From IMG/VR virus record IMGVR_UViG_3300045988_078908: a DNA stretch of 33,044 nt, one strand, 5' to 3'. Source of the stretch: a virus. The translations under genes were made by a program, and so were the position numbers. This document shows, piece after piece, positions 1-33,044 of this stretch. The notes under the pieces are model-generated. The model searched no databases. It was given only the letters and a program-made list of their open reading frames with translations, and was not told where the DNA came from. The stretch's first letter is position 1, and every line of letters begins with the position of its first letter.

Positions 1-55
1 CCGCCCTGTTGAGCAGAACGTCCTTGACCATTTCAAGGTCGAATTTCGCCTTCAG
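1..55. repeat. Terminal redundancy, copy 1 (identical to 32990-33044)
   Basis: The first 55 nt (ccgccctgttgagcagaacg...gaatttcgccttcag) are identical to the last 55 nt. This is consistent with the k-mer overlap of a circular assembly. Confidence 0.9.
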
Positions 56-100
56 CAGATTTTTGTACTCAGTGTTTGTGATTTGAACCGTGTTCTCCAT
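1..100 (-). CDS. Hypothetical 78-aa protein, 5' part; the gene wraps the circular junction and continues at 32989 down to 32853
   Basis: ATG at 100-98 lies 9 nt after a GAGGGA SD. The frame stays open across the junction: 100 + 137 unique nt = 237 nt = 78 codons plus stop. Translation begins MENTVQITNTEYKNLLKAKFDLEMVKDVLLNRADTDW... Confidence 0.7.
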   Translation of the reverse strand, partial: MENTVQITNTEYKNLLKAKFDLEMVKDVLLNRA

Positions 101-116
101 TTTTCATCGTCCCTCT

Positions 117-623
117 CTATTTGTCGGTTGCGAAGACGAAAGCCCTGCAACCCTTCGTATCGTTGTAGATGCTCAGCCCGGTAATCTGGCCGCTCTCGAT
201 GCGAACCTTCTCGCAGCGGAAATTGTCGTAGCATTGCATGCGACCGTTCTTGCCCTGTTTGACGTTGCACTTATCGGCGGGAACCCAGATGAACGGGGCC
301 GTGTAAAGCTCGCGCCCGATTCCGAGCATGAACCCGGCGCGCTTGAATGCATCCGAGGCGCGCCCCTTCTCAGCTTCCATGTTGGACGGCGAGCCGTTCG
401 ACTGCTTGGCAACCCACTGGGATTTTTCCGCATCCCAGATTTCGATTGTACAGAACAGCTCTCCGTTGATGCTCTGGTAGCTGTCGCGCCACCCAGTCAT
501 TCCGAAAGTCTCGTCCAGAATGCGCATATCGCAGCGGCTGTCCTTATACAGCAGAAGGGCCACGCCCTTCTGGCTGCATTGCGCCACGCGCACCTCGATT
601 TCGTCTGCCCTCAGCTCGCGCAT
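117..623 (-). CDS. Single-strand annealing protein, Rad52 superfamily (Sak/DUF1071-like)
   Basis: 168-aa ORF with ATG 623 after an AGGTGA SD. The motif EKGRASDAFKRAGFMLGIGRELY matches the Rad52/Sak-type signature. It sits between the Gp157-like and SSB genes. Confidence 0.8.
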   Translation of the reverse strand: MRELRADEIEVRVAQCSQKGVALLLYKDSRCDMRILDETFGMTGWRDSYQSINGELFCTIEIWDAEKSQWVAKQSNGSPSNMEAEKGRASDAFKRAGFMLGIGRELYTAPFIWVPADKCNVKQGKNGRMQCYDNFRCEKVRIESGQITGLSIYNDTKGCRAFVFATDK

Positions 624-624
624 G

Positions 625-1107
625 CTACTTCACCTGCAAGCTTTCGTTGGTGACGATTTCGGCGTGCTCGATTTCGCGCCCATCAGTCAGGGCAGCCTTG
701 ATTGCCGTCTTGTTCGGCGTAGGCTCATTGAAGGTCAGCAAATCGCAGGCGTTCTCGCGCGCCCAGTCAATGAAGGAATCATCGACCTGAATGCTCTTGG
801 CCTTGCGGTAGCTGCAACGGAGCCTTGGGGACTCGAACTTCTGGCCCTTCAGCGCGTAAACCAGAAGGTTCTTGATGCGCTCGGCCTTGTTCTCTACCGC
901 CTTGCGGCGCTGTGCGAGGTTCTCTTCCTCCTCCTTCATGGCCTTCGCTTCGGCTGCGAGGTTCTTGTATAGACAGCCGATGTTCTCAACCTTCTGCGTG
1001 CGCTCCATCTGCAACTCGTCGAAGCGCTTCTCGTCCTCGATTTCGCCCGTCTCCATATCGACCAGAGACATGATAGAATCGTCTATCTCGTAAATGCTCA
1101 TACCCAT
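625..1107 (-). CDS. Siphovirus Gp157-like protein
   Basis: 160-aa ORF with ATG 1107 after an AAAGGGG SD. It has a coiled-coil acidic N-terminal half and occupies the usual Gp157 position immediately upstream of the SSAP gene. Confidence 0.7.
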   Translation of the reverse strand: MGMSIYEIDDSIMSLVDMETGEIEDEKRFDELQMERTQKVENIGCLYKNLAAEAKAMKEEEENLAQRRKAVENKAERIKNLLVYALKGQKFESPRLRCSYRKAKSIQVDDSFIDWARENACDLLTFNEPTPNKTAIKAALTDGREIEHAEIVTNESLQVK

Positions 1108-1238
1108 GCCGTTGCCCCTTTCTCTCTCAGCTCTTCAAGCTCTTCGTCCGTGTAAAACACGTCCTTGCCTTCGAACAGCCTGTTAATCAGGTCGTACAGA
1201 GCTTGCATGTGCTCCTTCGTCGGATTGCCCCTCTCCAT
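1098..1238 (-). CDS. Small hypothetical protein; start uncertain (ATG 1238 or ATG 1208)
   Basis: The frame encodes ...NPTKEHMQALYDLINRLFEGKDVFYTDEELEELREKGATAWV. Its stop overlaps the Gp157 start. AAGGAG lies 3 nt before ATG 1208. It overlaps the 3' end of the Cro-like ORF. Confidence 0.35.
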   Translation of the reverse strand: MERGNPTKEHMQALYDLINRLFEGKDVFYTDEELEELREKGATAWV

Positions 1239-1452
1239 TCTCGTCACCGTCCCCGAAAAGATATTCGAGCGTGTAGGCCGCGCCGTTGCGCTCTTCCAGC
1301 TCAGATTGGATTGCAACCATCTCGCCAAGTCGGAACTGCTGCTTGCCGTTCAGCAAGCGCCATAGCGTCAAGTACTTCATCCCGACTGCGCCCGCCATCT
1401 CTGTATTCGACATGCCAGCGCGTACGATTTCGGCCTTCAGATTCTTGTACAT
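1183..1452 (-). CDS. Cro-like HTH regulator, the first gene of the early leftward operon
   Basis: ATG 1452 follows a GGAGGTGGAGGG SD. The HTH-like segment is SNTEMAGAVGMKYLTLWRLLNG. It is divergent from the CI-like gene. Confidence 0.75.
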   Translation of the reverse strand: MYKNLKAEIVRAGMSNTEMAGAVGMKYLTLWRLLNGKQQFRLGEMVAIQSELEERNGAAYTLEYLFGDGDENGEGQSDEGAHASSVRPD

Positions 1453-1550
1453 CCCTCCACCTCCTTATGTGCTCCAACATATAGATTATATAATTACCTT
1501 AGCAAACGTGGTGGTACCAACGTTTAGCGGTGAAAGGGGTCGAATTTTGG
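1453..1550. promoter_or_regulatory. Divergent lysogeny-switch region with promoter and operator candidates
   Basis: Three elements are visible: a 10-nt palindrome ATTATATAAT (1485-1494) that gives a TATAAT on both strands; an inverted repeat TATGT-N6-ACATA (1466-1481); and AAACGT-GG-TGGTACCA-ACGTTT (1504-1525), which contains the perfect palindrome TGGTACCA. Confidence 0.55.
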
Positions 1551-1859
1551 ATGGCATTTACTGACAATTTGCAGGCGCCTATGAGCGCAAAAGGGATATC
1601 CCGTCGAAAATTGGCAAAAGAGTGCGGGATAAGCCCCAGCGCGGTGAACTCGTGGTTCAACCGCAGCGCCGAGAACATCAGCTTGCAGACGCTGAAGAAG
1701 CTGTCGGATTACTTCGGTATAAGCATCGAGGAGCTTGTCCACGGAAAGCAACAACGGCGCGAGATAACATTTTCAAGCAGCGCGTACACGGACGCAGAGC
1801 TTGACCAGATAAAGCAGTTCGCACACTTTTTGATAAGGCAACGAGAAAGGAATGAATAA
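1551..1859 (+). CDS. CI-like repressor, XRE-family HTH (102 aa, no S24 peptidase domain)
   Basis: MAFTDNLQAPMSAKGISRRKLAKECGISPSAVNSWFN is a typical XRE HTH. The gene is divergent from the Cro-like gene and lies directly upstream of the integrase. The 1530 start in the ORF track is a GTG. Confidence 0.8.
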   Translation: MAFTDNLQAPMSAKGISRRKLAKECGISPSAVNSWFNRSAENISLQTLKKLSDYFGISIEELVHGKQQRREITFSSSAYTDAELDQIKQFAHFLIRQRERNE

Positions 1860-1862
1860 TGA

Positions 1863-3365
1863 ATGGCATACGCAATGTACCTGCGCAAGTCACGCGCAGA
1901 CGAGGAACTAGGATACGAAAACACACTTGAGAGACACGAGGAAATGCTGCGCAACCTCGCGGCTCAGACTGGAATCCACGTAGACGAATCGCACATCTAC
2001 AGGGAGATAGTCTCAGGTGAGAGCATCGAGGCACGACCACAGATGCAAAGGCTGTTGAAGGCAGTCGAGATGGGACTTTACATGGGCGTGCTCTGCATCG
2101 AGCTTGAGCGCCTCAGCCGGGGCGACGGAGCAGACCAGCAGCGCATACTGAAGGCTTTCCAATTTTCGGACACGAAGATAATCACCTTGACCAAGACATA
2201 CGACTTGGCGGGGGACGATTCATTCGATGAAGAGTTCTTCGAGTTCGGGCTTTTCATGAGCCGAAGAGAATACAAGATGATAAAAAGGCGCCTGTATCGC
2301 GGAAGGATACAAGCGCAGAAGGAAGGATATTTCATTGGGTCGCGCCCACCTTACGGGTACGACAAGAAGAGAATCGGCAAGGGCTATGTGCTGGTACCGA
2401 ACGAGAACGCGGAAGTCGTGCGATATATCTTCAGAAGGTACGCGCAGCGCGAGACGGCGGCGAACATCCTGCACGACCTGAACAACATGGCCATCCCGAC
2501 GGTGACCGGCACGAAGTGGACGGCCTACGCGATTCGCGAGGTCATCAAGAACCAGACGTACATCGGCAAGATAAACACCAAGACGGTTCGCTGCGAGAAG
2601 TCAATCAAAGACGGGAAAGTCGTGCAAAGGTGGCTGAACAACTACGAACCCGTTGTGGTAGAAGGAAAGCACGAGCCGATAGTCGATGAAGAGCTGTTCT
2701 GGAAGTGTCAGGAAGTCCGCGACAGCAAGAAGACGAGAACAAGGTCAGACCTGACCTTGAAGAACCCGCTGGCATCGCTGATGTTTTGCAGCGTGTGCGG
2801 CAAGACGATTCGCCGCACACATTACGACTATAAGGGCGAAAGGACTTTCTACTATGGTTGCGTCACGTCGCGATGCGAGACGAAAAACACATTCACGCAC
2901 GCCGTATACGACATGGTGATGACAGAACTCAAGAAGGAACTGGAACGGCAGCAGGTCATGTTAGCCGATTACGACACGACACCAGAGCATGACGCGAGAA
3001 AAGACGAACTCGAAATGCTCAGGGACGAGCTTGGCAAGAAGTCGATGATGCTTGAGAGGGCATGCGAAGCATACGAGACCGGAATCTACGACCGCCAGAC
3101 GTATTTGGAGCGAGTCCAGAAGGTCAACGCCGCGAGGGCGGAGCTTCAGACGAGGGTCGAGGAACTTGAAGCAAGTATCGAAGAAAGCGAGGAAAGGCAC
3201 GAGAAGGCCGTGCCGATTCTCACAAGGGTTGTCGAGGAAATGCACACCTTGGAGCCGAAGGAACAAAACGACCTGCTCAAGATGATTATCGATAGAATCG
3301 AATATGAAAAGACTGAGTCGGGCGCGGCGATAGAGCCAACGCTCCGAATCAGTCTCAAAATATAA
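1863..3365 (+). CDS. int: Large serine recombinase (phage integrase)
   Basis: 500 aa. It has the N-terminal resolvase motif YLRKSRAD (Ser nucleophile), a recombinase domain, a Cys-rich ribbon CSVCGK...YYGCVTSRC and a long C-terminal coiled coil. Confidence 0.9.
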   Translation: MAYAMYLRKSRADEELGYENTLERHEEMLRNLAAQTGIHVDESHIYREIVSGESIEARPQMQRLLKAVEMGLYMGVLCIELERLSRGDGADQQRILKAFQFSDTKIITLTKTYDLAGDDSFDEEFFEFGLFMSRREYKMIKRRLYRGRIQAQKEGYFIGSRPPYGYDKKRIGKGYVLVPNENAEVVRYIFRRYAQRETAANILHDLNNMAIPTVTGTKWTAYAIREVIKNQTYIGKINTKTVRCEKSIKDGKVVQRWLNNYEPVVVEGKHEPIVDEELFWKCQEVRDSKKTRTRSDLTLKNPLASLMFCSVCGKTIRRTHYDYKGERTFYYGCVTSRCETKNTFTHAVYDMVMTELKKELERQQVMLADYDTTPEHDARKDELEMLRDELGKKSMMLERACEAYETGIYDRQTYLERVQKVNAARAELQTRVEELEASIEESEERHEKAVPILTRVVEEMHTLEPKEQNDLLKMIIDRIEYEKTESGAAIEPTLRISLKI

Positions 3366-3375
3366 TCTTTCCACC

Positions 3376-3411
3376 ATCATGAGAGGACGCATTTATGCAC
3401 CCCTCCATGAT
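3376..3411. other. Candidate attP core: imperfect inverted repeat around a central TT
   Basis: ATCATGAGAGGACGCAT-TT-ATGCACCCCTCCATGAT. The arms match at 12 of 17 positions, and the inner GCAT/ATGC is perfect. The centre is at 3393-3394. It starts 11 nt after the integrase stop. Confidence 0.4.
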
Positions 3412-3428
3412 TCCAGAGACATAATTAA

Positions 3429-3462
3429 GGCGGATAGCTCAATGGCTACCCGCCTTTTTCTT
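3429..3462. terminator. Intrinsic terminator between the convergent int and tail-fibre genes
   Basis: Stem GGCGGATAGC (3429-3438) pairs with GCTACCCGCC (3445-3454) with 1 mismatch (a G-U pair on the - strand). The loop is 6 nt and the stem is followed by TTTTTCTT on the + strand. Confidence 0.65.
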
Positions 3463-3465
3463 ATG

Positions 3466-5220
3466 TCAGTTGACCCGCTTCCACATGTACACGGCCAGAT
3501 ATGGAGGCATGTTGTTGTGCGAACCGTCCCCGCCTGCGTACATCGTCTGGACGTTGCCGCCGAATCCCCTCTTGTCCTGCGCCTGAACAGTCATGAACGG
3601 GGTTGCGCTGCCAGATGCGTTGAGGTTGTCAATCTCATGGTTATGCTTCGGCATTTCGTCAACCGGCAGCGTGTGAGCAGCTTCGCCGCCCGTGCTGCCC
3701 GCCGTATAGGTGGTATCAGCTCCAAGCAGGAACCGCCCGCCGATGCGCGCCCACGTCCCACCGAACAATGCAGCGGGATTCGCGTCGGTTACGCTCAGGT
3801 AGATTGCCCCGACCGGGTAGGCTCCCTGAGCCGTGAGCCATGCCGAATCGCCGAGCTGCAAAACGTCCGATTGGCTTGGCAGGCAATTCACGCCGACGCT
3901 GGATTTCTTGGTGTCGATGAAAAAAGACGGGATGCCCTTCCCGAGCGTGAGGTTGTAGTCGGTCGATTCCAGCTTGTCCGCGACGGTCACAACGAAGTCA
4001 TAGGCCGAATCCCTATCGCACGTCACCGTTGATTGGATTGAATCCTCCAACTCGATTGGCGTTCCGTAGCTCGAGTCCGAGACTTTCTTGAACTTCGCCG
4101 AGATTGTCACGGCGTTCTTGCCGTTCAAATACGAGTAGCGGGCGTTCGCCGTGATGTACGTGGTCGGTTCGAAGTTGTTCAGGCGGTGCAGGTCGATGAC
4201 CGCAGTAGGTGCGCTGTAATCGTCAACCGTCACCTGAACGGATTGGCTAGCGGTGAACCCACGGCTGTCTTTTGCCGTGACTGTCAGCGCCTGAGAATAC
4301 GAGACGTCAACAGCGCCGAGCGAGACTGTCCCAGAACTCGTGACTGTCTTTGATACCCCACCGAACGCGATGGTGTAGCTCGCGATGGTCGCGCCCTTCT
4401 TTGCTGTCGCGGTAGGCACTTTCACCGCAAGCGTCGAATGGTTCTGGACGATTCGCGACTTGTCCCCAGTCACAGCTACTGTTGCCGCGTTGGTGTCCTC
4501 ATATGAGACGGCCCCAAGTTCGGGCGCTGCATCAACGACGTTCATCTTCCTTTCCGCACGCGAGTAGTAGGCCGTGCCGTCGATGGTCGTTTTAAGCGCG
4601 TATGTCACCTTAAGCGTCGGCGAGTTCTTGCTCGCGTTGCGCAGGGTCGTGCGCTCGGAATCTGTGAGCTGCATCGTGTATGAGCCACCAGCGCCGCTTG
4701 CAGCTCCAGCCCTCGTGATGCTCCCGCCCGCGAATTCGATTGAGACGTCGCAAGAGAACGAGGACGGATTGCTGTAGGTGAGCGTCGGGTTCGTCTCGTC
4801 GGTGAAGTCGTTTGCGGTCGCGATGGTCGCGTTTCTGGCAATCCTGTCGAGGGTGATTGAGCCAGATGCTGTGATGCTCCCGACCTTCTTGCCGTCAATC
4901 GTGGCGTTGATGTTGAACGTGTCGGTAAGCTGCGCGGTCTTGGTTCCGTCAGCGTCATGCGACACCCTGTGGACGGTCGTGCCGAGAATAACCGAGCCGC
5001 CCTTCTGGTTGATGGCTCCAGACGTGTAGCCCTGCGAGACACCTCCGACCGAGCAGGTGTTCGTGCGCGAAGCGATGTTCAGCGAGTATGCGGAGCCTAT
5101 CACGAGCGTATGTTTGACCGTCACGTCGGAATAATTGCCAGCCGCGTTCTGGACCGCGCTCCAATCCGCCTGCAGCGTATATCCGCGATAGGCGCCTGTT
5201 ATGCTTCCGCTTAATGCCAT
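3466..5220 (-). CDS. Tail fibre / receptor-binding protein (DUF859-like N-terminus, tail-collar-like C-terminus)
   Basis: 584 aa, the last structural gene. The C-terminus GGEAAHTLPVDEMPKHNH...GSHNNMPPYLAVYMWKR matches the phage tail-collar/MdpB-type tip motif. The N-terminus resembles the siphovirus DUF859 domain. Confidence 0.8.
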   Translation of the reverse strand: MALSGSITGAYRGYTLQADWSAVQNAAGNYSDVTVKHTLVIGSAYSLNIASRTNTCSVGGVSQGYTSGAINQKGGSVILGTTVHRVSHDADGTKTAQLTDTFNINATIDGKKVGSITASGSITLDRIARNATIATANDFTDETNPTLTYSNPSSFSCDVSIEFAGGSITRAGAASGAGGSYTMQLTDSERTTLRNASKNSPTLKVTYALKTTIDGTAYYSRAERKMNVVDAAPELGAVSYEDTNAATVAVTGDKSRIVQNHSTLAVKVPTATAKKGATIASYTIAFGGVSKTVTSSGTVSLGAVDVSYSQALTVTAKDSRGFTASQSVQVTVDDYSAPTAVIDLHRLNNFEPTTYITANARYSYLNGKNAVTISAKFKKVSDSSYGTPIELEDSIQSTVTCDRDSAYDFVVTVADKLESTDYNLTLGKGIPSFFIDTKKSSVGVNCLPSQSDVLQLGDSAWLTAQGAYPVGAIYLSVTDANPAALFGGTWARIGGRFLLGADTTYTAGSTGGEAAHTLPVDEMPKHNHEIDNLNASGSATPFMTVQAQDKRGFGGNVQTMYAGGDGSHNNMPPYLAVYMWKRVN

Positions 5221-5235
5221 TGCTTTTCCCCCTTC

Positions 5236-6882
5236 CTATGCGAGCGCGACGAATGCGATGCCAATGCTTGCGTCCGTCTGAATCGGTACCATCTTCATCA
5301 GGCCGCCGATAGCGAGCGAGCTGTTGATGTACCCGTTCGCCATGTAGAACACGCCGTCGGTAACGCCGTAGGTCGCGTTTCCCTGCGCGTCGTAGCCGAC
5401 AAGCCCCTGCGAAGCGTTGATTTCGATGCGCGAGCCGTCGTTGGCCCACATGCGAAGCCCGTCCTTGTCGAGCTGCCCCAGAAGCGAGCCGCCAGCCGAG
5501 CGAACCTCCATCACGCCGTTGCCGTTTTCGGTACCTCCCAGCTTCAGCGTGCCGCCCTTGATTAAATCGGCCACGAAGTTGATGACGTTGATGTTCTGCA
5601 TGTTCATCGTGCCGTCGATGCCCCACGCGCTCTCGAAAGTCCCGGCGATTCCGTTGCGCGAGAAGGCGATGCCGTTGTCGTTAATCATGATGACGTTGTG
5701 CGCGTCCTCCTTCGGCAGCGAGTCCAGCACCATGATTTTCGAGCCGTCGTAGATGACATAGGAAGCCCCAAGCGACTGTGTGATGCTCTGCGTCACAGTG
5801 TCGGCGACCCCCTGAATGGCGTTGTTCACCGTGCTCTGCGCGGCGCTCTGTGCGGACGATTGCAGCGTCCCGGCAAGCCCGCTGAGCGTCTTCTGGAAGT
5901 TCCCGAACTCAATCTCGGTGTACTTGCCGAGAATGCAGTCGTAGGTGAACCCGATGACGTTGGTCAGGATGTGAACCCCCAGCCTCTCGTCGATAACCTC
6001 CACCGTGTCACCGATGTCCGTCACGCGCTCCATGTCCGCCTTGAGCGTATAGTTCACCTTCGGGACGCAGTTCTTGTTGACGTAATCCTGCGCCTGTCGT
6101 CTCAGGTCATCCACCAGCGCCTTTCGGTACGCCGCCTCATCGCTGCCGTAATCTTCCTTGTTGATGTCCGATTGCGAGAACGAGACGGTCTTGGTGTACG
6201 GGATGCTCCATTTCTTCTCGCTCTCGACGTATATCGAAGCGCTCGCGTCTTGGTCGTTGAGAAGGATGCCGTCCGCGCCCACTGGCAGCAGCTTCGTGAC
6301 GACGCCGCTCCAATCTTCCTCGCACGTCAGTTCCTTCAGGTTCTTGCGGTACCTGACGGTCACGCCGTTGTCGGCACCGATTGACTGGCGGAGCTCGATG
6401 CGGAAGTTGTCTCGCACCAGATGCCCGCCCCAGCGCTCGATGACCGTCTGGACTGCCTCGTATAGCGACTTGCGGACGCAGCGGAACGAGTCAATCGTCT
6501 GCACGTCCGAGATGGTGGCGAACTCGCTCCTCGGCTCGGTGGCTTCGTTCAGGTGGTCTAGCGCCGCGTTGGCGTTCATGTCCACGACGTAAGAGTCGGC
6601 GATGAGGTAGTTCTTGGAATCGTAGAACACATGCCACGCCTTCAGCGAAACCTTGGTGCTCTTCTTGGTCACGTCCGATATGCGGAATGCCTGCGCCCCC
6701 TGCGGCGTGTCGGCTACGATTATCCGCCCGCTCGTCAGGTAGTCGGCGTACTTGGTACTCACTTCGAAATCGAGGTAGTAATCGCCGTTGTCCTTCTTGG
6801 TCACCTTCGCCTTCGTCGGCAGAATGACTATATCGCCGTTGGTGGTGAAGCTCTTGTCGGTTGATTCAAAAACCCTAATCAT
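5236..6882 (-). CDS. Tail-associated lysin-like protein (Tal; phage minor structural protein N-terminal / prophage tail endopeptidase family)
   Basis: 548 aa with a GGGAGGTG SD. The N-terminus MIRVFESTDKSFTTNGDIVILPTKAKVTKKDNGDYYLDFE is typical of the Tal N-terminal family. Confidence 0.8.
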   Translation of the reverse strand: MIRVFESTDKSFTTNGDIVILPTKAKVTKKDNGDYYLDFEVSTKYADYLTSGRIIVADTPQGAQAFRISDVTKKSTKVSLKAWHVFYDSKNYLIADSYVVDMNANAALDHLNEATEPRSEFATISDVQTIDSFRCVRKSLYEAVQTVIERWGGHLVRDNFRIELRQSIGADNGVTVRYRKNLKELTCEEDWSGVVTKLLPVGADGILLNDQDASASIYVESEKKWSIPYTKTVSFSQSDINKEDYGSDEAAYRKALVDDLRRQAQDYVNKNCVPKVNYTLKADMERVTDIGDTVEVIDERLGVHILTNVIGFTYDCILGKYTEIEFGNFQKTLSGLAGTLQSSAQSAAQSTVNNAIQGVADTVTQSITQSLGASYVIYDGSKIMVLDSLPKEDAHNVIMINDNGIAFSRNGIAGTFESAWGIDGTMNMQNINVINFVADLIKGGTLKLGGTENGNGVMEVRSAGGSLLGQLDKDGLRMWANDGSRIEINASQGLVGYDAQGNATYGVTDGVFYMANGYINSSLAIGGLMKMVPIQTDASIGIAFVALA

Positions 6883-6903
6883 AGATGCACCTCCCTATAT
6901 GCC

Positions 6904-6929
6904 AAGGGGGCGCATCGCTGCACCCCCTT
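6904..6929 (-). other. GC-rich hairpin at the junction between the fibre cassette and Tal (weak terminator or RNA-stability element)
   Basis: AAGGGGGCGCA-tcgc-TGCACCCCCTT forms an 11-bp stem with 1 mismatch. There is no clear U-run. It lies between the 39-aa ORF stop (6953) and the Tal start (6882). Confidence 0.3.
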
Positions 6930-6952
6930 GAGAGTTCAATCTTTCTACGGCC

Positions 6953-7072
6953 CTAAAGCTCGATGCCGTAAATGTCCTTGTAAGCCGCCTTGGTGGCTGC
7001 TTGGTACTTCTTCGGGACGCTATCAAAGGTGCGAAGCCCCTTGAAAATCAAGCGTGCGTAGATGTATCCCAT
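6953..7072 (-). CDS. XkdX-like small protein (39 aa, below the ORF-track cutoff)
   Basis: ATG 7072 lies 7 nt after a GAGGGGG SD. The translation is MGYIYARLIFKGLRTFDSVPKKYQAATKAAYKDIYGIEL. Its size, its position after fibre genes and the pattern 'G..T.D.VP...' resemble the XkdX family. Confidence 0.5.
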   Translation of the reverse strand: MGYIYARLIFKGLRTFDSVPKKYQAATKAAYKDIYGIEL

Positions 7073-7075
7073 GGT

Positions 7076-7396
7076 TTAAGCCCCCTCTACGATTCCCGCT
7101 ACTGCTTCCTGAAGCTCGCTGATTTGCTCGGCGTTGATTTCGACCTGCCCCTTCACGCGATTGGTGAAATGGGCGACGATGTTCTCGCCGTCAGTCTCGG
7201 CCTTCGCGGAGACGGGCACGAGATACTGCACCGTGGCGCCGTCGAACGTCGCACCCTTCAGGTTGTCCTCGGTGAACTCGGCGCGGATTGCGTCAAGCTC
7301 CGCGAAGGTTGCGACGACCGCCACGCAATCGAGCGCCGTGCTCCCGTCAGTGAAGTCGATGGTCTTTCCGTCTGCGAATTTGTAGGTCTTTGACAT
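7076..7396 (-). CDS. Hypothetical protein in an XkdW-like position
   Basis: 106 aa from ATG 7396, which follows a GGAGAAACC SD. It sits between the fibre-like gene and the XkdX-like ORF. Confidence 0.75.
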   Translation of the reverse strand: MSKTYKFADGKTIDFTDGSTALDCVAVVATFAELDAIRAEFTEDNLKGATFDGATVQYLVPVSAKAETDGENIVAHFTNRVKGQVEINAEQISELQEAVAGIVEGA

Positions 7397-7442
7397 GGTT
7401 TCTCCTGTTCTACTGGATAAGCGACAACGTTTATTCGGAATG

Positions 7443-8069
7443 CTATCCAAGTGCCACGATATAGTTCACCCGGAACGAGCCAGTGTGTGTGCCGCTGATT
7501 GCGACGACGAGCTGCTCGTCGCGCGGGTAGTAATTCACGCCGGAAACCATGAAGTCGTAGCTCGCATTGCCGTTCATCGCGTACACACAATCGCGGGAAT
7601 TGTCGAAGCCTCGCCCGAACTCCTGCGCAAAGCCCGCCTTGTCCCAAAGCGTCGTGTAATTCGCATTGTTGAAGTTCACGACCTTGTAACCGACAAACAC
7701 TCTCGGCGCGCTGGAACTCGCTAGGTTGGCAAGCTCCCCCGTTACCGTCGTGGCGGTCGAATTGGAATCTGAGATGTGGCCGCCCTTCACAATTGAGCTC
7801 TTGACCTTGCGCAAAACGCCGTTAACGACAACGTAATCACCAGCCGCGTACGCCCGTGAAGCGGTGGCAGAAGATTCCACCGCCGCGCTCGGGACGATTT
7901 GGCGCTGAAGCGAAATGCCGTCTGAGTTGTTGACGGTGTACGTTGATGTGGTGTTGTCTGTGTATCTGATTGTGTAGGTATCGACTGAGCCGGTCGTGCC
8001 AGTCTTGCTGATGCTGGCGATTCCTCGCCCGTCTTTTCCCTTGATGTTGCCGATTAAAGTTTTCGCCAT
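7443..8069 (-). CDS. Tail fibre-like protein
   Basis: 208 aa with a GAGGGGTGA SD. The N-terminal module IKGKDGRGIASISKTGTTGSVDTYTIRYTDNTTSTYTV is paralogous to the N-terminus of the upstream 114-aa protein. Confidence 0.75.
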   Translation of the reverse strand: MAKTLIGNIKGKDGRGIASISKTGTTGSVDTYTIRYTDNTTSTYTVNNSDGISLQRQIVPSAAVESSATASRAYAAGDYVVVNGVLRKVKSSIVKGGHISDSNSTATTVTGELANLASSSAPRVFVGYKVVNFNNANYTTLWDKAGFAQEFGRGFDNSRDCVYAMNGNASYDFMVSGVNYYPRDEQLVVAISGTHTGSFRVNYIVALG

Positions 8070-8075
8070 TCGCTA

Positions 8076-8420
8076 TCACCCCTCTGTAATGTAGTATAGG
8101 TTGCCAGTCGATGAATCGTACTTGAGTTCTGGGATTTTATCCGAATCTGAATGGTACACCCACAGGTTGCCGTCAGAATCGACGCCCATGTTGAAAAGAC
8201 CCGACACTGGAACCGATACCGTGTTCCCCGTATCGCCTTTCTCACCCTTCTCGCCGTCGCGCCCGTTCTTGACGTAGAAACTGCTCTCGGTTCCGTCAGT
8301 CATCTTGACGGTGTAAGTGTCAATCAGGCCGTCGGTCGCAGTCTTGTCGATTGACTCGATGCTCGCTCCAGCTTCTCCTTTGAGCAGCATGACCTTGACG
8401 TTCTCGTCTATCTTCGCCAT
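8076..8420 (-). CDS. Small fibre-like protein with a short collagen-like stretch
   Basis: 114 aa with a GGGGGGTGA SD. It contains LLKGEAGASIESIDKTATDGLIDTYTVKMTDGTESSFYVKNGRDGEKGEKGDTG, including G-X-Y triplets. Confidence 0.75.
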   Translation of the reverse strand: MAKIDENVKVMLLKGEAGASIESIDKTATDGLIDTYTVKMTDGTESSFYVKNGRDGEKGEKGDTGNTVSVPVSGLFNMGVDSDGNLWVYHSDSDKIPELKYDSSTGNLYYITEG

Positions 8421-8432
8421 TCAATCACCCCC

Positions 8433-8789
8433 CTAGAAAGTAACGTCCTGCATGATTTCGAGCACGCCGCGCATGACCGTGAACACATCGCCGTTGCAGC
8501 CGATTTCAAAGTCGTAGAAGTACTTACCGGGATTCGCGTTTGCCGTGTCGCTCGGAGCTACCCGCACGGTGTACGCGCCCGGCCCGACCTTGGAGACGCC
8601 GTCCGAAAGCGACTTCTTGAACAGGAATCGGTTGTCGCTGCGGCTGGACTTGCACGTGAAATAGGCACGCTCCAAATCCTGCCCGAAAGGCGCTCCCTCT
8701 TCGTCGTAGACCTGCAAGCCGAAAGACAGCGTGTCACCGCGAACCATCCGGATGTATTTGTCCTCCATCGTGAAATTAGCTCGCATCAT
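8433..8789 (-). CDS. Hypothetical tail accessory protein, possibly with an Ig-like fold
   Basis: 118 aa. ATG 8789 overlaps the Dit stop (ATGA). The pattern RGDTLSF...YFYDFEI recalls small beta-sandwich tail decoration domains. Confidence 0.7.
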   Translation of the reverse strand: MMRANFTMEDKYIRMVRGDTLSFGLQVYDEEGAPFGQDLERAYFTCKSSRSDNRFLFKKSLSDGVSKVGPGAYTVRVAPSDTANANPGKYFYDFEIGCNGDVFTVMRGVLEIMQDVTF

Positions 8790-9862
8790 AACCACCTCGA
8801 AAAATCTTCTACCATGATTGCCGTAACGTCACCGCGCCATGATACGACGTTCTCCCCGACGTTCAGGCGCAAGTCGGAGTAATCGCCCGTAACGTGTCGG
8901 TTCATCAGGGTGTCGCCATGATACGCATTCATCTCGTCAGCGTCTATCGTGATGTATCCGTTATCGATTGAGAACGACAGCACCGTGACGGAGTTGATTG
9001 CAAGCTCGACGTTGCCGCTGCCGTAGATGGTGACGGTCGGCCTTGAAACGACGTTCCCGCGATTCGTCAGTGCGATTCGGTTGAAGCTGTTGCTCGCCAT
9101 TGTGACGCTCAGCGTGAAGTCTACCGAAGTTCCGGCCTTAATGTCGAGCCACAGTGCATCGTACTCGGCGCTCGAATCGGCCGCTGCCGTCATGGTCGAA
9201 TCGCCGTCGCTCTTAAGCTCCATGTACGAGCCGCCGAAAGACCTGTCATTCGACGGGGAGCCGTCGATGAGCCTTAGCGCGCACCCGGCAGCGCTGCCGC
9301 TAGCCGAAGCGGTCAGGGTGTAGCTTCCAGAGAGCGACATGCTCTCGATTGGAACCTCTATATCGACATCGCTCGTCGCATTTCCAGCTACCCTGATGCT
9401 GCCGTCGCTCGAAGTGACCGTTATGCCGAACTTGCTTGCCGTCGAATCCTTGGCGTGCAGGAACTGGTTCACGATATCGAAAGTCCTGTCAACTGCGTCA
9501 TACTTGAACGGCTGAACGTGCATCTTGACCTTCGCCGTTCGGAACCTCACCAGCCTCTCGAAGTCGATTTGGTCGAGAATCTGGTAGCGGTAGTACTTGT
9601 CAGGCTCGTTGCCGAAAACGACCTCGCCCTCCGAATCGAAAAAGGCGATTGCATCGTCAATGTCGAAGTCACCGTGGAGGCCGATGCTCACCTCCTTGTC
9701 GTAGGCGGAATAGCCCAGCTTCGTAACGATATCGCCGTCGCGCCCGTCGATTGTCTCGATGGACGTTCGCATCTTCGGCTTGCTGATTGGCGGGATGGAC
9801 TGGATTATCAGCCCCTTGACGCTCGTGCTCTTCTCGCCGTTCAGCTCGATGTAGTTAATCAC
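8786..9862 (-). CDS. Distal tail protein (Dit, siphovirus tail component family) with an extended C-terminal domain
   Basis: 358 aa. GTG start at 9862 lies 5 nt after AGGAGGTG. The N-terminus MINYIELNGEKST..GLIIQS...ISKPKMRT..ETIDGRDG is typical of Dit. It lies directly after the tape measure gene. Confidence 0.85.
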   Translation of the reverse strand: MINYIELNGEKSTSVKGLIIQSIPPISKPKMRTSIETIDGRDGDIVTKLGYSAYDKEVSIGLHGDFDIDDAIAFFDSEGEVVFGNEPDKYYRYQILDQIDFERLVRFRTAKVKMHVQPFKYDAVDRTFDIVNQFLHAKDSTASKFGITVTSSDGSIRVAGNATSDVDIEVPIESMSLSGSYTLTASASGSAAGCALRLIDGSPSNDRSFGGSYMELKSDGDSTMTAAADSSAEYDALWLDIKAGTSVDFTLSVTMASNSFNRIALTNRGNVVSRPTVTIYGSGNVELAINSVTVLSFSIDNGYITIDADEMNAYHGDTLMNRHVTGDYSDLRLNVGENVVSWRGDVTAIMVEDFSRWL

Positions 9863-9873
9863 ATAAACACCTC

Positions 9874-12426
9874 CTATTGTGCGTAAATCGCGTTCGTGAC
9901 CGTTCGCTCGACGAACTTGCCTGCCACCTCGTCATCGAGCACGATGTGGACGCGCCCGAGGGCTTCGATGACAGCATCGACGACGCTGGGATTGGCTACC
10001 GTCCCAGCTGCGGGATAGCCGCCGTATGCCATCTGCGTGTCGCTCACGAAAGCCGATGGGTCGGGCATGGCGTCCTGCATCTGACCGACAACGCTGCCCA
10101 TCTCGTCGGTGAATCCCTCGCCGATGCCCTGTGCGATGTACTTGCCGACTTGGTCGCGGAACAGCCGCGAGGGCGAGTGGATGCCGAGGGCGTCCTTCAT
10201 GCCGTCGAGGATGCCGGACGCGAAGCTCTTCACCTTGCCGGCCAGCCAACCAGCGGCGCCAGATATTCCGTTCCAGATTCCGCGCACAATGTCACCGCCG
10301 ATGCTGAGCACGCGGCTAGGCAGCGAGGTCAGCCCATTGACCACCGCGTTGAACATGTTCCTTGCGCCCTCAGCGCCCTTGCTCGCCATGTTACCAGCCC
10401 AAGAGCCGAGGTTCGAGATGACGTTGCCAAGGAAACTTGCGATGCGCCCGGGCAGCTGAGAGACGAAGTTGACGGCGTTGCTCAGGAATTGCGAACCAGC
10501 TCTGGTCGCGTTGCTGGCCATGTTCGATGCCCAGCCAACGACGTTGGAAATGACGTTGGCAAGGAAACTTGCAATGTTCGTGGGAAGGTTCTGGATGAAA
10601 GTCTCGACATTGTGGACGAATTGCGAACCCGCGAGCGCTGCGTTGCTCGCCATGTACGAAACCCAATCGGTAACCGTGTCGATGACGTTGTTCAGCCAGT
10701 CGGAGAACATCTGCGGCAGCTGCGAGATTGTTGTGCCGAGGTTAGAGAAGAAGTCCCCGATTGCCTGAACCGCATCGCCGATGAAGTCCTTGATGCCATT
10801 CCACACGTTCATTACCGCGTCTCGGAAACCCTCGTTCGTGTTCCAGAGCACGACTATCACGGCGATAAGCCCGGCGACAAGCCCGACCACCAGCCCGATT
10901 GGGGACGAGAGCTGCGCGGCGTTGAGAAGCTTCTGCGCCACCGTCATTCCCTCGGTCGCGGTCTTCCAGCTTTTGAACGCTTTGACCATCGCTTCGACCT
11001 TCTGCGCGACCATGATGCCGCCCAACGCTGTGGAGATTCCCGCCAGCAGCGGCGCTATCGTCGGCAGGTTGTCCTTCAGCCACGAGATGCCTTTCTTGAT
11101 TGGCGGGATGACCTTGGAGACGCCGTCGCTGATTGTGTTGATGAAGCCCGTGACGTTCTCGGAGCCGATAGCATCGTAAATCTGCATGAGACCGTCAGTG
11201 ACAGCCGCCTGCATATTCCCCATCGCGCCCTCGAAAGTTGACGTGGAAGTAGCGGCCTGCTGGGCGGCGTCGGTGAAGCCCAGACTCATGATTGCCTGAT
11301 TGAACTCGTCAGCCGTGATTTGGCCCTGTGCCATAGCGTCGCGGAAGTTGCCCGTGTAAGCGCCGTTCTGCTGCAACGCTTCTTGCAGCTTTCCGGACGC
11401 GCCGGGAATCGCGTCAGCGAGCTGGTTCCAGTTTTCAGTCGTGAGCTTGCCTGCGCCAGCCGTCTGCGTTAGCACCATCGCCACGCTCTTGAATGTATCG
11501 GCGTTGCCGCCAGCCACGGCGTTCAGGTTGCCAGCGGCCTGCGTCAGACCCGTATAGTCCTGAATGCCGTTGGCAGCGAGCTGCGCGGTCGTGTTGGCAA
11601 CCGTGTCGAGGTCGTACACCGTCTGGTCGGCGTACGTCTTCATATCGTCCTTGGCTTTGGAGATTGCCGAATCGTCATAGCCCGCGAAGCTCATGGTCGA
11701 CTCGAACTTCTTCAGGGCATCGGAGGAGTTGATTGCTTCGCCCACAAGGCTCTGCACGCCGTTGATTGCCGACGTGATGATGTTGCCGGCGAGGTTGGCG
11801 ATAGCGCCCTTCAGGACGGTGAACCCGCCCTCGGCGTTCCGCGCCTTCTCGCCAGCGTCCTCGACTGATTCGCCGAGCTTTCCGCTTGAAGTTGCGGATT
11901 TGCCCATCTGAGATTCGAGGTCTTTGATTTCGCTCGCGGTCTTGTTGATGTCCGTCTGCGCGTTGTTCATCTGCGTGCGCATACGAGACATGGAGCGCTC
12001 GTTCTGGTCGTTGGCCGCGGTCGATTTATCGACCTGCTCTTTCAGCTTTTCGACAACTTCCGCCTGCTGCTTGTACTCGGGCGAGGTAGTTCCAAGCTCG
12101 CGCCCGATGCGCTCAAGCTCGGACTTCTCGCGGTTGTACGAAGCTACTAGCTGCTCGTGCTTCTCCTTGTTTTGCTGGTACTCGCTGCCCATCTTCTCAT
12201 ACTGCTCGCGCAGCGTGGAAAGTTTCGACTTCTGCTCGTCGAGCCGATGGGTCAGCGCCGTCTGCTTCGCGGTCAGCGCCTCGGTACTCGTGTCGTTCTT
12301 GTCGTACTGCGATGACACAAGCTTCAGCTCGGACGAAACTTCCTTCAGTCTCTGCGAGATGTTGCGCAACGCGGCGCGGTACTCGCTCTCGCCAGTCAGC
12401 TTGACCGCGCCACCGAAACTTGCCAT
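9874..12426 (-). CDS. Tape measure protein
   Basis: 850 aa. It has an N-terminal coiled coil, a central Ala/Gly-rich segment, hydrophobic segments (SPIGLVVGLVAGLIAVIVVLW) and C-terminal tandem repeats. It follows the G/GT chaperones. Confidence 0.9.
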   Translation of the reverse strand: MASFGGAVKLTGESEYRAALRNISQRLKEVSSELKLVSSQYDKNDTSTEALTAKQTALTHRLDEQKSKLSTLREQYEKMGSEYQQNKEKHEQLVASYNREKSELERIGRELGTTSPEYKQQAEVVEKLKEQVDKSTAANDQNERSMSRMRTQMNNAQTDINKTASEIKDLESQMGKSATSSGKLGESVEDAGEKARNAEGGFTVLKGAIANLAGNIITSAINGVQSLVGEAINSSDALKKFESTMSFAGYDDSAISKAKDDMKTYADQTVYDLDTVANTTAQLAANGIQDYTGLTQAAGNLNAVAGGNADTFKSVAMVLTQTAGAGKLTTENWNQLADAIPGASGKLQEALQQNGAYTGNFRDAMAQGQITADEFNQAIMSLGFTDAAQQAATSTSTFEGAMGNMQAAVTDGLMQIYDAIGSENVTGFINTISDGVSKVIPPIKKGISWLKDNLPTIAPLLAGISTALGGIMVAQKVEAMVKAFKSWKTATEGMTVAQKLLNAAQLSSPIGLVVGLVAGLIAVIVVLWNTNEGFRDAVMNVWNGIKDFIGDAVQAIGDFFSNLGTTISQLPQMFSDWLNNVIDTVTDWVSYMASNAALAGSQFVHNVETFIQNLPTNIASFLANVISNVVGWASNMASNATRAGSQFLSNAVNFVSQLPGRIASFLGNVISNLGSWAGNMASKGAEGARNMFNAVVNGLTSLPSRVLSIGGDIVRGIWNGISGAAGWLAGKVKSFASGILDGMKDALGIHSPSRLFRDQVGKYIAQGIGEGFTDEMGSVVGQMQDAMPDPSAFVSDTQMAYGGYPAAGTVANPSVVDAVIEALGRVHIVLDDEVAGKFVERTVTNAIYAQ
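10270..10665 (-). repeat. Three tandem 132-nt (44-aa) repeats inside the tape measure gene
   Basis: The W..MASNA..AGSQF..N...F...LP..IASFL.NVISN unit recurs with Trp codons at 10665, 10533 and 10401. GACGTTGCCAAGGAAACTTGC at 10420 matches GACGTTGGCAAGGAAACTTGC at 10552. Confidence 0.8.
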
Positions 12427-12442
12427 ATAGCCACCCCCTTGG

Positions 12443-13035
12443 TTAGAACCATTCCTCGTCGCTCATGGACTGCGCTTCGAGCTTGGCATACGTAGACCCG
12501 TTCGCCCTCAGCTGCGTCTCGATGTCGAACGTGTCCTTGTAAGCTTGATAGAGCGCTCGAAACCGCCTGAGCGTCAGTCTCCCGACCTCCTTGTCAGACG
12601 AAAGCCCAAGCCGCGTTCGTCCCATAAAGTAGTACCACGAGAAGTTGATGGTCGGGTCATAGTCGAAAATCTCGTCTTCGTCGTGGATTACTCGTTTTTT
12701 GAATCATCCGCCGTGGAATCGATGACCGTCTGCTGCACCTTGCCCGTCACTGATTCAAGGCCGACAGCCGTCAGGATGCGGGCCACCTTGCGATGTGTAA
12801 GCGGCTTCTCGTCGGTGCCGTCCTCGTCGTTGGCGATTTCGATTCCCTCGTTAATCATCTGCGTAGCCCCGAAAACGAGCGCCTTGATATTAGGCTCCCC
12901 CTCTTCAGGCTCCACGAGCTTGCCCCACGCTTCGATGCTCCCGTACTCGTCCTGAATTGCTTCCATGACGTTGAGGTCGAAGGCTAGCTTGTACGTCTTG
13001 TCTTTGTACTCGATTTCCTGCAACTTGCTTTTCAT
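12443..13035 (-). CDS. Tail assembly chaperone GT fusion, produced by a -1 programmed frameshift at 12694-12700
   Basis: I checked codon by codon that the -1 frame is open from the slippery site down to the 12443-12625 ORF (KKRVIHDEDEIFDYDPTINFSWYYFMGRTRLG...). The frame offset is exactly -1. Confidence 0.7.
12688..13035 (-). CDS. Tail assembly chaperone (gpG-like)
   Basis: 115 aa from ATG 13035, which follows an AGGAGGAAGG SD. It is acidic and lies between the major tail and tape measure genes. It ends ...DDSKNE*. Confidence 0.8.
   Translation of the reverse strand: MKSKLQEIEYKDKTYKLAFDLNVMEAIQDEYGSIEAWGKLVEPEEGEPNIKALVFGATQMINEGIEIANDEDGTDEKPLTHRKVARILTAVGLESVTGKVQQTVIDSTADDSKNE
12694..12700 (-). 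promoter_or_regulatory. -1 ribosomal frameshift heptamer A_AAA_AAC
   Basis: On the - strand the sequence TCA AAA AAC GAG TAA has the X_XXY_YYZ pattern two codons before the gpG stop codon. Confidence 0.65.
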
Positions 13036-13050
13036 GTCGTCCTTCCTCCT

Positions 13051-13088
13051 TTTAAAACAATGGGCCACGGCGATTGCCATGACCCATT
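13051..13088 (-). terminator. Intrinsic terminator/attenuator after the major tail protein gene
   Basis: On the - strand, AAUGGGUCAUGGC-AAUC-GCCGUGGCCCAUU forms a 13-bp stem with 2 G-U pairs. It is followed by GUUUUAAAA, just upstream of the chaperone SD. Confidence 0.55.
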
Positions 13089-13113
13089 ATCGCACATCCT
13101 TTAGGCCGCACCT

Positions 13114-13686
13114 TTACTCGCTGGCCGCCTTGAGCTTGTCCTTGACCCATGTAACGGCGGCTTCCTTGGTGTCGAACGTCTGCGCCGCAGACCAGTTGCC
13201 GTTCGCAAGGCTCGCCGCAGCTCCCTCGATTTCAGGCGTCTTGAAGTCAACCTTCTCGCCCTTCGTCTGGTCTTCCTGCGACGGTTCGCTGAACTTGACC
13301 TTGTAAAGGAACTCGCCCTTGTACTTCATGGCGCCGTTGACCATCTTGGTGATGACGCGACCGAGGCCGATGTAGGGGGCAACGTCGTTGGCGTTGCGAA
13401 CCATCTCGCCCTTGCCCTCCGCTTCGCTCTTGACGGTGTGGCCGAGGATGGGCGCGAAAATCGTATCGTCATCGTCGGCAACTCCGAGCGTCACGGCCGC
13501 GCTGTTGAAGCTCTTGTCGGATTCGGCAAGAGCGTCCTCGGCGTAGAGCGTAGCGTCGTTGTTGGTCACGGAAACCTTGCAGGAAACCGCCTTGCCGAAA
13601 GACTTCGCGCCATCGTAGGTCGGTGCTCCGTCCTCGGCTTCGGTGAGCTTCGCCCACCAGATGTTAGTAAGGCCGATTTTTGCCAT
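13114..13686 (-). CDS. Major tail (tube) protein, phi13-like family
   Basis: 190 aa. The N-terminus MAKIGLTNIWWAKLTEAEDG.PTYDG...GKAVS..V is typical of Gram-positive siphovirus major tail proteins. It lies upstream of the chaperones. Confidence 0.85.
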   Translation of the reverse strand: MAKIGLTNIWWAKLTEAEDGAPTYDGAKSFGKAVSCKVSVTNNDATLYAEDALAESDKSFNSAAVTLGVADDDDTIFAPILGHTVKSEAEGKGEMVRNANDVAPYIGLGRVITKMVNGAMKYKGEFLYKVKFSEPSQEDQTKGEKVDFKTPEIEGAAASLANGNWSAAQTFDTKEAAVTWVKDKLKAASE

Positions 13687-14034
13687 CTAAATCCCTCTTT
13701 CCTTTGCGAAACTGAGCGTCACATGAAAATACCCCGTGTCGCTCTCGTACATGTCCCCAGAAGAGCGGGACGGCTGCCATGTCCAGCCCGCATCTTCGAG
13801 AACCTTCTTGACTGCTTCGACGAGCGCCGCGTGGTTGCCCTTGCTGTACACGTCGAAGTCGTAATACGTGACGTAGCCGAGAATCGAATCGTCACCGGCA
13901 TACGAGCTATCGTCATACTCGCGGCTAAAGATGACGTAAGGCTCGCCGTGGCCCTCGTACGTCATGAACCGCACGGGAACCTCTTTGCCGTTGACGGTGA
14001 AGCCGTCGAAAATCTTGACGATTTCAGAGTTCAT
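13687..14034 (-). CDS. Tail terminator / tail completion protein (assigned by position)
   Basis: 115 aa. It is tightly packed between the HK97 gp10-like gene and the major tail gene. Confidence 0.6.
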   Translation of the reverse strand: MNSEIVKIFDGFTVNGKEVPVRFMTYEGHGEPYVIFSREYDDSSYAGDDSILGYVTYYDFDVYSKGNHAALVEAVKKVLEDAGWTWQPSRSSGDMYESDTGYFHVTLSFAKERGI

Positions 14035-14038
14035 CGGC

Positions 14039-14458
14039 TCACCCCTTCGGCAGGTACTTGTCCTGCACCTTTTTCATGGCCGATTCGATTTCGCTGCTCA
14101 CGAAACTGCGACGCATGAAGGGATGGCGCGGGTACGGCGAATTGCTGCGACCGTATTCGAACAGGTTGCACACCAGCGGCGCTGGCGTTCTCTTCCCGTC
14201 CTCGTTGGTGAAGTAGCCATAGAACGCGACCTTTGTTGCAACGCCGTCATCGGAAGGCGTCTTGTATGAGCGGGTCAGCTTCAGGCACTTCATGATGCCC
14301 GACTTCATGAAGCTCGACGGGACGTTGGACTTGACGTTCGCCAAGACCTTCTTCGCCCCCTCGCGCGTCATTTCCTTGAGCATCGTGTCGGTGCTTTTGT
14401 CGAGGAACTCGAACTGCTCCATAAGCTCGGTCGGGAGCTTTTCGTCGAATGTTGCCAT
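14039..14458 (-). CDS. HK97 gp10-family neck / tail completion protein
   Basis: 139 aa. The C-terminal pattern NLFEYGRSNSPYPRHPFMRRSF matches the gp10-family signature (fE.G.s..p..PFm). Its ATGA overlaps the upstream gene. Confidence 0.75.
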   Translation of the reverse strand: MATFDEKLPTELMEQFEFLDKSTDTMLKEMTREGAKKVLANVKSNVPSSFMKSGIMKCLKLTRSYKTPSDDGVATKVAFYGYFTNEDGKRTPAPLVCNLFEYGRSNSPYPRHPFMRRSFVSSEIESAMKKVQDKYLPKG

Positions 14459-14787
14459 CAGTGCGTCACCTCCTTCGCCTGAATCTCAAGCTCGACGTTC
14501 GCGTAGTTGATGTTATTGAGATATTGAATCTCGTATCGCCTACCGTCGAAAAGCACGACCATGTCACGGTCGATTTTTGTTGTCTGCGGGTAGCGAATCG
14601 TGAAGTTCGTCGTTGCCGCCTCGAAGCTCGTGCCGCTCTTGATGAGCGTGTAGCCGCGAGTCGTTCTCACGCTCGCGTAGGCTTCGAGGATTGGTTCGTC
14701 AACCGTGGTCGGGAACCCTTCCGCGTCGTGCGATACCTTCGGCTTGACGATTTGGATTCGGTGGTCGTACTTGCCTGCGTTAATCAT
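14458..14787 (-). CDS. Head-closure / head-tail joining protein (SPP1 gp16-like)
   Basis: 109 aa. The sequence MINAGKYDHRIQI.....HDAEG.......ILEAYASV...RG matches the Phage_H_T_join pattern. Confidence 0.75.
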   Translation of the reverse strand: MINAGKYDHRIQIVKPKVSHDAEGFPTTVDEPILEAYASVRTTRGYTLIKSGTSFEAATTNFTIRYPQTTKIDRDMVVLFDGRRYEIQYLNNINYANVELEIQAKEVTH

Positions 14788-15103
14788 CGTGCATCACCGA
14801 GGGGAGAAGGTTGACGGAGTGCATGTCGAGGATGCTCTGCACCATGCGGTTGACGTTCGCGGAATCGCCATACAGGGCGCGGTTGTCGTACATGTCTTGG
14901 CAAAGCACCAGGAGCACCGGTACGAAGTCCTGAGACTCGTCAAGCTGCGCGGTCGTAAGACCCGTGTACTTGCACATGTAGGCCGTAGCCGCGCCGATAA
15001 TCGTATTCAAGAACCCTTCCTCGGAAGCTGTCACCTCGCCGACCCGCAGGTATTCCGCAAGGTCGGTCGAAGTGACCTCCGAGACTTTCGCAATCTGGTT
15101 CAT
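14780..15103 (-). CDS. Head-tail connector protein (gp6-like)
   Basis: 107 aa. The pattern DLAEYLRV......EEGFLNTIIGAATAYMCKYTG is typical of gp6-like connectors. It is the first gene after the capsid region. Confidence 0.75.
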   Translation of the reverse strand: MNQIAKVSEVTSTDLAEYLRVGEVTASEEGFLNTIIGAATAYMCKYTGLTTAQLDESQDFVPVLLVLCQDMYDNRALYGDSANVNRMVQSILDMHSVNLLPSVMHDD

Positions 15104-15113
15104 CTAATCCCCC

Positions 15114-15251
15114 CTACTCTTGGGGATTCGCGTCCCCAGACTTCTTGGTGCTCCTGCCGCGCTTGGGCTTGACCTCTTCGATGTATCCAGCCTTCAGCAG
15201 GTCGGCCACCAGCTCTGCGGCATCAATCTCCCGCGTCTCGCCCTCATGCAT
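15114..15251 (-). CDS. Possible small 45-aa protein between the capsid and connector genes
   Basis: ATG 15251. The translation is MHEGETREIDAAELVADLLKAGYIEEVKPKRGRSTKKSGDANPQE. There is no convincing SD, and it is below the ORF-track cutoff. Confidence 0.3.
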   Translation of the reverse strand: MHEGETREIDAAELVADLLKAGYIEEVKPKRGRSTKKSGDANPQE

Positions 15252-15282
15252 CGAGATTGCGCCGCTGAAAGACTTCAGCGCC

Positions 15283-16464
15283 CTATGCACTGGCCATCAC
15301 CAGCTTGGCCAGCTTCTGGGCGTCCTGCACCTTTGAGTCGAACTCGAACCAAGCGACAACGCCAGTGGCGTGCTCGTCGGCGTACTTCTCACGGAGAACC
15401 TGCGTTGTGATGTTCTCAGAGAACTTGGTGGCAAGGCCAGTCATGTCTCCGTAGTAGATGGCAGTGGCACCCTTCGCAATGTTCGGCATGTTGTCGGACA
15501 CGTACACTGGCTTGCCGAGCAGCGTGGAACCGAACTCAGCCGTGATGTCGTCCTGAAGAAGGTAGTGACCGTCGGAACCCTTCAGAAGTCGGAGCGCCGT
15601 GCGTGTCGCTGGGGACATAACCCAAATCGCGTTGTTCTGGTAGACGTCCTTGATGGAATCCTTCAGCTTGACAACCTCGTCGGCGGTGATTGCGGCCTGA
15701 GCCGCGGCGGTCACGGAGTTTGTGAGCTTGGAAAGGCCCTCGACCTTGTCACTGGTGCCGATAAGAAGCTCGTGCTCGATGAAACGCGCGATATCCTCGC
15801 CCATCTGGTTGACAACGAAGGAAACGATGTCGAACTGGGAGTTGTTGATAAGCGAGTTGCTAATCTTGGAAAGCGCACCAGCCAAGAAGCCGTCGAGCTG
15901 GATGTTCTTGAACTTTCCGTTGGAAGAGGTCAGCGGGGTGAACTCCTCGGCATACGCGACGGTGATGCCGCCATCCGTGGTGTCGTAGTACGGAATCTGG
16001 AGCTTGCCCTTGACGTTGTACTTCTGGGACTTCTCCAGAATCGGCGAAACGTCGTAAACCTTCTTGATAATCTGCTGCGCGATAGTGGTCGGGATGACCG
16101 AACCGTTGTCGGTCTTGGTCAGCTCGCCAGCGCGCTCGTGAACGACGCGGCCTCGGATGAAGTTCTCGAAAGCGCGGGTGTCCTGCTGCTCCTGGGTCGG
16201 CTTCGGCTCGCCGCCAGCGGGCGTAGGCTCCTGCTTCGGCTGCTTATCCTTGGAATCGTCAAGCTCGTCACCGATTTTGAGCGCCTCCTTGATGCGCTTC
16301 ACATCGTCGCGAATCTCTGCAAGCTCTTCGGCCTCGTCCTCGGTAAGCTCGCGCTTGTTCACCTCGGCGTCTGCCAGAATCTTCTCGGCCTTCTCAATCT
16401 TGTCGTTCTTCAGCTCCATGAGGTTCTTGTAGCTCATGGCTCGGGTGTGATAAATCTTCGGCAT
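15283..16464 (-). CDS. Major capsid protein, HK97 family, with an N-terminal coiled-coil delta-like region
   Basis: 393 aa with a GAAGGAGGG SD. It follows the prohead protease. It has a charged N-terminal ~100 aa followed by an HK97-fold-like core. Confidence 0.9.
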   Translation of the reverse strand: MPKIYHTRAMSYKNLMELKNDKIEKAEKILADAEVNKRELTEDEAEELAEIRDDVKRIKEALKIGDELDDSKDKQPKQEPTPAGGEPKPTQEQQDTRAFENFIRGRVVHERAGELTKTDNGSVIPTTIAQQIIKKVYDVSPILEKSQKYNVKGKLQIPYYDTTDGGITVAYAEEFTPLTSSNGKFKNIQLDGFLAGALSKISNSLINNSQFDIVSFVVNQMGEDIARFIEHELLIGTSDKVEGLSKLTNSVTAAAQAAITADEVVKLKDSIKDVYQNNAIWVMSPATRTALRLLKGSDGHYLLQDDITAEFGSTLLGKPVYVSDNMPNIAKGATAIYYGDMTGLATKFSENITTQVLREKYADEHATGVVAWFEFDSKVQDAQKLAKLVMASA

Positions 16465-16465
16465 G

Positions 16466-17101
16466 TTAGCCCTCCTTCATCTCGGCAATCATTGCCTTGT
16501 ACTTGCTATAGTCGATTTCCTGCTTGGTTTCACGTGAAACATCGTCGGCCTTGTCCTCTCGCGTTTCACGTGAAACGTCGTGTTCATCATCGTTGACGTC
16601 GAACGCATCGGAGACGAACATGCTGTTCTCGGAATCTTCGCTGCGGGCCATGATGAGCGTGCCGTCGTAGGCTGGCACCTTGGAACGGTCGAGGATGGAT
16701 ACCTCTTGGAGGTCGAGGTCGTTCACCTCGCGGGTGAGCATGCCGTTCTCGACGCCGTTCTTCACGTCTCGGTCGTAGAAACCGAAAGACCAGCCCACCA
16801 AATCGCCGCGCTTCGCCATCTCCATGACTTCCTTGTCGGAAATGGTGCATTTGGCGCGAAGCCCGATGTTGTCCTCGGTCAGCTCGAGGTTGCCCTTCTT
16901 GGTGCTGCCCAAATCGCGCTGCCAGTCGTGGTTGAGAAGTACGTGAACATCGTCGTTTCGCTTCAGGGCACGCGCGAACGCGCCCTTCTTGATTCGCTCG
17001 ATGAACTTGCCCATGCGCGAAAGCAGCGGCTTGCTGTTGCGCTCGACGGCGTTGACGTAGCCCTCGATTTCGACCGAGTCCTCACGAATGTTAATCTGCA
17101 T
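16466..17101 (-). CDS. Prohead protease, HK97 (S78) family
   Basis: 211 aa from ATG 17101, which follows a GGGGGGTGA SD. The pattern IEGYVNAVERNS......F.E.I.KGAF..AL.....V..L.NHD is typical of this family. It lies between the portal and capsid genes. Confidence 0.85.
   Translation of the reverse strand: MQINIREDSVEIEGYVNAVERNSKPLLSRMGKFIERIKKGAFARALKRNDDVHVLLNHDWQRDLGSTKKGNLELTEDNIGLRAKCTISDKEVMEMAKRGDLVGWSFGFYDRDVKNGVENGMLTREVNDLDLQEVSILDRSKVPAYDGTLIMARSEDSENSMFVSDAFDVNDDEHDVSRETREDKADDVSRETKQEIDYSKYKAMIAEMKEG
16527..16576. repeat. Two copies of the perfect 14-bp palindrome GTTTCACGTGAAAC (16527-16540 and 16563-16576)
   Basis: Read directly from the sequence. Each copy encodes VSRET within the acidic C-terminus of the protease, 60-110 nt upstream of the capsid start codon. 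Confidence 0.9.
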
Positions 17102-18323
17102 TGATTTCACCCCCCTGCGCCTCAATTACGCTGCCAGAATCCGAAATGCTAGCCGCCTTCGTGGAGTCCGTGTTCGGGGTGTACGTCTCTCCAGTGGTGG
17201 TGTCGAAGAGAACGGAACCGAGTCCGAGGTCGATAATGTCAAGCCCCGGAATCTCGTTCATGTTCTCATTGTGGCGCATCTCGTTGATTGCCATTATGCC
17301 ACATTCCTTTGCGAGCTTGTACGTCTCGTATCGCTCCTTCAGACTGGCCTTGATAATCTCGCGGCTGTCGAACGCGAAGAAGTAATTTCGCTTCTCCCTT
17401 TCGAGCAGCAGGTCGCGGTTGAGCGCCGTCTCGAAAGCTCTCACGATGGGGTAGATTGCGAACTTGTACGTCTCTTCGAAGTTTTCCCTGATATGGAAGA
17501 TGCCGTTAATCTCGTCGGCCATCGTCCGCTTGTTCTCGTTGAGCTGCATCTCGGTGGAAGTGCTCGACGCTTCTTGGAACTCCAATCCGTTGTTCAGAAC
17601 GACGACGTTTTCCTCGCTGTTGCCGTAAAGATTCGACCATGCACTCTTGAGCGCGTCGATTTCCTCTTGTCCCAGCTTGCGTTGGCTCTTTAGGAACCCT
17701 CGCTTGTTGCCGCCCGCCTTCACCAACCCAAGTTGGTACATGAGCGTCTGGTATCCCGTCTCAAGGGCCTTGGCGACCTCGACCGTAAGTCCGACACCGC
17801 TTGCGCCGTCCTTCGTGTTGCGCAGAATCTTGATGAACTCGAAGGGCTTGTACGTCCCGTCACCGACGATGATGTCGTACGACTTGTAAATCGGGTCGCT
17901 GTTGATGTTGATGTTCACCGCGTCGCACGCCACGTAGTACAAGCCCGTCACGTCGTTGCGGCTGCGCTCGATGTAGCAGTAGCCGCCCTTCCCCATGAGG
18001 TAATCCTCGACCATCGCCTTCTTGAGCTGGAACCCGTCCAGCGTGTCCCCCGTGTCCACGTTGAGCATCTTCGTTCGCGGGTCGTTCTCCACCTCTTCGA
18101 CCACACCCTTCTTGGTGCGGTACAGGCGCACCGGCATACAGGCCACGGCGCCCGTGATGAAGTCAACCGCGCCAGATACTGCGGGCAGCATCATCGCCTT
18201 GTCGCGGTCGATTGGCTCGTTTGCGAGCAATGCACGCAAGAGCACGTCGTTCACCGTGCCGTCGTTGCCGATGACGTTATCGGAAGAGCGCTTGCGCTCC
18301 CATCTATCGCTGAACCATCCCAT
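17091..18323 (-). CDS. Portal protein, HK97 family
   Basis: 410 aa with an AAAGGGGTGA SD. It lies directly after TerL and its sequence pattern is typical of the Phage_portal family. Confidence 0.9.
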   Translation of the reverse strand: MGWFSDRWERKRSSDNVIGNDGTVNDVLLRALLANEPIDRDKAMMLPAVSGAVDFITGAVACMPVRLYRTKKGVVEEVENDPRTKMLNVDTGDTLDGFQLKKAMVEDYLMGKGGYCYIERSRNDVTGLYYVACDAVNININSDPIYKSYDIIVGDGTYKPFEFIKILRNTKDGASGVGLTVEVAKALETGYQTLMYQLGLVKAGGNKRGFLKSQRKLGQEEIDALKSAWSNLYGNSEENVVVLNNGLEFQEASSTSTEMQLNENKRTMADEINGIFHIRENFEETYKFAIYPIVRAFETALNRDLLLEREKRNYFFAFDSREIIKASLKERYETYKLAKECGIMAINEMRHNENMNEIPGLDIIDLGLGSVLFDTTTGETYTPNTDSTKAASISDSGSVIEAQGGEINAD

Positions 18324-18335
18324 ATAATCACCCCT

Positions 18336-20021
18336 TTAGATGACCTGAACAGTGAAGTCAGGCATTTGATTGAAAACAACGTCCTGCTGCAGCAAGTATA
18401 CGGCGTTGATAAGAGAAACCACCATATCGACCTTGCCTTTGCTCTTTTTCTTATGGACGTACATGTTCTTGTTCGTGTCGTATGAGCAGCGGGCATTCTG
18501 GAAGTTGATTTCGAGCAGCTTGTTGTCGGTGTACTCGAACTCTCCGCAAAGAATCTTCTCCCTCAGAAGTTTCGTCGGCGGATGGAGCACGCTGGAATGC
18601 TGCCTGATTTCGACGGTGTTGTATCCCGCGCCTTCCAACTTCTGCGCGGTGCTGAGCGCGTTCCATCGGTCGTAGCCGATTGCCTGCACTTGCACGCCGT
18701 ACTTTTCCTCGATGCCGAGAATGAAGTCCTCGACAACCTTGTAGTCGATTACCCTGTCACCGCAAGCGACGCACTTCCCGGCGCGGACGAACTCGTTGTA
18801 GTCGATTTTCTCGTATGCGTTCTTCTCAGGAATGCGGCCCTCTGGCACGAACGCGAAAACATCGGCGAGGATGTTTCCGTCATCGTCTGCCGCCACCATC
18901 GCTACCGCCGTGTTGTCGTTCGTTTCCGAAAGGTCTAGACCCAGATACACGACGCGCTCGCGCCAGTCGATGTTGGAAACCTTGCACGCCTGAACGTCGG
19001 CAACGTCGATGAACGTCTCCGTGCCCTGCCCTTGGTAGATGATGTTGCAGTGCTTCGTGAGGAAGTTCTCACGCGCAGATTCTACCGCGATTGCGTAGGC
19101 TCGTTTCTTCTTCAAGTCCTCCCAAATCTCGGGTATCTCCAAGCTGACGGGGTTCGCCTGACGCATCACCAAATCGTCCGTCATCCAGTCCTTCGCATCG
19201 TCAGGCTCGTAGAGCAAGGCGAACAGCGTATCATCCTCGGCAATTCCGTCCAGCACCTTCTTGGCGTATGCCACCTCGTCCTCGAAAGGATTGTCTATCG
19301 TCGGGTACTTGGTCGAGATGATGAAGCCGAGCTTGTTCAGGATGTTGAGCTGGCCCGACTTCATGGCTTCGACGGCGTAGCTGGTCGGCAGCGCCCCAAC
19401 CTCGTCCGCGCAGAATGCGCTGGGGAGTCGGCCATCCATTCGAGACGTTGAATAGCTCAGTGGTACGTATGTCGAACTCTTCGGCTTGAACGTAATGCAG
19501 TCGCGCAGAATCTTGAAACGCTTGTTTCCCTTGTACTCGTACACAAGCGGGGACGAGCGCAGCGTCTGCGAGATTGCTTCGCGAATCTGCCTTGAAAGCG
19601 ACCCGTCTGGTGCGACCGAGAAGAACTCCGCGAATCGCGGCTCGGTCAGCATGAGGATAATGAAGATGGTCGCTACCGTGTACGTCTTGAAGTTCTTTCG
19701 GGCGATTTCCAGAAGCCCGATTTCGTAGCGCCGCTTCTCTGGATTGTCACGGTAGACGGTGCATAGAACAGCCGTGTACAGCAACCATTGGTATCCAGTG
19801 GTGCATTCGTAAAGCTTCTGCCCAGCCTTCAGGCCCTTTGGCATGACGAGCAGTTTGAGAATCGACTCCATCTGGCGAATCTTGGCGTCGCTCACGAAGT
19901 ACTTGTCGCTATTGCCGTCGCATACGTCCATCCAAAGGCGCATCTGCTTCTTGACGTACTTCGGGGTGGTGTCCGCGTCTATCGTGCGCTCGCAGTACTC
20001 GTAGCCCCTATTCCTCGCCAT
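18336..20021 (-). CDS. terL: Terminase large subunit (Terminase_1 family)
   Basis: 561 aa from ATG 20021. The Walker-A-like region is LLEIARKNFKTYTVATIF, and there is a C-terminal nuclease-like region. It sits between TerS and the portal. Confidence 0.9.
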   Translation of the reverse strand: MARNRGYEYCERTIDADTTPKYVKKQMRLWMDVCDGNSDKYFVSDAKIRQMESILKLLVMPKGLKAGQKLYECTTGYQWLLYTAVLCTVYRDNPEKRRYEIGLLEIARKNFKTYTVATIFIILMLTEPRFAEFFSVAPDGSLSRQIREAISQTLRSSPLVYEYKGNKRFKILRDCITFKPKSSTYVPLSYSTSRMDGRLPSAFCADEVGALPTSYAVEAMKSGQLNILNKLGFIISTKYPTIDNPFEDEVAYAKKVLDGIAEDDTLFALLYEPDDAKDWMTDDLVMRQANPVSLEIPEIWEDLKKKRAYAIAVESARENFLTKHCNIIYQGQGTETFIDVADVQACKVSNIDWRERVVYLGLDLSETNDNTAVAMVAADDDGNILADVFAFVPEGRIPEKNAYEKIDYNEFVRAGKCVACGDRVIDYKVVEDFILGIEEKYGVQVQAIGYDRWNALSTAQKLEGAGYNTVEIRQHSSVLHPPTKLLREKILCGEFEYTDNKLLEINFQNARCSYDTNKNMYVHKKKSKGKVDMVVSLINAVYLLQQDVVFNQMPDFTVQVI

Positions 20022-20379
20022 CGCTGTCACCGTTGATTATCGCCATGAGCGGGTCGTAGTCAGAGTCGCGTTCCTCGTCCTCCTTGGCGAACCCCTTGAT
20101 GATTTTCATGAGAGTTGTGACCGTGCGGTTGGCCGAGTCCGTGGTCTTGTTGTATTCGGTCACGGCTGGGTTGACGTAGATGTTCGCGCGACCCTTGACA
20201 TACTCCTTGGTGACTAGCGTTCCAGTCTCGCGGATTGCCGCTTCAAGCTCGGCGAGGTTGTTGAGCTGCACCTGATAGCGCTTGAACGTTGTCATGAAGA
20301 AGAAGTTGGTCTGTACGCCCGTCTCCTCGGCTATCTTCAGAATTTCCTGCGCCTGCTCCTTAAGGCTCTTCTTTGCCAT
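20008..20379 (-). CDS. terS: Terminase small subunit (P27 family-like)
   Basis: 123 aa from ATG 20379, which lies 8 nt after GGAGG. The pattern FF.TTFKRYQVQLNNLAELEAAI...G........G.....NPA is typical of P27-type TerS. Confidence 0.8.
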   Translation of the reverse strand: MAKKSLKEQAQEILKIAEETGVQTNFFFMTTFKRYQVQLNNLAELEAAIRETGTLVTKEYVKGRANIYVNPAVTEYNKTTDSANRTVTTLMKIIKGFAKEDEERDSDYDPLMAIINGDSDGEE

Positions 20380-20384
20380 ATTCG

Positions 20385-21233
20385 CTACCTCCGTTTTCTG
20401 TATCTGTCGCTGATGATTTTCGGGACGCATTTGTTCCAATCTACCCGATGGTGCATCCTTCGGTGGTGCGCCCCCATCTCTGCAACCCTCACGGCCTGCG
20501 GCGCGACGATGACGCTGTAGAACGACTTGACGTATGTGCCGTAGTCGAGGTAAAGGGTTGTCATGCCCTCGGCGTTCTTTTGGGTCTGCGCCTGCGTAAT
20601 CTGCGTGTTGGTGACGGTGAAGAACAGCTTCCCTTGGTTCCCCAGCATGACGTAAGTGTTGGTGTCCTCGTTCACCCTGCCGACGAACCGGAACTGCCGG
20701 TCGGTCTTCAGGAACCAGACGTTCATGGCCTTGCGCGAGAGTCCTTGGTGGAAGAAACGGTTTGCACCGCCTATCAGGTCGCCACCCTGCGCAAGCGCGA
20801 CGGCAAGCGCGCCGCTCACGTCAAGGAACCCGAAGCAGTCCTCGAAGAGCCTATCCAAATCGTCGCAGTACTTGCTCTTGAGCTGCGCACCGCTCAGGAA
20901 CCTGAACATGAAGTTGCCGTAATCGTCATCGAGAACAACGAAGTGGTCAAGGCCCAACCGCTCCGCTATGTTGAAGCACTCGTTGCGGGCGTACACCACC
21001 CCGCGATGGTCTTCAACGGCATCCGCCGTGTCCGTCCACTTGGCGACCTCTGCCTTGTCAAACTGAACCACCATATCGCCGTAGCGTCGCTTGTACTCTT
21101 CTGCGCTATCGTCCTCGTTGTCGATGATGATGTACGTGTCACCGCTGTAGTTGCCCTTCTTAAGGGCATTGAGTGTCGCTATGTTGTCTGGCCTGCCATG
21201 CGAGACGATGAACACCGCGTAATCATTGCCCAT
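20385..21233 (-). CDS. GT-A fold glycosyltransferase-like protein, paralog B
   Basis: 282 aa with a GGAAGGTGG SD. The motifs occur in GT2 order: YAVFIVSHGR (beta1), YIIIDNED, VVYARNECFNIAERLGLDHFVVLDDDY (ARN...DxD) and RVNEDTN (ED). It is about 35-40% identical by eye to the upstream gene. Confidence 0.65.
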   Translation of the reverse strand: MGNDYAVFIVSHGRPDNIATLNALKKGNYSGDTYIIIDNEDDSAEEYKRRYGDMVVQFDKAEVAKWTDTADAVEDHRGVVYARNECFNIAERLGLDHFVVLDDDYGNFMFRFLSGAQLKSKYCDDLDRLFEDCFGFLDVSGALAVALAQGGDLIGGANRFFHQGLSRKAMNVWFLKTDRQFRFVGRVNEDTNTYVMLGNQGKLFFTVTNTQITQAQTQKNAEGMTTLYLDYGTYVKSFYSVIVAPQAVRVAEMGAHHRRMHHRVDWNKCVPKIISDRYRKRR

Positions 21234-22065
21234 TCTTGCGCCACCTTCCGCTGATAATCTTCGGATAGTACAATGCGCTCGCTTTTCTCAATGGTGCTCG
21301 TCGGTCACCGATGGTAATCTTCAAACCGCTTGGATGCACAATAAGTGAGTAGAAGTCGCGAATATACTGTTCGTTGCCAACGTAAAGCTCATGCAGCCCA
21401 CCGTCGTTGGTACCTCTCAATGGAGCGTTCTTTACGATTCCCATAACCTCAAGCGCCATCTGTCCGACGTTCGCACCAAGAAGTGTCGCGTTTAGGTCTT
21501 CATTTAACAAGCCGACGAACCTCAGCCTATCGCCAGCACGAAGAACGTACGCTTGGTTGAAATTCCACCGCAACCCTTTCGAGTAAACGCCGTTCATACC
21601 TCCGATAAGCGCACCGCTTGTTGCTATGCAAAGGGATGCAACCCCAGTCGATTCAACGAATTCCAGCATTGCATCAAACAGCGCGTCAAAATCGGTCACG
21701 GGTGCGGAAACAAGCTTACCGCCCTTGACGTACCTGAACGTGAACTGGTTCAGGTCATCGTCGAACATCGCGAAGTAGCTCAGACCCAAATCATCCGCGA
21801 TGTCGTATGCCGCGTTCCTCGCGAACACGACGGAACGAAGCTCGTCCTCGGTAGTCATGGTGTCTACGCACTTGGCGTACTCGCGCTTGTCGAACACGAT
21901 GACGCTGTCACCGTAAAGCCGCTCGTACTCTGCCCTCTGCTCGTCAAGGTCGTCGATGACGAGATACACCTTGCCAGTGTACCCGCGCTTCTCCGACTCA
22001 TTGAAGGTCGCTTGGTCGTGCGCCCTTCCATGCGTGAGAATCAGCACCGCGAAGTCGCTACGCAT
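21223..22065 (-). CDS. GT-A fold glycosyltransferase-like protein, paralog A
   Basis: 280 aa from ATG 22065, overlapping the ParB-like stop by 8 nt. Motifs are FAVLILTHGR, YLVIDDLD, VVFARNAAYDIADDLGLSYFAMFDDDL and LLNEDLN. It has a C-terminal basic tail YPKIISGRWRK. Confidence 0.65.
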   Translation of the reverse strand: MRSDFAVLILTHGRAHDQATFNESEKRGYTGKVYLVIDDLDEQRAEYERLYGDSVIVFDKREYAKCVDTMTTEDELRSVVFARNAAYDIADDLGLSYFAMFDDDLNQFTFRYVKGGKLVSAPVTDFDALFDAMLEFVESTGVASLCIATSGALIGGMNGVYSKGLRWNFNQAYVLRAGDRLRFVGLLNEDLNATLLGANVGQMALEVMGIVKNAPLRGTNDGGLHELYVGNEQYIRDFYSLIVHPSGLKITIGDRRAPLRKASALYYPKIISGRWRKNGQ

Positions 22066-22804
22066 CGTCCTCACCGCTCATGAAGTCGATGTCCTCGGCA
22101 AGCTTCGCGTATCCCTTGGCGATTGCGTCCTCGACGTCGATGATGACGAGCGCCGAGTCCTCCATAAGCTCCTGCATCTCAGGCGTCGCGTTGGCGTAGT
22201 ACTCCGCGACGTTCTTGTAGTTGAAGGCGTAGTGTCGGGTGGCTGCCTTGATTAGGAACTCGCGTTCCTCGGGCGTGACGTTCGAGTCCTGAATCCTCAT
22301 GACCAGCTCGTTGGCCTTCGAATCGTCAACCAGCTCGTCGATGGTCGGGCACTCGCCAGTCGGCTCGTACTGCGGGATATTCACCTTCTTGGTATAGGTA
22401 TCGTCCGCCTGCGGCTCGTCCTCTTCAAGCTCTTCGAAGTCGAACCCGAAGTCAGACATGTCGATGTCCTCGATGCCCTCAAGCTCGATGCCAAGCTTCG
22501 CCATGTCCCACTGTGCAAGCTCTCCCGTCTTGTTGTCGGCCAGACGGAATGCCTTCACCTGCTCGGGGGTCAAATCGTCCGCCACGATGACGGGAACCTG
22601 CTTTAGCCCCAGCTTGTGCGCGGCCTTCAGGCGCGTGTGGCCGTTGATGATTACGCTCTCTCCGTCAACCACGATTGGAACCTTGAAACCGAACTCCTTG
22701 ATGCTCGCAGCCACCGCATCGACCGCGTTGTCGTTCAGTCGCGGGTTGTTCGCGTACGGAATCAGCGAATCAACGTCCATGTAGGTTACTTTTGTCTTCT
22801 CCAT
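22058..22804 (-). CDS. ParB/Srx N-terminal domain protein lacking the usual methyltransferase fusion, with an unassigned C-terminal domain
   Basis: 248 aa. The segment DSLIPYANNPRLNDNAVDAVAASIKEFGFKVPIVVDGESVIINGHTRLKAAHKLG is the ParB-like domain found at the N-terminus of phage ParB-methylases. It is followed by an acidic linker and a domain of roughly 110 aa (KVNIPQYEPTGECPTIDELVD...). Confidence 0.75.
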   Translation of the reverse strand: MEKTKVTYMDVDSLIPYANNPRLNDNAVDAVAASIKEFGFKVPIVVDGESVIINGHTRLKAAHKLGLKQVPVIVADDLTPEQVKAFRLADNKTGELAQWDMAKLGIELEGIEDIDMSDFGFDFEELEEDEPQADDTYTKKVNIPQYEPTGECPTIDELVDDSKANELVMRIQDSNVTPEEREFLIKAATRHYAFNYKNVAEYYANATPEMQELMEDSALVIIDVEDAIAKGYAKLAEDIDFMSGEDDA

Positions 22805-23073
22805 GCCTTGAAAACTCCCTTCTCGATGTTCTGAAAGACGCTATGGGGGAAACGCTCGAAAGAATCCCCGATAATCGCCCTTATTGAATGATAATCGGAG
22901 TTTTACGCTCCATAAACCGCTGTTTTCCAAAAAACCCCAGCAGATTGAAAATTTAGTGTCCAGAGTAGGGCAGTCAGATAGCCCGACAACCCGCCCGAAT
23001 TCCCCGTAGGGCAGGGGGGATTGTTCCCCCCAAAGTTATCAACAGCGTTCCCAACACAGGACGATAGACTGCG
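22805..23073. other. 270-nt non-coding region, a candidate cos site and/or late promoter
   Basis: No ORF longer than 15 aa on either strand. It has a G6A-TTGT-TC6 hairpin (23014-23031), a GATAATCG direct repeat (22870-22877 and 22890-22897) and a GC-rich tract (22981-23031). It lies between HNH and the packaging operon. Confidence 0.4.
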
Positions 23074-23451
23074 TTAATGGCCCGCAATCCTCTTGGCCGC
23101 AAGCCCTCTCAGATATCCCTTCGGCAGCTCGCCATCGTCAGCCATCCTATGGTGCAGCCTGCATAGGCACACGAGGTTGCCGTCCTCAATCAGCCCGTCC
23201 GGGTCTTCCCTGAGCTTCTCTATGTGGTGGACCTCAAGCCCCTCGGTCGTGACCTTCCCTTGGTCTCGGCACACCTCGCACATCCAGTGCGCATCGTCCC
23301 TGACCTGAAGGCTCTTCCTCTTCCAGCGTGCAGTGAAGCGCAGCCTGTCCGCGCCCGTCCTCTCGTACCTGTATGTCGGCTTCTTACTCGGGCAAGGCTC
23401 GCCGTATGCGTGCATCTTCCCGCACCTGCTGCAAGCCCTGTATGCTCCCAT
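23074..23451 (-). CDS. HNH endonuclease (terminase-associated type)
   Basis: 125 aa from ATG 23451, which follows a GAAGGGGGGA SD. It contains CSRCGK...C and the motif EVHHIEKLREDP...NLVCLCRLHH. Confidence 0.85.
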   Translation of the reverse strand: MGAYRACSRCGKMHAYGEPCPSKKPTYRYERTGADRLRFTARWKRKSLQVRDDAHWMCEVCRDQGKVTTEGLEVHHIEKLREDPDGLIEDGNLVCLCRLHHRMADDGELPKGYLRGLAAKRIAGH

Positions 23452-23535
23452 GTGCGTCCCCCCTTCAACCAGCAACGGGCCTCGCCGATTGGACGAGACC
23501 CGCTTGGTGGTCTTTCTCAGATGATTTGACGCCGG

Positions 23536-24450
23536 TTACCAAACCCTTAGCACCTGTCCGGGATAGATAAGGTTGGGGTTGGCGAGTCCGTTCAGCTTTG
23601 CGAGGTCCTGCCACGACGTGCCGTACTTGGCGGCGATGCCGGAAAGGGTATCGCCGCTCTTGACCGTGTAGGTCATACGGGCCGATGCGCCCAGCTTCGC
23701 GTTCACGATTGACTGGATAGCATCGTAATTATATCCAGCACTTGCGAGACGGTTGCGCCTATCGTCTCCGTTGCCCCACTGGCCTGCGATTACCTCGTCG
23801 GCAATCTGCTCATTGCTCTTCCTAGCCGGTGCAGGTGCCGGAGCGCTTGACGCGCCCACGTACTTTGCCCACGCGGCGGCGCCCATGTATGCCTTGTCTA
23901 GGTCTAGGTTGCCATTGTATCCCGCAAGCCTTCCGGCTGAGCTGTACTGCCTGATAGCACAGTTATACGCGCCCTCGTTCCAAGGGCTGTCTTGGTATCC
24001 GGTAGCGTTGTTGCTCGCGTACTGCGCGACCCATGCGCCGCAGTCGAGGGCCTGCGCGACGTCCCACGGGAATACGCTTGCAGACGCGTAGATGAGCGGC
24101 TTGACTCCCGTGCGGTCGATGACTCGCTGGACGAGCTGCTTGAGGTAGCCGGTGTTGCCCCACGCGGAATTCTCAGCGCTCTCCCAGTCGATGCACGGGA
24201 TGCCCTTGCCGAAGTATCCTGCGCAATGGTCGATGAAGAAGTCAGCTTCTGCCTGTGCTCCGCTGCCGTCCACATAGTGATAGAAGCCGAACGGCTTCCC
24301 AAGGCTGATGGCTTGCTGCACCTGCGCGTCGCAGGCGTCCGAGACGAAAGTCACGCCCTGCGTTGCCTTGACGATTACAAAATCGCATGGGACCTTCGAG
24401 AGGTCGATTCCCGCCTGCCATCCGCTAATGTCGATTCCCTGCATTGCCAT
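23536..24450 (-). CDS. Endolysin: GH25 muramidase + CW_7 (Cpl-7-like) repeat + LysM
   Basis: 304 aa. [26 protein letters not shown]...GFYHY indicates GH25. [30 protein letters not shown] indicates CW_7. [29 protein letters not shown] indicates LysM. Confidence 0.9.
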
Positions 24451-24452
24451 GT

Positions 24453-24677
24453 CTACTCCGTCCTTTCAGATACCTGCTTAGAGGTTGCCGCGCTCACTCC
24501 GATGAGGGCACCGATGAGAACCCCGGTCGCGTTGAGCGTGAGCACGATTGCATCGACGTTCGGGATCCCCCACGCCGGGAAGACCGCGCCCACGAAAGTT
24601 GCGACTGCGGGGCATGCGATAAGCCCGACCCATTTCAGCACGTGATACAGTTTGTCAGTGATGATGTACTCTTTCAT
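24453..24677 (-). CDS. Holin, Dp-1-like family
   Basis: 74 aa from ATG 24677, which follows GGAAGGTGG. It has two hydrophobic segments and a charged C-terminus. The pattern [18 protein letters not shown]....WGIP...I..T..A.GV..GALIGVS resembles Dp-1 holins. Confidence 0.75.
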
Positions 24678-24690
24678 TCTTTCCACCTTC

Positions 24691-25170
24691 CTAATCGTCC
24701 ATTGTCGGCAGCGCCATCATCTCGTCGTGTAGATTCGTGGCGATGCCGTTGCCGCCTAACCTGTGATAACTCTGATATGTGCGCTCCATTACTTCCTTGT
24801 CCGCGGTCGAAGCGTGGCCGTCACGAACAGCATGATGATGCGTCCGCATAATCTCGCTCCTGAGCAGCGCCCGCAAGGCCGATTTGAAAAGCTCGTTTTC
24901 CTCTTCGGCCTTTTCCTTCTCAGCGCGCCTGTTCGACAGCGTTACGCCCAGAAGTGCGACAACTGCCGCAGCCGAGTAAATTGCGAACTGCGAATCGATT
25001 CCTGGATTCGACACAAGCGTAGCGGTCGCTGCCAGTACAGACGGGATGCACACCCATAGAAGTTTTCCCCAGAATCCCTGCAATTCCGCTCTTTTCCGAT
25101 TGGTTTTTACACTCCCTTGATTATACGTCACGCGGAGCGGGAATTGCGGGAACGATAAAAAAGGCCCCAT
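24691..25170 (-). CDS. Lysis-cassette membrane protein: two TM segments plus a cytoplasmic helical domain; start uncertain
   Basis: The ORF is open to 25449, but its upstream part overlaps a better gene in another frame. Candidate TM segments are LLWVCIPSVLAATATLV and FAIYSAAAVVALLGVTL. The C-terminus contains ...YQSYHRLGGNGIATNLHDEMMALP. Possible starts are ATG 25170, ATG 25185 or a downstream TTG/GTG. Confidence 0.5.
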   Translation of the reverse strand: MGPFLSFPQFPLRVTYNQGSVKTNRKRAELQGFWGKLLWVCIPSVLAATATLVSNPGIDSQFAIYSAAAVVALLGVTLSNRRAEKEKAEEENELFKSALRALLRSEIMRTHHHAVRDGHASTADKEVMERTYQSYHRLGGNGIATNLHDEMMALPTMDD

Positions 25171-25182
25171 TGCTGGGTCCTT
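25156..25182 (-). terminator. Intrinsic terminator after the 72-aa gene
   Basis: On the - strand, AAGGACCC-AGCAAU-GGGGCCUU forms an 8-bp stem with 1 mismatch, followed by UUUUA. Confidence 0.45.
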
Positions 25183-25204
25183 CATGCTGCATCTCTTTCT
25201 GCTT

Positions 25205-25423
25205 TTACATCTCTTCTGCCTTGAGAAACTTGGGTCCGAGGTAATCGAGGTCGTAGTCGGATGCGGTCGCACTATCGAGCTTGCTGATGTAGTAGATGAA
25301 GTTGTGGTACCTGCGGCCATCGGCTGTTCCACCTTCCGCCACGCATACGAACCCATCCTTTGGCTGGCACCCAATGTCGTAGGGGCGCAGGCGCATTCCG
25401 TACTTGTAAGTGAGGATTTCCAT
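25205..25423 (-). CDS. Hypothetical 72-aa protein (cassette A)
   Basis: ATG 25423 follows the conserved AGAGAGAAAGGAAAC leader. The sequence MEILTYKYGMRLRPYDIGCQPKDGFV...YDLDYLG resembles small domains seen in polyvalent proteins of mobile elements; this comparison is from memory only. Confidence 0.7.
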   Translation of the reverse strand: MEILTYKYGMRLRPYDIGCQPKDGFVCVAEGGTADGRRYHNFIYYISKLDSATASDYDLDYLGPKFLKAEEM

Positions 25424-25490
25424 TGCTGTTTCCTTTCTCTCTTCCGCACTTGCTGATATTAGTATACACCTACAACAACCTTATGCAAGC
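25424..25490 (-). promoter_or_regulatory. Promoter-leader cassette A
   Basis: On the - strand: TTGCAT (25488-25483), a 16-nt spacer, TATACT (25466-25461) within TAGGTGTATACT, then the leader ATCAGCAAGTGCGGAAGAGAGAAAGGAAAC. Confidence 0.6.
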
Positions 25491-25507
25491 TAGACTCGGA
25501 AGTTTTT

Positions 25508-25541
25508 CGAAATGAAAAACGGGAACCCTCTCGGATTCCCG
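25508..25541 (-). terminator. Intrinsic terminator after the RHH gene
   Basis: On the - strand, CGGGAAUCC-GAGA-GGGUUCCCG is followed by UUUUUCAUUU. Confidence 0.7.
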
Positions 25542-25548
25542 CATCTGG

Positions 25549-25722
25549 TTATTTTTTCAGGTCGGCGCGTATGAGCCGCTTGATGTAGCTCTGCTTGCTG
25601 GGTACGCTGTCGAGCTTTTCCAGAACGTCCTCGTCGGTGCGGCGGTTCAGCTTCAGGTGAACCTGCCGCGTGTTCTTCGCGTCGTACTTCTTCTGGGCCT
25701 TGATTTGCGCTTCAGTTGCCAT
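25549..25722 (-). CDS. Ribbon-helix-helix (Arc/CopG-like) DNA-binding protein
   Basis: 57 aa from ATG 25722, which lies 8 nt after GGAGG. The sequence is MATEAQIKAQKKYDAKNTRQVHLKLNRRTDEDVLEKLDSVPSKQSYIKRLIRADLKK. Confidence 0.7.
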   Translation of the reverse strand: MATEAQIKAQKKYDAKNTRQVHLKLNRRTDEDVLEKLDSVPSKQSYIKRLIRADLKK

Positions 25723-25727
25723 GCGCA

Positions 25728-25946
25728 TCACCTCCGGTTGTCGATTAGGTCTGCCAGCCTCGGCCACATTCCCGGCCCCGAGCTGTCTAGGTTGCAGAGT
25801 GCGTCGTCGTTCCCGAACAGCGCCCTGCTCGCCCTGATGCACCCGAGGCAGTCGCCTACGGTCTTGTACGCGCTGCCCTCGTCGGCGCACCTGTGAGTGC
25901 GCAGGAACTCGACGGCCTCGCGGCGCTCGTCATTGCTAATCGCCAT
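25728..25946 (-). CDS. Hypothetical 72-aa protein
   Basis: ATG 25946 follows a GAAGGTGG SD. The sequence is MAISNDERREAVEFLRTHRCADEG...WPRLADLIDNRR. Its stop overlaps the alternative ATG 25728 of the next ORF. Confidence 0.65.
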   Translation of the reverse strand: MAISNDERREAVEFLRTHRCADEGSAYKTVGDCLGCIRASRALFGNDDALCNLDSSGPGMWPRLADLIDNRR

Positions 25947-26235
25947 ATTGGACCACCTTCGCTCCACAGTTGGGGCAATAGCGCAGCGTACCGACTGCGG
26001 GCACCGCAGCTCCGCAGGCGTCGCACCTGACAGCGGGGCCGCACATGGCATGGCTCGCGGTCTCGTCCGGCTCCATGTGGCACGTGCGCTCTGGCACGTA
26101 ATCGCGCGTCTCGCCGCGAAAGACGCCGAAGACCGGCTTGAGCATCAGGCGCTCCGGCCACCTGACCGGCCACGCCGTTGAGTCGGGGGTGAACACCAGC
26201 TCGAAGGGGGCTCCGGCACCGCCTGCTCTACTCAT
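25936..26235 (-). CDS. Hypothetical zinc-ribbon protein
   Basis: 99 aa from ATG 26235, which follows a GAGGGGTGAGGG SD. The C-terminus is CDACGAAVPAVGTLRYCPNCGAKV. Confidence 0.65.
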   Translation of the reverse strand: MSRAGGAGAPFELVFTPDSTAWPVRWPERLMLKPVFGVFRGETRDYVPERTCHMEPDETASHAMCGPAVRCDACGAAVPAVGTLRYCPNCGAKVVQYGD

Positions 26236-26380
26236 CGCCCTCACCCCTCAGCTTGCGGATGCGGTCGGCGATGTCACGCATGGCAATCAGAACGCAGCCG
26301 TCCTCGTTGTACAAGACCTTGGTATCCAGCGGAATCTCGCGGCCCTCGGCATCCTTGGGTAGCGTGATTTGAGTTGCCAT
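26228..26380 (-). CDS. Hypothetical 50-aa protein (below the ORF-track cutoff)
   Basis: ATG 26380 lies 4 nt after GAGGAGGA and directly after the upstream stop (TAAATG). The sequence is MATQITLPKDAEGREIPLDTKVLYNEDGCVLIAMRDIADRIRKLRGEGDE. Its stop overlaps the next ATG. Confidence 0.55.
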   Translation of the reverse strand: MATQITLPKDAEGREIPLDTKVLYNEDGCVLIAMRDIADRIRKLRGEGDE

Positions 26381-26671
26381 TTAATCCTCCTCGGTTTCGA
26401 TTTTGTCTAGCTTTCCAGACAGCCACAGGCACATCGCCGTACTGAGCACCGTCACTACCGCGCGGTCATATTCCACGTCTGTAATGCACTTTGCGTTGCG
26501 TCGCTTGGCGTCTGAGGTTGTACCGACTGGCTGCACCATGGCCGTTCTAATCGTTTTGAGCGCATCTTTCATCGCCTGCTTGTCGGCGGCGCTGAAACCA
26601 CCCTGCCACGTTGAGAACGTGAGCATGGATTCGAGCAGCGGGCTGTTGCCGAAATTGACTAGACCCGTCAT
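26381..26671 (-). CDS. Hypothetical 96-aa protein
   Basis: ATG 26671 overlaps the upstream stop (ATGA). No recognisable motifs. Confidence 0.65.
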   Translation of the reverse strand: MTGLVNFGNSPLLESMLTFSTWQGGFSAADKQAMKDALKTIRTAMVQPVGTTSDAKRRNAKCITDVEYDRAVVTVLSTAMCLWLSGKLDKIETEED

Positions 26672-27033
26672 TCTTCGGTCCTTCGATTAATCTGGGCGCG
26701 GTTGAGAACCTTGGTGCGCAGTTCCGCGCAATCGGCGCTCGGATAGGTCGGCGCAACCTCTTTGCGGATGCACGCGGCGCATACCGCCACGGCATATGCC
26801 ATGTGCGGCGCCATGAGGTCTTCATCACGCATATATCCCCGGTAAAGCCTGTCCACGTTGGCTAGCGACCTCTCCCACGCACGGCAGCGCTCGCGATACA
26901 TCTTCATGCGGTCGCGGGTCTTGGATAGCTTCGACTCAAGCCCCCGGCAATGGCGCTCTAGGTTTGCGTACCGGCGCTTCAGGTCGGATAGCTCTTCGGC
27001 GTAGCTCAGAGCCAGCGTTTGGTAGTCCTGCAT
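26668..27033 (-). CDS. Hypothetical coiled-coil protein (121 aa)
   Basis: ATG 27033 shares one nucleotide with the TGA of the upstream 46-aa ORF. The sequence begins MQDYQTLALSYAEELSDLKRRYANLERHCRGLESKLSK... Confidence 0.6.
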   Translation of the reverse strand: MQDYQTLALSYAEELSDLKRRYANLERHCRGLESKLSKTRDRMKMYRERCRAWERSLANVDRLYRGYMRDEDLMAPHMAYAVAVCAACIRKEVAPTYPSADCAELRTKVLNRAQINRRTEE

Positions 27034-27173
27034 CACAGCATCGACCCCCATCCCAGTGCCACGCGGATGCCGTCGGCGATGACGAGCATGCCGTAGCTGA
27101 CTGCGGGAACCGCCTGCATGAGCAACAATACCCCCGCGACGAACCCCGCGCACTTAAGCAGTCTCGATGCCAT
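27033..27173 (-). CDS. Possible 46-aa hydrophobic peptide (below the ORF-track cutoff)
   Basis: ATG 27173 lies 19 nt before the DUF3310 stop. The sequence is MASRLLKCAGFVAGVLLLMQAVPAVSYGMLVIADGIRVALGWGSML. It replaces an Arg-rich, implausible N-terminal extension of the 161-aa ORF. Confidence 0.45.
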   Translation of the reverse strand: MASRLLKCAGFVAGVLLLMQAVPAVSYGMLVIADGIRVALGWGSML

Positions 27174-27423
27174 GAGTCCCCTCCTCACTGAGCCATTCGC
27201 CCGTGAGCGCGTGATGCAGGTAGTTCTCGGCCTTGCCCAGCTCTATGTCTAGAGCGTCCTTCCTGCCGGCCCTCAGAAGGTATTTGAGCGCGTTCCCTAC
27301 ATCCCATGCCTGCGCCATGCCGAACCCTTCTGCGGATTCGACGCGCTCCATCACGTCGGCGATAATGCCCTCCGCTTGGATGCCACGCACCTCGTAGCGT
27401 TCGTGCCCGTCCGCTTTCTCCAT
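27154..27423 (-). CDS. DUF3310-family phage protein
   Basis: 89 aa from ATG 27423, which follows the conserved AGAGAGAAAGGAAC leader. The pattern EVRGIQAEGIIADVME......F..GNALKYLLRAGRKD....DLGKAENYL is the DUF3310 signature. Confidence 0.75.
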   Translation of the reverse strand: MEKADGHERYEVRGIQAEGIIADVMERVESAEGFGMAQAWDVGNALKYLLRAGRKDALDIELGKAENYLHHALTGEWLSEEGTHGIETA

Positions 27424-27546
27424 AACGTTCCTTTCTCTCTGGGATTCGCAGTGACGGCCTGTCTCTCGATGGTATGTGCCGTTTGCCCTTTCCCTTCCTG
27501 ACATATATAAGTATACACTATTGTTTCAGAAAATGAAAGCGTTTTC
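27424..27546 (-). promoter_or_regulatory. Promoter-leader cassette D (long leader)
   Basis: On the - strand: TAGTGTATACT (-10 TATACT at 27515-27510), GAAA-GCGT-TTTC at 27535-27546, and the conserved AGAGAGAAAGGAAC at 27440-27427. Confidence 0.5.
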
Positions 27547-27570
27547 GCAAACTTTTGAAAGGTAGTTTCT

Positions 27571-27601
27571 GGCATAGAAAGGCCACTGTTTCCAGTGGCC
27601 T
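27571..27601 (-). terminator. Intrinsic terminator after the 58-aa gene
   Basis: AGGCCACUG-GAAA-CAGUGGCCU forms a perfect 9-bp stem (27580-27601), followed by UUCUAUGCC. Confidence 0.65.
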
Positions 27602-27605
27602 GTGT

Positions 27606-27782
27606 TCAATGTTTCTGTTTTCCTTCCATCTTCAAGCGCTCAATGTCCCAACTTGGGTCGAATGGCTGGATGCTGTTAAAGCGTTGGTCGTACCTCCTCC
27701 CTTTTCTAAGGGCTTCATCGCCGGTTTCGGCTCTCACGATGATGCATTCCATCTCGTTGTTGCCCCATACCTTCCACCACAT
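27606..27782 (-). CDS. Hypothetical 58-aa protein (below the ORF-track cutoff)
   Basis: ATG 27782 lies 9 nt after GGGAGG and 5 nt after the upstream stop. The sequence is MWWKVWGNNEMECIIVRAETGDEALRKGRRYDQRFNSIQPFDPSWDIERLKMEGKQKH. The terminator follows directly. Confidence 0.55.
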   Translation of the reverse strand: MWWKVWGNNEMECIIVRAETGDEALRKGRRYDQRFNSIQPFDPSWDIERLKMEGKQKH

Positions 27783-27786
27783 ACTG

Positions 27787-28023
27787 TTACGCCTCCCGAC
27801 TTTTGAGCTTGATGGTCACGCACACTTTTCCGCTTAACATGCTCTCAAGCTTCCATTCGTAGACCTCTTCGTCTCCATATGCCGCGATTGCCGCCCCAGC
27901 GTTATCGAAGCCATAACCCTTGGATGGAGTCTTGCCCTCGCGCGTGAAGATGGAGACTGAAAATACGGTGAACCCTGCAGCCACCTTGTTAAGGATGCTC
28001 TCTACGGTATTGGCGTTCATCAT
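27787..28023 (-). CDS. Hypothetical 78-aa protein (cassette B)
   Basis: ATG 28023 follows the conserved AGAGAGAAAGGAAC leader. No recognisable motifs. Confidence 0.7.
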   Translation of the reverse strand: MMNANTVESILNKVAAGFTVFSVSIFTREGKTPSKGYGFDNAGAAIAAYGDEEVYEWKLESMLSGKVCVTIKLKSREA

Positions 28024-28106
28024 TTGGGGTTCCTTTCTCTCTCCCTCACTTGCTGATAGTAAGTATACACCTATACAAGGCAGGCGGAAGCGGGAATCGA
28101 AAGTTT
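28024..28106 (-). promoter_or_regulatory. Promoter-leader cassette B
   Basis: On the - strand: TAGGTGTATACT (28073-28062), the leader TATCAGCAAGTGAGGGAGAGAGAAAGGAAC, and GAAAGTTTC at 28098-28106. It is nearly identical to cassette A over about 45 nt. Confidence 0.55.
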
Positions 28107-28109
28107 CTC

Positions 28110-28140
28110 AAAATAAAAAAGCCCCCATTTCTGGGGGCCT
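28110..28140 (-). terminator. Intrinsic terminator after the 62-aa gene
   Basis: GCCCCCA-GAAA-UGGGGGC (28121-28138) is followed by UUUUUUAUUUU. Confidence 0.75.
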
Positions 28141-28144
28141 TCTC

Positions 28145-28333
28145 CTACCTTACGAAGAGCGCCTTGTAATCCTCGCGCATCTCGTCTAGGCGGAACCACG
28201 TTGGCACGTCGTAGTCCTCCTTGTCGGATTCCGTCATGTCCCCGACCTTTCCGCTCCAATGGAACCGTGAGCCATCATAGAGGAGAACCTCATCGTCGGG
28301 CTGGAAGTCGGTGTCGAAGATTGTGTTTGCCAT
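28145..28333 (-). CDS. Hypothetical 62-aa acidic protein (cassette C)
   Basis: ATG 28333 follows the conserved AGAGAGAAAGGAAC leader. The sequence begins MANTIFDTDFQPDDEVLLYDGSRFHWSGKVGDMTESDKEDYDVPTWF... Confidence 0.7.
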   Translation of the reverse strand: MANTIFDTDFQPDDEVLLYDGSRFHWSGKVGDMTESDKEDYDVPTWFRLDEMREDYKALFVR

Positions 28334-28424
28334 TTGGGGGTTCCTTTCTCTCTCTTTCCCCTATTGCGGTTACTAGTATATACCTATACCGAGCAGTCGC
28401 AAGCGAGAATCTGAAACTTTTTTC
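28334..28424 (-). promoter_or_regulatory. Promoter-leader cassette C
   Basis: On the - strand: TTGCGA (28402-28397), a 16-nt spacer, TATACT (28380-28375) within TAGGTATATACT, the leader ...GGGGAAAGAGAGAGAAAGGAAC, and GAAA...TTTC at 28413-28424. Confidence 0.6.
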
Positions 28425-28438
28425 GTTCATATATGGGT

Positions 28439-28469
28439 GCGGCCCGCAAGGTCGGGTCTTGCGGGCCGC
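28439..28469 (-). terminator. Strong hairpin after the sigma-like regulator gene (terminator-like, no clean U-run)
   Basis: GCGGCCCGCAAG-N7-CTTGCGGGCCGC is a perfect 12-bp stem, 30 nt downstream of the stop at 28500. Confidence 0.5.
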
Positions 28470-28499
28470 TAGAGAAAGGAGACGCCGGTATGGGCGCGT

Positions 28500-28805
28500 C
28501 TACATTCTACCACGGAGGAACCTGCGGAGCTGCTTGGCTGGGCTGGTTCTCTCGTAGTGCATCCGTCTCGCTATCGTCTCCCAGCTCTTGCCTTCGAGGA
28601 ACCGCATGACCGCTATCGCCCTGACTTTCGCGTCCGGTATCGTCGCGATGAAGGCCATAGCCTCAAGCCTTGCGGACTCCACGGCCTTCGCCTGCCTGTC
28701 TATCGCCCCCAGAACCTCTGGGCTAGGCTCGAGGGCTGCGACCCTGCGGAGTGCGCCCAGCTCCGACTTGAGATGCACGGCCTGCGAGAGCTCGCGTTCG
28801 GTCAT
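28500..28805 (-). CDS. Sigma-70 region-4-like phage transcription regulator (DUF1492/ArpU-like)
   Basis: 101 aa from ATG 28805, whose ATGA overlaps the DnaC-like stop. The C-terminus AKVRAIAVMRFLEGKSWETIARRMHYERTSPAKQLRR is a region-4-type HTH. Confidence 0.65.
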   Translation of the reverse strand: MTERELSQAVHLKSELGALRRVAALEPSPEVLGAIDRQAKAVESARLEAMAFIATIPDAKVRAIAVMRFLEGKSWETIARRMHYERTSPAKQLRRFLRGRM

Positions 28806-29641
28806 AGCCCCAGAAGCTCCTTGGCTGCTGCCGTCCTTGCAGCGTAGTCCGACCGCCGGCGGTCTTGCCCATTGAATGCCACGGGGACGCACATGTCCAT
28901 GATGCGGCTGTAGATTCGCTGCTCCCCTATCCCATCGGCACCCATGAGGTCGCGTGGGTTGATGTTCGTCGTTACTATCAGTGGAAGCTTTGAGCGGTAG
29001 CGGGCGTCGATGACTGCCGTCACCTGCTCCGTCATGTACTCGGTCTTTCTCTCGGTGGCGAAGTCATCGATTATCAGAAGGTCGAACTTCTGCAGGCTGT
29101 CGATGTACTCCTGCTTCCCCGAGAACCCGTTTTGCAGCTTGTTGACTATCCGCTGGAAGTTGGTCATAAGGCATGGCGTGCCGCTCTCAATCAGCGCGTT
29201 CGCTATGCATGCGGCGGCGAAGCTCTTCCCGCTGCCGACGTTGCCGTAGAGCATCAGCCCCGTGCCGTTCTCCAACATCTGCGGGAACTTCTCGACGTAG
29301 CGCTTCATCGCAGCCATGGTCTTGGCATCCTTGCCGTCATCGTTGGCGAACGTCCAGTCACGCATCTCTGAGTCCGGGAAACCGGTGCGGCGCATCCTGT
29401 CTACGTGCCGCATTCTCTCGCGTGCCCTGTCCTCTTCCTTGAGCCTTTCCTCCCTCTCGATTTCGCACCTGCACATGCAATACGGCTTGATTACCCTGCC
29501 GCCGAACTCGACCTCGCATTGCTTGGGCGTGTGGCACTTTCCGCAGTAGAGAAGGCCGTCCTTGATGTAGTCGCCCTCCTGCGGATTGTGGTTCTTGGCT
29601 GCCGCCTTGGCAAGCCCTTCGATGATTCCGTTTGTATCCAT
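28802..29641 (-). CDS. DnaC/IstB-like AAA+ helicase loader with an N-terminal zinc ribbon
   Basis: 279 aa with an AGGAGG SD. Walker A is LMLYGNVGSGKSF and Walker B is FDLLIIDDF. The N-terminus contains CGKCHTPKQC...CMCRC. Confidence 0.85.
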   Translation of the reverse strand: MDTNGIIEGLAKAAAKNHNPQEGDYIKDGLLYCGKCHTPKQCEVEFGGRVIKPYCMCRCEIEREERLKEEDRARERMRHVDRMRRTGFPDSEMRDWTFANDDGKDAKTMAAMKRYVEKFPQMLENGTGLMLYGNVGSGKSFAAACIANALIESGTPCLMTNFQRIVNKLQNGFSGKQEYIDSLQKFDLLIIDDFATERKTEYMTEQVTAVIDARYRSKLPLIVTTNINPRDLMGADGIGEQRIYSRIMDMCVPVAFNGQDRRRSDYAARTAAAKELLGL

Positions 29642-29655
29642 ATCCGTTTTCCTCC

Positions 29656-30477
29656 TTACTTGTTTTTCGGCGCGTATTTTCCCAGCCCTAGAACCTTGTC
29701 TACCTCTTCGTCTCCGGTGCTCTGGTAGTAATAATCGGCATCTATTTTCTTATCGAATCCACTTTCCTGTGCCCTTCTTGGCTGCTGGGAAGACTTCTGC
29801 CTGTCCATGCGAGCCCAGTTACGAATCGTCGCCAGATGGTTCTTGTAGGTCTTTCCAGTTGAAGCCATGTAAGAGCTAAGCCTTTCGACTCTCTCTTCCC
29901 AGTCAGTGGGGAACTCTGCTTGCAGCTTCTCCATGTCTGAGTCTGAGAGAAGGACGTTTGAGTACTCCCCGTACTTGTGGCGCGTCTCCCTCTTCTGCGA
30001 GGGCCTATCGCATTTGATAGATGGATTGATAATAGACGGGTCACTGATAGATGAATCTTTGTTGCTACTTTGAAGTGGTACGGGGTCGCACTTTGAAGTG
30101 GTACCCCCGTCGCACTTTGAAGTGGTACCCGTATCACTTTGAAGTTGTACGGCCTGTTCAGTTGGGCGATAATACGCACGAGTGCCGACCTCGCTATTCT
30201 TGACTTTTTGATGATATAGCAAGCCGAACTTTACCAGCTTCTTGAGCCTGCGCCGTACCGCTTCTGGGTTGAGGTGCATAATCGGCAGTTCGTCGCATAC
30301 GTATGAAGCACTGACCCACCCATATTCGACGCCGTCTATTACGCGCTTCTCCATGCCGCCAAAATAGAAGTCCATAATCCATCGCAGAATCATGAGGTCG
30401 CGTTCGTCTATTGATTGATGTTCATCGCGCAGATTAAGGACTTGCTCTTGGCTGAAGCCGAATATCGTGTATTTCAT
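29656..30477 (-). CDS. Replisome organizer / replication initiator (winged-helix N-terminus, DnaD-like C-terminus)
   Basis: 273 aa from ATG 30477, which lies 5 nt after AGGTGGTGG. The C-terminus KTYKNHLATIRNWARMD is DnaD-domain-like. Iterons lie inside the linker-coding region. Confidence 0.75.
   Translation of the reverse strand: MKYTIFGFSQEQVLNLRDEHQSIDERDLMILRWIMDFYFGGMEKRVIDGVEYGWVSASYVCDELPIMHLNPEAVRRRLKKLVKFGLLYHQKVKNSEVGTRAYYRPTEQAVQLQSDTGTTSKCDGGTTSKCDPVPLQSSNKDSSISDPSIINPSIKCDRPSQKRETRHKYGEYSNVLLSDSDMEKLQAEFPTDWEERVERLSSYMASTGKTYKNHLATIRNWARMDRQKSSQQPRRAQESGFDKKIDADYYYQSTGDEEVDKVLGLGKYAPKNK
30067..30150. repeat. Four iterons ACTTTGAAGTGGTAC, the putative origin of replication
   Basis: Copies are at 30067-30081, 30090-30104, 30114-30128 and 30136-30150 (the last reads ...GTTGTAC). 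The period is 22-24 nt. A flanking TGATAGATG direct repeat lies at about 30013-30050. Confidence 0.7.
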
Positions 30478-30490
30478 TTTCGCCACCACC

Positions 30491-30536
30491 TAAAAAGAAA
30501 GCCCCGTCACATGTTGCAGCTGCGACGGGGCTTTCT
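30491..30536 (-). terminator. Strong intrinsic terminator abutting the SD of the replisome-organizer gene
   Basis: AGAAAGCCCCGUC (30536-30524 on the - strand) and GACGGGGCUUUCU (30508-30496) form a perfect 13-bp stem with a 15-nt loop, followed by UUUUUA. AGGTGGTGG follows immediately. Confidence 0.7.
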
Positions 30537-30601
30537 ATTTTCATGCCGTTAAGGCTTGAAAAGCTATGTCATTTGCAAGGCTGCAACCCTCGCGTTCTTA
30601 A

Positions 30602-30630
30602 ATTATAGCATCACGATTCCTCGATGTTGA
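30602..30630 (-). promoter_or_regulatory. Extended -10 promoter candidate (TCAACA-17-TGcTATAAT)
   Basis: On the - strand, TGCTATAAT occupies 30610-30602, directly after the DUF1064 stop (30611-30613). TCAACA lies at 30630-25. Confidence 0.5.
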
Positions 30631-30946
30631 TGTAATTGATGTACGCCATGAGCTTCTTTTTCATCTTGTACTCGGCTGTCTTGAATCCCTTGCAGTCTTC
30701 CACGACAACCTTACCGCCGCGATGGTAAACGAAGTCTGCGACGTACTTCATGCCACGGTATTTCACGCCGTCGCACTCGAAGCTCGGCAGAAGCTCGAAC
30801 GGAACCTGAAGGCGCAAGTCCTGAATCTCGCCCGCTTCCTCCATACCTCGAAGCTTGGTATACCGCTTGGCCTCCTTGGCGCTGTCGAACTCGATGCCGT
30901 CAACGACCGTCTTCTTCGCGTGGTACTTACTTACCCGTGCTGCCAA
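30611..30946 (-). CDS. DUF1064 protein (PD-(D/E)xK-like nuclease, putative resolvase)
   Basis: 111 aa from TTG 30946, which lies 6 nt after GGGGAGGTG. The pattern SKYHAKKTVVDGIEFDSAKEAKRY...YVADFVY...VVEDCKG matches the DUF1064 family. Confidence 0.75.
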   Translation of the reverse strand: MAARVSKYHAKKTVVDGIEFDSAKEAKRYTKLRGMEEAGEIQDLRLQVPFELLPSFECDGVKYRGMKYVADFVYHRGGKVVVEDCKGFKTAEYKMKKKLMAYINYINIEES

Positions 30947-31337
30947 AGCCGTCACCTCCCCTCTCGGAATCGTCAAGCTTGTCAACGACGTCAAAATCCA
31001 CGTACTCGCATGGCACGATTACGAGCTGTGTAATCTTGTCCCCACGCTCGATGACGTGACACTTTTCGCTGTGATTGTAGAGCTTTACCTTGATTTGCCC
31101 CGTATATCCCTCGTCGATGACGCCCTCGGACGTGATATCGTGCCTGACGTTCAGCCCCGATTTGCTCTTCAGCATGCCGACGTAGCCGTGCGGCAGCTGG
31201 ATATGCATGCCAGTGTCGATGACGCGCGAACCCCTCGCGGGAACATACGTGTCGATTGGCGAGCGAAGGTCTGCCCCTGCGTCCGTGCCGTGGGCACGCA
31301 CGGGAACGGACGCGCAACTATCGAGTTTGATTTTCAT
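30927..31337 (-). CDS. dut: dUTPase (trimeric type)
   Basis: Motifs AGADL, GMLKSKSGL, GVIDEGYTGQI and RGGDGFGSTG are present. The start is ATG 31337, or possibly 31346. Confidence 0.9.
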   Translation of the reverse strand: MKIKLDSCASVPVRAHGTDAGADLRSPIDTYVPARGSRVIDTGMHIQLPHGYVGMLKSKSGLNVRHDITSEGVIDEGYTGQIKVKLYNHSEKCHVIERGDKITQLVIVPCEYVDFDVVDKLDDSERGGDGFGSTGK

Positions 31338-31557
31338 TGCCTTCATCCTTCCCGAAGCTGTATCTTGCATACCTTGTGGCCTGTCCGTAGCGGTTCTTGC
31401 CGTGCTCCCGCTCCGTGTGTATATCGTGGCCGTCCTCCTTAAGCTCGAAGATGACAGCCGCTAGCCTTGTCACTCCAAGGTCTTTGAATGCGTCCAGCGG
31501 CGTTATGCTGCCGAACTCGCGTATGTAGTCGAGAACCATCTGCTTCTGGCTTGCCAT
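31318..31557 (-). CDS. Winged-helix/HTH domain protein
   Basis: 79 aa with an AAGGGGGTGA SD. It contains QMVLDYIREFGSITPLDAFKDLGVTRLAAVIFELKEDGHDI. Confidence 0.7.
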   Translation of the reverse strand: MASQKQMVLDYIREFGSITPLDAFKDLGVTRLAAVIFELKEDGHDIHTEREHGKNRYGQATRYARYSFGKDEGNENQTR

Positions 31558-31573
31558 CGCTTCACCCCCTTCT

Positions 31574-31891
31574 CTAGACGTAGTTGCGCCCGAACATGCT
31601 TATAAATTCATCAATTGTCCAGCCGTAGTGCGCCATCGCACGCTTCTGCGAAACCTCCTGAAGGTACTCTTCGAAAGGGCGGTTGAAATGCACCGCATAG
31701 TCGCTCATGTTGTGCGCGTCTGGCGATAGGAAGACGTACAAGCCAAGCTCGATTGACTTCTTTCGGTTCGGGCCGTGGAAGACCTCGTGACGTACGAGCC
31801 ACGGTTCGCGCTCGTCGTACCAGTCAATCAAGACACCATGACGCTCGTCGTACCACTCGCCGCACCCGAGTATGCTATGCTCTTTCATCAT
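31574..31891 (-). CDS. Conserved phage protein of unknown function (HxVFxGxNRKxS...GL motif family, Cys ligands not conserved)
   Basis: 105 aa from ATG 31891, whose ATGA overlaps the NinB-like stop. It contains VRHEVFHGPNRKKSIELGLYVFLSPDAH...FISMFGRNYV. The upstream 140 aa of the 245-aa ORF were rejected. Confidence 0.65.
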   Translation of the reverse strand: MMKEHSILGCGEWYDERHGVLIDWYDEREPWLVRHEVFHGPNRKKSIELGLYVFLSPDAHNMSDYAVHFNRPFEEYLQEVSQKRAMAHYGWTIDEFISMFGRNYV

Positions 31892-32352
31892 CCCTCGCCC
31901 TCTACGTACTTCAGCCGTGCGATTTCCTCGCGCGTGAGAACCGGGATGCCCTGCGCTTCGCATTCCTCCCTCGCCCCGTCGATGAGACGCGAGAACTCCG
32001 TCGAATCCATGTGACTCGAACCCTTGTAGACGCGGTAATGCGTGAACTCGCGACCGCCAGCGAATCCCGTTCCGATTTCCTCGAAGTATCGGAAGTACCC
32101 GGAAACGTCGATATCGGAACGGACGCTCACGACCTCGAAAGGCGCGTGCTCCTTCAGCATGCGGAAATGAAGCTCCGAGGTCGGTATCCTCAGGACTCGC
32201 CCGAGCTGGTTGACCATCGACCAATAGTAGGCGTTCTGGGTGAGCGTGCGCTTGCGCTTGCGCTCCTTGATTTCGTAAATCTGCTCGCCCTTCGGCTGCG
32301 AGAACAGCCAATGGATGATTTCCTCGGCTGTTCCAATCATGCCGCCAATCAT
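31888..32352 (-). CDS. NinB/Orf-like recombination mediator
   Basis: 154 aa. ERKRKRTLTQNAYYWSMVNQL parallels lambda Orf ERNRSLDQNRKLWACL. YKGSSHMDSTEFSRLIDGAREECEAQGI parallels GQSTSRMRVGEFAELLELIQAF. Confidence 0.65.
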   Translation of the reverse strand: MIGGMIGTAEEIIHWLFSQPKGEQIYEIKERKRKRTLTQNAYYWSMVNQLGRVLRIPTSELHFRMLKEHAPFEVVSVRSDIDVSGYFRYFEEIGTGFAGGREFTHYRVYKGSSHMDSTEFSRLIDGAREECEAQGIPVLTREEIARLKYVEGEG

Positions 32353-32416
32353 TCCGCCCCGCCCCCTTTCCAGATAGAGGCGGGATGCTTCAGAGCACCC
32401 CGCCCCGTTTCAGTCT

Positions 32417-32863
32417 TTAAAAAGGCAAATCCTCGTCGTAGAACTCGGACTGCGGGGCCTCGGCGTAGGCCTGCCGGGCGTTCCACTGCGGCGCGGGATA
32501 CGTCTGCTGCTGCGGCTGATAGCCCTGCTGCTGGGGCTTGCGGTTCTGCATAAGCTCGATTTCGTTGGCGATGATGTCTACCTTGGAATGCTTCTGGCCG
32601 TCCTTCTCCCAGCTCGAATAGTGGAGCTTGCCAGATACAGCGACCTTCATGCCCTTGGCGAGGATGTCGCTCAGCGCCGTGGCGCGGTTTCCGAAGGTGA
32701 CGCATTCGAAGAAGTTGGGAACGTCCTCCCATTGCCCCGAAGCGTTCTTGCGGCGGTCATTCACAGCGATGCCGAAGCTCAGCAAAGGCGTGCCGCTTGC
32801 CGTGCTGCGAAGCTCTGGTGACCTCGTCAAATTTCCTACTAATGCAACATGATTAATGCTCAT
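32417..32863 (-). CDS. ssb: Single-stranded DNA-binding protein
   Basis: The N-terminus has the OB-fold pattern MSINHVALVGNLTRSPELRSTASGTPLLSFGIAVN. It also has a Gln/Pro-rich linker and the acidic tip DEDLPF. Confidence 0.9.
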   Translation of the reverse strand: MSINHVALVGNLTRSPELRSTASGTPLLSFGIAVNDRRKNASGQWEDVPNFFECVTFGNRATALSDILAKGMKVAVSGKLHYSSWEKDGQKHSKVDIIANEIELMQNRKPQQQGYQPQQQTYPAPQWNARQAYAEAPQSEFYDEDLPF

Positions 32864-33044
32864 TAGTAGACGCCCCCTTGCCGTTCAGCTCTTCGAGCTT
32901 CTTGTCGTATGCGTCCCCCATGATGTGGCGGAAAACGGCGCTGGTGGTCGCATCGTTCCACGTGAGATATTTTCCCGACCAATCGGTGTCCGCCCTGTTG
33001 AGCAGAACGTCCTTGACCATTTCAAGGTCGAATTTCGCCTTCAG
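32853..33044 (-). CDS. Hypothetical 78-aa protein, 3' part (5' part at 1-100; 32990-33044 duplicates 1-55)
   Basis: The frame ...LNRADTDWSGKYLTWNDATTSAVFRHIMGDAYDKKLEELNGKGASTNEH* ends at the TAA at 32855-32853, 11 nt inside the SSB gene. Confidence 0.7.
   Translation of the reverse strand: MKAKFDLEMVKDVLLNRADTDWSGKYLTWNDATTSAVFRHIMGDAYDKKLEELNGKGASTNEH
32990..33044. repeat. Terminal redundancy, copy 2 (identical to 1-55)
   Basis: Direct comparison with nt 1-55. Confidence 0.9.

What the first reader, a model, noticed from the sequence alone, without database searches (positions are those of the whole stretch)
20385..22804. Orphan ParB/Srx-domain protein plus two tandem paralogous GT-A glycosyltransferase-like genes fused into the packaging operon: a candidate DNA or virion glycosylation module
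SEEN IN SEQUENCE. Three co-oriented genes sit between the HNH/cos-candidate region and terS, and they are translationally coupled. The ParB-like stop and the GT-A start overlap by 8 nt (22058-22065). GT-A and GT-B overlap by 11 nt (21223-21233). The terS SD lies inside the last codons of GT-B. The two ~280-aa proteins are clear paralogs. Shared blocks are [FY]AVxIxxHGR; YxGxxYxxID; YGDxVxxFDKxExAK; VVxARNxxxxIAxxLGLxxFxxxDDD; LIGGxN; RFVGxxNEDxN; FYSxIVxP; and PKIISxRxRK.

ESTABLISHED KNOWLEDGE. A hydrophobic beta1 strand, then ARN..A.G...f.DxD, then a downstream ED is the motif order of GT-A (GT2-like) nucleotide-sugar transferases. The ParB N-terminal domain seen here (IINGHTRLKAAHKLG) is normally the N-terminal module of phage ParB-DNA-methyltransferase fusions. 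ParB-like partners also accompany DNA-modification systems, for example DndB in Dnd and DpdB in Dpd.

WHAT DIFFERS HERE. The methylase domain is absent. It is replaced by an acidic linker and an unassigned C-terminal domain of roughly 110 aa (KVNIPQYEPTGECPTIDELVD...SALVIIDVEDAIAKGY).

INFERENCE. The trio may act on DNA as it is packaged (sugar-based hypermodification, anti-restriction) or may glycosylate virion proteins. I see no hydroxymethylase, TET/JBP dioxygenase, base-exchange enzyme or nucleotide kinase anywhere in the genome. If DNA is the target, its chemistry is therefore not explained by known pathways, and that is what would make the module new.
Basis: partly seen in the sequence, partly recalled or inferred. 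Interest (0 to 1): 0.75.

Follow-up and report, generated by a model that had tools for sequence, protein, structure and literature searches.

The report
Phage ParB-like protein with paired glycosyltransferases
A gut phage carries, just ahead of its DNA-packaging genes, a ParB-like protein coupled to two sugar-transferring enzymes; this pairing recurs in the roughly 140 related viral and bacterial loci I examined, from many bacterial phyla, archaeal viruses and the E. coli Rac prophage, its target is unknown, and the phage has no enzyme that would prepare DNA to accept a sugar.

Summary
Both ~280-aa paralogues are members of Pfam TAGT (PF20691), the GT-A family that includes the base-J glucosyltransferase and GREB1. 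Their ARN, DDD and NED motifs are invariant.

The ParB-like protein is not an orphan. It belongs to a ~250-aa family (E. coli Rac YnaK) made of a ParB/Srx N-domain, an acidic linker and a strongly conserved C-domain. In 137 of 138 informative loci from viral contigs and from genomes of more than 10 phyla, this protein sits directly upstream of a TAGT. Downstream terminases belong to at least four different Pfam families.

Neither this 33-kb genome, nor phage c5, nor the ~42 kb of an intact Rac prophage examined encodes a TET/JBP, a thymidylate-synthase-like hydroxymethylase or a DNA methylase.

In close relatives (terL 72-97% identical) the same slot mostly holds ParB-N fusions. Of ten sampled, three carry an N6/N4 DNA methylase domain, one Methyltransf_23 and two DUF4417.

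Best reading (confidence about 0.45): a late, portable ParB-assisted DNA glycosylation cassette whose acceptor chemistry is unexplained. Protein glycosylation remains a serious rival. It is a new variant of a known kind, widespread and testable in E. coli.

The parts
22805..23073 (.). Intergenic region between HNH and the ParB-like gene. It is the likely cos and late-leader region. It contains the palindrome GGGGGGAACAATCCCCCC at 23016-23033.
   Evidence: Sequence read; repeats. In Lactobacillus phage c5 the annotated cos site lies 90 nt upstream of the homologous ParB gene, after holin, lysin and HNH. The assignment here is inferred by synteny and was not tested.
22475..22804 (-). ParB/Srx-type N-terminal domain (residues 1-110) of the YnaK-family protein. 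It carries NPR (20-22), GHTR (55-58) and ADN (89-91) in place of the QPR, GERR and EN of chromosomal ParB.
   Evidence: Pfam ParB_N E 2.7e-7. PDB profile hits to Noc, Spo0J and ParB at E 4e-9, with GHTR aligned to GERR. AlphaFold pLDDT is 80-94 over residues 1-90. Foldseek matches Noc, ParB, KorB, Srx and SerK. phrog_498, a ParB-methylase fusion family, matches residues 3-136 at E 8e-44.
22355..22474 (-). Acidic linker predicted to be disordered (residues 111-150, net charge -12). It holds the family-wide motif Y137-x6-P144-x-Y146-E147.
   Evidence: pLDDT below 50 for residues 125-150. Charge. Y137 is present in 114 of 115 and P144 in 113 of 115 diverse family members; Y146 is at least 90% and E147 at least 60% conserved.
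22061..22354 (-). Conserved helical C-terminal domain (residues 151-248, net charge -16). It is the signature of the YnaK family (FL..A..R...FNY..IAEYYA....Q.LME.SALVIID...AI..GY) and has no Pfam assignment.
   Evidence: Alignments. A search with residues 137-248 (linker motif plus C-domain) found 1154 clusters at 50% identity; in the 150 best listed, those long enough to be full length carry the match at the C-terminus of ~245-340-aa proteins. No significant Pfam match and no PDB match to this region. Its divergence tracks that of the adjacent TAGT (Spearman 0.45; partial 0.41 controlling for the N-domain), while the N-domain does so only weakly (0.21; partial 0.11).
21223..22065 (-). GT1: accessory, divergent TAGT-family GT-A glycosyltransferase. 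It keeps ARN, DDD (nt 21754-21762) and NED, but lacks the conserved C-terminal Q..TQ, HH and W residues of the core type.
   Evidence: Pfam TAGT E 9.6e-24, 84.9 bits against a cut-off of 27.5. phrog_842 E 7e-37. Alignment. In other loci with two TAGTs, the ParB-proximal copy is always the divergent one, at 22-32% identity to either window copy.
20385..21233 (-). GT2: core TAGT-family GT-A glycosyltransferase, with ARN 82-84, DDD 102-104 (nt 20922-20930), NED 188-190 and a basic C-terminal tail PKIISDRYRKRR.
   Evidence: Pfam TAGT E 5.9e-38, 131 bits. phrog_842 E 1e-63. 4349 homologues, and all 120 listed carry PF20691. AlphaFold pLDDT 80.9, pTM 0.84. Foldseek against PDB gives GT-A folds only at a distance (K4CP, SunS, TarP, SpsA; E 1e-5 to 2e-3), mixed with sugar nucleotidyltransferases. 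Against BFVD it matches TAGT-domain viral proteins at TM 0.84-0.87 and a T4-like beta-glucosyl-HMC alpha-glucosyltransferase at TM 0.60.
20008..20379 (-). Terminase small subunit, translationally coupled to GT2.
   Evidence: phrog_13845 E 3e-46 and weaker hits to the terS families phrog_5110 and Pfam Terminase_4. Start codon and Shine-Dalgarno read. Gene call.
18336..20021 (-). Terminase large subunit (TerL_ATPase plus TerL_nuclease), the downstream anchor of the module.
   Evidence: Precomputed Pfam annotation on the identical public contig.
23074..23415 (-). HNH endonuclease immediately upstream of the cos-candidate region. This is context typical of cos phages and not part of the modification module.
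   Evidence: Pfam HNH E 3.6e-4 and phrog_144 E 8e-19. Same position in phage c5.

Best explanation
This is a portable, late-expressed two-component modification cassette. A YnaK-family ParB/Srx-like protein partners a core TAGT glycosyltransferase (GT2). In this phage an accessory, divergent TAGT (GT1) is inserted between the two.

Proposed mechanism: the ParB N-domain is the same DNA-directed delivery or activation module that is fused to DNA methylases in sibling phages. Here the enzyme is a separate polypeptide, recruited through the conserved linker motif and C-domain. The pair glycosylates newly replicated phage DNA around the time of packaging: GT2 adds the first sugar from a nucleotide-sugar and GT1 elaborates it. 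Progeny DNA then enters the next host protected from nucleases.

Shown here: family membership, intact catalytic motifs, obligate ParB-TAGT adjacency, translational coupling to terS, interchangeability of the slot with ParB-methylase fusions, and absence of any 5hmC or 5hmU pathway.

Inferred: DNA as the acceptor, contact between the C-domain and TAGT, the division of labour between GT1 and GT2, and an anti-restriction role.

Unknown: the acceptor atom. With no hydroxymethylpyrimidine available, the chemistry would have to differ from every characterised DNA glycosyltransferase.
For: 1. Both enzymes are TAGT members well above the Pfam threshold. ARN, DDD and NED are at least 90% conserved in 115 diverse homologues. 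Published work relates TAGT to the base-J DNA glucosyltransferase (PMC7968844). The model also resembles a T4-like beta-glucosyl-HMC alpha-glucosyltransferase.

2. The pairing is obligate. A YnaK-type ParB lies directly upstream of TAGT in 70 of 71 viral loci and 67 of 67 genome loci, mostly with a gap of -7 to +15 nt. The hosts span Bacillota, Bacteroidota, Pseudomonadota, Verrucomicrobiota, Planctomycetota and others, plus haloarchaeal virus HHTV-2.

3. The cassette is portable. The downstream terminases fall into at least four different Pfam families and the portals differ too. The substrate must therefore be universal, such as DNA, or carried within the cassette.

4. The slot is interchangeable. 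Among 39 relatives with terL 72-97% identical and the slot fully visible, 30 carry a ParB-N protein without TAGT, 8 carry nothing and 1 carries ParB plus TAGT. Of ten of these ParB-N proteins sampled, three are fused to N6_N4 DNA methylase, one to Methyltransf_23, two to DUF4417 and four have no second Pfam domain. The window's N-domain matches such fusions far better than it matches chromosomal ParB.

5. There is a precedent. A ParB-like protein with the same layout (nucleotide-binding domain, unstructured segment, C-terminal domain, no DNA-binding domain) is a required activator of a phage DNA thymine dioxygenase on double-stranded DNA (PMC13229309).

6. The gene overlaps and the terS Shine-Dalgarno inside GT2 place the genes in the same transcription unit as the packaging genes.
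Against: - No acceptor is available by known chemistry. There is no TET/JBP, ThyA-like hydroxymethylase, C5 methylase or kinase in the window, in the annotation of complete phage c5, or in the ~42 kb of an intact Rac prophage examined. None recurs in 146 representative ORFs upstream of, or within 1.5 kb downstream of, TAGT.
- The ParB-like protein is extremely acidic, with net charge -31 and a family median of -30. Its C-domain is acidic too, unlike the DNA-binding C-domains of true ParBs. This fits poorly with a DNA clamp.
- A TAGT relative, GREB1, glycosylates a protein.
- The published ParB-dependent dioxygenases are linked to kinases and amino-acid transferases, whereas GT-linked dioxygenases lack ParB. 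The analogy is therefore indirect.
- The authors of the largest survey of phage GTs set aside GT contigs lacking 5mYOX or ThyS as less likely to act on DNA.
- I found no report of modified DNA for any phage carrying the module.
Confidence: 0.45

Rival explanations
1. The module glycosylates a protein within the cassette. TAGT glycosylates its own partner, the YnaK-type protein, on the near-invariant tyrosines of the disordered acidic linker (Y137, Y146) or on nearby residues. The product is a glycosylated, strongly acidic, possibly DNA-mimicking factor that acts during packaging or on the next infection.
For: Portability of the cassette requires a universal or self-contained substrate. The most conserved non-enzymatic features of the cassette are a short motif in a disordered segment and the C-domain. 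The protein has net charge -31. GT-A enzymes that glycosylate proteins or peptides are among the structural neighbours, including SunS and a collagen galactosyltransferase complex. GREB1, a TAGT relative, O-GlcNAcylates a protein. From my own knowledge, glycogenin is a GT-A enzyme that glucosylates one of its own tyrosines. The C-domain co-varies with TAGT, which fits enzyme-substrate contact as well as it fits enzyme-activator contact.
Against: It does not explain why the same slot holds ParB-N DNA methylase fusions in sibling phages. It also does not explain why an NTP-binding ParB fold is retained. There is no precedent for such a glycoprotein in phages. The conserved motif could equally be a docking peptide.
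Confidence: 0.15
2. The module glycosylates another conserved macromolecule: a host protein, an RNA such as tRNA, or a virion protein. The purpose would be takeover, anti-defence or virion decoration, with the ParB-like protein acting as an NTP-dependent regulator or adaptor.
For: GT-A DxD enzymes commonly modify proteins (own knowledge: clostridial toxins, NleB/SseK; structural neighbours). About 65% of phage GT contigs lack any base-modification partner. ParB-CTPase folds have diverse roles unrelated to DNA segregation (PMC12704722).
Against: Capsid, portal and terminase proteins belong to different families across carriers, which excludes a conserved virion or packaging protein as acceptor. 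Hosts range from archaea to Proteobacteria, so a host target would have to be nearly universal. Late expression with the packaging genes suits takeover poorly. There is no signal peptide or membrane segment that would suggest cell-wall conversion.
Confidence: 0.2
3. It is a conventional hydroxymethylpyrimidine glucosylation pathway in which the oxidase or hydroxymethylase is present but unrecognised, or is supplied by the host.
For: The TAGT family was defined by association with TET/JBP (Pfam name). Thousands of 5mYOX-like sequences escape the Pfam TET_JBP model. One relative carries a FolD-like one-carbon enzyme upstream.
Against: After assigning the genes of the 33-kb genome, no unassigned ORF long enough for a dioxygenase or ThyA-like enzyme remains outside the tail-gene block. 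The 245-aa ORF at 31574-32311 is mostly a spurious extension of a ~105-aa gene, and the other unassigned early-region ORFs are 161 aa or shorter. The same holds for the annotations of the 31.8-kb phage c5 and of the Rac prophage stretch examined. No family other than ParB and terminase recurs near TAGT across 80 viral loci.
Confidence: 0.07

Closest known systems
ParB-dependent phage thymine dioxygenases (5mYOX plus ParB; O'Toole et al., PNAS 2026, PMC13229309)
   Same: A phage ParB-like protein with a nucleotide-binding N-domain, an unstructured middle segment, a C-terminal domain and no DNA-binding domain is encoded next to a post-replicative DNA-modifying enzyme. These loci often lie near terminase and GT genes.
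   Different: No dioxygenase is present here. The partner enzyme is a glycosyltransferase. In the published systems ParB goes with kinases and amino-acid transferases, while GT-linked dioxygenases lack ParB. Here the linker carries a conserved motif and the C-domain is strongly acidic.
TAGT / base-J glucosyltransferase / GREB1 family (Pfam PF20691; Iyer et al. 2013; Shin et al. 2021, PMC7968844)
   Same: Both paralogues score far above the family threshold and keep the catalytic motifs. NCBI's pipeline names the E. coli homologue 'GREB1-related protein'.
   Different: The name-giving association with TET/JBP is absent in this subfamily. The characterised members act on 5hmU DNA (JGT, own knowledge) or on a protein (GREB1). 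Neither substrate is evident here.
Phage ParB-N DNA methyltransferase fusions (phrog_498; ParB_N plus N6_N4_Mtase or Methyltransf_23; Kaljevic et al. 2025, PMC12704722)
   Same: The N-domain is homologous over ~135 residues. They occupy the same genomic slot directly upstream of terS and terL in sibling phages.
   Different: In those proteins the effector is fused and is a methylase. Here it is a separate glycosyltransferase, and the ParB protein has acquired its own conserved C-domain.
T-even phage hmC glucosylation (alpha-, beta- and beta-glucosyl-HMC alpha-glucosyltransferases)
   Same: Sequential sugar addition by two transferases is a possible parallel for GT2 and GT1. The PHROG annotation and a TM 0.60 structural match point to the T2/T6-type second transferase.
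   Different: T-even phages make hmC before replication, using dCMP hydroxymethylase. No such enzyme is present here. The phage is a small temperate siphovirus with a serine recombinase.

Membership tests
TAGT (Pfam PF20691, GT-A clan) | Profile score above the curated gathering threshold | tested here: met
   GT2 scores 131.3 bits and GT1 84.9 bits against a cut-off of 27.5. All 120 listed homologues carry PF20691.
TAGT (Pfam PF20691, GT-A clan) | GT-A (nucleotide-diphospho-sugar transferase) fold with a DxD motif at the end of a central strand | tested here: met
   AlphaFold model with pTM 0.84 and DDD 102-104 at the end of strand 97-102. Foldseek hits to K4CP, SunS, TarP and SpsA are distant (TM 0.33-0.49), and sugar nucleotidyltransferases score similarly. 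Viral TAGT models match at TM 0.84-0.87. DDD and NED are at least 90% conserved.
TAGT (Pfam PF20691, GT-A clan) | Genomic association with a TET/JBP dioxygenase (the origin of the family name) | tested here: not met
   None is present in the window, phage c5 or the Rac stretch examined. No TET_JBP appears among the families hit by two or more of 146 representative neighbouring ORFs, nor in the Pfam-annotated contigs. Single occurrences among the 80 viral loci are not excluded.
TAGT (Pfam PF20691, GT-A clan) | Glycosyl transfer to a hydroxymethylpyrimidine in DNA | not testable with these tools
   This needs LC-MS of DNA or an enzyme assay.
ParB/Srx N-terminal domain (PF02195) | Profile score above threshold, and the ParB/Srx fold | tested here: met
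   31.0 bits against a cut-off of 26.3. PDB profile hits to Noc and Spo0J at E 4e-9. Foldseek matches Noc, ParB, KorB, Srx and SerK.
Canonical partition ParB (ParABS) | Helix-turn-helix DNA-binding domain, a basic C-terminal dimerisation domain, the GERR box, and a ParA partner with parS sites | tested here: not met
   TIGR00180 scores 41 bits against a cut-off of 58. GHTR replaces GERR. No helix-turn-helix is found, and the C-domain has net charge -16. No ParA was found in any scanned ORF of the window. parS sites were not searched for.
ParB-dependent DNA-modification systems (O'Toole 2026) | ParB with a nucleotide-binding domain, an unstructured segment and a C-terminal domain, and no DNA-binding domain | tested here: met
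   The N-domain is predicted with confidence, residues 125-150 are disordered, and the C-domain is helical but low-confidence. The architecture matches the description.
ParB-dependent DNA-modification systems (O'Toole 2026) | An adjacent cognate 5mYOX dioxygenase whose activity depends on ParB | tested here: not met
   No dioxygenase is present. The adjacent enzyme is a TAGT.
YnaK-type ParB-TAGT cassette (defined here) | A ~250-aa ParB-N protein with the Y..P.YE linker motif and the conserved C-domain, directly upstream of and co-oriented with a TAGT gene | tested here: met
   The window has all these features. The adjacency holds in 70 of 71 and 67 of 67 loci. The E. coli counterpart is ynaK plus 'GREB1-related protein'.

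The most novel reading that the evidence does not exclude
The YnaK-TAGT pair glycosylates DNA that carries no prior hydroxymethyl handle, attaching a sugar directly to a canonical base or another DNA position. That would be a new class of DNA modification made by a two-gene cassette. The cassette is present in temperate phages of more than ten phyla and of archaea, and in about one in six complete E. coli genomes (Rac-like prophages).
Probability: 0.2. Interest if true: 0.9.

Novelty: new variant of a known kind. Interest (0 to 1): 0.6.

Why it matters
ParB-like proteins have only recently been shown to activate one phage DNA-modifying enzyme, a thymine dioxygenase. Published surveys set aside the many phage glycosyltransferases that lack a dioxygenase or hydroxymethylase neighbour.

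This window belongs to a large group that joins those two threads. A dedicated ParB-like family is strictly paired with a TAGT glycosyltransferase, no known route to a sugar acceptor on DNA is present, and the pair sits in a slot that sibling phages fill with ParB-methylase fusions.

If DNA is the target, the chemistry is new and affects how restriction, type IV and CRISPR defences see many temperate phages. If the target is a protein, it is a new ParB-coupled glycoprotein system.

Either way the question can be answered with standard E. coli genetics, because intact Rac-like prophages carry the pair.

Tried and rejected
- Megablast of 18 kb of the window against GenBank phages found nothing.
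- Sequence search of PDB with a TAGT profile found no solved relative.
- The AlphaFold model of the ParB-like protein is unreliable beyond the N-domain (pLDDT 69, pTM 0.44), so its fold search says nothing about the C-domain.
- NCBIfam has no model for the TAGTs or for terS. PADLOC gives only the ParB-N/methylase match.
- Iyer et al. 2013 could not be read, so what I say about it rests on citations in other papers and on memory.
- The supplement of O'Toole et al. is not held, so the window's ParB could not be compared directly with a dioxygenase-associated ParB.
- A literature search for ynaK found no functional study.
- I first guessed that the K-12 gene ydaY is the TAGT remnant. The intact Rac annotation shows ydaY lies in the tail region, so I withdrew this.
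- Lysogenic conversion of the cell wall was rejected. The proteins show no membrane features, the genes are co-transcribed with packaging genes, and the hosts include Gram-positive bacteria, Gram-negative bacteria and archaea.
- DNA-end glycosylation at cos was considered but is unlikely. The cassette also precedes T7-type and Terminase_6N/3-type terminases, and carriers such as Rac have P22-like heads, so it is not tied to cos phages.
- My greedy ORF caller mis-called GT2 in the window and some ParB genes. I replaced it with HMM searches on stop-to-stop ORFs.

Full report
**1. The observation**

The three genes exist exactly as described. On the minus strand lie a 248-aa ParB-like gene (22058-22804), a 280-aa gene (GT1, 21223-22065) and a 282-aa gene (GT2, 20385-21233). 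They are followed by terS and terL and preceded by an HNH gene and a 270-nt intergenic region. An independent gene caller on two near-identical human-gut metagenome contigs of 30-33 kb gives the same genes.

I read the junctions directly. The ParB stop and GT1 start overlap by 8 nt. GT1 and GT2 overlap by 11 nt. A GGAGG inside the last two GT2 codons precedes the terS ATG at 20379. GT1 and GT2 are paralogues: 37% identity, E 6e-63.

**2. What the proteins are**

Both paralogues belong to Pfam TAGT (PF20691, 'TET-associated glycosyltransferase'), at 131 and 85 bits against a threshold of 27.5. Both also match PHROG 842. GT2 has 4349 homologues at E<=1e-5, and all 120 listed carry the same domain.

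ARN(82-84), DDD(102-104) and NED(188-190) are invariant in a 12-sequence alignment that includes phage c5, a Salmonella phage and haloarchaeal virus HHTV-2. They are at least 90% conserved in 115 diverse members.

An AlphaFold model (pLDDT 81, pTM 0.84) has the GT-A layout, with DDD at the end of a central strand. It matches solved GT-A enzymes only distantly (chondroitin polymerase, SunS, TarP, SpsA), and sugar nucleotidyltransferases score similarly. It matches viral TAGT models closely (TM 0.84-0.87) and a T4-like beta-glucosyl-HMC alpha-glucosyltransferase at TM 0.60. A published alignment relates TAGT, the base-J glucosyltransferase and GREB1; GREB1 itself O-GlcNAcylates a protein (PMC7968844).

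The ParB-like protein has three parts:
- A confident ParB/Srx N-domain (Pfam, PDB profile and Foldseek). NPR, GHTR and ADN stand where partition ParBs have QPR, GERR and EN.
- A disordered acidic linker.
- A helical C-domain that no library recognises.

The N-domain matches phage ParB-methylase fusions much better than it matches chromosomal ParB (phrog_498 E 8e-44; PADLOC MTase_II E 1e-27).

The full-length protein defines a large family. The search returned at least 7960 hits, but it was capped at 8000 candidates and includes N-domain-only relatives such as the methylase fusions. A search with residues 137-248 (linker motif plus C-domain) found 1154 clusters at 50% identity. In the 150 best listed, those long enough to be full length carry the match at the C-terminus of ~245-340-aa proteins. 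The family signature is a Y-x6-P-x-YE motif in the linker plus a C-domain that is better conserved than the N-domain. The protein is very acidic, with net charge -31 against a family median of -30.

**3. Context elsewhere**

A tblastn search of GenBank phages found the TAGT next to a ParB gene, directly upstream of the terminase genes, in several phages. In L. delbrueckii phage c5 the order is cos, ParB, TAGT, terL. The same arrangement occurs in a Salmonella phage, in P. gingivalis phages and in Nocardia phage NTR1. E. coli phage hits also have a ParB gene under or beside the match. Haloarchaeal virus HHTV-2 has the ParB-TAGT pair with terL about 2.9 kb further downstream.

I then fetched 80 IMG/VR loci and 80 loci from GTDB species genomes with a TAGT alignment and searched stop-to-stop ORFs with HMMs built here. 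Results:
- A YnaK-type ParB lies upstream on the same strand in 70 of 71 viral loci and 67 of 67 genome loci that have enough upstream DNA. The gap is mostly -7 to +15 nt.
- The C-domain is present in 68 of 70 and 64 of 67 of these.
- The one exception has a ParB C-terminal fragment between two TAGTs.

The hosts include Veillonella, Clostridia, Blautia, Bacteroides, Escherichia, Shigella, Pantoea, Verrucomicrobiota, Planctomycetota, Kiritimatiellae, Ignavibacteria, Acidobacteriota and a Methanosphaera bin.

Downstream, the terminase large subunits belong to different Pfam families: Terminase_6N/3, T7-type, lambda gpA and TerL_ATPase. So this is a mobile two-gene cassette with a fixed position, not part of any one packaging machine.

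In E. coli the cassette is ynaK plus a gene that NCBI's pipeline names 'GREB1-related protein'. It lies between trkG and terS of Rac-like prophages. The full pair is present in 889 of 5426 complete genomes. I found no functional study of ynaK.

Loci with two TAGTs recur: seven of the 80 viral loci, six of the 80 genome loci, and the contig. In the six viral loci where both copies could be compared, the terminase-proximal copy is the canonical GT2 type (47-50% identical to GT2). The ParB-proximal copy is a divergent extra (22-32%). GT1 keeps the catalytic motifs but lacks the conserved C-terminal Q..TQ, HH and W residues. This suggests a different acceptor, for example the product of GT2. That last step is inference.

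**4. Is there a source of hydroxymethylpyrimidine?**

No. Pfam and PHROG scans of the window's ORFs identify:
- SSB, dUTPase, DUF1064, a DnaD-like protein and a DnaC-like protein;
- small proteins of unknown function;
- holin and a GH25-LysM lysin;
- HNH, the module itself, terminase, portal, protease, capsid and tail genes;
- a serine recombinase.

No TET/JBP, thymidylate-synthase homologue, DNA methylase or kinase appears. The only long unassigned ORF outside the tail-gene block (31574-32311) is a spurious extension of a ~105-aa gene. Several ORFs inside the tail-gene block (up to 358 aa) also lack Pfam hits.

The annotation of the complete 31.8-kb phage c5, and the ~42 kb of an intact Rac prophage I examined, are equally devoid of such enzymes. 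Among 146 representative ORFs upstream of, or within 1.5 kb downstream of, TAGT in the viral loci, no TET_JBP family appears among families hit by two or more ORFs. Single occurrences cannot be excluded. Three Pfam-annotated contigs agree.

**5. What favours DNA as the target**

(a) Because the cassette moves between phages with unrelated capsids, portals and terminases, and between bacteria and archaea, its substrate must be universal or carried inside the cassette.

(b) I fetched 80 relatives of the window's own terL (72-97% identical) and examined the slot upstream of terS. Of 39 loci with the slot fully visible, 30 hold a ParB-N protein without TAGT, 8 hold nothing and 1 holds the YnaK-TAGT cassette. 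Ten of the ParB-N proteins were sampled: three are fused to N6_N4 DNA methylase, one to Methyltransf_23, two to DUF4417, and four have no second Pfam domain. These fusions are the phage-enriched ones reported by Kaljevic et al.. The TAGT cassette is thus a positional alternative to ParB-methylase fusions.

(c) O'Toole et al. showed that a phage ParB-like protein with the same architecture is required for a DNA thymine dioxygenase to act on double-stranded DNA. They also found that GTs, ParBs and terminases are the commonest neighbours of such dioxygenases. Burke et al. cite Aravind's earlier proposal that ParB directs modification enzymes to DNA during packaging.

(d) The divergence of the C-domain tracks that of the adjacent TAGT (Spearman 0.45; partial 0.41). 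The N-domain does so only weakly (0.21; partial 0.11). This suggests that the C-domain is the TAGT-facing part. It is a weak test, because pairwise distances are not independent.

**6. What speaks against it**

- There is no acceptor by known chemistry.
- The ParB-like protein is far too acidic to resemble a DNA clamp.
- A TAGT relative modifies a protein.
- In the published systems ParB accompanies kinase and amino-acid-transferase pathways, whereas GT-linked dioxygenases lack ParB.
- Pyle et al. explicitly set aside the ~65% of GT contigs without a 5mYOX or ThyS neighbour as less likely to act on DNA.

The near-invariant tyrosines in a disordered acidic linker keep open the possibility that the partner protein is itself the substrate.

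**7. Verdict**

The module is not rare. Its components and their co-occurrence are already in the literature. The ParB-like protein is not an orphan.

What remains open, and undescribed as far as I could find, is a strictly paired YnaK-type ParB plus TAGT cassette that lacks any hydroxymethylpyrimidine pathway. I rate it a new variant of a known kind (ParB-assisted phage nucleic-acid modification modules). DNA glycosylation is the best explanation at about 0.45 confidence, and interest is 0.6. The interest rests on how widespread the cassette is, on its presence in E. coli Rac prophages, and on the possibility of new DNA chemistry.

Noticed in passing
window 1-1107 and 32349-33044: The window looks like a complete, circularly permuted phage genome. 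Rad52-like and Gp157 genes at the left end continue the recombination and replication module (SSB) at the right end. Public contigs of 30-33 kb carry identical copies of the packaging-region genes in the same order.
   Followed up: partly
window 1863-3365 (+): A large serine recombinase (Resolvase, Recombinase and Zn-ribbon domains) lies on the opposite strand from almost all other genes. The phage is therefore temperate.
   Followed up: no
window 30927-31370 (-): A dUTPase gene sits in the early region, and a relative with two TAGTs (L171) also has one. It is not conserved in other carriers such as phage c5, so it is probably unrelated to the module.
   Followed up: partly
window 23016-23033: The palindrome GGGGGGAACAATCCCCCC lies in the HNH-ParB intergenic region. 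It is a candidate cos or terminase-recognition element by synteny with phage c5.
   Followed up: no
L198 and L199, 5001-7387: In two close relatives the terL match spans 2387 nt instead of 1680 nt, at 93% identity. This suggests an insertion of about 700 nt (intron, intein or homing element) inside the terminase large-subunit gene.
   Followed up: no
L173 6792-7553, 18014-19918 and 20132-20852: A relative carries a FolD-like methylene-tetrahydrofolate dehydrogenase/cyclohydrolase upstream of its ParB-TAGT pair. It also has a prohead protease fused to an ADP-ribosyltransferase toxin domain, next to an ADP-ribosyl glycohydrolase.
   Followed up: no
L222 48-1193 and L211 2630-3697: ParB_N-DUF4417 fusions (E about 1e-75 for DUF4417) occupy the same pre-terminase slot in sibling phages. 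The function of DUF4417 is unknown, and it may be another DNA-directed effector.
   Followed up: partly
L090 10579-13972: The intact Rac-like prophage of E. coli WR3-3 carries the anti-phage genes iteA and iteS between its replication and late regions. It also has two tRNA genes upstream of its lysis genes.
   Followed up: no
P0016 (430 aa): One homologue is a fusion of a partial TAGT copy to a complete one. This shows that tandem TAGT duplicates can fuse into a single gene.
   Followed up: no
L088 4890-5891 (Vibrio jumbo phage pv27): In ~190-kb Vibrio phages the TAGT homologue (40% identical) has an N-terminal extension. It sits in a replication module beside a helicase, and no ParB gene is annotated within 5 kb on either side. 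This is a different context for the same enzyme family.
   Followed up: no
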